Source: Setoptus koraiensis (Eukaryota > Animalia > Arthropoda). Taken from it: DNA of 64,000 bases. Within the stretch, counting starts at the first letter, position 1; the number at the start of each line of letters is the position of its first letter. The position numbers were made by a program, and so were the translations under genes. The stretch lies in contig CM106586.1 of the NCBI GenBank assembly GCA_048013815.1, positions 24,242,001-24,306,000 on the forward strand, given 5' to 3'. Shown here piece after piece: positions 1-64,000 of the stretch. The notes under the pieces were generated by a model that saw only the letters and a list, made by a program, of their open reading frames with translations, was not told where the DNA came from and searched no databases.

Positions 1-1463
1 TATTGTGCTACACTCTAGTGCGTCTTACCTGTGCTGGCTTGTTGTCACGTCACTACATGTAGCCGGTATATCCATGCATGAATATTGTTCAGCTACACGG
101 ATATGTCACCAGCACATGTCACCATTGGCAGCTGATCGGCGGTCATGGGCGCCAATGAGCATGACATTTGTAGTTGCTGCTAATGGTTTTTGTGTGACGA
201 GCGGCCGGATAATATTCAATAGCAATACAACTTATATAACAAGAGTACAACAATAGTATAACAATGCCATACACACAGCATAACTATACTATAGGTAGTG
301 ACTGGATAAATAGATGGATAGTCAGTTGTTTCAGTTGAGCGAACTCGTCGTCGGAATGCGCACCCAAAATAGACAACACACACACACACATCAGAGCGTA
401 TAAGTTGCCATTTTTGTTGTTGTGCTTGTTGGCGCTGCTGTTGTGGTTGTCGGTGTTGTGGTTGTCGGTGTTGTTGTTGCTGTTGTTGTTGCTGCTGTTG
501 TTGTTGGGATCCGTCATTATTTATGGTATGATATTATTTTTATTTTTGCCCAATGTGAACACACAAGAGTGTCTATACAACAGCAAGCCAACAGCACACA
601 ACATGCGACCAGAAAAGTTTTCTTGTCTTTGTGTTATCGCTGCAACGACTTGCCTTATTGTAAATTGTTCATTTTGATGAGATAATTATTCTTCTCAGTC
701 ACACATCTCACTCGAATCGAATCGACTCAACTCAAGTGTTCGCTGTCTCTTGATCTATCTCATGTATACATATTGCATGTATATGCAGCGTCGGCATATC
801 CAGAGTCACTCATTCAAAGCGAATAATGGATTCTTTCTCTCTCTCTCTCTCTCGCCAGCCATGCAACTATCTGGCGAATCATCACGGTGTTCATTTGACT
901 TTGAGTAGACACTGTCGACTAACTCAATACGCTATATATTATATGATTATGATGACTGCGACGATGACTGCCGCGATGACTGCCATGATGATTGCTATGA
1001 TGATTGCGATTGCGATGACGATGATGTACAGCGCGCCAATATGATGATGCGGCCCGCCGCATCATCCCGAGCCGCATGTATTATTTGAAGATGGCGCGAT
1101 GAGCACAACAGATTACAGACACACATCAATTAGTGGGATAATTTCTCAATATTTCTCGATATTTTCCAATATTTTCCAATATTTTTATATTGTCTAGCCG
1201 GTTGTTGGTAGTGGCTGTTCATGGCATCATAGGCAGCATCATGGCCGTCATCATAGCTACACCTGAGCTACACCCGAGCTACACCTGAGAGCCGTAGAGG
1301 TTAAAGATAAAAGACCTGGCGAGAGACTGCAGGCAACAGCCAGATATTGCTAGCTGTCTCACTGTTGATCGGGCATATCTAGCCGGCGCGATGCCATGAG
1401 ACAAGAGAGCATCGACCGATCGTTGCCATCGGGACACATACACTACGACAACAACAACAACAA

Positions 1464-1516
<53 letters not shown>

Positions 1517-4500
1517 ACAACAACAACTACTACGACAACAACAACTACGGCCAAAGCGGCAACAACAACAAAACAAGTAATTACGCCAACAACAACAGCG
1601 CCAGCAGCATCAATAGAGCGTACGATAATTGCGAAGCTAGCGCGGGATTAGTGGTCGCGTAGTCGAACAGTGATTGATTGCAGCTACCCACGTACTATAA
1701 ACTAAAGTATAAGCTAGAAGTTATAATAAAAATCCGAGCTCTGGACAAGCTGTGTCAAGGCTGCTGTGAGAGGAACAACAACAACAATAACAAGATGATA
1801 TTGAGCGTGTGTGTGCGTTCGGACCAATCAGAAAGTGAGCTCAACTCTGATATAGGCTCACTAGACGCTACTCGCACCTGTCTCTGTGTTTAGTTACCCA
1901 GGTAAGAGCATTTAACAACAAGACAGAGCAATCTCATTCGCGGACGATACGCGAGAATTCGAATTGGCATTCGAATTGTCGAACGGGCGAACGCTCGAAT
2001 GTGTGCTGTTGGCTCCAATGTTCTGACAATGGCTCACACCAACCGACACACACACACACACACTGCTAAACGTGAACTGGATGATAAAGAACAATAAACG
2101 TTATTGTTCTTCTTCTCTCTTACGCTGCATGGATATATAGTTAGGTTGACGTTGTTTTATTCGAGATTGTCCATGTTTATTATCATCTCTTCTAATGTTG
2201 TTGCTGCTGCTGCCGCACAACAGCAACAACAGCGCCAACTACAACGCCAACAACAACGCCAACAGCAGAATTGAATCCACGCATCGAGTCATCGCTGGAA
2301 CAATAACAATAACTTACTTTATCTCATCTTCTTTAGCTTACCTTGGCAACAATACTGGCCGCTGTTGTTGTTGTTGTTGTTGGCGCCTAATATGTAGCTG
2401 GCTTTACAGCATCACTACATATTAGGCATATTACATAAAATCACACACATTTGATCTGACAAAGATTACTCCTACTGTTTCTATGTGCTGGGCGCAATTG
2501 TCTTTGTATGTCTACTCCGCCGACAACGAGACAACAACCAGACAACAACCAGACTAGACAAGATCGAAGCAACCGAAGCACATAACGAGCACATATATAC
2601 AGGTATTGAGCAGCAATATTATTTGAGGCACAGTGAGCAAAAATAAACTTTATTATTATTATCAGCGTCATGATGAGATTATCGGCGCAATTGATCAACG
2701 TTGACTTGAACTATTTCTCTTTTTATCGCATGTTCGCCAGCCAATAATGAGGCTAGGCAGTCAGAGATCTAGCGAATGATCAAGCGATGATCGCCTTGGC
2801 ATATTCTATTATCTCACTTATTACTGCTCATTGTTGTTGCTGTTGCTGTTGTTGTTATTACCGTCACTATTATTACCAATGCTGTTGCTATTATTATTAG
2901 AATAGACACACAACTACCTACTGGTATTATTAATGTGCCTTGTTTAATGTACACTCGCCACTAACAAGCGTACGAGTTGCAATAATATTCAATTGCTGCA
3001 CACCCTTACATAATAATCACAACAACCTTTTATAGGACACTATTGGCGCGCCTATCACTTACACATGCGCAAACATATCATAACACGCTATGATATGTGC
3101 TATGATATACGCACATGAGTATCACATTGCACGCACACCTTTTATAGGCAACTTTTTTCCTCCAATCAACTGCTGTCAAGGTGAACTAATAGTGCCATAC
3201 ACACGACCCCTCACACTGTGCAAGTTACACACTTTTGCCACTTTACCATACCTTGCACACATTATGTAACACTGCTTACATAATACAACCATTATTATTG
3301 TTTTTGTTGTTAGTATTATATCGTTGTAAGAGGTATGCACGCAAAGGTGTTTTTATTCGCCATTATGCTGGTCGTATCATAAATCTTTTGCGTAATGATT
3401 TGCGCGCAATTGTATGTTTGTTGGCCATTAGATTAGATCCGTCAGTTAGCTGCAACAATATTATGTGCATGCACATGTCCGCGCACGCTGAATCGCAGCA
3501 CAATCTAAGCAATCTGTGCCAAACGAATACTGTACAAATACAGTACAAGTAGTTGGTTCAATAGTTTGGCCCATCGGGCACAGTAGCTATACGACACTGT
3601 GCCAAATGTTGTTGCGTGCATCATCAACGAGCGCACGTTACATGACAGTAGTACTCTACTGTGCAGTACTGATAGTAGTAGTGGTAGTGCGGGTTATATA
3701 ATAATAATAATTACAATCTGTATATAACTGTCGCACGAGGGGTAGAGGTGTCAGAGATCCCCTCATGACACTTATATCAGTTAGTTGCGTGTTGTACAAT
3801 GTTGAATGTGTCACTCGCTCAATTGTCGTCCACGACTACGCTCGCGCCCCCTTTTAACAAGACACAACTGCAACAACGACGCGCAACAACAACCAACGAC
3901 GACGAGCAAGATACTTGTGGCCTCATGTTATTGGGCTCGGTTATGGATTAGGTCGAGTTTGTTGTTGGGTCGCACTATGAGTGTTTACCTAGTGATTGTG
4001 GGCCCAACTCAAAAGTTATACGCACACACACGGCGAGAGAATAAGCGGCCTTTGTTGATAGTGGGCCCACTAGGCCAACTAACAAGCCTACTACTTATGT
4101 GATACTACTTGTGTCATACTACTTGTGTCATATATTAGTGAGTGACGCCGCTCACAAGAAGTGTCACTGTTGATAATATCAGCTGGCAGGGCCAGTACTT
4201 AGCGCCATCGAGAGAGCGGCTTGATTCCAATGAAACATAATCTCTGTACAGTTGTTGTTATGGTTGTTGTTGTTGTTGTTGTTGTTGCTGTTGTTGGTGG
4301 TGCTGTCGTTGTTGTTGCCATTTGAATCAATGTAAGTGTGCGCCAGCAACGAAGGAAATGGAATGGCAATAGAATAACTCAAAGTGCAATTGCAATTCCG
4401 TTTTGGCAATTGCACCATGTGATAGTGTTTCAATGTGTGTTCTTTTGGAAAGAGAATTGGCGCATTGAGAGCGACACATGGAGTGAGTTTTGTTGCTCAG

Positions 4501-7500
4501 TGTGTTAATCACCGATCGCCATACATGTACTTGTATATACACTCGATTATCTGTGTGTGTTGTCGACTATATTCGATATATACACTGTATATCTACACTT
4601 TATCATATATACACAGTGTGTAGTTTAGATCGTGAGTGACTAGTGTGAGTTGTGTGTGTCTCTATACACCTATAATTATATGTTAACGGAGGTGCTAGGG
4701 CATCATCACTTATAGTCGTCATCGTCGGCGTGAGTACGGCACAACAACGACGACGATCATCATCCAATTATCTGGAGCACAATTCAGAACGAGTGTCGGC
4801 ACAGAGCAGACTAGACAGTAGACAGTAGACAGTAGAGAGTGAGAAAGATCCATCTCTCACTGGCTGTGTGTCGCTCTCGAAAAGTAGATAGCATACAACA
4901 GATAATATAACACAGCCAGCCAAACACATAGAGAGCAAAGAATAGAGAAGCTTCTTTTCGCTGCCACTTAAACGCACTCACTTGCACACACTAGCGAGCC
5001 AGCCGAACCGAACCGAACCGAAGCGAACAGAAACGAGCCAACACAACACAAGACACAAGCTGGCCTATATTTGTGTAATGTTATGTGAGCAATCTATAGG
5101 AGCGATCATGTCTCTCTTTGTGTTTAAGATATTACATATGTAAGTTATTGTACATGTGTGTACACATTATCTGTCTTGCCTCGAGCCACTCGCTTACTCG
5201 CCGATTTTGATTCCCTTCGATCGGCTTCGATCTGGGGACCCCATGCGAGCCCAGCAATAAGCGCACAGTGGGGCCCCATGCTAGACCAGCCAAACAACTC
5301 GAGACGCTTGTGTGTTGGCCGTGCTTGTGGGCCAAGGGCTCAGCTTAAGGCAACCAACGGCACCGCTTAAACGGCACTGGCACGCGCAATTACATTTACG
5401 TTGGCCAAAGCGCGCGCTTTAATTTTCATAATAATACATGATGCTGCTCGACCTATATCTGTCTCGCTGTCTCGCTGGCTGGCTAGCTGACTGGCTGACT
5501 GGCCTCACTGGCCTCACTGGCCCCAAATCTCTCACATGCATGCAGTTTAGTATCGTATAACGGGCACACCTGACGGCGCCAGTTGAGTGCTTGAGCAAAT
5601 AATAGCAAATGCCAAAACTACAACACAAAGCAATAGAAAGGCATAGAGAGCAGTAGAAAGGAATACGAAGCAACACAAAGGAATACAAAGGAAAGATGAT
5701 TCTTTTCGGATGCACACCACGGCCTGTGTGGATATATATTTTGTGCCATGTGGAGATATATTTTGTGCTGTGTTGATACATATTGTTGTGTTTCGTGTAT
5801 CGCTGGTCAACGAAAAGGCCTTTGCCAAACGACCAAAACAAGACACACAACTAACCATTGCGCCATCTCACATCTTACTATCACCAATATCCGATCAGTC
5901 TCATACGACACACACCGGCCAAACACAGGTAATATGAGGTCAGGTTGTAGTTAGTTTCTTTTGTTGGGGTGCGATATGGTGCTTTCGATTTATATTAGCA
6001 TTAACAACAATAACTAACAACCAATGTTGTTGTTGTTGTTGTTGTTTTTTGTTGTTTTTTAACATGATGGCTGGAATTATTTACCAGTGGCGCCATCTAG
6101 CAGGCATATATTTAACTTGAGTCACAAACAGTAATTCAATTGGACTGTGCAGCGACTACCAAGTTGGTAGTGCCAACGACAACAATACAAATGCAGCTTA
6201 CAACAACGACAACCTACAACAACAGCAACAACATGTACCGTGTATAGCCAATGGACCGGCCAATAGATGCCAATGAGAATCAATCTATGCATTGAGACAA
6301 CAACAATCGCCATTTTATTCACCAGATAACGGTTACCAGATATTACAGCAGTTGGTTACAATGAGTTGTGTGTGCCAGTAACTAAACTCATCACGTAATG
6401 GTGATAATATGATAATGACAATGGGTGTACGAAGGTGAGTCATACGAGTTAGTTCAATTAGTGGTTTATGTTGCCCTGTCCATATAGCGATAAGGTACAA
6501 GCTACTACTGTTGCAGTGGTTATTCTATTATCTGACTCGCCTATATATTTATATGCATCTCTGTGGTTGTTGTTGTGGTTGTTGTCGCTGTTGTTGTGGT
6601 GGTCGGTGTTGTTGCTCGACAACAACAACAGCAGCAGCAGCAACGAGCCGATCAGATCAGATGCTGGCTTCGAGACAAACACAACAAAGCTTGTAACACA
6701 GATGCGCGTTGCAACAACTGCAACTAACTGTATCGAGCTACAACATAGTGATAACACACTGATACACACACAGGTAGTTTGTTGGCAAACGGATATAGCA
6801 CACAAAGCAGACAAATGGAGCTCATCTGATACTATCAGACGGATAGTGGCATCAACTGGCGCTAACTGTCAGTAATTGTGCGCGCCCTTATAATTGGCGC
6901 CGTGGTCTTGCCGTCAATCATACGTGTGCCGTTATGTTGGCACTATCAAGAGCGAATATCTCACAAGATGCCAGATCCATCTTTTGTGTGCCACGAAACA
7001 CCAATCATTATTATTATTATTATTACTGTTGCGCGTCAAATATCACCTATAACAGATCTTGGTCTCTTGATTTCGCTCGCTCGCGTTCTGTTTCTTTTTG
7101 TTGTTGTTGCCGTGGTTGCCGTTGTTGCCATTGTTGCTTTTGTTGCTGTTGCTGGCAGTGATGCGATCTGATAATTGAACTGAGATCGCATCGCAAAATT
7201 TGGCTTGTCATTGCCGATCTCTGAACATTTCCAGCAACAGCAACAACAACAACAACAACCACCACCAGTCAAGAACGGCAAAAACTGGCAACTAATTGAA
7301 TAAGTCTTGCAGTCATTGCATCATGCGTGTCAGCCATAATTGTGGCCATATAAAAGGGACTCGCCGGCTGCAAGCGACCAAAAGAGGCGCACACTTGTTA
7401 GTTAGCGGCTGTTGCAATCAATTATCATATTGATAGCGGTGTTTTTTATTGCTGTTGTTGCTGTCGTTGTTGTTGTTGTTGCTGCTGCTGCTGCGAACAG

Positions 7501-8964
7501 GTGTAGTTAAGAAAGCCCGCACAGTTGTTTGGTGCGCAATGGTTGTAGTTGTTGGGGCTCAACAACTAGTATTTGCAAGCAAGCAAATGCAACATAAACG
7601 TTGCTGCTCTTGCATCATCTGGATTCGTTATGGCGCTGCTACCGACTCACTGACCGCTCGTGTGTGTGTGTGTGCGTGTGTGTGTGTGTGTATAAGTTGC
7701 CACTTTTACCTTGATCTGAGTGGCAGCATGATAATATAATAATAGTAATAATAATCAGAGATGATAGCAATAACAGTTGCAATATAGAGCTATATATTAT
7801 GTAATATATAATATTATTGTTATTGTTATTATTACTAGTAATGACCAATATTGACAAGTGTGTTTACTCAGTTGCTTACTCACTCGGCGCTGCTTTGTCC
7901 TTTTGAGCCCGGTTGCGCAATATGCGCCAGGTAAGCGGTATTGCGATAGCCGCAAGTCGCCATTGTTTGTTGAATTGTGCAATTGTTGATGCGCAAGTCT
8001 GCCTCAACACTACACACTCTGTACTACACACTCTGTACTACACACTCTGTAGCTTGCAGACTGTAGGCAGCCCGCAAATAAGCAACAAACAACGATCATC
8101 ATCATTATTATATAATATATATAATGCACACAACAACAGCAACAACAACAACAACGACAACAAACTGAAACTGATTAAAAATCGAACAACAAAAACAGAC
8201 AATTATTTTGTTGTAAGAGACTCTTAATTTTATGTTTATCCACTGTCCACTATCATCAACATGATGATGCTAATATTATATAATAATAATGGATATAATA
8301 ATATTGGATGGCACAACGCACACGCACACACATGCATGCGGTCGGCATGATGAAACACACACACACACACATATCGGAGTGTGTGATATTAACTCCGATG
8401 CTACCATGATTACATAAGAGATAAACTAACTCTTGTTGGCGGTTAGCACAGTGAGTGAGAGAGAGAGAGAGAGATTCGCTAGAGAGGGGATAAGCATAAA
8501 AATGAGCTCTATGCATCATTGGTCATTATGGCTTCAATTTGTCCAACGATCAATAAACATGTTGAGCATAATGTGTGTTTACGTAACCATTGTTTGTCAT
8601 TGTCATTATAACTCTTATCACTCTTGTGTGTTCTTATTGGACAATTCTCTCTCGTTCTTTATACTGTTTCTGTGCGCTAAGATATGGCCAAAATAAAGGC
8701 AACATATAGCCAAAATACAGCCAAGATACAGCCAAGATACAGCAAAAACAAAGCCAAACGTATAGCCACTGGCCATGGCCGAACACACAGCCAAACGATT
8801 GAAATGAACAAATGGATATAGTTGGCACTATAACAAGCAAGCAAACAGTATTAATATTACTTACTCTTTTAATTTTTATCAACTTGGCTGCCAACATCAT
8901 CATCATTATACTTGCATGTGTGTCTGTGTAGCAATCATCATGCTCGTATATTGTCCTGTCTTTT

Positions 8965-9021
8965 TATCTGTCTTTTGCATTATCGGTCTTTTGCATTATC
9001 GGTCTTTTGCATTATCTGTCT
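8965..9021. repeat. 16-bp tandem repeat (tatc[g/t]gtcttttgcat), ~3.5 copies
   Basis: Direct reading. Confidence 0.85.
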
Positions 9022-11240
9022 TAGACAGACACACACTCGAAGCGACTCGATGCTAATTTATTTCATTATGCTCCATGATGTTTGACAAAAATCGCAAAAA
9101 ATACATACGACAACAACAATGCAACCACCAACAACAAATGATTGCTTCTTCTTCTTCTTTGTTTGTTTTTTGGCTTGCCTGCCTGATTGCTAGCATACAC
9201 ATTGGGACTATGGACACACACACCATAGTTTGAAAGGTGTAATAGTAAAGTATAGGCGTGTTCACTTCCGTTGTCGCATGCTGCTGTCGTGGTCTGAGGT
9301 TGCTAATGACAAGAAAGAACAAACAAAGTTGAACAATTGAAGGTTAAACCGGTTGACAATGAACAAAAAGTAGCAAGAGACAAGAAGTAATTAAGTATCA
9401 TTTTACTCCATTCACTCATTGAGTCAAATGAGTAAGTAGGCAGGCTATCGATAAATCGATTTATTTATTCGTTTATTAATAGGCTAACTAATGAACAACA
9501 AAGCAGCAACAGCATGATTATTAGTATTAATATTGTTGTAGGCAAACAAAGAGGCGCCGAAGAAATGAGATTGGCCAAACGGTTGAGTTGATGGGAGAAG
9601 AAACGGAAACGAAGACGAGACAACGGGCAAACAACAATTGCGCTAACACTAATTAGCGGTTTCGGCCAACCAGTGGCAATGTGATTCGTGTAGGCGTGGG
9701 CGGTTGTGGCCACCATTAACACACTTACACTGACTGAGACGGTGGCCCAATGTATAAAAATATAACTGTCGATTGGCACGAGCATTCACCACACAGTCAG
9801 TAGTATTGATTATACTATGCAAAAACCATACTGATTAGGCCATTACTACTTGGCCAGATGTGTCGCCAGGTCGTATTGCTGGCGCACTTTTGAGCATCAA
9901 TAATCGATAATTATTCAAGTTCTGGCCATGACAGACACAAACACAACACACATGGTGAAACAGGTAAACATATCCCAATGTAGCCTAAACCAGCTATATA
10001 CCAGATATGGTGACATTTTTAAACTGCTCAAATAGACCAATGATGAGACGAACTGAACTAACAGCAACTTGTATGAATTGGTTACTTGTAAGCAAGAGCA
10101 CGAATGCAAATTATTCATGGCCACGTCGAGATCTTTTGCCAGTTTCACATCTTTTGCAAGAGTTACAGTATGTATGTATGATATATATCAACTGACCAAA
10201 TGATATAGTTGCAAGTTGACGAGCACAGAACACAACAATTGATGACAACAACAATAGATTCGAATACCCACCTATTTACACACACACATACACACACGTT
10301 CGAGGTAAGTAATGGTTGTTGTAAGTAATTTGTTTATTGTATTTACCTAAATGGGCATGAACTAAAGCCAAAATGAAGATAATGAAATAAGTGGATTTCT
10401 CTTCTTTTCCAGTCAATTTGATGCTCTTGTTGTCGTGGTTGTTGTTTCTGTTAGTTTTATGATAGGTGAAAAATAATACCTTCACCTACTTTCATATTCT
10501 CTCTATCATTGTTTGCTTTTCTTTTTGCTCCTCGATACACACACCATCTGATAGTGCCTATAGTTTTGCAGTATGTCATGTTGTGGGCCACTAAAGGCCA
10601 TACTGACCATGCCAGCGACCATGCCAGTGACCATAGCAGTGACCATAATAGCAGCGAGCGAAGAATGCGGAATCTCTCTATTCGCCATCGTATTAGTAAT
10701 GTATTAGTGGCCATGTCCCGTGATGGCGAGGAATCTTACAGGAATCTCTCGACACACTATTCAATAACTATGCTCATATCGAGTGTTTACTACTCGATTG
10801 GTGTGTCTGCCCCACTTATCCAATAACACTTTTCAAGTGTCTCTCTATCTGGTGTCTCATCTCACATCTCATAAAAATCTTCTTTTGGGATTCTTTTGGA
10901 GAAAACATTTTATTTTGCTTTATTTTATTTCATTTTATTTTATTAACACCAGACCAAACCAGAGATTTACACAGTGACTATGTTTGTCTAATGTATAGAT
11001 AGATGATAGTCGGTTGGAGTGATGGACACTCGATGATGATGAACAACATGACAGCAGTTACATTGATTTTGGTTGGATCAATTTAGCCGATAGATGCCAT
11101 TTGAACCAGTTGCCATTGAGCCAGCTGCCCGCTCGATTGATCCATCAGTGCATCGGTGCATTGGTCAACCGGTCAGCTGGTCAGTTGGTCAGTTTGGTGT
11201 GAAGTGACCACTAGTGATGGGCAGCAGCAGCACCTCTCAT

Positions 11241-11330
11241 ATCAGTAATGATCAGTAATGATCGGTGGTGATTGGTGGTGATCGGTGGTGATCGGTGGTG
11301 ATCTGCGATGATCTGTAGTGATCAGGTGAT
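11241..11330. repeat. Degenerate 10-bp tandem repeat (atcggtggtg), ~9 copies
   Basis: atcagtaatg x2, atcggtggtg/attggtggtg x4, atctgcgatg, atctgtagtg, atcaggtgat. Confidence 0.85.
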
Positions 11331-12536
11331 AGGAACGCCATGAAGAGGCCAAACAATATAATAATGGTGATAATAATGATGATGGTATATAGATCTCAGT
11401 GTTGAGATTGATCCATTGTGTGTGATTGTCGAGTGTCGTTATTCAAGTGGCACTACTGGTGATCTCGACAACTATGGCAAATACTCAAACTCATCCCGTG
11501 GCCTCTATCAACTAGAAATAGTCAGTCTCATAGTCAATGATCAGTCAACAAGCCTCCAACAAGCAACCAATACTCGATGCCATGCACAGAGGCATTCCTA
11601 ACAACTAAACAATCACAGCTCAAATGCCCCATTGTCACATCAAACTACTAAATACTCTGACTGAACATAACGGTGCTTACTTGTAGAATCTCTTCTCATA
11701 TCATCGAATGTATAAATGTATAAATGGTAGAAATCAACATGAGACAAATTCTCTAATTGTTGCTGGCCCCACCAACTGTGAGCACCAGCAACATGTAATG
11801 CAGTTTGGCAGCCATAAATGTCTCACTCTATTGTGCCCACCATGTTGTCGCTATGTTATCATCGCTATTATAGACATAGATATAGATGAATAAATTATCA
11901 TGCAGCAGCAGCAGCCCACCTTCATCTGGAATCATGCTAGAATCATCATAAAATCAGTTTTTATCATGCCAGAATCATTGGGAGTGCAGAGCAAAGAAAA
12001 AGAAAGTTGTTGAGTGGTGTGTGGACATACAGTGGCCATAATTATGTTTGTTTTGTGGTCATCTCGTTGTCGTCTTATTTTACCATACACTGTATGTATG
12101 TGCCAGACCAAATGCTCAATGCTCAATGCTAAATGCTGTTCAATGGTGCCCAATAGTGGACGACCACAATTATTGATATTGACATTTTAAATACATACAC
12201 ATCATCTCTTGTTACAAGACTCTTGTATCAACTAAAACACACCATGTTGACACTTTGCCCATACCTCCGCCTGCCATTATATTTATATAAACCAGCGATA
12301 TATATATATATATATTTAACATTGCAACAGTATGTTTACTTTGCATGTTTATTGTCTCATGTCCAGCTCTCGCTCGAATGGTGGCTGGCTCACAATTATT
12401 GACAACAATACAATTGTAGCATAATAGTGGTCAATAAGTAATAATCGACGGCTCATATCACGTAACCATCAATAAGCTGCACCATCGATAAGTTGGCTAA
12501 ATCCAGAGAAAAGAAAATAATTTATTTTGTCCACAA

Positions 12537-12613
12537 TTGGTCGCTAGTTGGTCGCTAGTTGGTCGCTAGTTGGTCGCTAGTTGGTCGCTAGTTGGTCGCT
12601 AGTTGGTCGCTGG
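12537..12613. repeat. 11-bp minisatellite (ttggtcgctag) x7
   Basis: Six perfect copies and one variant (ttggtcgctgg). Confidence 0.95.
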
Positions 12614-14074
12614 TTGGTGTCGGCGTTGCTCTCAAGTGCATTCGTTGCTTGGCTGCTTGATTGTCACCAACTGAGTGGTCAGTGGCTCAACATGATGGAC
12701 AACAACAATACAAACAAGTGACTGGCGTATGACAAATGACCATAGCGCCTTAATTACAACAGTCGCCACTATTTATTTCTCCCTTCTACCCTTCTCTCTG
12801 GCAATAGTGGCAATAGATCTATCTCTCAATAGATTGTAAAAACACAACAAAATATTGGTGATATTTTCACAGCAAGTGCCACTTATCAATATTGTTGTTT
12901 TATGTGTTTTATTCTCTCTTTATAATAGCACCATGGTTGTGGCATGATAACAGATTGTTATCATGGAAAGCACCTTTTGTTTGCTGTAGCCATTAGTGAG
13001 ATGCGTATGTGTGATATTGGCCATATCATCTAAGCGCTATGTATGCTGGCTACGGGTCCCCGTCGTTTGCCCGACACTCGTCGGCCGGATCGGTGGTTTA
13101 CCCGGCGAAAGGTCGGACCTTCGAATCGAAAGACATTGCCAATGGGCGTAAATTTTCAAACTTTGAGCTGAAGAACCAATCAACGAACAAATAAACCAAC
13201 CGACTGATCAGCAGATATAACTCATGCTTCTCTTCTTTCGGGCAATCGACCGGCCAGAAAAGTTGCCGCACTGTTCCGACAAAAGACTGTTGGGCAAATT
13301 ACCGCAACTGTGGTGCTCTACCGTATTGTCAATCAAAAACAAGTCCATCACACACTCGCCCATATAAACAGACAAGTACAGTTTTGTTGCTTGTTTAACA
13401 GTTATATTATTCAGCTTCCCTATCAACAGTTTTAATACCTTGAGATATCCTTGAGTTGACTACGGTTGCTTTCTTGACTACGGGATATATGTAGCCGATG
13501 CTGTCATCTTGCAGCCTGTTATATCTCTCTGTTTTTCGATGGAGTCTAATGATTTTTAATCACAATCAAAGATCGGGTCAAGTCGGCCGGTGCGGCCAAA
13601 CACAGTTAAATAGTTGTAGCGCTTTTTGTGTTTGGTTGGTGTGCCGGTTGTGGCTGTCGGTTTTGGTGCGAGATAATTATCTGATACTCTCGATCATTTG
13701 TCTTTGTGTTTGTGTCCTTATTCTAACAACAGCATTATTTTTGCCGGCATAATGGTATTGTATCAGATTGTAAATTGTTCTCCCCATCTCGCTGCCTGTG
13801 ATACATGTCCGATTCCTCCATTTATTCCATCAAATCAACAACGACAGCAATTCAAACCTGACTGACGTTAGCAATGGTGATGGCCAGAAATCTACATGTA
13901 GTACACATACAGTAGTTGTTAGTTATCTTACCTGAGAGCCAAGTGAGAATACCTAAAAAGTAAACCGAGACCGCAGCCACGTTTTATTCAAGATTCTCCA
14001 TGTCTTGTTGCTTGCATTTGATATAATTTACTTGGACTGTCTTTCTGCTACCACTGGTGGATAATCTATTCTTT

Positions 14075-14143
<69 letters not shown>
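14075..14143. repeat. (AAC)23 microsatellite
   Basis: Direct reading. Confidence 0.97.
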
Positions 14144-15519
14144 CCGCAGCCAAGCATGTAACTTTTATCTATGCCACCTTATCTTGTATCTCTTTGTAAG
14201 GAATTATCATTACCATTGTGATTACAATTGTATTGCTTGTGCTGACACACGGCCATCACATCACCTCTACTGCTAAGCGCTTTAAGAACCTTTGATCAGC
14301 GATACCATCTTATTATCGCAACACTATGATAATGATTATACCATCGGTCGCGATACTAGTGATAGTTTGGCATTATGATTTCCAGTTCTCTCTATCCAAC
14401 AGTAAACATTATTATTCTTTGAATATTATTCAACAACATATTGTTGTTGTGTAACATGTAGATCTTGGTATTGATGAATTTACAATAGCTGTTTGATTGG
14501 CAAGTACACAATCTCATTCTTGTAGATCATCTAGATTACATATGAGTTGTGCGTCTAAATGTTAATGTATACATAGATAAGATCAACAAGAGATGACACG
14601 AGATGGAATCAAATGATAAAAGTTTTAGAATTCTACCAGCACTTTTGAGGCATGATACATCTGTTAAGTAACCAAAAGTGCAGAGGTCATGCCACAAACA
14701 CAAGCTTGTTTGTGCCGGCATTGTTGTTTGATCATATTGAAATGTTACACTAAGAAGAAGAAAAGAAAAAGTTAAATAATAAGATTATTTGAATTATCCA
14801 TCTGCATACGCCGCTTGTCACACTGGCCATTGAAGGATTCTTTCATAAGTTGTCAGAGAAATTCTCAGAAATAATCCCGAAATCGTGTCATGATCTTGCA
14901 CCAGGGGTCGCCCCTTCAAAAGAAATACACTACAAACATTAATGTCTTCAAATATTACAACATGTGATGTTAATTAGGATATTCTTTAATGGATCATACT
15001 ACGTGTCTGAATCCCAATTTTGTACGTGTTAATGCCAGAACCATATCACAAAGTGTCCAACTCTCACGTCGGAGACTAGGATGACCGGCATTGAGGTTTG
15101 GTGCTCTCTGGAGATCATTGAGCCTCTCGCTCTTTAGGAGACTATTGAGTGACCTCACATTTGTATTATGTCATTCAATTATTATATTTTAGTGTATATT
15201 GTAAGCTCATTTGATCATACGACTGTGACCCAACCACCGTTGGTTTGGCTTTCTGAGACATTCGTTGAGGCAACCTCGGTACAAACGCTCTGTGCATGTA
15301 TCATTCCTTACAATACTTCCACTGTATAAACGAATTTCGAAAAATCCGTTCAAATTTGGCGCCTCTAAAATGGGCAGAAAGCTGACAGTTTCACTTGGAA
15401 AATAAAAATACACCCACTTGAGAGCGTTATCCGAACAACAGTTGTTAATAATGTAACAATTTACAATCTCTAAAACTTCTCAGTATATTTATTATTAGAT
15501 GTGTTAATTTAACAAGTGA

Positions 15520-16945
<1,426 letters not shown>

Positions 16946-17151
16946 ATAGATAAAGAATCAACTGGAATATTAGATCATTTTTATTTATGTCGGGCTTACA
17001 ATATCCATAATATATACAAAAATAACCCTGAGTTCTAATTTAACACCAATGTAAAGAACATGAATGAAGATGCACACAAGCAAACAAATTTTTTCATTTG
17101 ATATTGAGATTGTTTTACTTTTGTGGTACATTCATCAAGGTTGACCTTGCT

Positions 17152-17514
17152 CTATCCGCCGTGGAGTGTCGATATAAATAAGACATTATCATTTGGTTGT
17201 AATTGATATTCGTGACCTCCTAATATTTCATAATCTACATCATTAACAAGTATCAAAATGCCTGGTCTAATATTGTCTCCTGACACAAACAATTCAGGCC
17301 TTTCTTTAATGTGATGGTCCAGTAAATGTTGAATCAGGCCCTTTATTGTACAATTATTTGCTGCTAGGTCTAAATTCAGTGTCTTGAGATTATTGAATAA
17401 TAATTCGGTACCGCCACCAAACTCCACTCTGACTTTAAGACCTTCCCTTTTGCAACAATCCTCGAGAGCTGGCGCGTGACCATCGACATGCTTCTGACTA
17501 ATACCACTGGCCAT
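17152..17514 (-). CDS. URM1: Ubiquitin-related modifier 1 (Urm1) with a ~24-aa foreign N-terminal extension; intronless, 120 aa
   Basis: Contains VEFGGGTELLF, RPELFV, IRPGILILVNDVDYE and the C-terminal LFISTLHGG, all Urm1 hallmarks. The N-terminal MASGISQKHVDGHAPALE is not Urm1-like and matches the neighbouring gene at 18552. Confidence 0.95.
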   Translation of the reverse strand: MASGISQKHVDGHAPALEDCCKREGLKVRVEFGGGTELLFNNLKTLNLDLAANNCTIKGLIQHLLDHHIKERPELFVSGDNIRPGILILVNDVDYEILGGHEYQLQPNDNVLFISTLHGG

Positions 17515-17702
17515 CGTTTTTATTACAGTCTATTATTTTTGTTTAGTATTTAGTTAGATAGCTGGTTCTCATTAGGTTAGTTGCTTGTTGAATTATCTTG
17601 GGGTTGGCATGTGGTTGTGTTGATAAATGATTTGGTTCCCCCTAGTGCGTAGAACTGAGCGCCAAATTTGATTGTAAAAACTCTCGGAGAATTTAGTGAT
17701 CG
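17461..17702 (-). repeat. Diverged inverted duplicate of 18348-18605 (core promoter, 5'UTR and first 18 codons of the C11orf54-like gene)
   Basis: The reverse complement of 17461-17633 aligns along its length with 18428-18605 (aaatcatttatcaacacaacca...caaga[t/c]aattcaacaag[c/a]aactaaccta...atggccag). The coding part matches at 44/54 nt. An exact 12-mer, cgatcactaaat, recurs at 17691-17702(-) and 18348-18359(+). Confidence 0.92.
17653..17658 (-). promoter_or_regulatory. Candidate arthropod Initiator (TCAGTT) for URM1
   Basis: TCAGT-type Inr at the position equivalent to TCAGTC at 18405-18410 in the parental copy (25 vs 23 nt upstream of the shared aaatcattt block). Confidence 0.45.
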
Positions 17703-17758
17703 GGGGAGGTATGTCTCCCCCTCGCACCTCCCTGTCCATAAGTGGGAGCTGGGCATGA

Positions 17759-17974
17759 ATTGAGATCTGGAGGTGGAGAGCCATCTTCAATTGATGCCAA
17801 CCCATGGTTTTCAACACCAGAATCATCAGAGGGTGAGCTTGTAGAAAATTTTGATGACAACGAAGAAGAAGGTGAGGTATTTTTGTGTTTTACATCATCG
17901 TGCGTTGCTATAGCTGTCTCGATCAAATCTACAAACAATTTAGCTCGCACATCTTTTTGCAACTTCCGCTCCTC
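17759..17974 (-). repeat. 216-bp near-identical inverted copy of 21101-21316 (internal fragment of the 1226-aa ORF)
   Basis: By eye, 215/216 nt are identical (gaggagcg[g/a]aagttgcaaaaagatg...ccagatctcaat). The peptide QKDVRAKLF...PPPDLN appears in both ORFs 17693-17962(-) and 20399-24079(+). Confidence 0.95.
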
Positions 17975-18231
17975 TCCGGAGACACCATGTTATGTGCGCT
18001 AAAAAATACGAGCCATTAAGATTAAATAATTTTTCTAATTACATCATCACCTGTCGTGAGCATTGTTCAAAACACGCGCCACATGTTGTTACCTAACAAG
18101 TTTGTACAGACAACATAAAAAATTATTTACAACTGTTTAAATATCAAATAAAATACATACTTTATCTACAGTATATTGCTAAATACAGTCCAACTGGCGA
18201 GACATTTGGTGATGTCGCCATGATAAATTTA

Positions 18232-18295
18232 TTACAATGCGACATGCTGGCACGATATTACGATGCGACATGCTGACACGATGTTACGATGCGAC
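18232..18295. repeat. 26-bp tandem repeat, ~2.5 copies, in the divergent URM1/C11orf54 promoter
   Basis: ttacaatgcgacatgctggcacgata / ttacgatgcgacatgctgacacgatg / ttacgatgcgac. Confidence 0.85.
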
Positions 18296-18404
18296 GCCTT
18301 AACGTCACGCCACAGTACAATAATCTGCGTCTAGAATTTTCATCAACGATCACTAAATAGATATATTACTCGTCGTAATTTACTGTTGCGAAGCAATAAA
18401 ACAA

Positions 18405-18410
18405 TCAGTC
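18405..18410 (+). promoter_or_regulatory. Candidate Initiator (TCAGTC) for the C11orf54-like gene
   Basis: TCAGT motif ~145 nt upstream of the ATG at 18552, at the start of the block duplicated to URM1. Confidence 0.45.
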
Positions 18411-18551
18411 TAGTTTTCATCTCGATCAAATCATTTATCAACACAACCATATGCGAACCTCAAGACAATTCAACAAGAAACTAACCTACTGTAATAAGAA
18501 CCAACTATCTTACTGAATACTGATCAATAATAAAAGATTGTAATAAGAACA

Positions 18552-19514
18552 ATGGCCAGCGGTTTGAGTCAAAAGTATTTCGATAGTCACACGCCAGCTT
18601 TCGAAGAGCTTGTCGAGGTATTAGGTAGCGGCCTGAAAAAATACTTCGCCGAAGTTCAAGTGAGCTTAGTAGACAGTCCAGACTTTACGCAAAAGCCATT
18701 TTGTAGTGCAATCAAAGGTTTGAACGGCAAGCCACGCATTGCGGATGTTGGCGGCGTGCACAATCTGATACCAAGAGTCAATCTGGAATCAAAGTTCTCA
18801 TTGAACGAAGTTTGCAAAGCCACGCACTCCCAGAATGAGTTACCAGTTTCAATTTTTGGGCCAGGAGCTGGACCTTTCGATCAACTGGGCTTCAACAGCG
18901 AATTGATGGCAAGTGCCAAATGCGAAGACGGTGATCACATCAATTGTTTGTGTCGTTTCGCTTATGTCGATGAACAAGGCAACAGTCAATATAGAGAATT
19001 GGACGGGCCCAAGTTTGGTCTAATGGGCAACTTTTTCATTTCTCAAGATCTACCAGGGAAGGTTCTGAGGATTTTGGTGAAAAAACGTATTGACAAGTTG
19101 AATTATACTGACTCTATAAGAGCGGTACTATTGGAAAAATATGGTGATAAACCAGTTAGCATGGGAGGTATCTTTTTGATTAATTCTGGAACAGCCAATT
19201 TTCACGTTATGCCCAAGTGTTGGCCTGAGGAGCCATCAACCAATGAGAGTGTCAATAATCATTGGCTGAAATATTATCTATTCGATAAGAATCCGCCCAT
19301 GGTTTGTTTGTCGGTGATCCATAGTTACGATCCTGGTTATGGCCTGCGAATGGAGCATACTCATTGCTATAATCCGAAGACAGAAACAGACGCCGGCCAC
19401 TATCATTACGACACTACACCTGATACTATTGAATATGAGGGTTACTTCAATGTAGCCGAACAAGTTCATAGATTGGGTGGTCCAAATGACGCAGATGCCA
19501 AGAATACATTCTAG
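18552..19514 (+). CDS. C11orf54/PTD012-like (DUF1907) zinc-binding hydrolase family protein; intronless, 320 aa
   Basis: Motifs HTPAFEELVEVL..GLK.YFAEVQVS.VDSPD, IADVGG, GPGAGP, PVSMGGIF, MEHTHCY and GHYHYDTTP are characteristic of DUF1907 (HxH...H zinc site). Confidence 0.93.
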   Translation: MASGLSQKYFDSHTPAFEELVEVLGSGLKKYFAEVQVSLVDSPDFTQKPFCSAIKGLNGKPRIADVGGVHNLIPRVNLESKFSLNEVCKATHSQNELPVSIFGPGAGPFDQLGFNSELMASAKCEDGDHINCLCRFAYVDEQGNSQYRELDGPKFGLMGNFFISQDLPGKVLRILVKKRIDKLNYTDSIRAVLLEKYGDKPVSMGGIFLINSGTANFHVMPKCWPEEPSTNESVNNHWLKYYLFDKNPPMVCLSVIHSYDPGYGLRMEHTHCYNPKTETDAGHYHYDTTPDTIEYEGYFNVAEQVHRLGGPNDADAKNTF

Positions 19515-20398
19515 ATGTTGATTGATATTGGTCACTAAACCCTAATTGTGAGCAAAAAACACGAAAGATACCAGCAGTGCTGGCTTGCAGGCAAACATAC
19601 AAACAAATAGACCAAGAAGTTAATACATTCTGTGCCCTTACCATTTTAAAGAACATAACATGTATAATCATAAAAAGCAAAGATGAAAATGAAAAAAGTG
19701 AAAATACTCACTTTACAAACTTGGCTCGGTTGTCTATTCTTTAGCCTTCTGCTGTCTTTCTCTGCGAACTTTACTCTCGAAAGCACCTCCAATCCAATGA
19801 TAGCTCCTTACATCTTTTCCAGTCATTGACATCTCTTCTCTTGCTTGAGTCGGCTTGAGTGACAACACAGATAATTTTAAATAGTCATAGATGATGAACA
19901 CTATGGGCATAGATCATTATTAGTTTACTCAAGCAGCAAGAGTTGTTTTATATTGAAACACGACAATAGAATGGAAAAACATGTCGGGACTGATCTTATT
20001 TGTATACCATGAGCGAACTAAATGGAACTTCTTTCACACTACAATGCGAGATCATTAACTCAAACCACAATATAGCAAGATAATTGTGAAATCGACTATG
20101 ATTAATATCAGACATTTCTCGCTCTCTCTCTCTCTCTCTCTCTGACCTATTTCTACTAGCAACAAGTACTCGCAATCAATTCTTCCATTATTGTTATTAT
20201 AGTCAAGATAGTTTGATGTGCACTTGTCAAATCCAAGTTGTCGACCAAATATTAATGTGCTAATAATTAATAATAATTAACAATATGCATCGCAACATTC
20301 ATTTGATTTTCTCAAAAGTTTTAATTAAATCAAATTGTTTGTGAATGATACAATAATCATTTTTTCATCAATTTTCAGCGAATATCTATTTATGAGAG

Positions 20399-23300
20399 AT
20401 GATGATTAATTTGAGAGCAAAATTCAAAAGTTATGAAGAAGCACTCAAGTTTATGTATGGTGGTTTACCGCTTGTCTCTATCAAAATATTTATGATCTAC
20501 CTAACTCTCTTGCCGCAAACAATAAATACATCTCAGGATCTGGCCTCAGCAATTACCTCAACATTGTCTTCTCCCCAGACAGTATCTGTTGATGGTTTAG
20601 ATGGCGAGGCAAGAGAATCAATTAAAAATCTATTGTCATCATTATCTTCACCGGAAGTTTTAGCAAACTTGGAACAAAACTTAGAAGAATCTAAATTATT
20701 TCAACAACAACCACAACAAAAGTCTGACGGATTATCTTTAGAGAGCATAATTGGCAATTACCTCTCGAATAACAATGTGGATGTTAACGAACTACTCAAG
20801 AAGCATCAATACAACTTGACAAATGGTTATGATACATTACCGTCGGCCTCAATCGCAAATTTATTTACTACTAAGAACGGAACAAACTTTCTCAGTGACC
20901 TCAACAGCACATTATCATCAAACAAAATTGGAGATTTTCTATTGACGCAATTGAATGGTTCGGGGGGTAAGCCATTAGATGGTTTACTGAATAGAGAGCA
21001 AGCCATCAAAGATACACTAACCAAAGTATTGAGTAAAAGTTTGAGCGAGGTAACTGATCATATGTCATTAGACACATTGACTAAATTGAAAAAGCAACAA
21101 GAGGAGCGAAAGTTGCAAAAAGATGTGCGAGCTAAATTGTTTGTAGATTTGATCGAGACAGCTATAGCAACGCACGATGATGTAAAACACAAAAATACCT
21201 CACCTTCTTCTTCGTTGTCATCAAAATTTTCTACAAGCTCACCCTCTGATGATTCTGGTGTTGAAAACCATGGGTTGGCATCAATTGAAGATGGCTCTCC
21301 ACCTCCAGATCTCAATCCAGTTCCACTCTTGAATTATGATTCATTGAACGAACCAGAAGAAGGAAATTCATCACACGATGAAGACATCACTAGTGGCGAT
21401 GGTGATTCAATAAGTAAACAGCAACAACAATCTAACAAAGATGAAAAGGCGAACAATGAGGACGCAGTCCTGAAGCAACAGATTGAAATACAGAATGACT
21501 CACAAATTAAAAGACAATTTAAAAAGTTCAAAGATCGTTTCGCTACGAGAAAGAGACAATTGGAACAAATCAAAAAGTTATTCAATATAGAAATGATATT
21601 AAATCCTCGAAGCTCAAAATCAAATTCAACCAGTTCAGTATCGAACAATTACAAAACTGATGGTAAATATGAGGCTCACGACTTGATTATCATAGACGGA
21701 GAGACTGGCAAGACGAAAGAAGTATCAACTGGCTCACTCAAGAATAATAGCAAGCAACGAAAAATAGATAGAGAAACTAACAGAAATAGTAAGAAGGATC
21801 TCGCTGTTATCAAGTCTGTTAAGGACTCGCAAGATGATGATGCTTACAAGAGATTTCGAACGAAATTCAACGACTATGAGGATTATCAAAAATACTTAAG
21901 AGAGAATCCCGAGTTTCTCAGCGATGGGCTCTCAGAGGACTTATCGTCCAATGACGAAGAATCCACAAGAAATCTCGATGATATTTCAGATCATCAAGAT
22001 TCAGACGATTCAGACGAAAATTTCACTAATCGTGCCTCTGATAGCTATGCAATGAACAAGTATAGAGGCATGACACAATTATCTGAATTAGAGAGAGAGG
22101 ACTCAATGAACGGTGTCGTTCCTTCCAGTTTGAGAGGTTACAGACAGTTATTGGCAAAAGGTGTTAATTCAGAAAATCTAAATGACGTATTAGATCCCGA
22201 ATCACAGTCAAGGTCCGCGGACATGACCGACAAAAATCGAAGGGCCTTGCTGTGGCAGCTTTATGAAGATGATAATAATAGTATTAGGAAGCTTATTGAT
22301 GAAAGTCATCCGAGCCCAGCATTGGATTCATCTAGTGGAGATAGACATATTACGAGAGCTCAATTGGAGCAAATGATTATTCGGCAATCATTAGCAACTA
22401 ATCATGATAATTCAACCAGTTTGGATTCAGTCTTGAGACAACAATTATTGAATTCAACCAGTGGAAGTAATAGTGTTAGCAACAATAAGCGATCATCATT
22501 GCTTCTCGATGGCCACCAAAACATTGATAAATTTATAGCAACTCTCGTTGATCGTCATGATAAGGGTAAAACAACGAAAAATAAAACATTAATAGAGATA
22601 CTGTCGAACCTTTCTAACAATGAAAGGTCACTTTCTCAACCAAGCTTACTACAACCAATCAATAATCACTTTCACGACATAGATGCTGACCGATCCTATG
22701 TCAATAGGTACGGTTCAGATATCCATCCAAATACAGAACAAAACATTGTTAATAGCCATGTGGTTGGATCGAAAATTCCCAACAACACATATTTGGGCAA
22801 TCACAACATGTACAATACTCACCAAAAAGCGATAATCATGCAATCCAATCAGCCAAATCACCAACGCTATCAACTAATGCAAACTTCACCTCTGACAAGC
22901 GGCTCCCCTAATCCGCAACAACAGCATCAGTATCACAATAAATATCACCATGGAATTAATAGTGGTCCTTACAGTGCCAATAATAGGCAAGATCATGGTC
23001 AGGAATTCTCGTCGTCTTCTGTTAATCAGAATATTTCACCACCAAGCCAAACAAACAAGCCAACAGTTGTGTATGGCAGTAATAATCCGCAACAATCAGC
23101 ACCTACTTTAGATCGATTTCAAGCATGGAGCGATGTGAGCCATACTGAGGCCAGCTCATCGGATAAAAAATTGGGCGTTAGCAACATTAGCGTAGCTAGC
23201 GACACCACAATCAATTATACATCAAACTTATCACCGCCATACGCTATCAACAATAACAATAATCAGGGTAATCGATCAATATCAAATGTTGTCTTCACAT

Positions 23301-24079
23301 CAACTTATCCATTACCAACGGCAATGTCCAACACCATAAACAATAACGCTTTATTGCGTCAGAATCCAACAAACAACAACAACAATAACAACAGCAACAA
23401 TAAGAGATTGCATAATACCTATAGTGCGGGTGCGGGTGCGTTTGATGGTCAATCGGTCAACAATCATCATAACACATTACGCCTACAATCGCCTACGTCT
23501 TTGAGCAAAAATAACCACAACAACAATAACAATAATACAATTTCAAGGTCACCTCTTTCACCAACGATGAATCCATCCACAAAGAATACATCGTTTCTGT
23601 ATCCCAGTGACATTGTTACCTCATTCCCAGGTAAAAATTCTAACAACGACAAAAAGAGAGGAGCAAAATTTGCTCAAAAGCACCCTATATCAAAAAATGA
23701 TTTCCCTCATAACGGCTCCACGAATGATGAAGATTCTTATGGAACTAACAACAATGACGACACTGACAATTCGGACTATGACAACAACGACAATGATGCA
23801 ACGCAAACAGATAATAAGAAGTTTCACAAGCAAGGGGTTGGTAATGATGGATCTATGAAAAAATTCAAGTATTCAGCGTCCAAAATATCAACAAAACATG
23901 TACCGTTTTATGGTGATTCCTTAACGATAATGGGTGGCAGTAGACCTGTGAAGAGTGTGGAACGCGATTACTTTAGTAACTACAAAAAAGTGGATAGAGG
24001 TAAAGTAAGCAAACCGCACTCATTTCACAACAAATCACAAGAACAGTCGACTCAATTACCAAAAACTAAACGCCATTGA
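20399..24079 (+). CDS. Uncharacterised 1226-aa low-complexity (N/S/Q/D-rich) protein, no recognised domain
   Basis: 3.7-kb uninterrupted ORF in AT-rich DNA. The true start is uncertain (ATGs at 20399, 20402 and 20453; possible splice acceptor ttttcag just upstream). Confidence 0.8.
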   Translation: MMINLRAKFKSYEEALKFMYGGLPLVSIKIFMIYLTLLPQTINTSQDLASAITSTLSSPQTVSVDGLDGEARESIKNLLSSLSSPEVLANLEQNLEESKLFQQQPQQKSDGLSLESIIGNYLSNNNVDVNELLKKHQYNLTNGYDTLPSASIANLFTTKNGTNFLSDLNSTLSSNKIGDFLLTQLNGSGGKPLDGLLNREQAIKDTLTKVLSKSLSEVTDHMSLDTLTKLKKQQEERKLQKDVRAKLFVDLIETAIATHDDVKHKNTSPSSSLSSKFSTSSPSDDSGVENHGLASIEDGSPPPDLNPVPLLNYDSLNEPEEGNSSHDEDITSGDGDSISKQQQQSNKDEKANNEDAVLKQQIEIQNDSQIKRQFKKFKDRFATRKRQLEQIKKLFNIEMILNPRSSKSNSTSSVSNNYKTDGKYEAHDLIIIDGETGKTKEVSTGSLKNNSKQRKIDRETNRNSKKDLAVIKSVKDSQDDDAYKRFRTKFNDYEDYQKYLRENPEFLSDGLSEDLSSNDEESTRNLDDISDHQDSDDSDENFTNRASDSYAMNKYRGMTQLSELEREDSMNGVVPSSLRGYRQLLAKGVNSENLNDVLDPESQSRSADMTDKNRRALLWQLYEDDNNSIRKLIDESHPSPALDSSSGDRHITRAQLEQMIIRQSLATNHDNSTSLDSVLRQQLLNSTSGSNSVSNNKRSSLLLDGHQNIDKFIATLVDRHDKGKTTKNKTLIEILSNLSNNERSLSQPSLLQPINNHFHDIDADRSYVNRYGSDIHPNTEQNIVNSHVVGSKIPNNTYLGNHNMYNTHQKAIIMQSNQPNHQRYQLMQTSPLTSGSPNPQQQHQYHNKYHHGINSGPYSANNRQDHGQEFSSSSVNQNISPPSQTNKPTVVYGSNNPQQSAPTLDRFQAWSDVSHTEASSSDKKLGVSNISVASDTTINYTSNLSPPYAINNNNNQGNRSISNVVFTSTYPLPTAMSNTINNNALLRQNPTNNNNNNNSNNKRLHNTYSAGAGAFDGQSVNNHHNTLRLQSPTSLSKNNHNNNNNNTISRSPLSPTMNPSTKNTSFLYPSDIVTSFPGKNSNNDKKRGAKFAQKHPISKNDFPHNGSTNDEDSYGTNNNDDTDNSDYDNNDNDATQTDNKKFHKQGVGNDGSMKKFKYSASKISTKHVPFYGDSLTIMGGSRPVKSVERDYFSNYKKVDRGKVSKPHSFHNKSQEQSTQLPKTKRH

Positions 24080-24745
24080 AAGATTTATTATTATTAAATG
24101 TAGACTAAATTCATGCTCAGCGATTAGATTGGTGAAGTCTCTTTATAACTGTTCGACTATGTAACTTTCCGGTGTAATACTCGATTGTAGTCTAGTTCAA
24201 CTATTGATCGAATATTTAATAATGTATGATGGATCTCGCCAATATGATATCCGCACCTTGTTGTCATATCGTCGGGAATACCTAAAAAAATTCGTTATCA
24301 CAGAGTGTGTAGAATCCGTAATTGGGACGCTGTTGTCACTGGCATGAATACATTATTATCAATTACTCCGAAGAAAATGCAATGCAATATTTCACAGAGC
24401 ATGTTATTATCATCATTATTAATTGATTGCCAGTTTCTTTTTCAAGGAATTCGATAGTAGTATAGTAAGTGATATAAAGTGTGAGTAGAGATGTTTAGCT
24501 GGTGCGATTTGTAAATTTCGTTGATTGATGTTTACGTTCGCTCAAATAGATCAGTTGCCTACTGGTAAAATAAGAAACTGTTGTTGTTACTTTTATAAAT
24601 TTGTTTGTATATCTAATCTTGTAATCACAATACATCATAATCTAGGACATGCTGACTAAATGTGCTTCATTATTAGAGAGCATAACGTTTTAGATCAAGT
24701 TTTATCCATGAGGCGGCATCATCATGCTTACTGCAAAAGTTTCCT

Positions 24746-25708
24746 TCATGTAAATAGACTATGATATATCAGGTATAGAAATAAAAAGCATGATGAAGCT
24801 ATGGCCGTATAAAAAAAGATCTTACAATTCTTATTTGATTTTTTTCGTTGACGACGCTTCGCTAACTCGGCTGGGGACAATTTCTTTCTGAGCTTTAATT
24901 TTGATCTTTTTTTCTCGCCATTCTCTTCATCATCTTGGCTGTCGCTGCTCGATCGCATAGGCGTTGTTGCCACTGGTATTGTAGTATCATTGTAGACATT
25001 AGTGTTATGATTGTTATGATAACACACAGTGGTTTTGGTGGGATCATAACTGTCGCTTGTGCCATGAATAATTACACTTGGAATTTCTATTATCTCCGTT
25101 TCTATATGTTCGCCTACTTCATAATGGTTGTTATTGTTATTAATACCATTAGTGTTGTTGTTGCCATCCCTATCAATTAATTTAGTTTCGAATAATTCAT
25201 CACGACCCTTCATTGGACTAATATCATCGGTGTTGATTGCGCAACAATTAAATTGATCCGAAGGCGTGCTAGCAGTGTTTAGGTCATCAATTGACTTCCT
25301 ATTTACATTTGGACTAATACCGACAATTTCCTTTGTAAAATTGTTGATGTGACCATTGCATAACTGAGTTGATTGTTGATCATCATCACTATGTCTCTCT
25401 GTATCTTTTATTGTTAATAGTCTATTATTTAATTGAGCATCTCCATTACTTAATGTTACTTTATCAATTGTGTTATATCCGTTATTTTTGCTATCATTGC
25501 TTGTATAAGAATTATTGCTGGTTTCATCAATCTTGTTATTGTCATAGTCAGATTGCACATCAATAATCATTCGTTCTTTTTCTTTTTCCTTTTCCTCTTG
25601 CAAAATGTTTGATCTACTGATGGATGAGGATATTGGTATGTAATTTTTGATGGCATTCTTAATGTAATGCGCTGAATGGCCATTAGATGTCGACAATGAT
25701 AGAGCCAT
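24746..25708 (-). CDS. Uncharacterised 320-aa protein with basic stretch and C-terminal transmembrane segment (tail-anchored-like)
   Basis: ATG-initiated 963-nt ORF ending KKRSKLKLRKKLSPAELAKRRQRKK...KIFFYTAIASSCFLFLYLIYHSLFT*. Confidence 0.7.
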   Translation of the reverse strand: MALSLSTSNGHSAHYIKNAIKNYIPISSSISRSNILQEEKEKEKERMIIDVQSDYDNNKIDETSNNSYTSNDSKNNGYNTIDKVTLSNGDAQLNNRLLTIKDTERHSDDDQQSTQLCNGHINNFTKEIVGISPNVNRKSIDDLNTASTPSDQFNCCAINTDDISPMKGRDELFETKLIDRDGNNNTNGINNNNNHYEVGEHIETEIIEIPSVIIHGTSDSYDPTKTTVCYHNNHNTNVYNDTTIPVATTPMRSSSDSQDDEENGEKKRSKLKLRKKLSPAELAKRRQRKKSNKNCKIFFYTAIASSCFLFLYLIYHSLFT

Positions 25709-26909
25709 GTTATTAAGTAGGAATTATCAAATCAAATATTGTTGTAGATATTTGATAAAAGATGCCGCCAGATAAAGGCTGTTGTTGGGGCGATTGGGCG
25801 TAATTTTGGGGCGTCTCCAGGGTGGTTGTTTTTTAATGGTCCTGTTGTTAGATGTTAGCTGTTGGTTAGAATGAGACCAATTATTTTATCATAATGATGC
25901 ATGTGTAAATGAATGATTGAATTGTAAGCATTGGTGTGTGGACTAGTGAGCTCCAATTTCCGATTGACGCAAGTAGATTTACACACGACAACTACACTAC
26001 CGGTGCTAGCAATGTCTTGTTATATCGTATATGTGTTGATGATATATGACGACAACAATATACAGTATATCTGTGACTAGTTGTTGCCACTGTGTGTATC
26101 TTGTTAACTGATGATGATACAACTTGTCGTTCAAGTCGCTGTTGTATAAGTCTCGTCAGTCTAGTTGAGCACTGTAAAGTGCTAATCACCTATGCTTACT
26201 GCAATGTTGCATGTTTGTATCATGTAAACGTAACAACAAATACACTAATAATGTATTGCTGTATGTGTGAGTGTTGTAGTAGGTTGTCAACCATTTGTTT
26301 GTTGTCTAACTATTGTGTAACACTGCTGTAACGCCGCTTGACTATATGTAACAGGTACACACAAAGTTGATCATATGATCATATGGCTGGCTTAGCGTAA
26401 TATCATCTGGCTTTGAGCGGCTTCCGTTGATGAGTACACAATTTAATATAATAGCAGTCAATAGGTAGTCAATAGGTAGTCGTCATCTATCCGATGTCAG
26501 CTAATTATACAGCCAGTATAAATGAACGCACACACACACTCACACAAACGCAGATGCTTCAATATCTTGGCTAATTCAGTGCAACGATAATAAATAATGT
26601 GATAACGCTGTTATTGTTATTATTACATAATGTTATATATTTATACATGACACACACACTGATTGTTGGACGTACTAATACGTTGCTGTTTGTTATTTGC
26701 TGTTGGGCCAGATATCCAAATATGTGATTGTTGTTGTTGTTGTTGTTGCTGCTGTTGTGTTGACTTGTAGTGTGACGTATAAATAGTTCTCGGCATGCCC
26801 GATAATTAATTCTTATTCTAATGATACACTGCTAGCTCAGCTCAGATTGGCTGAAATAAGCTGGCTACAATAAGCTGATATCAGCAAACCAATGTTCCAA
26901 TTGGTTGCT

Positions 26910-27410
26910 NNNNNNNNNNNNNNNNNNNNNNNNNNNNNNNNNNNNNNNNNNNNNNNNNNNNNNNNNNNNNNNNNNNNNNNNNNNNNNNNNNNNNNNNNNN
27001 NNNNNNNNNNNNNNNNNNNNNNNNNNNNNNNNNNNNNNNNNNNNNNNNNNNNNNNNNNNNNNNNNNNNNNNNNNNNNNNNNNNNNNNNNNNNNNNNNNNN
27101 NNNNNNNNNNNNNNNNNNNNNNNNNNNNNNNNNNNNNNNNNNNNNNNNNNNNNNNNNNNNNNNNNNNNNNNNNNNNNNNNNNNNNNNNNNNNNNNNNNNN
27201 NNNNNNNNNNNNNNNNNNNNNNNNNNNNNNNNNNNNNNNNNNNNNNNNNNNNNNNNNNNNNNNNNNNNNNNNNNNNNNNNNNNNNNNNNNNNNNNNNNNN
27301 NNNNNNNNNNNNNNNNNNNNNNNNNNNNNNNNNNNNNNNNNNNNNNNNNNNNNNNNNNNNNNNNNNNNNNNNNNNNNNNNNNNNNNNNNNNNNNNNNNNN
27401 NNNNNNNNNA
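26910..27410. other. Assembly gap (run of N)
   Basis: About 500 consecutive n. The three poly-X ORFs over it are artefacts. Confidence 0.99.
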
Positions 27411-27917
27411 AAACGTAAACTTACATATTATTGCTCTTGTGTTGGGCGCTTTATTTAATGAAATTCTAAATGTTAAGATCGAAACACAAAACAAGTCTCC
27501 GTCATAATAGCGTAAGCGATGTTCCCCGATTCTAGCCAGCACATGTGCCTTCGATTAATGTGCGTCGGTTTACGATTCAAGTGCCAGTGTGCTAGAAAAG
27601 AAAAATAAGATAAAATAAAATAAAAAGATTTCCAAACTGACTTCCCAAGTGATATGAACTGACGCTGATCTGTGGCTTAGCCTCTCAATGATTTGCGTGT
27701 CTTACCAGGTATCTAACTGTGCTGATCGATATTATTAGACTGGCACTGAGAAACAAGGATCACATACACACACAGTTCCATTTATCTACACTTCAATCAA
27801 CATAATCTGAATGTGTCCAACAAGGCATCAACCAAGACAGAGAAACCTTTGCCAACCAATACAATTTATCTAGATTTCCAAACCAAGCCGGAGACGCTAA
27901 ATTAATTTCCAACTATC

Positions 27918-28354
27918 ATGGCACGAGGACACCAAAAAGAACAATCGAGAGCGAAAAATGCTAAGAAAGCACAATCTGGACCGAAGAAAGGTTAGCATAT
28001 GAATGCAGCCAACCCTACACTTTCCTCCGCAACATTTTGATTCACCAACTGCACAGATTTATCTATAGAAAGTTCACCCATCTTTTTTTCTCAAATTAGG
28101 GTCCGACCAGAGAGCCGCTGCTGCTGCTGCACTCCACTTTTCTTGTTGCATATGCAAGGTAAATGAGCTTATTCAGTTTCATTCTGCGTCATCTAGTAAA
28201 CAATCCATTGTCCAGTCTTAAGTTAATTATTATCTTTTCTACCTCTTACATTCTATAGACCCAAATGCCTGACCCGAAAACATACAAGCAACATTTCGAG
28301 AGCCGACATCCCAAGGCGCCACTTCCGGCTGAATGTGCAGCAGTGCCTACTTAA
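27918..28354 (+). CDS. ZNF706: Zinc finger protein 706 (4F5/SERF-like N-terminus plus C2H2); 3 exons 27918-27990, 28100-28158, 28259-28354; 75 aa
   Basis: Absent from the ORF track. Manual splicing at two GT-AG introns gives MARGHQKEQSRAKNAKKAQSGPKKGSDQRAAAAAALHFSCCICKTQMPDPKTYKQHFESRHPKAPLPAEC..., the ZNF706 consensus. Exon lengths sum to 228 nt. Confidence 0.93.
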
Positions 28355-28489
28355 CCAGGATGACCTGAAATAATCTCAGTAAATTTATCTATTATAAATT
28401 GATTCCTCTATGGATATCTGAAATCTTTACACAAACCCACGTGATTAGCATTTGGCATTTGATTCTTTATTTTAGAATTTGAGTTTATT

Positions 28490-30328
28490 TTAGCATGAGT
28501 TGTTCAGCGCACTGCCATCTGATTGCCTAACTGGCTCTACTTTACGCGCTTGTGGTACACGAGGGTATAGGCCTACCAAATTCCTAGGAATATAGCCCTC
28601 TTTTGGTGGATTTTTCGGATCATTGGTAAATGCAGTTTTTCTGGCCCACCACCATTCTTGTTCTGCGTTATCATCTTTCCTTAGAACAATAAGTAGTTCT
28701 CCGTTTTCAAAGCTTAATTCGTCGCTATTTTGTGCTTCGTAATCGAACAAGGCATAAACTTTTCCTCCATTCATTACTCCAATATTTTCTTGTACATAGA
28801 GAAGATATTCAATAGATTCACTAAAGATCTCCTCATCATCATCTTCAAACTCAATCTGCGCTGCCGTCTGATTATTATGATTGGTCGCGAATATCAGAGC
28901 ACCATGCTCAACGAGATACTGACTCAATGTCCGATCTTGTCGTTGTGCGGAACAATGCAAAGGCGTCCAACCGTTATCATCCTGAACGTTAACATCACAC
29001 CCAGATTCCACAAGATATCTGACTACGTCTGAATGTCCAGCCATGACGGCATTATGTAGGGCTGTGACGCCTTCGTCATTCTGTGCACTTATATCGGCTA
29101 GTTCCTCCGAAGTACATTTGACTAGCTCTAACTCGCCCTCTAATGCAGCATCAAGTAATAATGCTAGAGGATCAAAGCTAACTCTCCGGACAATTCCAGT
29201 ATTATTATTAGAGTTTGTATCTTTTGATGGTGTTGTTTTTGATGCAGCGTTCTTATTATTGGCCTCGTCTATTTGCGCTATATTGACATCAAATGGTGGA
29301 TATATATCGTCCTGACCATAATCCTTTGCGCCTAAATTAAGTGAATTCTTTACATTCTGATTATTTGCAGAAATTGAAGATAAAACAGAATTGTTCTCCT
29401 TCGAAGTAGGGCTAGCTAGTTCGCTATCTTCTTCTTGATCATCTGAAACGTATCCATGGCCATTTTGGTTATCAGTAACATTGCCATTAACTTGAGGTGG
29501 ATGATCTTTATTATTGTTATGTTCTGTTGTCTCATCTTCTTGCCTTTTATCGTTGTTTGTAGTTTTTTCAATATTTGTAATTATGGCTTTATTATCATTA
29601 TGGATATCAGTATTATTACAAGTGTCAACCTGTTGTTGCTGTTGATTATTAATATTGGCACTATTCAGGTGCTTATGGATTGCTAGTATTTCTCCTCCCG
29701 ATTTATTATTATTAATGGCTGATTGTAATTTAAACGAGGGAACAAACGAGTCACTGGCACTATTCTGTTGCGTTGGCTTTATATTGTTAATATTATTATT
29801 GATTCGAGTTCCATTCGAATTTGGTGAAAATTTGGAATGCCTTGGTGGTCTAGTTTTTCTAAAGTTCAATAATTGGCGATTAAGATTATCTACTTGGTCA
29901 AGGGCCTTACGCAATTCTTCGTCCTTTGAATCGATTGTTGATTGAATTGAGTTCAATTCACTGGATAACTTGGAATTAACTGATGAGTGTTGTTGAACTA
30001 GATTCCTCAGTGCCTTTAATCTGTTCAATTTGGCATCTTGGCTTGATATCATCTCAACCAACTGATTGAGTCTTTCCTTTTGTTTGTGTAGACAAACAGC
30101 TTGATCATGTTGATGTTTGGCCATATCGGCCTGTTGCTCTTTTGTTGTCAATATGCGTTGATTATTTTCGATTTGGTTCTGGTGATGCTTGGCAATGTCT
30201 TCGAGATCATCAATGTTAATTGTATTATATGGGGCATACCATGGACTTGTGGCATGCATGATGGTTATCTCAAAAATATATATTAATAATATAGTATAAA
30301 GAATATGATAAGGCACTGTTAATATCAA
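28490..30328 (-). CDS. ASPP-family protein (apoptosis-stimulating of p53; coiled coil, ankyrin repeats, SH3), main 3' exon; 5' exons unresolved
   Basis: RRVSFDPLALLLDAALEGELELV (PP1-binding RVxF motif), ankyrin repeats (NDEGVTALHNAV, DDNGWTPLHC) and SH3 VYALFDYEAQNSDELSF...EWWWA...GYIPRNLVGLYPR. The first ~25 ORF residues are probably intronic. Confidence 0.9.
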   Translation of the reverse strand: MILTVPYHILYTILLIYIFEITIMHATSPWYAPYNTINIDDLEDIAKHHQNQIENNQRILTTKEQQADMAKHQHDQAVCLHKQKERLNQLVEMISSQDAKLNRLKALRNLVQQHSSVNSKLSSELNSIQSTIDSKDEELRKALDQVDNLNRQLLNFRKTRPPRHSKFSPNSNGTRINNNINNIKPTQQNSASDSFVPSFKLQSAINNNKSGGEILAIHKHLNSANINNQQQQQVDTCNNTDIHNDNKAIITNIEKTTNNDKRQEDETTEHNNNKDHPPQVNGNVTDNQNGHGYVSDDQEEDSELASPTSKENNSVLSSISANNQNVKNSLNLGAKDYGQDDIYPPFDVNIAQIDEANNKNAASKTTPSKDTNSNNNTGIVRRVSFDPLALLLDAALEGELELVKCTSEELADISAQNDEGVTALHNAVMAGHSDVVRYLVESGCDVNVQDDNGWTPLHCSAQRQDRTLSQYLVEHGALIFATNHNNQTAAQIEFEDDDEEIFSESIEYLLYVQENIGVMNGGKVYALFDYEAQNSDELSFENGELLIVLRKDDNAEQEWWWARKTAFTNDPKNPPKEGYIPRNLVGLYPRVPQARKVEPVRQSDGSALNNSC

Positions 30329-30367
30329 TGGAATATCTGTGTATACGTGTGTAAGTGTGTCTATTTT

Positions 30368-30469
<102 letters not shown>

Positions 30470-31205
30470 AATTTTATGTCTTGTGTCACATCAATGAATT
30501 GTTGATTCTAATCAACAAAATCCAGCTATATCCATTGGAGGTGACCGAACAAAAAAATGCATTAATATTACATTATTGAAGCAAAATAATAATTTAAGTA
30601 GTGATTGTTAATCATATTTTCATGCGGCCACTATAGTACAATAATATTTATATAATGTTTCATAGTCAAGTAATTTATATTGATGATAATGTTGATAGTA
30701 ATAAAGAGACAATATCATTTTTTCCTTCATCATATTGCATGTATTCTGAACGATAACTATATATTGTTACCATGGTCTGTACAAGTGTGAAATTCTACCA
30801 TGAAACCTGTAGCACCATCACACACAAATATGAGATGTTTTTTTACGGAATGAAAGGTAGATGTCGCTCCAAAAACGAAAACTGCAACGCTCTTTCCTTT
30901 TTGGATCATCACAAGCATTCACACAAAACATATCAGTGCTTGTCCTTATTGTGCTTTCAACCAGAGTTACATGCTAGAGTGAGCGAAAATATAAGGGGCA
31001 CCCTATATTTTACTGCACTAAACAATAACAGTAATAGTACCTGAATGGTAAGAGTTGGTTTATGTTCCATGCTGAGTCATGAGATTTAACTAGATTCGTC
31101 GTGTCAACATTTGGGAAGCTTCAGCCTGGTTATTAGTGAAGTATTTATTTATCATCTGATGTTAGTACGATTAAAACATGTATAGAATACGCATTCTGCA
31201 ATCAT

Positions 31206-32561
31206 TTAGGTTATATATTGTGGTTGTGATGGATGATTAGCCCCTAGTGGCTCTAGGATGCCACTATCTGTCAGATCTTCTGTGATATCTTGGAACAACT
31301 TAAGCTTGGCATCCAATGGTAGTAACAAATAGTATTGAAACAGTTTTTCATACTTGGGTGCTTTGATGAACGATGATATATAAACATTTGTAAAGGTGGC
31401 CATAAGAAATTGGCAGTCGAATCGATCTACGATTCCACCATGACCAGGTATAGTGTCACTAAAGTCTTTGATTTTAAAAGCTCTCTTGAAGCCACTCGCA
31501 AAGAAACCTCCAAAAGGTCCAAGTATTGAACTGAATAGTGACAAACTTAGTGAATGCCAAACAAATGGATACATGTTCACGGTAGTGGGTATCTTAGCTA
31601 GATACAGAAGTTCCAAAGCATATGCCCAGTCTTCCGGTAGTATGGTGTACTCGGTCAAAACAAATATCTTTGATGGCTCACAATTTATATCCTGACGACT
31701 AAGACCCTTGGAATAATCGACTGGGCAGATAAAGTAGTTGTACTGGCACATATAGTGAGATAGCTAATAGATGAAGATGAGAATAGATGAAATAATTACA
31801 ATGTTGGAACTATTATATTCAGACAAATGGTTGTTTGTTCTTTTTTTTTTGCAAAAGTTTCAATACTTACAATTGCACCAAGTACGATAGTAGCTAGCCC
31901 GCCACCAATAAAACCCTCCCATGTTTTCTTAGGTGAGAGTTTGATTAACGGAGTTCGGCCACACAATGAGCCGAAAATATATGCCATAATATCATTGCAG
32001 ATAATCATAGATACCGGCACAATAAACCAAATTAACCCTTCAAACAAGTTTTGTATTTGAAGGTATGACTGAGTAACAAAGATGAGGAGAGTCACATGTG
32101 TCCAAGCGAACTGTGTAAAGATAATAGAGGATATAAGAATAAATATTTTTCAGTACACGTTGGGGAAAAAATACGGAGGTGAGTATGATATCAGTTAGGA
32201 TTGTGCTTACCAGTGAGAATTGTCTCATATAAAAACGTTTTTCCAAGCTGAGCACAAACCATACAAAACCAACAATGTACAGACAAAATGAAATGAATCT
32301 GTGATGTGTGTAGTAAACTAAGCTCTCACCATAAATAAAATAATTAGTGGATAATAGGAAATACCATGATAGTGAACGAAACCATTTTAGATTGTGAATT
32401 CTGTAGACTGAGTATCCTATCGAAATAATTTCCTGGAAGCATTTGACCTGAATAGCTAACACTATAAACATTAATGCGATGGGCCCGGCATAAATAAGAA
32501 ATGCAAAAATGCCAACCATAAAAAAGGTGAATATTGTGCGTAGCACATAATTGGGAACCAT
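31206..32561 (-). CDS. Phosphatidate cytidylyltransferase (CDP-diacylglycerol synthase); 3 exons 32561-32211, 32110-31871, 31763-31206; 382 aa
   Basis: Motifs [52 protein letters not shown] and [28 protein letters not shown]. Two phase-0 GT-AG introns (100 and 107 nt) restore the frame. Confidence 0.94.
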
Positions 32562-32874
32562 GATGTCCCGATATTATATGTTTGTGGTATGAATAAATAA
32601 TAATTCCTTATGATGCTGGTTCACCGTAGCAAAATCAACCAAATACGTTCTGGTTTTTAAATTCTGGTTTTCGTCACTATGATAAATACATGTTAGCATT
32701 GACCACCACTGCTCTCTTCTAACGAAGCTTGCAGTGATAAATAAACATGTAGCTTTGGCTTTGCTCTCGCTAGCGCGTGTACCTAATCAATATATACGCT
32801 TTTTGTAAGTGCCTTTTACACTGTAGAGGGCGCAAAACAGTTTCACTTGCAATAAACAAACAGTCATATTCTCA

Positions 32875-33280
32875 GGTCGCCCTTACGAAGGCACCCCTTG
32901 CCCATTGATACCCTCTTATCTCGATCTAACCTAGCAAAACGTGTTCAGCTCAACGCTCCAAACAAGCTACGAAATGCCATTTTACCTACTTTCGTCGGTT
33001 CGGGTAATATCTTGGTGTTTCTGGTGTTGTAGGGGGCGCTGCACGGCATGGAAAATACATGGACGCGCACTTTTCTTTGCAACTTCAATGTTAAACTGCA
33101 CAGAAAAGCGTCTTGCCAACACCAGAAACACCAAATTATTACTCGAACCGGGCAAAAGTGGGAACTACGGCATACCAAAGCTTGTTCGGGGGGGGGGGAG
33201 TTGAGCTGTGAATACGTTTCACTTGGTTAGACCGAAATCTGAAGTGTATCGATGGTGAAGTTTTCCTCGTTAGAGCGGAC
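32875..33280. mobile_element. Degenerate foldback/MITE-like element with long imperfect terminal inverted repeats
   Basis: 32937-33029 is the imperfect reverse complement of 33117-33219 (inner arms: ttggtgtttctggtgttg / caacaccagaaacaccaa exact; agctcaac, aacaagct, cggttcg.gtaata shared). Weaker symmetry continues outward (ctaacc/ggttag, gatac/gtatc). The spacer is ~87 bp and non-coding. No TSD identified; outer limits are approximate. Confidence 0.7.
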
Positions 33281-36031
33281 TAACAGTGCCGCACTAATGT
33301 TAGCGCAGCTTTCTTGCTCCTCGCATGCGCACTAGAGCGACTAACAAGCAGGCAAACGGCAGGCAATATGCAGGAGAGCTCCCACTATCAGCTGTTGTGC
33401 GTCAAATCTCACAGCGCCTTGTGAGGCACATTTTTGTATTGAGAATCGCCTGTCAGTCTGGTCGAACCGCACTAACACTAACTGCCGATTTTAGTGCGGG
33501 TTGAGAAATGCGTACTTGTGAAAAACTGCTGTGGCAAGCTTGGCATTTATTGTAGGAATCAAAGTACAAAATACAAATGATTGTTGCTCTGTCAATTCTG
33601 CAACAGTGCAAATGAAAAACTACTCCACCTACTGTTCAGTTGCAAAACTAATCAACTTTTCAACAAAGTGTCACACAGTAAACATCCTTGACAATTTAAC
33701 ATCTTGCGACCTCGCCATCAGTTAGAATGACGCGTCGACTAATAGGTCTTAGCAAGCATATCTTGTTAGAATGTGGCACCTAACAAATGGCATTTAAATC
33801 AATAGTCGAAAGAATTGGCTATTATAAGATCGACAATCTCAACTGTCGATCATTCGTAATGTCGATGAAATGAGTTGAGCGTTACTTCAAGAGAGCTATG
33901 TGATTGCTTCGTCGCGTTTCGATGTTGTGGTGCCAAATAGCTATTTATTACGTGTTATAATTATGTAACACTTGACACGAGCGACACCTTTAGTCAGCTT
34001 GCCAACCTTAAATAAGGAACAAGTTATTCTGCTAAGCTAGTGAACAATTTCCACGTAAGATGGTGTTCGATATCTGACAATGATCAAATGGCATCAACGA
34101 TAAAAACAATAAATGACAAATCCTCTCCTTTGATTGGTTTATATACTTTTCTTGACCTTTCATGATATGATTGATACCGTTGTGAGTTGAGTAGAGTTCT
34201 TTGCTTTGAATGATGAACTGTCCTAGTAAATGTCATAACATTTTTTTTTTGCGTTGGTCACATTGATAGACGTGCGTTTTATGTAATGAGTTTGAATTGG
34301 TGTTAAAGCATCATTCAACATGAAGATAACCGATGATCAGCTTACCTCATGTCGTTCAACAACCAGGATAGATTGAGGAAGCTATCCATCAACCATCTCG
34401 TGACCATTTTTCCACAAGAACAGAGTTCAAATTAATTATTGCGTCATCAAAACTAATGAAATATATTGGTTATGTAGTGTGTCTGCTAGAGAAAAACATC
34501 GTTAAGAGATATCTTGAGCAGTTTCTTTAATCACCATACAAAACAGCCTGCACCATGCCTTAGACTATTCCATTTCGCGATTCAGCTGGACACACCTGTT
34601 TACTATGAGATGTTATGCCAGTCAGAGTTGAGGTTAGTAACCCGTTCAATGAGGTGAAACATGTTACAGTGTCAAGGTCTCAGAAACCTTGACGCTAGAA
34701 AATTCTTTCGACGTCATTATATTAGATTAGATAATTCCTAGTTTGGAAGATAGCATAAAGAAGCGCCCTGTCGAGTTTCGCCAAGTTGCTGGTTAGGAAT
34801 GCATGTGAACTTGAAACATATTCAAGTCCGAGTTATATCAATTAATAATTGAAATGCTTATTTTCGTCATCGCATGATTTTACTTGAATCTCGAGAGTTT
34901 TCTTTCTTCTGCATTTGCTGATGCCTTTATTTGAAGTTTCCTTTTTTCATTGCCTCAAAACAGGAAAACAGTCGAGATTGGAGGCATGGACTAAAATAAC
35001 GACAGGTTGTAAAATAACGACAGGTGGTTTTTATAGAAATTTGATGATATTGGATATTTTTGTTCGAGTTGTCGGTGACAGTTATAATTCACTTATGCAT
35101 CTCGGCTCGTTCTATTGAAGTCAGGATGAACTCATTTTGCTGGTCTTTATACATGTATTTATCATTTATCATACATGTAATAGGTGTATCTATTATTAAA
35201 ATAGTGACACTTTTGATGACTAGTGGAACCTTGCATTGTGAAAGCGGCCCATATCTACACTGAAAGATTTGTCTGCTAGCAACATGTCAGTATTGGTAAC
35301 TAGTAATACTGATCGTAAACAATAAAATCAGTCAAAAAAAATTAAAAAAGAAGTCAATGAATGTGATTTTCGTTTGTACCACAAGATACATCAATCTTGG
35401 AGGCCTTGATGTGTGTCTAAAACAGACAAAAATGTCACTCCTAGCCAATGCTAACAATTCGTCTTGTGATCTGATCAAAAACCATCATTATCATCATTTT
35501 GGATCTTGTTGGTTCTCGATAAATGATTGTTCATGTTGCCTGCCAAATCGCAGTCATTACTGTAAGTAAGAACAACATATATCATGATATGTTTTTTATC
35601 AATCGAACAAATCGATTATTGCCATGAGCAATTATGGAAAATCTAGGTTGGAAAATACACTGATATATGGCGCTGATATATTGATTGTTGATTGTGGTCG
35701 CCATGTGATCAAGTGTGAATAAATATCTTGATAAATGTCTCATTATTACTACAATTATTATTTGGTACTTTTAATCGTAATATTGACTCTATTCTATTTG
35801 ATAGAATAACAGCTAATCCTGGTTTTATTTTGATATTTTACCCGGACAATTGAAAAAAATTATTCATCCTTGATTGACCGACACTGAATACCTTCATCGC
35901 GGCCACATTCAAATAATTGTTGATTGAGCAACATCAATATCGTTCAGATTACATAAGGATTTGTTTATTTATCACAGGCAATTGCTATACGCAACAACAA
36001 TAAAATCATAGATTTATGAATTGAATTGAAT

Positions 36032-36894
36032 ATGGCCACCATGGGACGTATACCACCACCAATAACAAAAGAGTATCTATTTAAGATATTAGTTGTTGGC
36101 GAGGCCGCAACAGGCAAGACAAGTTTCATAAAACGTTATGTACACCAATTCTTTTCTAGAGCTTACAAGGCAACTATTGGTGTTGATTTTGCTTTAAAAG
36201 CTATTAATTTAGACGATTCCACTATAGTTAGATTGCAATTATGGGATATAGCTGGCCAAGAAAGATTTGGCAATATGACAAGAGTTTATTACAGGGACGC
36301 AGTAGGAGCATTTATAGTATTTGATGTTAGTAGGCCTAAAACATTCGAATCGGTTATCAAATGGAAGGCTGATCTAGATAATAAGGTGTTACTAGCTGAT
36401 GGCTCTAGAATACCATGCGTATTATTGGCGAATAAATGTGATGCAGAAAAGATCGACATAGCCAAGGATGAAGACGCTTTAAGTCAATTTAGTAAACAAC
36501 AAGGCTTTGCTGGCTGGTTTTACACAAGTCCAAAGGATAATATCAATATAGAACAATCGGCTAGATTTCTCGTCGAGAAGGTAAGCAACTCTAGCTCAGA
36601 CTAGATATAGATTGATATCAAAGCATTAATCAAACACAATGGAGGCACAATTGTCAATCACATTGTTATTTGTCACTATCTAACCCGGTGTTATTATTAT
36701 TATCTCACTATATCTATCTATGCTATAACAATGAAAACGGTTTGATGACAATGGTTGGATAATACCAGATTCTAAGGCGTCAACAAGCTATCGATTATCA
36801 GGAATCGAACAGGAATGATACAATAATTGTTGATAATAATAATCGCAATGGTACCAGCTACCAAGCGACCAGAAACAAGACATGTTGTCGCTGA
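36032..36894 (+). CDS. RAB32: Rab32/Rab38-like GTPase; 2 exons 36032-36580, 36769-36894; 224 aa
   Basis: KEYLFKILVVGE...GKTSFIKRYVHQFFS..YKATIGVDFALK and WDIAGQERF (the Rab32/38/29 signature), plus NKCD. Exon 2 (after gtaagc...ataccag) ends KTCCR*, a prenylation motif. Confidence 0.92.
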
Positions 36895-39800
36895 TTAAGT
36901 AACAATATCATCGGTTCTCTATTTTGTGTTGGAGCTCACTGCGATCAATCACGATACAATCAACAACAAACATTAAGTCTACTCTAAAGTCAATCCCCAA
37001 TAGATCGTATTAAGAGTGTGCAATGATGGTTGGGGTGCCAAGGACTTCAATTATAAGACAAGATTCATTCTCGATTATTGATTCAAATTGCTACCACAAC
37101 AAATAAGCTTGATAATGTTCACTTGTAGCGCTAAAGACACACAAACACGATGAAATAGTATTTTCACCATAGTTGCATTTGTTTAGTGAGAATAAATATA
37201 TTTTTAGTTTACCTGTCGTTGCTGTTGTTGCCGTAGTGGTTGTTGTTTACTAGCTCAGGTTCGAGGCGAGTCTTGGTAGCTTTTATCTGACAACAACAAC
37301 CACATATTCTCAAATTCACCAAAGTTACATGCATGACTGTCATCATCTTCTAAAGCCACGCGAAGCGCAATAATTAAACGCGCTCACCTTAAATATTACT
37401 ATTAATATTAGCAGGTTGTCGCTGTTAGAGACTTGAATTATTTGTGGTAACAATAATAATTTTTTTTTGTCGACAATCGTAGTCTAGACTCTGTGTATGA
37501 CCACCGATTGACGTTATTGTTGCTGCTGTTGCACAATTGAAGATTGGGTGTCAACAACTCTTCTTTTATCTTCTCAACAGAACAGCCAATTTTAACGTAC
37601 CTTAAAGTAAAAGTAGCAACTTCACCTGTGTGTCTAGATCACTATAATTAGCCGGGTGACGCAAGCTTTATTATACGCTAACTAACTCGGCACTAACTAA
37701 GGGTGTCCCCGTCTTGTTAAGTCTACAATACATGATTTCTATCTTTACTATCGTGCGCACTCTCATAGTAACAACAACAACAACAACAACAACAACAAAT
37801 AATTAGTTATCTTATGACGTAGTCGGGGTTAGAAATAGGGAAAAGCCAGCTCTTTGCTTGTATTCTCTGGGCGCACTTACGAAAATATCAGCAATCATTT
37901 GATTGGCTGTTGTTATTATTGGACATACGCAAGTGTGAGACTGACTTCACTTCTGGCCACCATTTTGAATACATATAATTTTGCATCCATCAAGTAACTT
38001 TAATGGTGACATAAATACCAGTACTCGATATATCCAATTACTGAGCACTCACATAGTTCCTTGCGTTGACCCAATGCGACAGTGGCATGCTTTTATGGTT
38101 GGCAAGATATACTGTGAATAATCTTTTGGGAGCACGATTGGAACGTGTTCAATCTATCAGTTAAACTTATTAGGATGAGTCATGAAAATCGATGATTGTC
38201 GGCAACAAATAATAGTAATAACCACAACTGATGTAGACGAGACGCCTTCTTTTTTTACGCTAACAAGCGGCGTCTTTTGCAGGCTCAAGAGAATCAAAGT
38301 GATTCAACTTAACGGATTCAAGAAAGCACAATGAGAGAGTTAGTCGGATTCAATTAGCTGGCCTCATGACTTCATGTCGCTGTTTAGTATAATGCTCACT
38401 TGACGAAGAGTGACTCATTAACTCCAAGACTGTGTTGGTGTGTGCTATAATAGGCTTAGCAAGATTTGATTATTTGTTTTGTTAACATGAACATCCGGAA
38501 TGTGCTTTGTTCATTTTTGTTTAATTGCTCATTAACTATCCATGCTTTTAGTTGGTAGTGGTGGCCAATTTATTAGTAATACAATTATGGCATCTTAAGG
38601 CAAAATGTTAAGTGTCCCAAATAGGTCTATGCTCTTAAAAATATGAATAATTTTCATGAGTGAATGTTGCAGCTAACTTCAGCTTCAGCAACTCCAACAA
38701 CAACAACAACAACAACAGCACTGTTACATGCAATGAAGTAACAGAGGTGAGAAGAAGAACAGAAGACTTGTAGAAGTTTTTGAAGAATAATTGCATAAGT
38801 GCGCGCCATTAGCAACCATAGAGTGACAGTAGAGAGTCTATTTCCGCCATATATCACACATGGTTGGATTTATCAATAACTTTGATTGCTTGTTTAATGC
38901 TCATTACGCCAATGCAGGCGAGTGCTCAATCAATCAACTTTGTAAAAGTATTTTTCCACAATAATCAATACCAGCAATACACACGGTAGTGTCAACATAC
39001 TTTTGCAGCAATGATGATGTAATCGAGTGGTATTCCTATATGAGCAATAATACTGGAGATTCCCGATCTCTGTCTGTCTGTCTCTCTCACACAGGCTGTC
39101 GTGTCTTACCTGCAGATTATTTCCTTTTTCATTGAGGTGTGCGCCTCTGTTAGTTGGCATTAACAATTGTTGTGATTGTTGTGTGTTAAGTAGTCGATAA
39201 ATAGACTGGGCTCATGCGACACAAACAGTCTATACACCCATTAGAACACTTCCTGCTACTATACCACTAGATTGGTATTGCAGTATTGCTGTATGTATGA
39301 TACGATTTACCTTCATTTTTGTTTTCCAATTCATTCGCAAACATTGTGTTGTTGCAAGATACCGGTACAGGAACGGCAACCATTTAAACAGAATCACACA
39401 AACAATTTATTGTATCGCTGTCGTAACAACCTGTTGTTGTCACATATATCGATACTATTTATCTGTAACAACTTTCCACTAACATCGGGATTAATTCGAA
39501 CAGCCAGAGAAGAAACAAAGGAATTGTAAGTGAGAGAGAGAAAGCCTTCACCTTCGAGATATTGCAATAATGCCTGTTGTAGACATTGTTTTCAGCATCC
39601 TGAGACTCAGAACAGGTCAGTGAGCGAACGAGTGTGAGTGTATTTTAGGTATAAACAACGAAATTATTGGCTTTCGTTCGAATGGAGCCAACTGTCACTC
39701 TGGTAACGCCGGTGCCTGTCATGAGGAGGAGACTTGCGATGTTTTGGCCCGCCTAAATGTCTATGACTCATGCAACATCAACAACTACGACAGCGACTTC

Positions 39801-42055
39801 TTTTTACAAGAAACACCAACACCAACAAGACAGGTTGTATTACATGTTTTTATCTATCTACCACCTATTACACAGCACACACATACACACACAATGACAA
39901 CAACCATAGCTCACTGTGGCATTGTATACCTGTAGTATGTTCTGTTTCCTATTAGCAGTTCGAAGTAGTCGGTAGCAGTTTAGTAACATAGCAGGCAATA
40001 AGCACCTGAGTAGCGACAGGTGATTACTAACAATATGTTAATATAGAGAATCGTATCAATCTTTTAATATAATCACAGTTGGTCGTTGCATGATCAAGCA
40101 GAGAGTTTTCTTCTTCTTTTTTGCTTGTTTGTAGAGGTTTTTGGACGGAATGAAATCAACTTATTACAGCAACAATTCATCATTGTTGATCTTCAATAGA
40201 AGATTCATCAACAACAAGCAAGATCATTAACTAGCTCTATCTCTGAGGCTTATAACACTTTGCACTACCGAGCGAGTTATAGACAGAAATAAAAGCAAAC
40301 AAACATATAAGAAACAGGTACTCGCTTATCTATTCCTTCATCAAGCAATCAACGAGGTCTGTAGAAAAAGATCTTGTGTGTGTGTCGATACATCTACACA
40401 AGGTGAATGGTTAGATTCATTTAAATAATTATAATGAGTGACTGCTGCTCACCGTGTGTTTTATTCGTATCAGTCACATTACCGTCATAGGTAGTTTCCA
40501 CTAAGACAAGAGATTATGAAGACGAAGAAGAATTTCTTAGAAAGAATACGACACTTCCTCACTGTAGAAGACTTCCACCAATACCACTAAGTTGCGCGCA
40601 CTAGACGGGATATCCACTTTTAAACGCAAACAAAGTAGTAGTGGTAATAACATGCTGATTTGAGCATCGTTGTCATATCACAATTTTTCCTAACTCTAAA
40701 CAACATTGCAAGCTTAATCCAACCAAATAATCAAGCGCAAGCAAATGAGAATGTTCACCGAGGCAAAAAGTTTATTAAACCGATCACATCAATATACATT
40801 CAGCAAGTTGTGTAGAGCACGTCTTTAATAGGACTGAACTTTCCATATATTGTTATCAACAGTGTGGCTTGGTAACAATTGGTAAAAGAAACAAACCAAC
40901 TAACAATTTCACCTATCACGCTATTATTGTTGATTAATGTGTGTCAAGTGTATGAATGTTAATTCTTAAAAATCAACTCAAGTGACTATAACAGTGATGA
41001 TGTCTTGTAGATTATCATTATACAAATAGTGAACAGGAATTAATTTAAATTATTAGATTAGCGAGTTAACCTTGATGACATAAATATTATCGTACTTCCA
41101 CCAGTATCAGACAGCAACAACAGATACAAATAGACGCCAACAACAGCATAATTCAATTTGATTGAATCAATTCATTGAATTAAGATCAACATCAAAACCA
41201 CGAAACTCTGCAACTAAAACGTTTTCCAACATATGTATACATCTATTTGTACAAGGTCAGTAACTAAAAGAGATTGAACCTTTGAAACCTTGGATTTCAA
41301 TTCTTTTTCCCTTGTTCTCCGTTTTGGTTTGGCATAAACAAGATCAAATTCATTTGTTGATTGATGCAATGAAAAATAATAGAAATGTTCAGGAAATTCT
41401 TTTACACACACGAATACGAATACTCAACCAACTCAACTTTTTCTTTTTGAGAACCTTCTTTCCAGCCAGACACTCAATCTGAGACTATCCCACACAACTG
41501 TCTAACATTTCAGATTATATTATATTACTCTGAATGGACTGAGTGGCGTGATCGATAGTTTTGCTCATGTCGGCCTTAAAAGTTGCAGCTTCAACATTAC
41601 AAGCTGTATGTTTCAAGACATTTAAAATGTTGTTCTCTTGTTGTATGTCACCTAGATAGAAGATAATAACTACCTAGTCAGTGAAGCACAAAACCGTTGC
41701 TGTTCATTGTCACGGACCTCGCTAGATTGTGCTGAAAATTGACACAACTATCTCGCCATCTTATTGCTCGTATTGATTTGAACACATCAATCACTGATCA
41801 AACAATAACCACAGCTGTAAATAAGATACCAGCTATAGAGAATAACGTTAATTATTATTTCTATCATTAACATAATTATCTCATTTACTCTATTCTTTCG
41901 CCTATTGCCAGACGTCAGACAGATTTGCCTATTTATTTGTCAGAGTCGAATCGCAGTTAGTGGTGAATTGTTATTTAGAAAAGATCGTTACAGCAGCAAG
42001 TGGAAGTAACTATAAACTGGTCACTAGTTAAGCGAAATAATAATAACTTGGCAAA

Positions 42056-43456
42056 ATGTCCTCATTATTTCGCATGTTTTCCAAGGACAAAAACAAGTCT
42101 ATGATTACTATTGCAGATCCCATCGACACAATTTGTAGTGACTCTCAAGTATCAATAAACAATTCTTCCTCGGCTAAACAAAACCACGGCAAAAAGAATG
42201 GTTTCAAGAATAGTGGCAACAATAAACGAAAGTTGTCAATTGATGGCAAACAACAGTCTGCACCACTTACATCAGTTGAATTAGATCACGACTGCACCAT
42301 GGAGAAAAATAACAATCTATTAAATATGAAATCATTGTCATTAGATGAGAGCCAACAATCATCGCTGGATGCCGATATAGCATTACCGGAGGAACAATGT
42401 GACATTCCAACATTTTTGCATACACAAAATTGTGATAAGCATCTGATTGATGAAACTAGGAGGCATCTAGCTGAACGATACAAAAAATTAGAACCCGATT
42501 CACTATATGAACACGACTATAAACGAATGCTCAATGACGATTGGACAGTCACTAGATTTTTGCTTCGACGTCGTCAAGACCCAAAAAGAGCCGCCAAACT
42601 AATGGAAGAATGTGGCAGATTCAGGAAACAATACAAAATGTCTGAGGTAAAACTTTGGGAATTTCCAATTGAATTTCATAAAGCGGGTGGATTGTTTCAT
42701 TATGCACCAGATCGTGTTGGCAATGAGACATTATACATGAGAGTTAAAATGTATAGAAGAGTTCCGGAAATCAGCGACGTCTTCAAGGCCTTCATCTTGT
42801 GCTGCATTGAGGAATGTGATATGGCTAATGGTGGTCGTGGTACGGCTGTCATATTTGATTTAAGTCATTGTGGATTACAAAATGTCGATTTAGGTTTCTT
42901 GTCTTGGTTATTGTCATCATTTAGAAATTATTGCCCAAAAGGTGTCAGCTATATACTGGTTTACAATTTACCATGGATACTAAATGCCACTTGCAAGTTG
43001 GCAATGTCTTGGATGAGTGCCAGCAATCGGTAAGTCTATCCCTCATCCAACGCTGTGCACCATGTGAGTGTATAATGAGTGTTAGTTGTAATAACCAATC
43101 TAATTTAATCTAATTGTTTATGTTTGTACCTGTGAAAATAAAATGTTATTTTACTCAGTCGCTGTTTGAGATTTGTTCACGGTAGCGAGATTGAGAATTT
43201 TGTAGCCAAAGAAAATCTACCAGATTACCTGGGAGGAACTTGCGGAATCAATTACAAAGCTATACCAGAGGGCTCACTACCGGCAGAGGATGTTTGTGAT
43301 AAGATTGATATAACAAAGGAGCAAGCCATAAAAATAAGAGAATTGTTTAGTGAATATTTAGTTGATGATGATAAGCTAGTCGAATGTGACAACGAAGATT
43401 CTAATTCAACTATAATGACTAGAGCCTCAAAATATTTGGCCTCCGTGGTGCCCTGA
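42056..43456 (+). CDS. CRAL-TRIO lipid-binding protein, MOSPD2-like N-terminal half; 2 exons 42056-43029, 43159-43456; 423 aa
   Basis: LIDETRR...DDWTVTRFL...FDLSHCGLQNVDLGF...YNLPWILNA...ENLPDYLGGT follows the MOSPD2-type CRAL-TRIO pattern. A phase-2 GT-AG intron joins the two ORFs in frame. Confidence 0.85.
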
Positions 43457-45402
43457 TTATAACTCATTAGGACAGGTGCTTTCGATATCTTATATGTTGT
43501 ATATAATTAACAGTATATAATAATAATGATAATATTAGGTAAATTGAAGAACATATTCGTGCTGTCTACTACTACAGCGAACAGACAATAAAAATACCTT
43601 GTTATAGGGTTCGTTCTTGAGTTTTTATTGATTAGGTTTTTTGAATTTTAACCATGTGAGCCGATGATCGAATACTTGAATGCAAGATTGATGATCGCAA
43701 TACACAGAATATTCTTCTGACTAGAGTCAGAACTAAACTTATTCAATTGAAATTGACCTATGGTAGCTGCTTGACTTCACACAGTGGACAGTAAAGCAAG
43801 GCAAGGTGTTGTTTCCTCTTTTAATCTCTGTGATCGTTTGGTTTGCAATTCTAAAAAGGATTCTCAGTGCCTGAAATAGAAACTAAACTAGTCGTGCTAT
43901 TAGACCAGTTATGGAAAGTGGGGTAATAAATAACGAGAAGAAGAACTTGTAATTTATAAATTAGGGATAAATCAAATAAGAATGAGTCTGCAATTTACTT
44001 TGCAGTTGGAAATAATGATCAGCACGAGATAAGGGACATTTGATTTGAAACTCATCTATAAGCAATTTTAATGAACTAAATAACTTGATTGTATCAAATC
44101 ACAAGAACAAGAAGAGAGATGAGATTGAGGATATCTCTCTCTAATAAGCAATTAATCTAGCATGAACAGTAGCTCATGATACCGCCATTCTGCTAGTATT
44201 AACATCACAAGTACAAACAAAAGTTGCTATCGCAAAAAAAAAAGTTTTTCTGATTTGCATCACATAAGACTAAAGAAAGAAGGCAAGTTGCCCCGATAGG
44301 GCGAAGCATGAATTGTTGTATTATTGTTGTTTGTTGTCCATGGAAAAAACTGTCATACATCATTGTTGACATATTGTCAAGAGAGCTTTACAAACTTAGT
44401 GTATCGCCAGTGGTGAGTCATAACCATTTGTTAGTACCTGTTAACTTGATCATCCGGCAGCCATCGGATCTACTTGTGAACTTGAGCAAACAAACAAACA
44501 GTGTAATTCGATATCCGATCCGCGGTTCTCAAGGTAAAATATTTCAGCAACTTGCTACTAAAAAGAAACAAATATAGTATGAGATCCCAGAAATGGAAAT
44601 TTGCTCTTGATGTTGTTATTGTCGTTTATTTCCATGAATATGTGTGTCTTGGAAACACTTGATGTCTACAGTTGTTCATTAGTAGGTTATCTACCAACAA
44701 CAAAACAAGATTGCAACCAATTGATATTGGACATACTTCTTCTTACATCTTGCATCATGTCTAGATACTTGTGTCTTTCTAATTGACTGTATCTAGGCTA
44801 CTTACAACGGCTAAAGGTGTGGTTTACGGGCCGCCCTGTATTGTCATTATTAATCTATTACTATAAATTATTGCAAATAGTAAGACGGTATCATCTTTCA
44901 TCATTATGATATTATACAAAGAAGCTATGGAGATCATGATTATCATAGAAAAACATTGTCTTGTGTTAAACACATGAACAAACAAAAGTAGAGCACTAAA
45001 AATGTACGAAACGTGATAAAAGTTCGGGATGTTGGTTCATTAGTCATATTCATCATTCTAAGTTGATTGTGGTTACAACACACCAAAATAAAAGATTGAG
45101 TTCAGATTAGATATACTAAGTAACGAACATACAACTTCAAACAGTCTTATAAACAGAAGCATAGATTATTCTCAAATTATTCTGGTGATAATGAATGAAT
45201 GTGATGTCCAAGATATTACTCGATATTTTCAATTAAGAAATTCCTTTGAAGCAGTTAACAGAAAAAGCAAATTCGACAATAACCATTATAACTGTCAACG
45301 CTCGTCTCAACAACATTACGCATCGATTCAAACAAATTGAGATAAATTTTCGGCATAATCAGCTCAATTAGCACTGAAAGTCTATCGACCAACATTTTAA
45401 AA

Positions 45403-46875
45403 ATGGTCAATTCATCTAGCAAACTAAATGGACAAATGGTTGGTACTGTTTCTGCGATTGACCAATTTTCCAGGAACTATATCGAGACATCGACTGAGGC
45501 TCCAATATACAAGAAAGTAGATAATCAAATCAACAATGATTGTGTTACAAAAAAAGGTCGAGTCCATGCTTTTGATACCATCACCTATTGGGTGGGTAAC
45601 TCGAAACAAGCAGCATCCTTTTACATGAGTCATCTTGGATTTGAACCAATTGCCTTCAAGGGCCTGGAAACAGGGTCACGTGATGTGGCTTGTCACGTTT
45701 TAAAATTGAACGATATTGTTATACAATTTGTTTGTGCCGTCCAGCCAAACAACGAAGTCATAAGTGACTTTTTAAAGAAACATGGCGACGCTGTCAAAGA
45801 TGTGGCGTTTCAAGTTGAAAATATCGAGGACATGTTAGAGCACGCTCTCAGTCAAGGTGCCGAATTAGTTCATCCTTTAGAGATACTCCAATATGACGGG
45901 GATAATCAATTAGATCAAAGTGACGACAACTCGAAACAGTCAATACAATTGCAACAATTGAATGCAAATGGACAAGCAACACGAAAGTCACCTAATCGTT
46001 CTATATTGAAAAAGGCGACAATTAAAGCCTTCGGCGACGTTACTCATACCTTCATCGAAAGAAACTATGATTATGGTTATGCAAAGTTTCAACCTGGGTA
46101 CGAGGAGCCCTCGTTCAAGGTGAATTGTTGATAATATTCTACAAAATTAGTTTGGATTGATTCCGATTATCTAAGAATGACATTTTTCAACTGAAATCTT
46201 TTCTAACGTTTCTAAATACAGCTTCCGCCGGCTTTTGAAAAACTACCAAAAATTCAAGTTTTGGAAACAGATCATCTTGTAGGACAATTCATACCCAACA
46301 AACTGGAGGAAATGAATGAATGGTATAGCAAGGTATTGAAATTTAAACGATTCTGGTCGGTGGACGAAAAAACTATTCGTACTGAACACTCTGGTGTCAA
46401 GACCCATGTAATGACCAACGACAATGAGAAGATCAAGATACCTTTATGTGAAGTTATTCTATCGAAGAAAGCCAGATCAAAATCAGAGGAGTTCGTCAGA
46501 TTCAACTATGGCTCAGGTATACATCACATAGCTCTAAAGACAGATGACATTGTTTCGACAGTCGCTAATCTGCGAGAACGTGGTCTAGATTTTTTGCATA
46601 CTCCGGACATTTACTATGTACATCTAAAAGAGCGTTTGAAAGACTGTTCACTGAAAATCAAAGAGGATATTGATCAGTTGCACAAGTTGAAGATTCTCAT
46701 TGATTTTGATGAGCAAGGTTATTTGTTACAGATATTCACGAGGCCAGTCCAAGATAGGCCAACATTTATTTTTGAGTTCATACAACGATCTGAACACGAT
46801 GGTTTTGGAGCGGGAAACTTCCTAGCGTTGTTCAAGGCTATAGAAGCCGAGACGGCATTGAGGGGAAATCTGTGA
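45403..46875 (+). CDS. 4-hydroxyphenylpyruvate dioxygenase-like protein with altered active site; 2 exons 45403-46119, 46222-46875; 456 aa
   Basis: FDTITYWVGNSKQAASFY, HGDAVKDVAF, FGDVTHTFIER, RFWSVD, HIAL, GYLLQIFTRPVQDRPT and GFGAGNF...LRGNL are HPPD hallmarks. Phase-0 GT-AG intron of 102 nt. Confidence 0.93.
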
Positions 46876-46990
46876 ATCAATGATAATATTCGCCAATTGC
46901 AATAAAAGCTCGATTTTAGTCTAGCTCCAGAGAATTGTGTTAGATTAAACAATACACAAGATCTATTCACACAAATTTGTTACTTATTTT

Positions 46991-48088
46991 TTAACGGGAT
47001 TTTTTATCACTAATGGTATATTTATCATACGTTTTAGTGGGATCGTATGACTCCCAACGAGAAGCCGGAAAAATATGCTTGTTTCTCTCGTACCAACTTC
47101 TCAGGAGAACTTTACCAGCGTGGGATTCGTCTTTTTCTATGGATGCATCAGCTTTCAATCGAACATCCTCGTGGACATCAAACGAAAATAGTGGACCACT
47201 TTTACCCCTAGCTTTGGTAACTATAAAATCATAGAATGTATAATGATGTGGTATTATAAGATCCTCTTTAACATACATCAATTGGTCTGCTGTTATAGAT
47301 CGCAATTCATTGAATTCTTTGCGCAGAACTTCCATGCAGCGCTGAAGAAACTGATAGATTGAGTGGCCTTTTTTCATTTTAACCGTTCTCCTATGACCAG
47401 AGCCATCCCAGTAACTGAATGTGATTTCTATTTCCTCCTCTTTCAATTTCTCCTGTCTTTCCTGCCATTTAAGACGCAACTCTTCTCGCAGTCTCATTTC
47501 TGCTTCTTCTCTTTCGCGATCAGGTAAAAAACTTGTATCTACATCCGGATTTTTAAGCATTTTTCTCCTCTTTTTGGGTTCAAATCTTGCTTCGGAAGCA
47601 GAATTGGAGTCGCTATCAGCTGAAGATACGCCAGGTATCTTGGCAGTTTGCTGTTGTTTCTCCTCTTGTTCGACCTCTTCTTTGCTACCATTATCATCTT
47701 TATCCTCGTCCTCTTCATCATCTTCATCAAATTTGAATGACAACACTTGTGTTTGCTTGCGCTTTTTTTCTAATAATTCTTTTTTGATCTCTGTTTGTTT
47801 GATTCGTTTTTCGGCATTCTGCTGGGCAAGCTGCTTCTCTCTTTCCCTCACTGCCATTTCATGTTTTTCTTTCATTTGATCTAATGTGACCAAACCAACA
47901 GTTTGAGACTTAATATGAGCCTCAATTGCATCGTAATGTGTAGCAAACTTATTTCCCAAGGTGCTAATCTTGAGGTCTTCTTCTATTTTCTTCTTTTTCA
48001 GCTCCATTTCCTCTCTGGCCAGTTCACGTTTCTTTTGTAGTTGCATAGCTCTATTGGCCTCGTCGGCAGCTCCTTTATAGTGGGCCAT
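46991..48088 (-). CDS. FAM50: FAM50/XAP5 nuclear protein; intronless CDS, 365 aa
   Basis: [54 protein letters not shown] and [20 protein letters not shown] are XAP5-family motifs. Confidence 0.96.
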
Positions 48089-49277
48089 CCTGAAATAGTA
48101 AAAATTCGGTTGGTTGTCAAATATTAAGTGTACTCAGTAATTAGTACAGAATTCGATTAATAATGTTAGAATTGTGAGCAGTATATTTTAGCATCTATTT
48201 TGTCCGGCAATAACAACTGCGATATAATGGCCGCCAATCATCGAGATGGATGTAACATGGATTGGCCCGGCAATAAATCACTCAAATTCCATGATTTGCT
48301 CGTTTGTTTATTTGATGATGCTAAGAAATAACGCATGAGGATAAAATTTATTCCATCGACGGTTCACAACGAAACTACAGCTGTGAAGAACTCACTTCAA
48401 CGACAACTCACTTTAGCGACTGCGTACCCTGCCTGGACGCTCTCTGACTCGATCCACCCGAGCCCGGCCCACATGACTCTCTTAGCTCTCGGGATAGAGG
48501 TTGTTTATTGGTCGCCGTAGGCGTGGATGGCACGCTTTGGGCAAATGGTCAAAATTCGCATCTCAATCTAAATCAAGTCAGTGTCGTCGGTGTCGTTGAA
48601 ATTATCGTTCTTTGGAATGAGGCTGTAGGGTTGAAATGAATCTTCGTTGAACTTGAGCGTCGTTGGAGTGTCTGCAACCCGAATAGAATCGATCGAATAG
48701 ACAGCCGATCTTTATAATTCGTACCACAGGATCCCATACAACTTCATATTTTGGGCGAAAATCAGAGCGCAGATCTCACAAGATGCAATTTTGTTCGACA
48801 CAGGGGTTTGAAAGACTAAATCGAAGCGTCCACATTGCCGATCAAATATTTGTTCCACGTTCTATTAGTACCGTCCTTCTCATTTACTTTTCAAATCTCC
48901 ACCACTATTACGAGGCATCCTAGAACAATAGCAAAAATCAAGTGGAGTCCGCGCTCGAGACACCAGCTATCGAATTGAAGTCCCATATCACCCACTAGGG
49001 ACCAGATTCGCCATAGAGTTATTGTAACCACAAAGAGTTTCTAGATTTATTGGCAACTCAAACAGAGAGAACAAGCATACTCATCAATGAACTGTTGAGG
49101 TAAAACCGTGTAGAAACAAGGGCATGTCCTCCCACATATAACTCACGACCGCTAGTAACAATGCGTTCATGATTTTCAACCTCATTTGTTTGTCGTGATT
49201 GAAATAGAATGACACCAGAGGCTTATTGAGTTCAGTTTGATTGAACTAATGTAAACTACTTGATATGTATGATAAAT

Positions 49278-50267
49278 TCATTGAAACGAATGTTCAGAAG
49301 CCGGAAAGGTTCCTTCTTGAACCTCCCTATAAAACTCTTTCGAGGCATTCAGTAGTTGATCACCAAGGTTACAGTAACGTTTCACAAATTTTGGCTTGAA
49401 GACCTTCAATTTGTTACTTGAGTTTGCTGATGGCGGTATAAAGCCGGCCATATCTTGCCAGACCAAAATTTGGGCATCACAGTGGGGCCCGGCTCCAATG
49501 CCCACAGTGGGTATCTCCAGTTTTTCGGTAATCATCCTTGCTAAATCACTCGGAACCATTTCTAGGACACATGCAAAGGCACCTGCGTCTTGTAATCTCA
49601 GGGCGTCTTCGATTAAGTTGTTGGCACTCACAGAATCACGACCTTGTACTTTGAAACCACTCAACAAGTTTTCGTGTTGGGGTGTGAAACCTATGTGGGC
49701 CATCACTGGTATCCCTGAACAAGTCAACAATTTCACATGGTCATAATATTGTGAACCTCCCTCTAGTTTTACAGCCTCGGCACCTGCCTCCTTCATTAGG
49801 CGAACAGCACTTTTTAAAGCCTGTTTGGGACTACATTGATAAGTACCGAACGGTAAATCCGCTACTAACAGGGCTCGCTCCACTCCTCTGGACACTGATT
49901 TTGTGAACAAGATCATATCATCCAAAGTTATCGGGATAGTAGAAGAGCATCCCATATGAACATTGGCTGCAGAGTCGCCAACCAATAAACAAGGTAGTTT
50001 GGCTGTGTCAAATATGCGAGCCGTCATCACATCATAAGTGGTCAACATGGCCCAACGCTCTTTCCGTATCTTCAACATCTTTAAATCAGATATACGGATT
50101 TTGATTTTGTTGTGCAAACTACCTGTTGTACAAGCTACTGAAACTTCATGACATCCCGGATTAGATTGATCAGACGATTGACCCAGTACAGGATACGGGT
50201 GGGTCTCTTCACTAAGTTGGGGTATTTGATTCGGGTCTGTTTTGTCAGGAATGTTAGTGGTTGACAT
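49278..50267 (-). CDS. panB: 3-methyl-2-oxobutanoate hydroxymethyltransferase (ketopantoate hydroxymethyltransferase), bacterial type, intronless; likely start ATG 50267 (ORF open to 50321)
   Basis: WAMLTTYD, LLVGDSAANV, ADLPFGTY, AVKLEGG, PVMAHIGFTPQ, GFKVQGR, LEMVP, IPTVGIGAGPHCDAQILVWQDMAG and PKFVKRY...FPASEHSF cover all PanB motifs, including the Mg-binding Asp residues and the catalytic Glu. Confidence 0.97.
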   Translation of the reverse strand: MSTTNIPDKTDPNQIPQLSEETHPYPVLGQSSDQSNPGCHEVSVACTTGSLHNKIKIRISDLKMLKIRKERWAMLTTYDVMTARIFDTAKLPCLLVGDSAANVHMGCSSTIPITLDDMILFTKSVSRGVERALLVADLPFGTYQCSPKQALKSAVRLMKEAGAEAVKLEGGSQYYDHVKLLTCSGIPVMAHIGFTPQHENLLSGFKVQGRDSVSANNLIEDALRLQDAGAFACVLEMVPSDLARMITEKLEIPTVGIGAGPHCDAQILVWQDMAGFIPPSANSSNKLKVFKPKFVKRYCNLGDQLLNASKEFYREVQEGTFPASEHSFQ

Positions 50268-50407
50268 GATTCTCCGAGAAAATGAATGAGAAATTAAATA
50301 ATATTCTTTTGATTCATACAAGAATTGAAAATAATGTTAAAAAGGTTAACGTGTAGTCTAAATGATGTTGAGTTGAGATAATCACAATGGGAAATTGTAA
50401 AAATTTT

Positions 50408-50480
50408 TGGAGACGCCGAGAATCGAACTCGGGACCTCATGCATGCTAAGCATGCGCTCTACCAACTGAGCCACGTCCCC
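50408..50480 (-). tRNA. tRNA-Ala (anticodon AGC), 73 nt
   Basis: Reverse complement GGGGACG TGGCTCAGTTGGTAGAGCG CATGC TTAGCAT GCATG AGGTC CCGAG TTCGATT CTCGG CGTCTCC A forms a complete cloverleaf with A/B boxes. A TTTTT Pol III terminator follows at 50403-50399. Confidence 0.97.
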
Positions 50481-51591
50481 TTTGATGTAGAAATACGAAG
50501 GCCGAACTCAACTGATACTTGTTCAAACTAGCTATAAGTGTACTTTCTCTCATTAACTTCTCGGCCTATTTAAAATTAAGACTAGATCAAGTTTCAGTCT
50601 ATATTATTAACAACTATGGGAACAAATGCTTGAACGGTGCGAGTTAAGATATGAGCCGGAATCCAGTTGAGTTTTCGGTCTGCTAAGCTTGTCTCATATC
50701 GGATTGCTTGAGTCTGTTTGGAACGGGTCTTGGTGGTCAGTTACGATTTTTTGATCTACTTTTCTATGCTGCGTTGGATACATTTAGCGTGGATTATTAT
50801 GAAGATTACTCGTTGAAGGAAAAGGGGTATCCATCCGACGATACGATGAGTGTAACAAAAGTATACCGAAGGTGTCTAGTCTTAAAGTTTTCGACTTGCA
50901 GGTATCCACTAATACAGATGAGAGTGACCAAGCTTATCGAATATTCCAAAGCAATGGATCTTCAAGAGAATGAAGCTAAATATGGAAACTAAGTTAAAAG
51001 GTTAAGAGTGTACTCTCGAGAGTTCAGTGTGTGTTAAATTAAATTAGAAGTTACCATTAAAAAATAATGGTAACTTCGTAGAAACTTCGAACTTGATCGT
51101 TCAAGAGATCTCATTACGCATGACTACATGCTTGTTAGTAAAGCTCGTTGGTACCAAGATTGGTAAACTAACTGATGTGACAAAAAGCAATGGACTCAAT
51201 TGCAATTGAATTAGCATGGGGCCCGCCTAGTTGGCTGCAGAAATCATGTTGAATGTCGCAACAGAAACGGGTTGATAGGGTCAGTGTCACTGCGCCAAAG
51301 TGTCAATATATAAAAACGATGAAATACGAGCACGAAACGATAAGATGTGTGTACTAATAGCTGAAGATGACTGTGCACAAGGAGTCTCTAATGGAGACGC
51401 GAGAATAAGAAAAGATGGGGATAGAGAGATAGTATATAGATAGTCCATGCAGGGCAAGAGGGTGTTCTCAGCTGTTGTTCGGTGCCGACGGCAATGTTAA
51501 TCTGGCATTAGTTTGGTACGAGAAAGAAAAGAACAGAGCGCTACTGCTGCTATGTATTCGAATTTCGACGTTCGAAATAGCACTGCAGGCT

Positions 51592-51592
<1 letters not shown>

Positions 51593-51631
<39 letters not shown>

Positions 51632-51772
51632 TCTCTCTTTTCGCTGGTTCATTTGTTCTGCAGGGACGCATTGTGCTCGTTTCATGATGAAACGAGCCTG
51701 ATGATGCGTGCCCTTGTGCGTCTGAGATTTGTGCGACCAGAAACAACAACAACAACGACAGAAATGGACATG

Positions 51773-51809
<37 letters not shown>
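51593..51809. repeat. (CT)n tract 51593-51638 and (AG)n tract 51778-51809 upstream of the SH3 gene
   Basis: Direct reading. The two tracts are mutually complementary and GAGA-type. Confidence 0.9.
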
Positions 51810-51810
<1 letters not shown>

Positions 51811-52487
51811 AGGCACAGTCCGTGCGCAAAGAAATTAGAGAACCACAGTGATGAGGGGCGTTCTATGGCTCTGACTGCTAGCATTTCATCGTCATCAACT
51901 TCATGAGAAGCATCATTTTCGTCATCGTTGTCGTGCCACATTGTTGTGATAGTTTAAGCGCACAGTATTAGCGTGTGCGTGTCTGTGCGTTTGTGGGTAT
52001 TGGTTGAGCCAGCAACAGTAAAACCAATACCAATACCAGCACTAGTGTGTGTATGCGATAGATAATGATCACTGTGGATATTCTCAAGTCAATCTATTAT
52101 TGTCTATTTACCACAATGTTAGTATACTACTGGTGCTAATTATATTAGTATCACTGCTAATACTCACATATTAATAAGTATATTGGACTGACCTGTTGAA
52201 TCCGACATTGGGAACAAGCCGATTTCAATCGATTCCTGTTGTTTTTTATTTAATATTTTAGCATTATTATTTATATTTAAAATTCAAACGCTGGTGCACT
52301 TGTTGATATGATATCCATATATATCTTACTGGCATGACAAGCCCTATCAACAGCCAGTTACATTTGATGCAATCGAACATCAAGGAACCAGCAGTCAGCA
52401 AACTATAAATAAATTATATCGGATGTTGTTTCACACCGTGTGTATCAAAGACCAATTTATCGAAACAAATATTGTCACACAAGGATA

Positions 52488-53753
52488 ATGTCGAAAAAAG
52501 GCAATGCGCAAACTTCGGCATTTTTATGCCCCATCAAATTTAGCAACAAAAAGTCTAAAAAAACATACGAGAGCCACCTAAACAGCAGCAAACACTCTCA
52601 TTCACTCCCTCACATACATCCAAATTTACGTGTTCCTGGCATTTCTAGTTATCCACCAATTGGTTACAATCTAACCAAAATGTATGTCAGCGAGGATTAT
52701 GATCAAATCGAAGAAGATGAGATAACTGTCAAACAAGGAGACAAAGTTCTTCTTGAGACCATCGATAGGGTAGAAAATGTTGATTGGGCATATGTCTATA
52801 CCACTGATGGAAAATCAGGATTTGTACCAAATTCTATACTATTAAGACTCAATAATAATATCAAGAAGAAAATTATTACTAAATTTAACAGCCCTGAACT
52901 AGCTCTATCCAACACATCTTCTGACAAAGAATGTAGTCGTTTGAGGAAAGAACCGATCAACAGTTTCAGTCTTCGTCATCCCTCCCATCATCAAAGTTTT
53001 CATAATCTTCATTCAAATCGTTTACTTACAAATAACACCCACAACTTCTCCACCATGAGAGCGAGTGACATCTCGAGCAATCAAATTCTCCGTCTTCAGC
53101 AACATTACAATCCTAACCATCATATTATCAATCACAACTCACAGATTGGTATGCCTAGAAGTAACCACCCGTGCCAAAATCCACTCCTATCATCTGCCCC
53201 CGCAACTGTTTTCATGAGTCCTCCATCTCATCGAGGCCATTACCATAATCATAATTTCATCCACATACCATCGCAACAACATTCTCCCAACTTGAATGAT
53301 CTCGCAGACAGTTACAGTAACGATTGTGGACATCGTTACGATAACTTTCCTTCTCTCTCAGATTTTCCTCAACATCCAGATGAAGGTATTACACCAATTG
53401 AGAAGCACGAAAAGAATAATATAGGAGAGTACGTCGTCCTATTTAATTTCACGGCTATGGCCGAAAATGACATCAACGTAGAACCACTAGAAATTGTATA
53501 TGTCCTAAACAAAGATGATCCAGATTGGTATTGGATATCGAGGAAGATTGACAAAAATCAAGGTTTTGTCCCTTCGCAATTCATATGTGAGAGATCTAAG
53601 TATGACGACCAGTTTAATCAGTTAAATAATGAGTCCAAGCAGCCTTCTTGCGACCACTTCATCGATAATCAGTGCGTCAATGGTAACATAGAACTTGTGC
53701 CAGATAAACAGCAAATTATTTATCAAAATCAAAGTTATCATAGACCTGTTTGA
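52488..53753 (+). CDS. SH3 adaptor resembling Dlish/Vamana, with two SH3 domains; ATG 52488 (ORF open from 52440)
   Basis: The N-terminal AFLCPIKFSNKKSKK resembles the Dlish AFLCPV..R..KKK motif. SH3-1 is YVSEDY...DEITVKQGD...DWAYV...GFVP. SH3-2, YVVLFNFTAMAENDINVEPLEIVYVLNKDDPDWYW...GFVPSQFI, closely resembles Dlish SH3-2 as I recall it. Confidence 0.72.
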   Translation: MSKKGNAQTSAFLCPIKFSNKKSKKTYESHLNSSKHSHSLPHIHPNLRVPGISSYPPIGYNLTKMYVSEDYDQIEEDEITVKQGDKVLLETIDRVENVDWAYVYTTDGKSGFVPNSILLRLNNNIKKKIITKFNSPELALSNTSSDKECSRLRKEPINSFSLRHPSHHQSFHNLHSNRLLTNNTHNFSTMRASDISSNQILRLQQHYNPNHHIINHNSQIGMPRSNHPCQNPLLSSAPATVFMSPPSHRGHYHNHNFIHIPSQQHSPNLNDLADSYSNDCGHRYDNFPSLSDFPQHPDEGITPIEKHEKNNIGEYVVLFNFTAMAENDINVEPLEIVYVLNKDDPDWYWISRKIDKNQGFVPSQFICERSKYDDQFNQLNNESKQPSCDHFIDNQCVNGNIELVPDKQQIIYQNQSYHRPV

Positions 53754-54090
53754 AAACTCAAGGTGGTCTGAAACATTTACTTTATTGATCATTAAATTTA
53801 AACATGGTAAACTTAGTAAAAAGATGTCGTCGATGAACTACCGAGTAACTAAAGATTATTCACTGCTGAGGTTGTGTGCAATTATATTATAGTTAGAGTT
53901 GCGTTATAGCGATTTAGTATAGCTTAATGAGCTATTGATTTCAAACCATGACCATACGTGATTAATATAGCCTGTTTGAAAATTCGAAATGCTACCTGAT
54001 AGTAGCATATTATACTTGTGCAATATTTTGGAATTTTACTATATTTGAGAAAAAATTTAACTTGGAGTAAAATGATTTACTTAATTGATC

Positions 54091-55188
54091 CTAAGCTGCT
54101 AATTGGTCCTGAATTGGTCGATCCAGACCCTGACGGTTTCTGAATTCCATGATTTCATTGAACACCAATGCCCTCAATCTGTCCCTAGGTATACCTGGAT
54201 CGTCTACCTCCATGTCGGCTTCGAATGGCTCCGCCATGACGGGCTCATCATCTGGCTCATAGTAATTCCCCAGATATTGATGTTGTAACGCTTCTTCTAC
54301 AGTAATTCTTCTGTCTGGATTGAATGTGAGCATTCGATCCAAGAGATCCAGAGCCAAGGGATCTCCATTAGGATACTTTTCGCTCCAACTGACCCTAGGG
54401 CGACGGTCAGGTAGGCTATTTATGAAATCGCGTGCTCGTTCGTTTCCGATGCTATTAAGATCATCTTGAGATGGAAATCCAAGAACGTTTACTATTTGCT
54501 TCACCTGGTCAAGATAATCTCTACCTGGGAATATCGGTCGTCTTGATATCATTTCTGCGAGGATGCAACCCGCAGACCATATGTCTATGGATCTAGTATA
54601 TCTTCTGGAGTCGAGCATTATTTCTGGTGCCCTATACCATCTGGTGGCGACATATTCAGTTAAAGGTTCAATAGCATAGTCATGATTTGGACCTGCAACT
54701 CTTGCAAGACCGAAATCACAGATTTTCAGGTCACAAGTAGCGTTCAATAATAAATTACCAGGCTTCAAATCTCTGTGTAACACATTGGCCGAATGGATAT
54801 ATTTGAGACCCCGGAGAATTTGATACAGGAAATAACAGATATGATCATTACCTATTTCTTGTTGACGTAGTAAAGCGTGTAAATCAGTTTCCATCAAACA
54901 TTGAACGATGTAAACATCACGCATCTGATCTATATGTGGCGCGCATAAAATGTCTCTTATATCGATGATATTCTCATGGTTGAAACGAGTCAATATTCGT
55001 ATTTCTCGTAACGTTCGTTGACAATATGTCGAATGTTCGAAAGGAGATATCTTCTTGATGGCCACTTTGTTGCCTGTGACGTTATCTAATGCCTGGACAA
55101 CTATGCCATATGCACCCTCATTAATATACTTGAGTTGACTGTACCTAGGGCCTAAATTAAACACTTGTCCTCTGACTACTTCAGCCAT
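54091..55188 (-). CDS. ERK-family MAP kinase (rolled/ERK1-2-like); intronless, start ATG 55188
   Basis: [63 protein letters not shown] and the TEY activation motif in [17 protein letters not shown]. Confidence 0.96.
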
Positions 55189-55476
55189 TGGGATTTTCAA
55201 GATTCAATTGAAGCAATACTCTTTAGTCTTTACATCAATTTTGAAGATGTGATGTGTAGTATGGTTTATTCACAAATGCTGTTTTTTGGGGATTCGGTTT
55301 ATTGACAACGGTAAAATATTTTATAACAGGATGATGAGGTTGACAGTAATGATGATTGTTTTCTGTGTTGTCTCTGTGTTATTGTTCTGCGAATGTAATT
55401 TAAAGCGCGCAATTCAAAAATGGACATTAAAAAAATATTCTTTTTTTTTTTTTAAAATGTTAGCAATATTGTAAGG

Positions 55477-56103
55477 CTAAAAACATCGAGATAATTCTAT
55501 TAGAGCGAGAGCTCCAAGCAATTCGTCTCTTTGATTAATCCAGGCGATATTCGAATAGTTCATAAGCGCTGTCCTCCCTTCGTCTCGTCTTACGCCAGCC
55601 TCTGGGTGCTCTGAGCATCGCCTGTTGGCATGTGTAAATCTGTTCTTACAAATGTTGCATTTAAAAGGTTTTTCGCCTAGCAATTGATATCGTTTCCATT
55701 TAACGTAGTTGATTACCAAAAATATAGTGGAAAAAGAGAAATATTAGCAAAATCTAAGAAGAAAAATATTTATTGGCAAAAAATCATGTTACGGGATCCT
55801 ACCTGTGTGTAAACGCTGATGCGTTCTAAGTTGTCCTGACTGGACGAACGATTTGTGGCAACCGGGGTGATTACATCGGTAAGGTCTCTCTCCTGTATGT
55901 ATTCTTTGGTGGGCTTGCAGTGATTTTTCCCTTGGAAAGGCACGCTTACAAAATGGACATCTTATAGGTGACTTAGATTGAACACCCTCCTTTATCAGAG
56001 AAGATATTTCCTCTAATTTTGGTCGGCCTCTTCTTTGTTGCAGATGAGTGTGTTCCACGTTTTGCTGTTTTTGGCACTGGTTTATTTGATGATATTGTTC
56101 CAT
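55477..56103 (-). CDS. ZNF367: ZNF367-like C2H2 zinc-finger protein; 2 exons 56103-55803, 55676-55477; 166 aa
   Basis: RGRP..., FPREKSLQAHQRIHTGERPY, FVQSGQLRTHQRLHTG|EKPF, RFTHANRRC..HP and C-terminal LLGALALIEL match ZNF367. A phase-1 GT-AG intron of 126 nt gives a 501-nt CDS. Confidence 0.88.
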
Positions 56104-57177
56104 GATTAAGAGTTTAGTGTGTTGAAAAAAAATTAAGATTATCCGTTTGATATATGTTAAAAATTATTCTAAATAAACACAGTTTTGGAAGAAATAGAAA
56201 TAGATGTTGGACTGGTGCGTTGCAGAACTCCAATGACCAATAAACACAACTTCTGAGCGCGAACTTATCGCGCTCACACGATATGAGCGCTCCACTATGA
56301 GCGCCATCAATTGGCGCCCAAGTGTATTGTGCAGCACATCCACAAGCGAAGCACTGTAAGGGATACACCCTGTACGCTCATGTGTTTACATCAGTATAGA
56401 ACCAGCAAAGAGCAACGCGGGTAGGCTCACACAATTGGGCGCCAATACCTCATACCCGATCAAGAGTTTAAAAGAATGGATGTTGCCAGTCACATATCGT
56501 TGTTTAAAGGATTACAATCAGTTTGTAACAAAGTAAGCGTAACTCGAGGCATGATAATCATATTTAAAACGAGATAAAAAGAAACAAATAAAATGAATAT
56601 CATCATGATGAGAGTTCCAGGCCAGCTCAATACCTCTGGTAGTCGACACAATGCCCCGCCGGCCCGCAGCTTTATGCAGCAGTACAGCAGTAAAAAAGAG
56701 CCAATCACGTGTAACAACTGCGCATGACCTATAGAATTTATATAATGGCTGTTGGTTCATGACAACACGCAAATGTTTCAACAGTCAGCGAATATACTGT
56801 ACATTTGCTTGTCGGTATATGCTCACCCCCGCACAAGTCTTGCTGATCGATTTCGTCTATGTGCGCTGTTTGCCTGTCTCTTTATACTCATGGTAATCTA
56901 CTCAAATTCCAGCTATGCACTTTACCATTATACTATGCATTATTCACTGGATAGATGCACGGCTGTGATGCATCCGATTACATTTGCGGATTACGTCCCA
57001 ACATTGTGTCTGCGTGTCTCTTTTAAGGCGTTTGCATAAGCCGGACCACTGAGATCTGCCAACACTTGCGCCATGTAAATATCTATATTTATTATTTATT
57101 GTTACATTATATCTCTAATATAACGACGATATTACAATTATAATTATTACATAATCCATACAATTACAATTCACTTT

Positions 57178-57903
57178 ATGGATTGCTCTCAGGAACAACT
57201 ATTAGACCAAATTAGAAGTAGACGCAAGAACACTTCATTAAGTAGGATTCTAAGCAAAGAGTGGTTTGATGAAAAACACGAACATGGTGCATTACTTAAC
57301 GCCTTACTAAGTCATTACGCTATCAAAATTGAACCTAGATTAGGCTGGGTCCGAAAGAACGCTTGCGACGAATTACAGCGCAATCCCTGTGAAACTGTTG
57401 CAAGTCACATGTGGGGAGTGGCCTACTTAATCACTAAATTGTGTCGTCACCCAAAGTTTCCCATCAAGGATTTCAATCAACTTCTTGCCTTGGAGATGGC
57501 ACTTATTCATGATCTTGCCGAGGCATACACCTCGGACATTACTCCAGTTGATAACATTTCAGAAGAAACAAAGCACAAGTTTGAACAAGAAGGAATGATG
57601 GTGATGATCAACAAAAATGGCTTGTCACCCGAAATGAAGAATCGTCATCTAGATGTTTACAATAGTTATGAGTCAAAAGCTTCAAACGAGGCGAAATTCG
57701 TCAAAGATTGTGACAGATTAGATTTCATGCTAACTGGATTCTTCCTAGAAACTCAGGACAAACACAATTTCGAAGAATTCTACGTAAACTCTATGACCAA
57801 ACCTTTTCACGTTGGACTGGTTCGAGAATTGTGTGAACTCATTCTTACAACTAGAAACAGATTATTTTCAAATTGTACGAGTGCAGAAGCAATAACCAAC
57901 TAA
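57178..57903 (+). CDS. HDDC2: HD-domain protein, HDDC2/YfbR-like 5'-deoxynucleotidase; intronless, 241 aa
   Basis: K.EPRLGWV, ETVASHMW, MALIHDLAEAYTSDITP and EAKFVKDCDRLD motifs. Confidence 0.87.
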   Translation: MDCSQEQLLDQIRSRRKNTSLSRILSKEWFDEKHEHGALLNALLSHYAIKIEPRLGWVRKNACDELQRNPCETVASHMWGVAYLITKLCRHPKFPIKDFNQLLALEMALIHDLAEAYTSDITPVDNISEETKHKFEQEGMMVMINKNGLSPEMKNRHLDVYNSYESKASNEAKFVKDCDRLDFMLTGFFLETQDKHNFEEFYVNSMTKPFHVGLVRELCELILTTRNRLFSNCTSAEAITN

Positions 57904-57961
57904 GGTGAAGAGAAATATCTTCATATTGTTATTAAATACAAAAATCATTTGTAATAAAAAT

Positions 57962-59635
57962 TTAATGTTCTGACTTTTCAGATTTGGTTACCTTTTCGCT
58001 TTTCAACAACATGGGACCATTCTCTAAGGTCTCTCTAAGATCATCGGTGAGCCCGCCTAAGTTGATTGAGGTGAAAAAGTTTATAGCAAACTTAGTATTT
58101 CTTGGATCATCTTTCGGGAAGAGCCCCTCAAATGCTTCTGAATTTTTAGGGTCCTTAATCTTTTCGTCTAATCGTTTCAATGTCAAAGTATCTGTCAATT
58201 CCTCGAACAAAAATTTGACGAATACTCTTCCTGCTGAGGTGGTGGTTTGTTCACCAAGTTTGATAGCCTTGAGAACAGCCCAATCTATTGAATTGGTGGC
58301 GAGCAAATGAGCAAAAAATTTCGCAGTATTCCTTATCCTGTTAGGCTCCTGTCTGTTTATCGTTTCATAAACTGATACAAAGATGTTCTCACAGATTTGC
58401 GCATACTCCTTCTTGTTTAATTTACAAAACAATTCAGCTAGTAAACCGGAAAATTGAGTGTACGTTCTTTGTTGAGCACAAAAGTCTAGCATCATGTAAC
58501 ACAGCTCATCATTAAGATTTTTGGGTATGTTCATTTTAAGTAACTTGTGTGCGCATTCTTCGTGACTCAAGCTAGAACGAATAGTTAGATAAATATTCCT
58601 CCTGAAATCAATTAATTTAGACCCTGTTTCATCAATTATCTGCATTTCTTCTTTTTCTTTTTCTTCGTCATCCTCGTCATCATCACTTGAAGAGTTATCA
58701 ACTGATTGACCGTCATCATCATCGGATGACGTCTCTTCCTCCTCCCCAAGCACGACTTTCTTCAACATCTCATACTTGGCTTCATTTTCGACATAATTTG
58801 GGTCAAATTTAAAATGATTTAACTCCAACTGATAGTCTTGCTGAGTGGGCTCTGTTACTTCGATTTGATGGGTTATCTTATCTTTTTCCTCTATGAGATC
58901 AAGTCCAGGTTTTACTGAGGGGAAGTCTTCGAATTTACTCTTTCTTATCATGTGAACAACCTCAATCATATCTAAAGTTCGACTGTCGAGTTTGTCATTT
59001 AGGTCTGATGTTAATCGTCGTAATTGTTCAAAAACTGCAAATAATCCGCTAGGGGCCAATTCTTCTAGTTTAGCTCCAGCTTCCTTGATAAAGGCTATAG
59101 CTATCTCTATCGAGAATGGTGTTGGTTTCTCCAATAAATGAATTAACACTTGTAGAGCTAGTATCTCATGGACTACTTCTTGGTTTGTTAGATGTGCAAA
59201 AAATCTTGCAGTTGCCAGACATTTGGGTTTGTTGTCAGTAGCAAAGGCCGTCCTATATTGCAAGATTAGTCTATTAACAACTAACAAACCTATAGATGCT
59301 ATTCTTGAATTGATAGCAGTCAACAAAGCAGCATAGACATCTGTGAATATTGGTGACGTCTCTTGAGCTTTGATTAGAGCTGATGCAAATATGCCTTTGC
59401 CTCTAATTAAATTCAGGCCAAATAATTCTCTTATAATAAGTGTTATATTAGATTCGTTTACTCTGTTTATTAAGCCGGTTATTCGTTTACGTAGATGATT
59501 CCAGTTCAATTTTTGGTTTTCCTCTGAGGATTCCTCGAATTTTTCCTGCTTGACTCGCTTGGCCGGAGGTATGTAAACGCCGGATGGTTTGATTGGCCGA
59601 TCATTTTTCGTCCTCTTATTGGTTGAAGATGACAT
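57962..59635 (-). CDS. CWC22: Pre-mRNA-splicing factor CWC22 (MIF4G + MA3); intronless, start ATG 59635
   Basis: GVYIPPAK, WNHLRKRITGLINRVN, RRNIYLTIRSSLSHEECAHKLLK, DFCAQQRTY, TTSAGRVFVKFLF and PRNTKFAINFFTSINLGGLTDDLRE. Confidence 0.96.
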   Translation of the reverse strand: MSSSTNKRTKNDRPIKPSGVYIPPAKRVKQEKFEESSEENQKLNWNHLRKRITGLINRVNESNITLIIRELFGLNLIRGKGIFASALIKAQETSPIFTDVYAALLTAINSRIASIGLLVVNRLILQYRTAFATDNKPKCLATARFFAHLTNQEVVHEILALQVLIHLLEKPTPFSIEIAIAFIKEAGAKLEELAPSGLFAVFEQLRRLTSDLNDKLDSRTLDMIEVVHMIRKSKFEDFPSVKPGLDLIEEKDKITHQIEVTEPTQQDYQLELNHFKFDPNYVENEAKYEMLKKVVLGEEEETSSDDDDGQSVDNSSSDDDEDDEEKEKEEMQIIDETGSKLIDFRRNIYLTIRSSLSHEECAHKLLKMNIPKNLNDELCYMMLDFCAQQRTYTQFSGLLAELFCKLNKKEYAQICENIFVSVYETINRQEPNRIRNTAKFFAHLLATNSIDWAVLKAIKLGEQTTTSAGRVFVKFLFEELTDTLTLKRLDEKIKDPKNSEAFEGLFPKDDPRNTKFAINFFTSINLGGLTDDLRETLENGPMLLKSEKVTKSEKSEH

Positions 59636-59775
59636 AGTTATTTTAGTTAGATGACTACTAGAAAACAATACAAATATTTATACATTGCCGAAACAGATGA
59701 GTAAGTGCACAAACAACAACAAATATTTGCAAAAATCATATGCTTCTTGTTCGACCATGTACTTTCGTCTGAAGA

Positions 59776-59784
59776 AAGATGGCG
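59776..59784. promoter_or_regulatory. YY1/Pho-type motif (AAGATGGCG) upstream of CWC22
   Basis: Match to the YY1 core ~140 nt upstream of the CWC22 ATG. Motif match only. Confidence 0.35.
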
Positions 59785-62700
59785 CCTTTTTTGAACAATA
59801 AAAAGTTTTTGTTGCATTTTACGCGCTCACTTTATTCGTGTGCCATTTTGGAATTTAAATAATATGCAATTGATTATTATCACAATCAAAATCTAAAAAG
59901 GATCTCGTGATTTACCTATCAGATGTCCAGTTGGAATTATCATGGCAGACATCTTCTAATCATCACCTCCAATACAGTTGATTATATTCAATATATTATC
60001 CTACCGCAAGACACATGCAGAAGTAGAGTAGATTAAAGATCTCAGTAGATTGAGATAGAATGATGTTTCAAAACAATTGCCATAGATTCGCTTATTACTC
60101 AAGTAACCTAACTCAAGGCAATCTAATTTATTTACCAGCAGTTATTAACAGCAGTCAAACATTCGATACGTGACATTGTTAGGATAACATTTTAACACTT
60201 CAAAGCAGTGCTTCACTGATATATTTATATTATTTATTGGAGATCATTGTCAATTATGTCAAAACGTATACCATATGTTAAGTTTACATAAAGATAGTGA
60301 CACAATGTAGTTTGCGGATTCTCAATCGATTTCTGCAAAGATGGAGTGGCACCTTGAAAATAAACGTAACAATATTTTTGTGATATGTAGATGTCTCACC
60401 AAATGTCATAATGTTGACGAAAAAACCAATCAATTACAATGATATTTGATAGTTATAATTAATCTCATTCTCACATCTATCAATAAGGTGTTTATGGCAG
60501 AGCTAGTAGCATCTATCGCCTAGATATTTCAAGATAAGTCTCAATTGTTGTTTATAATTCTAGAGAAGAACACAAGATGCTCGATGTCAAGATAAGATCA
60601 CACTATGTTTTGAGATGGGGCATGCACCATATCAGATCTATCAATTTGAAGTACATGACGCTGATTACATAGTTGTTCAATCTATGGTATCTCATTCAAA
60701 AAATATTCATATAGTATGGAGTATGGGGCATAATCAAGAAATCTCACTATTATTACTGGTTATTCAGTGAAGATCAAGAGATTGTTTATATTTGTTTGTT
60801 GTTGAGATGAGAATTTGATTCTGTATTCTTGATCGTTGCAGATAGACAACTCAGAATGAGATTCAAATACTGTAACTATCTATTATACCTTAAGATTCGT
60901 AAATAAATAGATGCGATGATTGCTTTCCTGCTAAATACAATTTGATATCATCACCACAATGTATATATCATTGTAGTACAATATCTGCAGCTACAAATGA
61001 AGAACACTTTATATCTTCTTCTTATATGTTATGGGCTACAAAATCTTGAGATGAAACTTTCCTATCTTTCAGAGATGAAGGCATCAACTTAGCTGAGTTA
61101 TCACTTTTCTTTTATACTCCTCCTTCTGTCTATTTATCTGTTATCTTAGTTGGGTGTTAGTCTAAATAATAATACAAGTGTCGAATCACTTAACAACAAT
61201 AATGGAACGGAATTTTCTCAGCTATCTATCTATGTTGTTTATTTGCATCTATCATCGGTGTGTATCAACATATATTGATGAACAAGATAAATCTGATATC
61301 AAATAGGACATATACAGACGAAGATCAGCAATTGATAATGGTAGTTCGCGTTTCATAGTTTTATCGAAAAGGCTAAATGGGGCTGATTGCTTGCACGTGA
61401 ATAAGTTCAATATAAATTTATAGCACAAATTTCGTCATTTACACTCAATCTTTTTCCATCCTTCGTCCACTTTTGAGCACTACGTCAACGTGTGACGAGC
61501 TCGCAATAATTTTTGTTTGGAATCCTACTATATCTTGGAATGTTTATAGCAAAAACATAGTTCTAATACAGCGACAATTCGTTTTTAATCACTCGTTTTA
61601 ATCCCATCTTGTGGAAGAAAACCAAAAAAGAAATGACAAATTTAAAACTCTTGCTTGTGCCTTGTAAGGATAGAAAAATCCGTTCGAAAGAACCACAAAA
61701 ATGTAGCGAGAACACCTTAAGAATACCTCAAATAGTTTAAAGTTACTTCTTGTATGTATACAAATACATTATAACGATTATATTATGATATCACAATTAT
61801 ACACAAAAGCAAATCTTGAAGTGCAGTGATAAGATTATAAGTGCGATGTAGGCGTAAACTAGACAATCGTCCTCATATATCTATGCAAACAACAGTCATA
61901 GAACTCTCTTGTCAGTATACTCTGATTTCTATTATATTAGCCAATTAACTAATAAACAACATAATGTGCACTTAATTGAGATTCTTCCAATCTATAGTTT
62001 CTTTCTGTCGAATATATAGATGATCGATAATGTTTAACTCAACTATTTCGGACTATATTATAACACAATACACGATACATACTAATCAATGTATATCAAG
62101 ATAGCCCTATAATTGATAATATACGAAATTGTCATATATACAAAACTATACATACATTATAGTTACAACCGCCATGGGTCAAATCAAACCAACGGCACCA
62201 AGCATCTCGCAAATACAAAAGCAATGTGTTTATCCTCATTAAGTAACAACTTCTGCAGTCTCTCTGAATAGCTTTTCTATGGAATTTATCTTGATTGTGG
62301 TTTTGTTTATTTGACTAGAGCTAATAATTCTGTTGCTATCATTATTCTTTGCCTAACCTATGCTTATTGATGATAATTGCAACTTGGTAGCAATAAATTA
62401 TGTGAACAAAACGTGCATCTAGCGTGGTGTTACTACGTGAACTTCTAGGCCCAGTTTACTTTGAGCAAATCAAAACAAAACTTGTTATTTTTTTATATCA
62501 TCTATTATGATCTAATTAGAAAACAACAACAATAACAACCGGTTGAAAACTATTGATCAAGACAGACTCGAGCTAGCCTTTGTCGCCTCCATCAATGCAA
62601 TAACAAAGTCATTGAATTATTGTTTGTCACAATACGAAACTTAATTGACAATCAGACAGCCCATGTTGATATATAGATATGGATGTAGGGCATTCTAACA

Positions 62701-63792
62701 AGAGCTGATATGGTAACAAAAACTTGTCGGTCGAATAATACTGTTGACTAAAACGGCTATTCATACTATCTATACATTGGTCTTAGAATGGTTGTCTTAA
62801 CCAGAAGAGGGCGCGATAAACATTACATTCATGATGAAGTTATGATAGTCAAAAATTAACATAGATTCTTATAATTACTGTGTTTTCTCGACACTATCAT
62901 TGAATTACACACAGTAATCAACTACTGATTTTTCTAGAACAATTTCTATCTAATAAAATGAGAATATCGCTTATCCACACAAGCCATTATGATATCGACG
63001 GGTCTAGTTATTAACTGTCAATTGTGCCTATTTGTACTTAAGTTGTGTCGCATAGAGAAGGGGGAATCTGACAGAACAGACTGTACTTCAATTATCTCTT
63101 TGGGAACTTGATTGTAACTGGGTGTAAGATTAACACGAAACTAACATCAATAGTTCACATAACAGCAATAGATTGGTGTAAATATACACAGACTCATTAT
63201 AAAAACCGTGACCATATTATAGAGTTTAAGTAGATACCGTTAATGTTGCTAGCATTAATATCACTTAAATAGCTAGATCGAATTTCCAATGATGATGAGA
63301 AATAAAGCAAGATCAAAATTCTATCGTGAGAGCGAAAGCAACAAATGATGAATGAGGTTCTCAAAGGTAAAGTTCATCGCTGATTAGGCATTTCTTTGAA
63401 TTCCGGTTATGAAGATACATCAAGACAATACATGAGAGCGAGAGAGAGAGAGAGAGAGTATTGGTGTATTAGGTTCATCGCCATCATTGTCATGGAAACT
63501 ATATTGAGTGACAGATAGCGAACTAGCTTTAGGTGAAGTTTAACTGCCGAAGCTAGCCGAAATAAACTAACACACATTGTCACACTCTGTGTATTGTCTC
63601 TGTCTAGCTATCTGAAAATAGTGTCGAAAAAGTTCGATCCTGATAATTATGCTATTGTATAGACATACACAACACATCGGTGTAGAGCTCTCGAGAACCC
63701 AATTGAGGGTGTGAGATATTTTGCAATAGGAGATGGTGAATAAAGATAAAATTGAAGACAGATAGTTATCATTTGTAGAGTGTGTATGTGTG

Positions 63793-63853
<61 letters not shown>

Positions 63854-64000
63854 GAAAGAGAGACGACGGGGCGAGGAAAGACAAAGAGAGAGTTACTGTA
63901 GCGCAATTTGATATGGTTATTTGATACAAACAATGGATTTTTTCAAATTTATATGCGATTGTCGTTTGATTATCTGATCTGGCCAATCATCTAATATTTG

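What the first reader, a model, noticed from the sequence alone, without database searches (positions are those of the whole stretch)
17152..18605. Chimeric URM1: core promoter, 5'UTR and only start codon borrowed from the neighbouring C11orf54-like gene by inverted duplication
Seen in sequence: URM1(-) and the C11orf54-like gene(+) are head-to-head. The URM1 upstream region plus first 18 codons (17461-17633) is a diverged inverted copy of 18428-18605. The coding parts match at 44/54 nt and 12/18 aa (MASGISQKHVDGHAPALE vs MASGLSQKYFDSHTPAFE). Homology extends to a positionally conserved TCAGT initiator and an exact 12-mer (cgatcactaaat). The 120-aa Urm1 ORF has no other methionine, so it depends on the borrowed ATG. 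Established knowledge: Urm1 is a conserved, usually single-copy sulfur carrier (tRNA wobble-U thiolation and urmylation) whose ubiquitin fold starts near the N-terminus. Inference: an intronless Urm1 coding sequence (retroposed or translocated) was rescued by capturing the neighbour's transcription and translation start. Six of the nine changed codons are non-synonymous while the frame stayed open, which suggests relaxed constraint on a tolerated leader. The junction may lie further in, at a shared G-L-K (EGLKV vs SGLKK). I know of no description of such a Urm1 fusion.
Basis: partly seen in the sequence, partly recalled or inferred. Interest (0 to 1): 0.85.

Follow-up and report, generated by a model that had tools for sequence, protein, structure and literature searches.

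The report
URM1 re-headed by neighbour's flipped start
In this compact mite genome the only gene for the sulfur-carrier protein Urm1 has been turned round, has lost its own start codon, and now opens with a mirror-image copy of the leader and first 18 codons of the gene next door; a sister species still shows the "before" state, which makes this a clean example of an essential gene surviving a rearrangement.

Summary
Window 17459-17634 (-) is an inverted copy, 83-87% identical, of 18427-18607 (+). That source is most of the 5'UTR and the first 18 codons of the DUF1907/C11orf54 gene. The genome holds only these two copies.

URM1 and DUF1907 are each single-copy.

A close relative (contig L009) has URM1(+) then DUF1907(+) in tandem, with a normal 98-aa Urm1 starting MDNLRVKV. 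Its ATG aligns to AGG at window 17446-17448. So in the window's lineage:
- URM1 was inverted in place.
- It was fused in frame, 12 nt upstream of its old ATG, to the flipped DUF1907 front end.
- It then lost the old ATG.

The Urm1 core is under purifying selection (dN/dS 0.10). The 25-residue leader is predicted to be disordered.

Capture of the core promoter is unproven, because high identity starts 18 nt downstream of the donor's TCAGT.

Transcription and translation were not tested: the two RNA runs laid no reads.

The kind is known (chimeric 5' capture at a rearrangement). The scan had already noted similar re-headed genes elsewhere in this genome, and I reproduced one of them (PSMC4/eIF3i).

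The parts
17152..17514 (-). Complete URM1 ORF, 120 aa plus stop. It is the only URM1 in the genome.
17155..17445 (-). Urm1 beta-grasp core (codons 24-120), ending in the C-terminal Gly-Gly. It is 86% identical to the relative's Urm1, with dN/dS 0.10.
17446..17448 (-). Relic of the ancestral start codon: AGG (Arg23), aligned to the relative's ATG.
17449..17460 (-). Former URM1 5'UTR, now translated as codons 19-22 (D-C-C-K). The junction with the borrowed part lies at 17457-17460.
17461..17514 (-). Borrowed start codon and first 18 codons (MASGISQKHVDGHAPALE). This is a flipped copy of 18552-18605, with a strong Kozak context (A at -3, G at +4).
17515..17634 (-). Borrowed 5'UTR, a flipped copy of 18427-18551 at 86.7% identity. 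It contains two short uORFs.
17635..17691 (-). Unassigned 57 nt upstream of the copy. It holds a TCAGT initiator-like motif at 17654-17658, 142 nt from the ATG. This is the candidate URM1 transcription start, not verified.
17692..17732 (+). Fragment of a low-copy repeat ending in a conserved GGGGGAGG/CCTCCCCC hairpin, possibly a transposon end.
17756..17975 (-). Very recent inverted copy (about 99.5% identical) of coding sequence 21100-21319 of the large downstream gene, lying in the URM1 upstream region.
18023..18426 (+). DUF1907 upstream region, still collinear with the relative's URM1-DUF1907 spacer (L009 535-940). It includes the conserved TCAGT at 18405-18409 and the 12-mer at 18347-18358.
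18427..18607 (+). Donor segment: most of the DUF1907 5'UTR plus codons 1-18 (and 2 further nt).
18552..19514 (+). DUF1907 / C11orf54-like gene: intact, single-copy, 90% identical to the relative's protein.

Best explanation
URM1 here is a re-headed essential gene.

Shown:
- The ancestral arrangement, kept in a sister species, was URM1(+) then DUF1907(+) in tandem, each with its own start.
- In the window's lineage the roughly 0.5-kb URM1 unit now lies inverted, just after AP2M1.
- Its 5' end, cut 12 nt upstream of the old ATG, is joined in frame to a flipped copy of the DUF1907 5'UTR (about 120 nt) and first 18 codons.
- The old ATG has become AGG.

Inferred:
- Transcription starts in or just upstream of the copied leader, possibly at the TCAGT at 17654-17658.
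- Ribosomes start at the borrowed ATG, which has a strong context.
- The product is an Urm1 with a 25-residue disordered N-terminal tail: 18 residues from DUF1907, 4 from the former UTR, and Arg in place of the old Met.
- The free C-terminal Gly-Gly, which carries the thiocarboxylate, is untouched, so tRNA thiolation and urmylation can proceed.
- An in-frame join was the viable outcome, because an out-of-frame upstream ATG would have blocked Urm1 synthesis. Once the upstream ATG was in use, loss of the old one was neutral.

The molecular route is also inferred. The junction (DUF1907 codon 18/19 joined to URM1 position -12) has the topology of a tandem-duplication or template-jump junction that was then placed in inverted orientation. 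The most economical route is one break-repair event: fold-back or template-switch synthesis copying the DUF1907 front end and then URM1. The resulting inverted repeat was later remodelled at its centre, which now holds a repeat fragment and a recent 217-220-nt templated insert.
For: - Inverted copy: 83-87% identical, only two copies in the genome.
- URM1 and DUF1907 are each single-copy.
- The relative's contig L009 has URM1(+, 98 aa, MDNLRVKV...), DUF1907(+) and the large gene(+) in tandem.
- L009 148-453 aligns to window 17456-17151 on the minus strand at 84%. L009 535-1023 and 1017-5315 stay collinear on the plus strand.
- The relative's ATG aligns to AGG.
- The leader keeps ancestral DUF1907 states (I5, H9, L17) that the window's own DUF1907 has since changed. 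So the copy came from an ancestral DUF1907, and both copies have diverged since.
- Urm1 core: dN 0.073, dS 0.77, omega 0.10, against 0.07 for DUF1907. All 29 invariant Urm1 columns are retained, including the terminal GG.
- All 19 other Urm1 proteins aligned start no more than about 7 residues before strand 1.
- AlphaFold model: residues 1-25 are coil at pLDDT 53-61, and strand 1 starts at residue 26.
- A CTU1-like partner gene is present and intact.
- An independent contig from another study spans the junction.
- Large N-terminal tags on yeast Urm1 (TAP-Urm1) still conjugate to substrates (PMC5349211).
Against: - There is no RNA or protein evidence. The two RNA runs laid 0 reads and were no test.
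- The transcription start is unknown, and high identity begins 18 nt downstream of the donor's initiator motif. The promoter may therefore not be borrowed.
- If transcription starts at TCAGT, the copied UTR carries two uATGs.
- The left breakpoint and the fate of the old URM1 promoter could not be traced. L009 1-147 has no detectable match.
- What lay upstream of URM1 in the relative is unknown.
- The 25-codon leader is too short for its open frame to prove that it is translated.
Confidence: 0.75

Rival explanations
1. The copy acts only as promoter or 5'UTR. Urm1 would be translated from another start: an upstream exon spliced onto an acceptor near 17449 (ttgttgcaaaAG|G), or a non-AUG codon near the old start.
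For: An AG preceded by a weak pyrimidine stretch sits just upstream of the old start. There are no RNA data to exclude splicing.
Against: - The relative's gene has no intron here and starts at the aligned ATG.
- Eriophyoid genes are mostly intronless (PMC7738191).
- The borrowed ATG is in frame, has A at -3 and G at +4, and comes before any alternative start.
- AGG is among the weakest near-cognate start codons (general knowledge).
Confidence: 0.1
2. A stepwise origin rather than one repair event. First, a tandem duplication from URM1 position -12 to DUF1907 codon 18 created a chimeric second URM1 behind a full DUF1907 promoter. Later, that unit was inverted and the original URM1 was lost. This is a rival about the route only; the end state is the same.
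For: - The junction topology is exactly that of a tandem duplication.
- The positionally matching TCAGT and 12-mer could be remnants of a copied promoter.
- Chimeric genes arising from tandem duplications are well documented (PMC5460883).
Against: - It needs at least three fixed events.
- No relic of a second URM1 or of the old promoter is detectable between 17635 and 18022.
- Identity drops abruptly at 17634/18427.
Confidence: 0.3
3. URM1 is a decaying pseudogene left behind by the rearrangement.
For: It has lost its canonical ATG and its own promoter.
Against: - It is the only copy in a 48.7-Mb, two-contig assembly.
- Omega is 0.10 over a dS of 0.77.
- All invariant residues and the C-terminal GG are kept, and the fold prediction is confident.
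- The ORF is identical apart from one leader SNP in a second sample.
- The partner CTU1 is retained.
Confidence: 0.04
4. Assembly artefact: a mis-joined or collapsed inverted repeat.
For: The 617 nt between 17629 and 18245 are not covered by the contigs of run X6.
Against: - The arms differ by 13-17%, so they cannot be an assembler's duplicate.
- An X6 contig from another study spans AP2M1's 3' end, URM1, the junction and the copied UTR.
- Three further runs from three studies hold 99% of the 31-mers of 17000-19600, although one of them may be the source sample.
Confidence: 0.02
5. One reading: a retroposed or translocated intronless URM1 landed next to DUF1907 and was rescued there.
For: URM1 has no intron. 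In more distant mites it lies elsewhere, between DPAGT1 and MRPL32.
Against: - The sister species already has URM1 next to DUF1907, in tandem and with its own start. The move to this neighbourhood therefore came before the re-heading and is separate from it.
- There is no poly(A) relic and no target-site duplication.
- Being intronless is the norm in this clade (PMC7738191).
Confidence: 0.03

Closest known systems
Chimeric genes formed by partial duplication or rearrangement in Drosophila (Rogers et al. 2017, PMC5460883; Stewart & Rogers 2019, PMC6776367)
   Same: One gene's promoter-proximal region, 5'UTR and first codons are joined in frame to the body of a neighbouring gene. The donor stays intact.
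   Different: In those cases the chimera is usually an extra, young and often polymorphic gene copy. Here the only copy of a conserved housekeeping gene was re-headed, the copy is inverted, and the original start codon has since been lost.
Inverted duplications at inversion breakpoints, the staggered-break model (Ranz et al. 2007, PMC1885836; Guillen & Ruiz 2012, PMC3355041)
   Same: An inversion is accompanied by an inverted duplicate of non-repetitive flanking gene sequence, and genes at the breakpoints are altered.
   Different: - Those inversions are kilobases to megabases long; this one is about 0.5 kb.
- The duplicate sits at the wrong end for a simple staggered-break product. That model predicts the copy beyond URM1's 3' end, not fused to its 5' end.
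- A candidate roughly 20-nt duplicate at both ends (16960-16982 and 18023-18045) is only marginal (8 of 300 shuffles).
Canonical eukaryotic Urm1 (Pfam PF09138; PDB 1XO3/1WGK mouse, 2QJL/2PKO yeast)
   Same: Full-length match to the family, C-terminal GG, predicted beta-grasp fold.
   Different: It has a 25-residue N-terminal extension of foreign origin and no Met at the canonical position. All 19 homologues aligned start 1-7 residues before strand 1.
Engineered N-terminally tagged Urm1 (TAP-Urm1 in yeast, PMC5349211)
   Same: An Urm1 carrying extra N-terminal sequence still conjugates to its substrates. This makes a natural N-terminal tail plausible as a tolerated feature.
   Different: That tag is artificial and was tested in yeast. 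The natural 25-residue tail here has not been tested.
Other re-headed genes noted by this scan in the same genome (PSMC4/eIF3i, DAD1/akirin, MRPL32/DDX6, metaxin/TBC1D5)
   Same: A head-to-head neighbour's 5' end is mirrored onto a housekeeping gene. I reproduced the mirrored arms for PSMC4/eIF3i (L024 2291-2330 against 2852-2891, and 2389-2454 against 2721-2786).
   Different: Only the URM1 case has, so far, an outgroup contig that shows both the un-inverted tandem ancestor and the relic of the old ATG.

Membership tests
Urm1 (PF09138) | Sequence match above the curated Pfam cut-off over the whole domain | tested here: met
   111.9 bits against a cut-off of 21.8; residues 27-120 match profile positions 1-96 of 96. 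Mouse URM1 (1XO3) matches at E 1e-27.
Urm1 (PF09138) | C-terminal Gly-Gly as the last residues (the site of thiocarboxylation and conjugation) | tested here: met
   The ORF ends ...STLHGG followed by the stop. This is invariant in all 20 aligned sequences.
Urm1 (PF09138) | Beta-grasp fold | tested here: met
   AlphaFold2 mean pLDDT 81.9. Residues 31-110 score mostly 84-94, with the strand/helix order of a beta-grasp.
Urm1 (PF09138) | The protein starts a few residues before strand 1 | tested here: not met
   25 residues precede strand 1, against 1-7 in the 19 homologues aligned. This is a deviation in architecture, not a failure of domain membership.
Urm1 (PF09138) | Pathway partners present in the genome (CTU1/Ncs6, CTU2/Ncs2) | tested here: inconclusive
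   A CTU1-like ATP_bind_3 match scores 40.9 bits, over the cut-off, in a 322-aa open frame. CTU2 scores only 25 bits, below its cut-off of 27.9. Uba4/MOCS3 was not searched.
Urm1 (PF09138) | Acts as a sulfur carrier and protein modifier | not testable with these tools
   This needs tRNA thiolation or urmylation assays.
DUF1907 / C11orf54 (PF08925) | Full-length family match and similarity to the solved human protein | tested here: met
   305.7 bits, residues 25-307. PDB 1XCR matches at E 1.4e-70 from residue 9.
Chimeric gene by 5' capture | Two identifiable parents, an in-frame junction, and an intact donor | tested here: met
Chimeric gene by 5' capture | An outgroup with the unfused state | tested here: met
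   L009: 98-aa URM1 with its own ATG, in tandem with DUF1907.
Chimeric gene by 5' capture | The chimeric transcript or protein is expressed | tested here: inconclusive
   RNA runs X9 and X12 laid 0 reads anywhere on the stretch, so the organism was not shown to be in those runs.
Inversion by staggered breaks | The same flanking sequence is duplicated, inverted, at both ends of the inverted segment | tested here: inconclusive
   Only a marginal match of about 20 nt at 16960-16982 and 18023-18045. The large duplicate (the DUF1907 5' end) is not placed where this model predicts.

The most novel reading that the evidence does not exclude
URM1 would be one instance of a recurrent, genome-wide process in eriophyoid mites. 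Break repair by fold-back or template-switch synthesis flips a gene and at the same time hands it a mirror copy of its new neighbour's leader and start codon. In a genome with tiny intergenic spacers, this would let essential genes survive the very high rate of gene-order scrambling seen in these mites. It would also build symmetric divergent gene pairs that share 5'UTRs, and possibly their regulation. The resulting inverted repeats would then stay fragile and attract further templated insertions, as with the 220-nt insert here.
Probability: 0.35. Interest if true: 0.7.

Novelty: new member of a known kind. Interest (0 to 1): 0.5.

Why it matters
The case gives a fully polarised before-and-after picture. 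The sister species keeps the tandem genes and the old ATG. The window shows the inverted gene, the foreign front end and an AGG relic of the old start. Together they show how a single-copy, conserved gene can lose its promoter, leader and start codon and still stay under strong purifying selection.

It also shows start-codon migration through an in-frame upstream ATG, and it offers a natural test of how much N-terminal extension Urm1 tolerates.

Together with the similar cases noted elsewhere in this genome, it points to a testable mechanism that couples micro-inversions with promoter and start capture in extremely compact genomes. Published comparisons find very little conserved gene order among eriophyoid mites (bioRxiv 10.64898/2026.08.24.746826).

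Tried and rejected
- RNA evidence. My single read-laying run used two RNA runs carrying the same species label as a DNA holder. Both laid 0 reads, so they were no test. Run X1, guessed to be RNA, gave only a 243-nt contig inside DUF1907.
- Left breakpoint. The relative's URM1 upstream region (L009 1-155) and 3' flank (453-535) have no significant match in 16930-17151 or 17635-18100 in either orientation. The fate of the old promoter and the exact left breakpoint therefore remain unknown.
- AP2M1 route. I tried to reach the relative's left flank through AP2M1 orthologues. The protein is too conserved to pick out the right species, and the contigs retrieved came from other mites with no URM1 nearby.
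- 12-mer as proof of extended homology: weakened, because it overlaps a repeat-family fragment.
- Residual homology between the inner left half (17635-17755, 17976-18030) and the DUF1907 upstream region or the relative's spacer: none beyond the 12-mer.
- Symmetry centre. The centre of the arms (about 18030) coincides with the left limit of collinearity (18023). I do not rely on this, because the recent 220-nt insert changed the spacer length.
- Rfam scan of 16500-19000: nothing.
- Exact-sequence look-up of both proteins: neither is in the collection.
- Scan note on MRPL32/DDX6. I found no DNA-level inverted repeat in C2:24199700-24216000. That case may be visible only at protein level, and I did not pursue it.
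- Microhomology at the junction: at most 2 nt (GA) are ambiguous, and no convincing longer microhomology exists.
Full report
**What is there**

The ORF at 17152-17514 (-) encodes 120 aa. Residues 27-120 match the whole Pfam Urm1 domain (111.9 bits), and the protein ends in the obligatory Gly-Gly. The ORF at 18552-19514 (+) is a full-length DUF1907/C11orf54 homologue (305.7 bits; human PTD012, PDB 1XCR, E 1.4e-70). The two genes are head-to-head. AP-2 mu (AP2M1) ends at 16945, convergent with URM1.

Six-frame searches of the whole 48.7-Mb, two-contig assembly find exactly one URM1 and one DUF1907. The nearest named homologues are from acariform mites. An earlier scan note calls the genome eriophyoid, which fits its compactness and lack of introns.

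**Checking the observation**

- The reverse complement of 17459-17634 aligns to 18427-18607 at 83%.
- The 5'UTR part matches at 104/120 (86.7%) with one 5-nt indel.
- The coding part matches at 44/54 nt and 12/18 aa.
- The genome holds no third copy.
- The URM1 ORF has a single Met, and an in-frame stop lies five codons upstream of it.

Beyond the arm, a TCAGT sits 142 nt (URM1) and 145 nt (DUF1907) upstream of the two ATGs. An exact 12-mer lies 70 and 80 nt beyond the arm ends. The sequence between these marks cannot be aligned. On the URM1 side, 9-11 nt of the 12-mer belong to a 41-nt fragment (17692-17732) of a low-copy repeat with a conserved GGGGGAGG/CCTCCCCC hairpin, which has at least five other copies in the genome. 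Extension of the copy into the donor's core promoter is therefore suggested by position but is not demonstrated. High identity begins 18 nt downstream of the donor's TCAGT.

**The comparison that settles the origin**

The best Urm1 hit (P0001, 86% identity, 98 aa) lies on a 5.3-kb Logan contig (L009). That contig carries URM1(+), DUF1907(+) and the large downstream gene(+), all in tandem.

- L009 148-453 aligns to window 17456-17151 on the opposite strand at 84%.
- L009 535-1023 and 1017-5315 stay collinear with window 18023-22929 on the same strand.

So the URM1 unit alone has been inverted in the window's lineage.

The relative's Urm1 starts MDNLRVKVEFGGG. Its ATG aligns to AGG (Arg23) at 17446-17448, and homology continues through 8-12 nt of the relative's 5'UTR, up to 17456-17461. 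The junction with the DUF1907-derived part therefore lies at 17457-17460. Codons 19-22 (D-C-C-K) are translated former UTR.

The relative's DUF1907 begins MASGISQKHFNSYTPALEE and has no copy on its URM1. The F.H.P.LEEL motif is conserved in DUF1907 proteins as far as human. The direction of copying is therefore DUF1907 to URM1.

More distant mites have normal 94-101-aa Urm1 proteins flanked by DPAGT1 and MRPL32, and their DUF1907 lies elsewhere. The URM1-DUF1907 adjacency therefore arose earlier, in the common ancestor of the window species and the L009 species, and is separate from the re-heading. This, together with the fact that about 84% of eriophyoid genes have no intron (PMC7738191), removes the case for retroposition.

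**Timing and selection**

Using the relative to polarise the 54 coding nucleotides:
- 6 sites changed on the window's DUF1907 branch: I5L, H9Y, L17F and three synonymous changes.
- 3 sites changed on the URM1-leader branch: F10V, S12G and T14A, all non-synonymous.
- 6 sites separate both copies from the relative.

The copies differ by about 13% in the UTR, while synonymous divergence between the two species is 0.6-0.77. The event therefore post-dates the species split but is not recent. Gene conversion between the arms could make it look younger than it is.

The Urm1 core has dN 0.073, dS 0.77 and omega 0.10, comparable with 0.07 for DUF1907. All 29 invariant alignment columns are kept. A second sample (run X6, from a different study) carries P15T in the leader, at a proline that is invariant in DUF1907. 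The picture is a strongly constrained Urm1 body and a leader that has been freed from DUF1907's constraints.

**How it most likely works**

The borrowed ATG has A at -3 and G at +4 and is the first in-frame ATG. The AlphaFold2 model predicts residues 1-25 as coil (pLDDT 53-61), with strand 1 starting at residue 26. Urm1 chemistry happens at the C-terminus, and yeast TAP-Urm1, which carries a far larger N-terminal tag, still conjugates to Ahp1 (PMC5349211). A CTU1-like partner gene is intact in this genome.

I therefore infer that the mite makes a functional Urm1 with a 25-residue foreign tail. I also infer that the in-frame join was the viable outcome, and that the old ATG decayed neutrally once the upstream ATG was in use.

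If transcription starts at the TCAGT motifs, the two genes now have similar 5'UTRs, each with short uORFs. This could couple their translational control.

None of the above has been verified with RNA. The two RNA runs laid no reads at all.

**Mechanism of origin (inference)**

The junction joins DUF1907 codon 18/19 to URM1 position -12. This is the topology of a tandem duplication or a backward template jump, and the joined unit now lies inverted. The simple staggered-break inversion model (PMC1885836) would place the duplicate beyond URM1's 3' end, so it does not fit.

Two routes remain:
- One break-repair event with fold-back or template-switch synthesis. It would copy the DUF1907 front end and then URM1 in inverted orientation, and the original URM1 would be lost.
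- A tandem duplication that created a chimeric second URM1 (as in PMC5460883), followed by inversion and loss of the first copy.

I cannot separate the two with the data available.

The middle of the inverted repeat is a patchwork: 57 unassigned nt, the hairpin-repeat fragment, and a 217-220-nt inverted copy (one or two mismatches) of coding sequence from 3.1 kb away. This is what one would expect if the inverted repeat remained a fragile site.

**Context and novelty**

Chimeric 5' capture and gene alterations at inversion breakpoints are known (PMC5460883, PMC6776367, PMC1885836, PMC3355041). I therefore class this as a new member of a known kind. Three features are unusual:
- The recipient is the only copy of a conserved housekeeping gene.
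- The relic of the old start codon is still visible.
- A sister species preserves the ancestral state.

The scan had already noted analogous cases on other DNA of this genome: DAD1/akirin, MRPL32/DDX6, metaxin/TBC1D5 and PSMC4/eIF3i. I reproduced the mirrored 5' arms of PSMC4/eIF3i. I did not find a DNA-level repeat at the MRPL32 locus.

Eriophyoid genomes are reported to share very little gene order (bioRxiv 10.64898/2026.08.24.746826). A recurrent flip-and-re-head process would help explain how such scrambling is survivable. This is the most novel reading that my evidence does not exclude.

Noticed in passing
window 17756-17975 and 21100-21319: A 217-220-nt inverted copy, with one or two mismatches, of coding sequence from the large downstream gene (20399-24079). 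It sits in the URM1 upstream region, on the same strand as URM1. It is very recent. Contigs of run X6 leave 17629-18245 uncovered, so the insert may be polymorphic.
   Followed up: partly
window 17692-17732; also G000 C1:2437248, C2:18940953, C1:11313174, C2:5288115, C2:11164951: A low-copy repeat family starting TAGTGATCGGGGGAGG..CCTCCCCCTC. Its 7-8-bp hairpin is kept by compensatory changes between copies. In L006 two such ends face each other. It is possibly the end of a hAT-like or other DNA transposon.
   Followed up: partly
window 18230-18281: A tandem 26-nt direct repeat (TATTACRATGCGACATGCTGRCACGA, two copies plus a partial third) about 130-180 nt upstream of the DUF1907 TCAGT. It is partly conserved in the relative (L009 about 800-850) and may be a promoter element.
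   Followed up: no
window 17472: In run X6 (another study) G>T changes leader codon 15 from Pro to Thr. This proline is invariant in DUF1907 proteins.
   Followed up: yes
window 17515-17656 and 18407-18551: If transcription starts at the TCAGT motifs, both 5'UTRs carry uORFs. URM1 has MPTPR* and MRTSYLTKY*. DUF1907 has a 21-codon uORF. The relative's shorter DUF1907 UTR has no uATG.
   Followed up: partly
the L010 and L011 loci and the SRR29131048 contig: In more distant mites URM1 lies between DPAGT1 (head-to-head) and MRPL32 (tail-to-tail). In this genome MRPL32 lies tens of kb away and, according to a scan note, has itself been re-headed.
   Followed up: no
L024 (G000 C2:20877900-20884900), 2291-2891: The eIF3i(-)/PSMC4(+) spacer is a diverged palindrome: arms 2291-2330/2852-2891 and 2389-2454/2721-2786, about 80% identical. 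The mirrored region includes eIF3i's ATG. This is a second case of mirrored 5' ends in this genome.
   Followed up: partly
window 15713-16945: The AP2M1 open frame lacks the first ~25 residues of AP-2 mu, so at least one 5' intron or exon lies upstream. Its stop is only 206 nt from URM1's stop. The only AATAAA downstream of URM1 (16980-16985) is 35 nt from AP2M1's stop, so the two 3'UTRs probably overlap.
   Followed up: no
G000 C1:16775997-16776101: The only CTU2-like match in the genome scores 25 bits, below the Pfam cut-off of 27.9. CTU2 may be very divergent here.
   Followed up: no

What the first reader, a model, noticed from the sequence alone, without database searches (positions are those of the whole stretch)
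45403..46875. HPD-like dioxygenase with intact Fe triad but a rewired substrate pocket, suggesting a new reaction
Seen in sequence, aligned by eye to human HPD as recalled: the metal ligands are kept (D-H in TDHLVG = H183, H in HIAL = H266, E in FEFIQR = E349), as are LLQIF (Q334) and GFGAGNF. Four normally conserved pocket residues differ: S226->T (SSLRS -> SGVKT), N241->C (PINEP -> PLCEV), Q251->K (SQIQE -> SKSEE) and Q265->H (GVQH -> GIHH); VGNQP also becomes VGQFI. There is a ~35-aa insertion in the N-terminal domain. Established knowledge: these Ser/Asn/Gln residues position 4-hydroxyphenylpyruvate and steer the product; Asn241 variants give non-homogentisate products, and hydroxymandelate synthase and HPDL differ in this pocket. 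Inference: a neofunctionalised 2-oxoacid dioxygenase, possibly acting on another substrate or insensitive to triketone HPPD inhibitors.
Basis: partly seen in the sequence, partly recalled or inferred. Interest (0 to 1): 0.75.

Follow-up and report, generated by a model that had tools for sequence, protein, structure and literature searches.

The report
Mite HPD enzyme with rebuilt pocket
Eriophyoid (gall and rust) mites carry a well-conserved version of the tyrosine-breakdown enzyme HPD that keeps its iron centre but has replaced three otherwise invariant pocket residues, so it probably makes a different product or uses a different substrate.

Summary

**Gene.** It has two exons, 45403-46119 and 46222-46875, separated by a 102-nt GT..AG intron, and encodes 456 aa. 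It has the HPD fold and is 46-49% identical to animal HPPD structures.

**Kept.** The Fe triad (H183, H266, E349 in human numbering) and Q334, F336, F359, N363 and F364.

**Changed.** N187Q, Q188F, N241C, Q251K and Q265H, plus I227H, P243V, I252A/S, F347V/I and Q375T.

**Conservation.**
- About 269 other eukaryotic HPDs are 98-100% invariant at these positions.
- 31 relatives of the window protein all carry the substituted residues.
- S226T is confined to the window and its sister species.

**Origin.**
- The only named relative is from the eriophyoid mite Fragariocoptes setiger.
- Gene order and the intron position are shared across the clade.
- The clade nests among acariform mite HPDs on a very long stem.
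- dN/dS against a sister species is 0.05.

**Published mutagenesis.** Loss of these residues cuts HPPD efficiency 100- to 3700-fold or uncouples the reaction.

**Verdict.** This is a selected, lineage-wide remodelling of the distal pocket and a new variant of a known enzyme kind. It is probably no longer a normal homogentisate-forming HPPD.

**Untested.** Its substrate and product, its expression, and whether a canonical HPD also exists in the genome.

The parts
45403..46119 (+). Exon 1 (239 codons). It holds a disordered N-terminal extension (aa 1-48), the N-terminal VOC domain and a variable insert.
   Evidence: An ORF from ATG 45403 with GT at 46120. Residues 49-157 align to rat and human HPPD 11-119 with E=1e-31. 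TIGR01263 matches positions 2-100.
45403..45546 (+). N-terminal extension of about 48 aa. It is Ser/Thr/Asn/Gln-rich and absent from canonical HPDs.
   Evidence: It does not align to HPPD structures. Its length and sequence vary across the clade. pLDDT is below 50 in the equivalent part of the P0245 model. dN/dS is 0.29.
45874..46005 (+). Variable insert (aa 158-201), about 33 aa longer than in rat HPPD, in a loop of the N-terminal domain.
   Evidence: One search shows the gap between the two aligned stretches. One search shows the insert length differs in every clade member. Local pLDDT is 57-66 in the P0245 model. dN/dS is 0.19.
46120..46221 (+). Intron, 102 nt, GTGAAT...TACAG, containing in-frame stop codons.
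   Evidence: The intron is at the same position in F. setiger and in canonical HPD genes of Brevipalpus and Oppia. The sister species has a 93-nt intron there. The spliced junction matches intronless orthologues.
46222..46875 (+). Exon 2 (217 codons plus stop): the C-terminal catalytic VOC domain with the Fe site and the substrate pocket.
   Evidence: phmmer against human HPPD residues 167-381 gives E=8e-71. TIGR01263 matches positions 149-353 at 253.8 bits.
46273..46275 (+). Fe ligand His (human H183). The next codons, 46285-46290, encode Q-F in place of N187-Q188.
46402..46407 (+). T-H in place of S226-I227. Thr occurs only in this lineage, while His227 is clade-wide.
46447..46449 (+). Cys in place of N241, the hawkinsinuria position and part of the H-bond network.
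   Evidence: 31 of 31 clade sequences have Cys, and 265 of 269 others have Asn.
46480..46482 (+). Lys in place of Q251, which binds the substrate 4-OH and acts as the gate residue.
   Evidence: the clade has 30 Lys and 1 Arg, and 267 of 268 others have Gln.
46522..46527 (+). His-His: His in place of Q265, followed by the Fe ligand His (human H266).
   Evidence: 31 of 31 clade sequences have His at 265, and 269 of 269 others have Gln.
46774..46776 (+). Fe ligand Glu (human E349).

Best explanation
This is the eriophyoid-mite derivative of the acariform HPD gene.

**Retained chemistry (inferred from kept residues).** The protein is still a two-domain, Fe(II)-dependent 2-oxoacid dioxygenase. It keeps everything needed for the first half-reaction:
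- bidentate binding of an arylpyruvate to Fe through the 2-His-1-Glu triad;
- Q334 and N363;
- the Phe sandwich F336/F364, plus F359;
- O2 activation and oxidative decarboxylation to an Fe(IV)=O-arylacetate complex.

**What was rebuilt.** The far end of the pocket has changed. In HPPD this end holds the 4-hydroxyl, fixes the ring orientation and gates the site. The S226-N241-Q265-Q251 hydrogen-bond network is replaced by Ser/Thr-Cys-His-Lys. Co-changes occur at N187Q, Q188F, L224V, I227H, P243V, I252A/S, F347V/I and Q375T.

**Most likely consequence (inference).** The ring, or a different para-substituted or larger arylpyruvate, sits differently. The second half-reaction then no longer gives homogentisate efficiently. 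It would instead give another product, such as a mandelate-type, arylacetate or quinol/oxepinone-type compound.

**Shown here:** gene structure, descent, conservation, selection, and which residues changed.

**Inferred:** that catalysis persists and that the product and/or substrate differs.
For: - **Fold and family.** Pfam Glyoxalase matches twice, and TIGR01263 scores 357-369 bits in full-length clade members against a cut-off of 277. The AF2 model of clade member P0245 has pTM 0.80 and matches human HPPD 3ISQ at TM 0.93 with 46% identity.
- **Kept residues.** The Fe triad, Q334, F336, F359, N363 and F364 are present in 31 of 31 clade sequences.
- **Switched residues.** N187Q, Q188F, I227H, N241C, P243V, Q251K and Q265H are about 100% in the clade. 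The ancestral residue is 98-100% in about 269 other HPDs.
- **Concentration of change.** 23 of 163 conserved columns are switched, and 18 of them lie in residues 183-266 (p = 9e-8).
- **Purifying selection.** dN/dS is 0.054 overall and 0.026 in the C-domain against sister-species contig L005.
- **Phylogeny.** The clade is monophyletic (100/100) on a stem of 1.3-1.8 substitutions per site with short internal branches. Once other long branches are removed, it sits inside acariform HPDs with 89/96 support.
- **Vertical descent.** The inter-domain intron is shared with canonical mite HPD genes. The order CRAL_TRIO, HPD-like, XAP5 is conserved in the window, F. setiger and four other contigs.
- **Literature.** Q251 and Q265 H-bond the 4-OH of HPP (PMC3739788, PMC12020224). 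Q251E and Q265E cut HPP turnover about 10-fold (PMC12020224). The AtHPPD mutants S267A, N282A, Q307A and Q293A lower efficiency 12-, 160-, 99- and 3722-fold (PMC6750108). Human N241S is uncoupled and releases oxepinone (PMC13260116).
Against: - There is no biochemical assay.
- There is no RNA evidence. All runs laid were contigs and showed no spliced joint.
- A co-evolved Cys-His-Lys network could in principle restore homogentisate formation.
- If this is the mite's only HPD and the downstream tyrosine-catabolic genes are present, ordinary function becomes more likely. I could not search the rest of the genome.
- The pocket geometry was inferred from alignment to solved structures, not from coordinates of this protein.
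- The C-domain-only model of the window protein was mediocre (pLDDT 69.6).
Confidence: 0.55

Rival explanations
1. It is still an ordinary HPPD. On this view it is the eriophyoid orthologue, and possibly the only HPD, and it still makes homogentisate for tyrosine catabolism. The Cys-His-Lys cluster would be a compensated replacement of the Asn-Gln-Gln network, fixed during the fast evolution of this lineage.
For: - It scores above the TIGR01263 equivalog cut-off.
- Its tree position is where an eriophyoid orthologue would fall.
- The inter-domain intron is shared with canonical mite HPD genes.
- No canonical HPD from F. setiger appeared among the 120 best hits, while five other mites' canonical HPDs did. 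This is weak, because the list is truncated.
- His and Lys can still donate H-bonds to a phenol.
Against: - The three replaced residues are 98.5-100% invariant across about 269 HPDs.
- Single substitutions at these positions cost 10- to 3700-fold or uncouple the reaction (PMC6750108, PMC12020224, PMC13260116).
- The changes are focused on the pocket rather than spread across the protein.
- The gene lies at a different genomic position from the DEAD-box helicase-HPD pair conserved in four other acariform mites.
Confidence: 0.25
2. It is an animal hydroxymandelate synthase in the sense of HPDL/HMS. On this view it belongs to the HPDL or HMS family and supplies 4-hydroxymandelate for the coenzyme Q headgroup.
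For: - Position 241 is no longer Asn, as in HMS. ScHms has Val223 at this position and Ile247 at the position equivalent to 265. That correspondence comes from my numbering arithmetic on PMC3720870.
- S226, which holds the 4-OH in the HMS product complex (PMC13260116), is kept.
Against: - As family membership this fails. The clade nests within arthropod and acariform HPDs.
- It is 46-49% identical to animal HPPD structures but only 24-26% to HMS structures.
- HPDL is only about 35% similar to HPPD (PMC13111500).
- F336, whose change to Ile/Val gives HMS activity in S. avermitilis HPPD (PMC13260116), is kept.
- No conserved mitochondrial presequence is present. The N-terminal extension is variable and disordered.
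- An HMS-like product by convergence remains possible and is covered by the best explanation.
Confidence: 0.05
3. It is a decaying or non-catalytic copy: either a pseudogene in the making, or a protein that has lost enzymatic function and serves as a binding or regulatory protein.
For: - Key catalytic residues are lost.
- The N-terminal extension and the insert are long and disordered.
- No transcript evidence was found.
Against: - The reading frame is intact in the window, in F. setiger and in more than 30 other sequences.
- dN/dS is 0.054.
- The Fe triad and the 2-oxoacid-binding residues are invariant, which would be unnecessary in a non-enzyme.
- The substituted residues are themselves invariant.
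Confidence: 0.05
4. It is contamination or a horizontally acquired gene, not a mite gene by descent.
For: - A bacterial-type panB lies 2.4 kb away.
- Most relatives come from unnamed metagenome or Logan contigs.
Against: - It has a spliceosomal intron at the same position as in mite HPD genes.
- It is flanked by animal genes (CRAL_TRIO, XAP5) in conserved order in six contigs, including an NCBI mite assembly.
- It nests within arachnid HPDs.
Confidence: 0.01

Closest known systems
Animal 4-hydroxyphenylpyruvate dioxygenase (HPD/HPPD, EC 1.13.11.27; human 3ISQ/5EC3, rat 1SQI, Aedes aegypti 8XTV)
   Same: - Two-domain VOC fold.
- 46-49% identity.
- Fe triad H183/H266/E349.
- Q334, F336, F359, N363 and F364 are kept.
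- The inter-domain intron is shared with mite HPD genes.
- It passes the TIGR01263 cut-off.
   Different: - The S226-N241-Q265-Q251 network is replaced by S/T-C-H-K.
- Further clade-wide switches are N187Q, Q188F, L224V, I227H, P243V, I252A/S, F347V/I, N365L and Q375T.
- It has a disordered N-terminal extension and a variable insert.
- It lies at a different genomic location from the canonical HPD of other acariform mites.
Hawkinsinuria variant N241S of human HPPD
   Same: It loses Asn241, the residue that H-bonds S226 and Q265. In the human enzyme this re-orients the ring and uncouples the reaction, giving oxepinone or quinolacetic acid (PMC13260116).
   Different: Here the change is to Cys. 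It is accompanied by Q251K, Q265H and others, and it is fixed and selected in a whole lineage rather than being a disease allele.
Hydroxymandelate synthase (bacterial HMS, 2R5V/3ZGJ) and mammalian HPDL
   Same: These are HPPD relatives that keep the first half-reaction but direct the Fe(IV)=O to a different position. They have non-Asn, non-Gln residues at the positions equivalent to 241 and 265. That correspondence is inferred from the ScHms numbering in PMC3720870.
   Different: - Identity is only 24-26%.
- The mite clade arose independently inside arthropod HPDs.
- It uses polar, ionisable Cys/His/Lys rather than hydrophobic Ile/Val.
- It keeps F336.
KAG9511075.1, annotated '4-hydroxyphenylpyruvate dioxygenase' in Fragariocoptes setiger (Eriophyoidea: Phytoptidae)
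   Same: - It is a member of the same clade with the same switched residues.
- It has the same intron position and the same neighbours, CRAL_TRIO and XAP5.
   Different: It has a longer N-terminal extension (503 aa). Its annotation is automatic and does not note the altered pocket.

Membership tests
HPPD (TIGR01263 4HPPD equivalog; EC 1.13.11.27) | Two tandem VOC (glyoxalase-fold) domains with an overall HPPD fold | tested here: met
   Pfam Glyoxalase matches both exons. The model of clade member P0245 matches human HPPD 3ISQ at TMt 0.93.
HPPD (TIGR01263 4HPPD equivalog; EC 1.13.11.27) | Profile score above the curated cut-off of 277 bits | tested here: met
   Full-length clade members score 357-369 bits, against 436-453 for canonical HPDs. 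The window's exons, scored separately, give 86 and 253.8 bits. The spliced window protein could not be submitted as one reference.
HPPD (TIGR01263 4HPPD equivalog; EC 1.13.11.27) | 2-His-1-Glu Fe(II) facial triad (H183, H266, E349) | tested here: met
   alignment. The triad is invariant in 31 of 31 clade sequences.
HPPD (TIGR01263 4HPPD equivalog; EC 1.13.11.27) | Residues that bind the 2-oxoacid and the ring (Q334, N363, F336, F364, F359) | tested here: met
   All are invariant in the clade.
HPPD (TIGR01263 4HPPD equivalog; EC 1.13.11.27) | Catalytic H-bond network S226-N241-Q265-Q251 that holds the 4-OH and orients the ring for hydroxylation and side-chain migration | tested here: not met
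   N241C, Q251K and Q265H occur in 31 of 31 clade sequences, with one Arg at 251. Other HPDs are 98.5-100% N/Q/Q. The residue roles come from PMC6750108, PMC13260116 and PMC3739788.
HPPD (TIGR01263 4HPPD equivalog; EC 1.13.11.27) | Converts HPP to homogentisate | not testable with these tools
   This needs a recombinant enzyme assay.
HMS / HPDL (4-hydroxymandelate-forming relatives) | Closer in sequence and phylogeny to HMS or HPDL than to HPD | tested here: not met
   Identity is 24-26% to HMS structures against 46-49% to animal HPPD. The clade nests within acariform HPDs. HPDL sequences themselves were not in my data set.
HMS / HPDL (4-hydroxymandelate-forming relatives) | HMS-type pocket: hydrophobic residues at positions 241 and 265, and Ile/Val at F336 | tested here: inconclusive
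   Positions 241 and 265 are changed, but to Cys and His rather than Ile or Val. F336 is kept. The HMS residue identities were taken from PMC3720870 by numbering arithmetic and from memory, not from an alignment made here.
HMS / HPDL (4-hydroxymandelate-forming relatives) | Forms 4-hydroxymandelate from HPP | not testable with these tools
   This needs an assay.

The most novel reading that the evidence does not exclude
Eriophyoid mites may have converted their HPD, possibly their only one, into a new arylpyruvate oxygenase after abandoning tyrosine catabolism during genome streamlining.

Its Cys-His-Lys distal pocket would select a substrate or product with a role specific to these plant-manipulating mites. 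Two candidates:
- oxidative decarboxylation of phenyl-, 4-hydroxyphenyl- or indole-pyruvate to auxin-active arylacetates, which is YUCCA-like chemistry on a different scaffold;
- an independent, HPDL-like route to the coenzyme Q headgroup.
Probability: 0.12. Interest if true: 0.85.

Novelty: new variant of a known kind. Interest (0 to 1): 0.62.

Why it matters
HPPD is a major herbicide and drug target. Its Asn-Gln-Gln pocket network is regarded as universal and essential.

A whole superfamily of crop-pest mites has replaced that network with Cys-His-Lys and then kept it under strong selection. This is a natural experiment on how the scaffold can be re-aimed, as it was independently in HMS and HPDL.

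It matters in three practical ways:
- It flags a mis-annotation risk. The protein passes the HPPD equivalog threshold and is already named HPPD in GenBank.
- It makes testable predictions about tyrosine metabolism in the smallest arthropod genomes.
- It could reveal a new reaction, or a mite-specific target distinct from the plant host's HPPD.

Tried and rejected
1. **RNA and splicing evidence.** The look-up of sequencing runs found no holder on record as RNA, and read laying gave only contigs with no joints. Expression is therefore unproven. The intron is supported by homology only.
2. **Positional orthology.** Canonical HPD follows a DEAD-box helicase in Brevipalpus, Halotydeus, Oppia and an unnamed mite. 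No such helicase lies within the 64-kb window, so the orthologue-or-paralogue question stays open.
3. **Second, canonical HPD in this genome.** This cannot be searched with the tools. Earlier-findings word searches were blank, which means nothing.
4. **First tree.** It joined the clade with two other long branches, Plectus and P0042, which is a long-branch artefact. I rebuilt it without them.
5. **HPDL/HMS membership.** Rejected on identity and phylogeny.
6. **Pseudogene, contamination or HGT.** Rejected on the intact reading frames, dN/dS, the intron and the synteny.
7. **ESM Atlas feature search.** It returned only generic HPPD clusters.
8. **Raspail et al. 2011 (PMC3138293).** The paper is not held. 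Its results are cited only as quoted by PMC3739788.
9. **C-domain-only AF2 model of the window protein.** It was mediocre (pLDDT 69.6), and no coordinates are available, so no docking or distance analysis was done.
10. **My first exon-1 end (46128).** It was wrong by three codons (VNC belongs to the intron). Searches used that slightly long reference, which does not affect their results.
11. **Full-representative HMMER search.** Not run. The operators flagged it as costly, and it would not have resolved the paralogue question because it gives no names or genomic context.

Full report
**What is there**

The interval holds a two-exon, plus-strand gene.
- Exon 1 is 45403-46119 (239 codons).
- The intron is 46120-46221 (102 nt, GTGAAT...TACAG, with in-frame stops).
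- Exon 2 is 46222-46875 (217 codons plus stop).
- The product is 456 aa.

The spliced junction ...EEPSFK|LPPAFEKLP... matches, without a gap, full-length relatives that are uninterrupted ORFs (P0241-P0249, P0027). One of these lies on a 17-kb genomic contig (L008). The sister-species contig L005 and Fragariocoptes setiger have an intron at the same place.

I found no RNA evidence. No run holding the stretch is on record as RNA, and the contigs laid showed no spliced joint.

**Checking the observation**

Exon 2 aligns to human HPPD 5EC3 residues 167-381 with E=8e-71. That alignment confirms:
- the Fe ligands H183, H266 and E349, the Q334/F336 motif LLQIFT, and GFGAGNF;
- the substitutions N187Q, Q188F, S226T, N241C, Q251K and Q265H.

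Exon 1 aligns to rat and human HPPD residues 11-119 and 131-166. This leaves an N-terminal extension of about 48 aa and an insert of about 33 aa.

Pfam finds Glyoxalase-fold domains in both exons. TIGR01263 (4HPPD) matches both halves.

**Is it more than a one-off?**

Word searches with each exon found about 40 exon-1 ORFs at 46-88% identity and about 20 exon-2 ORFs at 60-97% identity. They come from Logan, JGI and ENA assemblies and are well separated from canonical HPDs at about 40-55%. A search with a full-length member found nine more full-length proteins.

I aligned all 343 sequences.

| Position (human numbering) | 31 clade sequences | About 269 other eukaryotic HPDs |
|---|---|---|
| 187 | Q | N 99% |
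| 188 | F | Q 98% |
| 227 | H | I/V 96% |
| 241 | C | N 98.5% |
| 243 | V | P 100% |
| 251 | K (one R) | Q 99.6% |
| 265 | H | Q 100% |

The Fe triad, Q334, F336, F359, N363 and F364 are invariant in both groups. S226 is Ser in 29 of 31 clade sequences. Thr occurs only in the window and its sister species.

Of 163 columns that are at least 90% conserved in other HPDs, 23 are switched in the clade. Eighteen of the 23 lie within residues 183-266 (18 of 46 there against 5 of 117 elsewhere; Fisher p = 9e-8). Further switched sites, F347V/I and Q375T, lie at the pocket entrance next to Q251 (PMC3739788).

A few other odd HPD homologues exist. They are unrelated small groups:
- Plectus sambesii has S226A and N241C.
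- The P0042 cluster has N241A and Q251P.
- P0060 and P0063 have N241V.

**Whose gene is it, and where did it come from?**

The only named clade member is KAG9511075.1 of Fragariocoptes setiger, an eriophyoid mite of the family Phytoptidae. An earlier follow-up in this scan also called this genome a mite.

The gene order CRAL_TRIO gene, HPD-like gene, XAP5/FAM50 gene (minus strand) is shared by the window, F. setiger and the sister-species contig L005. L005 also has the neighbouring panB. In three further contigs the order is the same, with BCAS2 and KDM6 inserted before XAP5.

The tree gives these results:
- The clade is monophyletic at 100/100 support.
- Its stem is 1.3-1.8 substitutions per site, against 0.02-0.44 inside the clade.
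- With three other long-branch sequences removed, it sits inside the acariform mite HPDs (Halotydeus, Brevipalpus plus Panonychus, Oppia plus Medioppia) at 89/96 support, within arachnids and arthropods.

The inter-domain intron is shared with the canonical HPD genes of Brevipalpus and Oppia. Their second intron is absent here.

The gene therefore descends vertically from the acariform HPD gene. It is not HPDL, HMS, a retrogene or a transferred gene.

It is not at the ancestral position, however. In four non-eriophyoid acariform mites the canonical HPD directly follows a DEAD-box helicase gene, and no such gene lies in this window. I could not determine whether eriophyoids also keep a canonical copy.

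**Is it functional?**

Against the sister species (92% amino-acid identity, dS 0.74), Nei-Gojobori dN/dS values are as follows.

| Region | dN/dS |
|---|---|
| Whole protein | 0.054 |
| N-terminal core | 0.011 |
| Catalytic domain | 0.026 |
| Insert | 0.19 |
| N-terminal extension | 0.29 |

An AF2 model of the closest full-length relative, P0245 (72% identical to the window protein over the kept alignment columns), has pTM 0.80. Its core pLDDT is above 90, its first 75 or so residues are disordered, and its insert has low confidence. It matches human HPPD 3ISQ at TM 0.93 and 46% identity, Aedes HPPD at 49%, and HMS structures at only 24-26%.

Full-length clade members score 357-369 bits on TIGR01263 (cut-off 277; canonical HPDs score 436-453). 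This explains why GenBank calls the F. setiger protein HPPD.

**How it most likely works**

Published work assigns the following roles:
- Q251 and Q265 hydrogen-bond the 4-hydroxyl of HPP in the closed state (PMC3739788, PMC12020224).
- N241 bridges S226 and Q265 (PMC13260116).
- In AtHPPD the equivalent network, S267-N282-Q307-Q293, forms on substrate binding. Its Ala mutants lose 12-, 160-, 99- and 3722-fold in efficiency (PMC6750108).
- Q251E and Q265E in the rat enzyme cut HPP turnover about 10-fold (PMC12020224).
- Human N241S consumes O2 efficiently but is uncoupled, releasing oxepinone instead of homogentisate, with the ring re-oriented toward S226 as in the HMS product complex (PMC13260116).

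In S. coelicolor HMS the residues near the para substituent include Val223 (PMC3720870). By numbering arithmetic, Val223 and Ile247 are the equivalents of N241 and Q265. That correspondence is my inference, not a formal alignment.

Everything needed for oxidative decarboxylation is therefore kept, while the part that positions the ring for C1 hydroxylation and the side-chain shift is replaced by a conserved Ser/Thr-Cys-His-Lys cluster with co-adapted neighbours.

| Reading | My estimate |
|---|---|
| Active arylpyruvate dioxygenase whose product and/or preferred substrate differs from canonical HPPD | about 0.55 |
| Compensated, still homogentisate-forming HPPD | about 0.25 |
| Non-enzyme or decaying copy | about 0.05 |
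| HPDL/HMS family member | about 0.05 |
| Contaminant or transferred gene | about 0.01 |

The Fe triad and the Phe residues F336, F359 and F364 are kept.

**Novelty**

Two full-text searches, one for HPPD with Eriophoidea and one for HPPD with mite and paralog, found nothing describing this.

It is a new, lineage-wide variant of a known enzyme family, not a new family. A direct consequence is that eriophyoid proteins annotated as HPPD should not be assumed to make homogentisate.

Noticed in passing
window 49278-50321 (-): A single-ORF ketopantoate hydroxymethyltransferase (panB; Pfam Pantoate_transf, E=2e-101) sits among animal genes. The same gene lies next to XAP5 in the sister-species contig L005, so it is stably integrated.
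   Followed up: partly
L002 7489-12513; L003 7641-11198; L004 7647-11311; the P0199 contig (no DNA held): In four non-eriophoid acariform mites the canonical HPD gene lies directly downstream of a DEAD-box helicase gene on the same strand, a conserved gene pair. In eriophoid-type contigs the HPD-like gene follows a CRAL_TRIO gene instead.
   Followed up: partly
proteins P0042 (and its cluster), P0060/P0063, P0227: Other small, unrelated groups of eukaryotic HPD homologues also have altered pocket residues. A JGI metagenome cluster has Q188L, S226T, N241A and Q251P. An ENA/Logan pair has N187C, S226T, I227T and N241V. Plectus sambesii HPD has S226A and N241C. They may be further independent re-aimings of the scaffold.
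   Followed up: no
window 46120-46221; L001; L002-L004; L008 5530-6948: Intron history: the inter-domain intron of acariform HPD genes is retained here. The second intron, after HIALxTxDII, is missing in the eriophoid gene. Some clade members have lost the remaining intron too, which fits the known intron loss in eriophoid genomes.
   Followed up: partly
window 20399-24079 (+) and 24746-25708 (-): Two long ORFs, of 1226 aa and 320 aa, have no Pfam match at E<=1e-4.
   Followed up: no
window 46679-46712, run X7 record 9 and run X2 records 3-5: The same public runs hold other HPD-family contigs. One is a second clade-type sequence at about 82% identity on a 28-kb contig in X2. The other reads GGYLLQLFTK in X7, which I recall as typical of fungal HPPDs. 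These runs therefore contain several organisms.
   Followed up: no

Follow-up and report, generated by a model that had tools for sequence, protein, structure and literature searches.

Pantothenate (vitamin B5) synthesis is normally beyond animals. How a gene for ketopantoate hydroxymethyltransferase (PanB) came to stand in an animal chromosome, and whether it is still put to use there, are the questions raised by the stretch of 64,000 nucleotides from Setoptus koraiensis analyzed here (the window). The genome of this mite has been assembled into two chromosomes with an N50 of 24.53 Mb, from ~100,000 pooled wild mites (PMC11920263). Transfer of such genes is already known, and this panB extends a published phenomenon. 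In the eriophyoid mite A. lycopersici, an intact bacterial panB (aculy01g38350) has been reported together with panC; both genes were linked by PCR to host genes, and a polyadenylated panB transcript was detected (Greenhalgh et al., 2020, eLife, PMC7738191). In the same study, panB and panC transfers are also listed for Tetranychidae, whitefly and nematodes, and a common origin of A. lycopersici and spider-mite panB was rejected by an AU test (PMC7738191). An earlier note on this DNA, made from its letters alone, had pointed to reports from spider mites, the tomato russet mite and whitefly, all of which are indeed found in that study.

The gene and the stretch preceding it are as follows:

49278..50267, minus strand: panB coding sequence (ketopantoate hydroxymethyltransferase), ATG to stop, 329 aa, single exon, with PF02548, TIGR00222 and 1oy0 matches

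50268..50321, minus strand: in-frame upstream stretch reaching a TTG; a mechanical ORF call only, probably 5' UTR

The open reading frame listed at 49278-50321 on the minus strand counts 347 aa from a TTG which was selected by an ORF tool applying bacterial start codons. The first ATG of panB lies at 50267 and, because the gene call of the orthologue from a sister species opens at the equivalent methionine, the coding start is ATG 50267 and not TTG 50321. With its start so corrected, the intact, intronless PanB reading frame claimed in the earlier note is present and is matched by PF02548 over the full length of the profile (positions 1-258 of 259; E=2.2e-101; 339 bits, cut-off 28.7). NCBIfam profile searches returned the panB equivalog TIGR00222 with 293 bits (cut-off 207.55) and NF001452 with 350 bits (cut-off 272). 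Among solved structures, the best match in a PDB sequence search is M. tuberculosis PanB (1oy0, 301 bits, E=1e-88), whereas E. coli PanB (1m3u) reaches 190 bits and the Burkholderia, Neisseria and E. coli enzymes together span 190-208 bits; the closeness to Mycobacterium rather than E. coli, which had been claimed from motifs, thus stands. By its sequence, the protein is a PanB of actinobacterial type. No second panB copy was found in the 48.76-Mb genome.

The surroundings of panB comprise the following features:

45403..46875, plus strand: HPD-like (glyoxalase-fold) two-exon gene with an intron, ORFs 45403-46131 and 46261-46875

46991..48088, minus strand: FAM50/XAP5 gene, single exon, 365 aa (PF04921, E=2.6e-57), the downstream host neighbor

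48241..49160, no strand: panB-FAM50 intergenic region with a low-copy repeat fragment, exceeding that of the sister species by ~740 bp

49046..49051, minus strand: AATAAA hexamer, a candidate polyadenylation signal by pattern match only, 227 nt past the panB stop

50408..50480, minus strand: tRNA-Ala(AGC) predicted by ARAGORN, on the strand of panB and 141-213 nt upstream of its ATG

An alanine tRNA with A34 is a eukaryotic and not a bacterial feature. The best named matches of FAM50 are arthropod throughout, with mites and spiders on top (62-68% identity), and in a FAM50 tree the window protein falls inside Acariformes, as sister to a clade holding Aceria tosichella (SH-aLRT 92, long branches). 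The host belongs to an early-branching eriophyoid lineage, probably Phytoptidae. The further ORFs of the window (AP-mu, C11orf54-like DUF1907, ankyrin-SH3, protein kinase, HD-domain and MIF4G-MA3) encode typical animal proteins. The tRNA, FAM50 and the spliced HPD were found as the earlier note had described them, and its claim of host-like, AT-rich codon usage is confirmed by the composition of panB (GC 0.44, GC3 0.41), 12 neighboring ORFs having a GC3 of 0.31-0.43 and four actinobacterial panB genes one of 0.89-0.97. Around panB, motifs for bacterial promoters or terminators showed no excess over shuffled sequence.

The strongest evidence for integration is a 7.6-kb contig from the sister species which is collinear with window positions 42158-50434 at ~79% nucleotide identity. 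It carries, in the same order, the end of the tRNA (its 3' part, at the contig end, is 90% identical over 50 nt), panB, FAM50 and the HPD-like gene, whose two exons appear there as a glyoxalase-domain ORF pair after XAP5. Protein identity to the sister species amounts to 82% for PanB, 92% for FAM50 and 98% for RPB3 from the same run. The spacing between panB and FAM50 differs, the alignment gap being 919 bp in the window and 180 bp in the sister-species contig; two partial copies of the intergenic repeat (70-71% identity) are located at C2:16.77 Mb. Positions 46000-50400, with HPD, FAM50 and panB, are also spanned with one difference by a 6,204-bp contig of another study (depth 113), and pieces of panB with two differences are contained in runs labeled as a third organism. 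The gene is integrated among real arthropod genes and is not a contaminant. The 6,204-bp contig may stem from the very material used for the assembly.

As to the source of the gene, the best 120 matches of a word-based search with PanB fall into three tiers. The first is a single orthologue of 82% identity, and the second consists of ~15 proteins of 300-352 aa with 50-56% identity, which come from unannotated assemblies only. In the contigs fetched for this second tier, PanB has eukaryotic neighbors (RPB3, NTF2, PX, Mon2, HEM4, Utp12, Xaa-Pro peptidase and Vps23). The third tier is formed by Actinomycetota at 53-58% (Modestobacter, Geodermatophilus, Nocardia, Pseudonocardia and others), and the named matches among these 120 are Actinomycetota without exception. 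Fungal, plant and other animal PanBs do not occur among them, fungal and plant proteomes being in the database, and the same is true of Tetranychus and Bemisia PanB, both of whose proteomes are included. Similarly, the best match in 301 sampled Actinomycetota genomes has 59% identity (316 bits), and the best in 40 evenly drawn Pseudomonadota genomes 47% (238 bits), one record labeled Stenotrophomonas being the exception to this contrast. A contig from an Actinomycetota MAG which matches residues 7-329 was considered as mis-binned mite DNA and rejected: it is from a true high-GC bacterium with a PanB of 281 aa, and the length of the match is due to tblastn read-through.

A maximum-likelihood tree was built with IQ-TREE (LG+C20) from 80 rows, comprising 17 PanBs from a eukaryotic context and 63 from bacteria, and 264 columns retained by a 60% fill rule which left out the columns of the insert described below; its rows include no PanB from fungi, plants or Tetranychus and none assigned by name to A. 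lycopersici. The 17 eukaryote-context sequences form one clade (100/97) with no bacterium inside. This clade is nested in a larger one of 60 rows (100/98), all of them Actinomycetota but one record titled Stenotrophomonas, and its sister group (96/86) is a mixed assemblage of Kineosporiaceae, Nocardioidaceae (Aeromicrobium), Saccharomonospora-type and Modestobacter/Geodermatophilus-like sequences. The phylogeny proposed in the earlier note thus yielded the expected clade inside Actinomycetota, on a sampling that holds no fungal, plant or named arthropod PanBs. From its placement, the donor belongs to Actinomycetota, class Actinomycetes, and is not narrowed to a family. The PanB of the Stenotrophomonas-titled record nests within Aeromicrobium.

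Two explanations without any transfer have to be weighed against these data. A bacterial contaminant, or a chimeric join made during assembly, might be suspected in material pooled from that many wild mites, the more so as the best spanning contig may share the source of the assembly. Such an origin is excluded for practical purposes because the composition is host-like (a GC3 of 0.41, that of the donor group being at least ~0.9), the same gene order recurs in a different species at 79% identity, and independent contigs carry the gene; besides, eukaryotic genes lie on both sides within 1.2 kb, panB pieces occur in runs under a third organism label, and bacterial promoter and terminator matches are at chance frequency. 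Two of these grounds, the animal genes around panB and its host-like codon usage, had been put forward against contamination in the earlier note. Alternatively, panB could be a vertical eukaryotic gene, present in an early eukaryote and lost in other animals. PanB does exist in fungi and plants, and the tree was made without sequences from either, but the best named matches are all actinobacterial and none is fungal or plant, the arthropod proteomes that yield FAM50 give no PanB among the best 120 matches, and the clade is nested inside Actinomycetota (100/98 and 96/86) instead of merely standing beside them. A published tree also sets A. lycopersici PanB among bacteria (PMC7738191). Vertical descent from an early eukaryote, which is excluded by the ranking of matches and this published tree only, appears extremely improbable.

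The protein itself combines a well-preserved bacterial core with two additions:

50103..50267, minus strand: N-terminal extension, residues 1-55, polar and acidic, with residues 1-43 predicted to be disordered (pLDDT <50)

49407..49436, minus strand: lineage-specific 10-aa loop insert, ~residues 278-287, placed after the last barrel strand and before the C-terminal helix

Near-invariant positions were defined as columns at least 97% conserved among the 63 bacterial PanBs, and mite PanB keeps 42 out of 42. Among them are the aspartates of GDS and ADLPFG, both K and E of VKLEGG, and also H191 and E236, the motifs GDS, ADLPFG, VKLEGG, H..GxTPQ and LE.VP being conserved. For individual metal-binding and catalytic residues, we assume the roles known from the structures of PanB from E. 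coli and M. tuberculosis. Across all 17 eukaryote-context PanBs, these columns are kept with two single exceptions. An AlphaFold2 model (mean pLDDT 80, pTM 0.77) predicts eight strand-helix units, as in a TIM barrel, followed by a C-terminal helix at 301-317, with pLDDT >90 over most of residues 50-280 and low confidence for residues 1-43, the loop 198-205 and residues 285-293. Counted from the ATG, the protein is ~36 aa longer at its N-terminus than M. tuberculosis PanB and has 55 aa ahead of the conserved core. Since this extension is acidic (6 D+E for 2 K+R) and polar, it appears unlike a mitochondrial presequence, and mite PanB is likely cytosolic.

The insert, in whose region residues 285-293 are modeled with pLDDT <50, is present at one identical site ('DMAGF' | 'KFVKRY') in all 17 eukaryote-context PanBs. 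It measures 10 aa in the proteins of the window and the sister species, the 15 remaining ones having inserts of 28-55 aa, and it is absent from each of the 63 aligned bacterial PanBs, 13 of which were displayed across this stretch. The ~35-aa N-terminal extension and the ~10-aa insert announced in the earlier note were accordingly recovered at ~36 and 10 aa.

The history of the gene within mites was approached by comparing the PanB clade with host genes. Its first split (100/95) separates the PanBs of the window and the sister species from the other 15, and the same first split is found in a tree of the host gene RPB3 (100 SH-aLRT), with which the FAM50 tree agrees. In the RPB3 tree, the window genome and the sister-species run form a pair, sister to 36 sequences, in a 100-supported clade beside trombidiform mites. 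Host gene and PanB could be linked directly in the 15-member branch, one RPB3 lying beside a PanB on a single contig and another sharing its run with a second PanB. The two branches are not syntenic around the gene, the order being tRNA-panB-FAM50-HPD in the window and the sister species and NTF2-(331 aa)-panB in two contigs of the other branch, which indicates that the neighborhood has been rearranged since the transfer. Collectively, the monophyly (100/97), the shared insertion site and the agreement with host-gene trees favor one old transfer, common to 17 lineages and prior to the deepest sampled split, followed by vertical descent. This transfer probably took place in an eriophyoid ancestor. 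The donor and the number of events, posed as questions by the earlier note, are thereby answered in part: Actinomycetes and a single old transfer are favored, and no donor family emerges.

Selection on panB was estimated against the sister-species orthologue (dS 0.76), giving a dN/dS of 0.147 overall, 0.11 in the catalytic core and 0.33 in the N-terminal 55 residues. These values indicate that the mite gene is kept under purifying selection. It is presumably expressed, and its product presumably active. The earlier note had also proposed a genome search for panC, panE and panD, of which panC was found and the two others were not:

C2:7927140-7928048: panC, a 342-aa single ORF without stops (PF02569, E=3e-84), with eukaryotic neighbors

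There is one copy of panC in the genome, on the same chromosome as panB, unlinked and 16 Mb away. In a six-frame, exon-by-exon profile search of the genome, which could miss a reductase that is unrelated or highly divergent, neither PF02558 nor PF08546 (PanE/ApbA) gave a match, and an IlvC-type reductase was likewise not found, PF07991 giving only a partial Rossmann match of 24.8 bits. With neither panE nor IlvC recognizable, reduction of ketopantoate must come from another enzyme or a partner. PanD gave no PF02261 match in the genome. Several genes for PLP-dependent decarboxylases are present. In arthropods, such decarboxylases or pyrimidine breakdown could supply beta-alanine, and the mite may use one of these routes.

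Two further explanations accept the bacterial origin of panB and dispute its history or its use. Eriophyoid lineages could each have taken panB from related actinobacteria; the unlike synteny of the two main branches would fit such independent transfers, and repeated panB transfers across arthropods have been argued for in the literature (PMC7738191). This reading is very unlikely, as the 17 PanBs make up a single bacterium-free clade at 100/97, all of them share an insertion at one site where bacteria have none, and their branching order matches that of two host genes. The other possibility is that panB is retained outside pantothenate synthesis, either as a decaying relic or recruited to another 2-oxoacid reaction. 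It draws on the lack of any panE, IlvC-type reductase or panD found in the genome, and the physiological role we infer for panB stays tentative because the recognized B5 pathway is incomplete. Decay or recruitment is nonetheless improbable given the core dN/dS of 0.11, the near-invariant PanB residues kept across 17 lineages and the intact panC retained in the same genome; moreover, organisms without panE often rely on other reductases.

In view of these comparisons, panB is very likely a working, horizontally acquired gene which entered an eriophyoid ancestor by a single actinobacterial transfer and descended vertically under purifying selection. An actinobacterial panB would have reached the nuclear genome of that ancestor, lost its bacterial base composition and acquired an insert in a surface loop as well as a disordered tail at the N-terminus, before being inherited vertically under purifying selection. 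In animals, alpha-ketoisovalerate is made from valine. The mite enzyme would transfer to it a hydroxymethyl group from 5,10-methylene-tetrahydrofolate, giving ketopantoate, and the product of the separately acquired panC would ligate pantoate and beta-alanine, so that panB and panC may provide a sap-feeding mite with most of the de novo vitamin B5 route. The intervening step, from ketopantoate to pantoate, would have to be supplied by the plant, by a microbe or by some unrelated reductase of the host. A broader proposition is that panB entered once, from an actinobacterium, in the eriophyoid stem and was kept, marked by its insert, in every sampled branch, so that B5 autonomy would be ancestral to the superfamily and served by a reductase of an unrecognized type. 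We regard this as somewhat more probable than its contrary. If true, B5 autonomy would be an ancestral trait and not the quirk of one pest species, and these mites would use a ketopantoate reductase of an as yet unrecognized kind.

The closest known system is A. lycopersici, in which, as here, an intact gene of bacterial type lies beside host genes with an unlinked bacterial-type panC, and in which panB is likewise unrelated to that of spider mites. The host of the window, however, represents another eriophyoid lineage, one that branches early, and synteny differs. Orthology of the two genes is suggested by the 15 clade-mate PanBs, three of which were traced to eriophyoid-like mites; A. lycopersici panB likely belongs within this 15-sequence clade, and the transfer described here may be the one already published for that species. 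The text of the A. lycopersici paper (PMC7738191) states no actinobacterial donor, superfamily-wide single origin or shared insert, and in the searchable literature we found no statement of any of these or of panB in S. koraiensis. Both the transferred gene and its insert are shared by this early-branching eriophyoid with 16 other mite lineages, which dates the transfer before the deepest sampled split and shifts the published finding from one species towards an ancestral, superfamily-wide trait.

Compared with M. tuberculosis 1oy0 and other Actinomycetota PanBs, mite PanB has the same family, fold and conserved residues, with 53-59% identity over a core of 274 aa. It differs by the 55-aa disordered N-terminal region, the 10-aa insert, AT-rich codons and its location on a eukaryotic chromosome. 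The panB and panC of Tetranychidae and the panBC of Bemisia tabaci represent the same outcome, namely plant-feeding arthropods endowed with bacterial pantothenate genes. The whitefly gene has been described as a panB-panC fusion, whereas the mite genes are separate and 16 Mb apart. By the published AU test, the tetranychid and whitefly panB genes arose in events separate from that of eriophyoids (PMC7738191). The cyst nematode Heterodera, with its panC, is another animal whose acquired B5 pathway is incomplete and needs completion; the nematode is reported to leave the panB step to the plant, while the mite encodes panB and has no recognizable reductase (PMC9582021). Acquired panB and panC are among the clearest cases of transfer which plausibly enabled arthropod life on nutrient-poor plant cell contents, and mite PanB has no counterpart in vertebrates or beneficial insects.

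The two pantothenate genes of the mite may also have different sources. A PDB comparison of panC hints at a donor other than that of panB, its best solved relatives being proteobacterial (183-186 bits) and M. tuberculosis PanC reaching 157 bits. In the flanks scanned, panC has a Sac-domain phosphatase on one side and a ThiS-like ORF on the other, with a sulfate permease also present; in A. lycopersici, panC adjoins Gtr1/RagA.

The genome of the mite also encodes a pantoate-beta-alanine ligase (PanC), the gene of which is located outside the window, on contig C2:

panC, G000:C2:7927140-7928048 (L023:8099-9127), minus strand, intact single exon, 342 aa

This gene is flanked on its sides by eukaryotic genes, and its closest solved relatives are proteobacterial PanC proteins, which score 183-186 bits versus 157 bits for M. 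tuberculosis PanC. panC probably represents a second transfer, separate from that of panB and originating from another donor.

Within the window, the immediate surroundings of panB include the following features:

tRNA-Ala(AGC), window 50408-50480, same strand as panB, only 141 nt upstream of its start codon
panB-FAM50 spacer, window 48241-49160, ~740 bp longer than its sister-species counterpart

Given its distance to the panB start codon, the tRNA gene places a Pol III gene within the presumed panB promoter region, and this position before panB is also kept in the sister species (L001:1-50, on the collinear contig). As for the spacer, part of it (~48808-49131) has two copies sharing 70-71% identity near C2:16.77 Mb, and is therefore a low-copy repeat insertion. 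Elsewhere in the window, a (GA)n/(CT)n microsatellite (51468-51941) gives rise to a number of spurious ORFs that overlap one another and contain much SLSLSL and RERERE.

In the larger branch of the eukaryote-context clade, two members (L002:6129-9008 and the P0006 contig) share the gene order NTF2, a 331/332-aa protein and then panB, while the window has instead the order tRNA-panB-FAM50-HPD. The 331/332-aa protein preceding panB in these two contigs has no Pfam match. Regarding the protein itself, alignment of the 15 sister PanBs revealed low-complexity loop inserts of 28-55 aa with short common motifs, namely 'YL' close to the beginning and a terminal 'LEL.R.P'; the 10-aa insert of the window PanB contains neither of them.

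Among bacteria, the panB of a record titled Stenotrophomonas sp. MMGLT7 (L014/L055) falls with strong support within Aeromicrobium (Actinomycetota), and its score of 291 bits is far higher than that of the next-best among 40 evenly drawn Pseudomonadota genomes. Possible explanations are a wrong label or mixed material behind this record, or a transfer of its panB between bacteria. Finally, the sequencing runs X3 and X4, although filed with different codes for study and organism, have identical contig sets, with the same records and the same depths; they count as a single data set.
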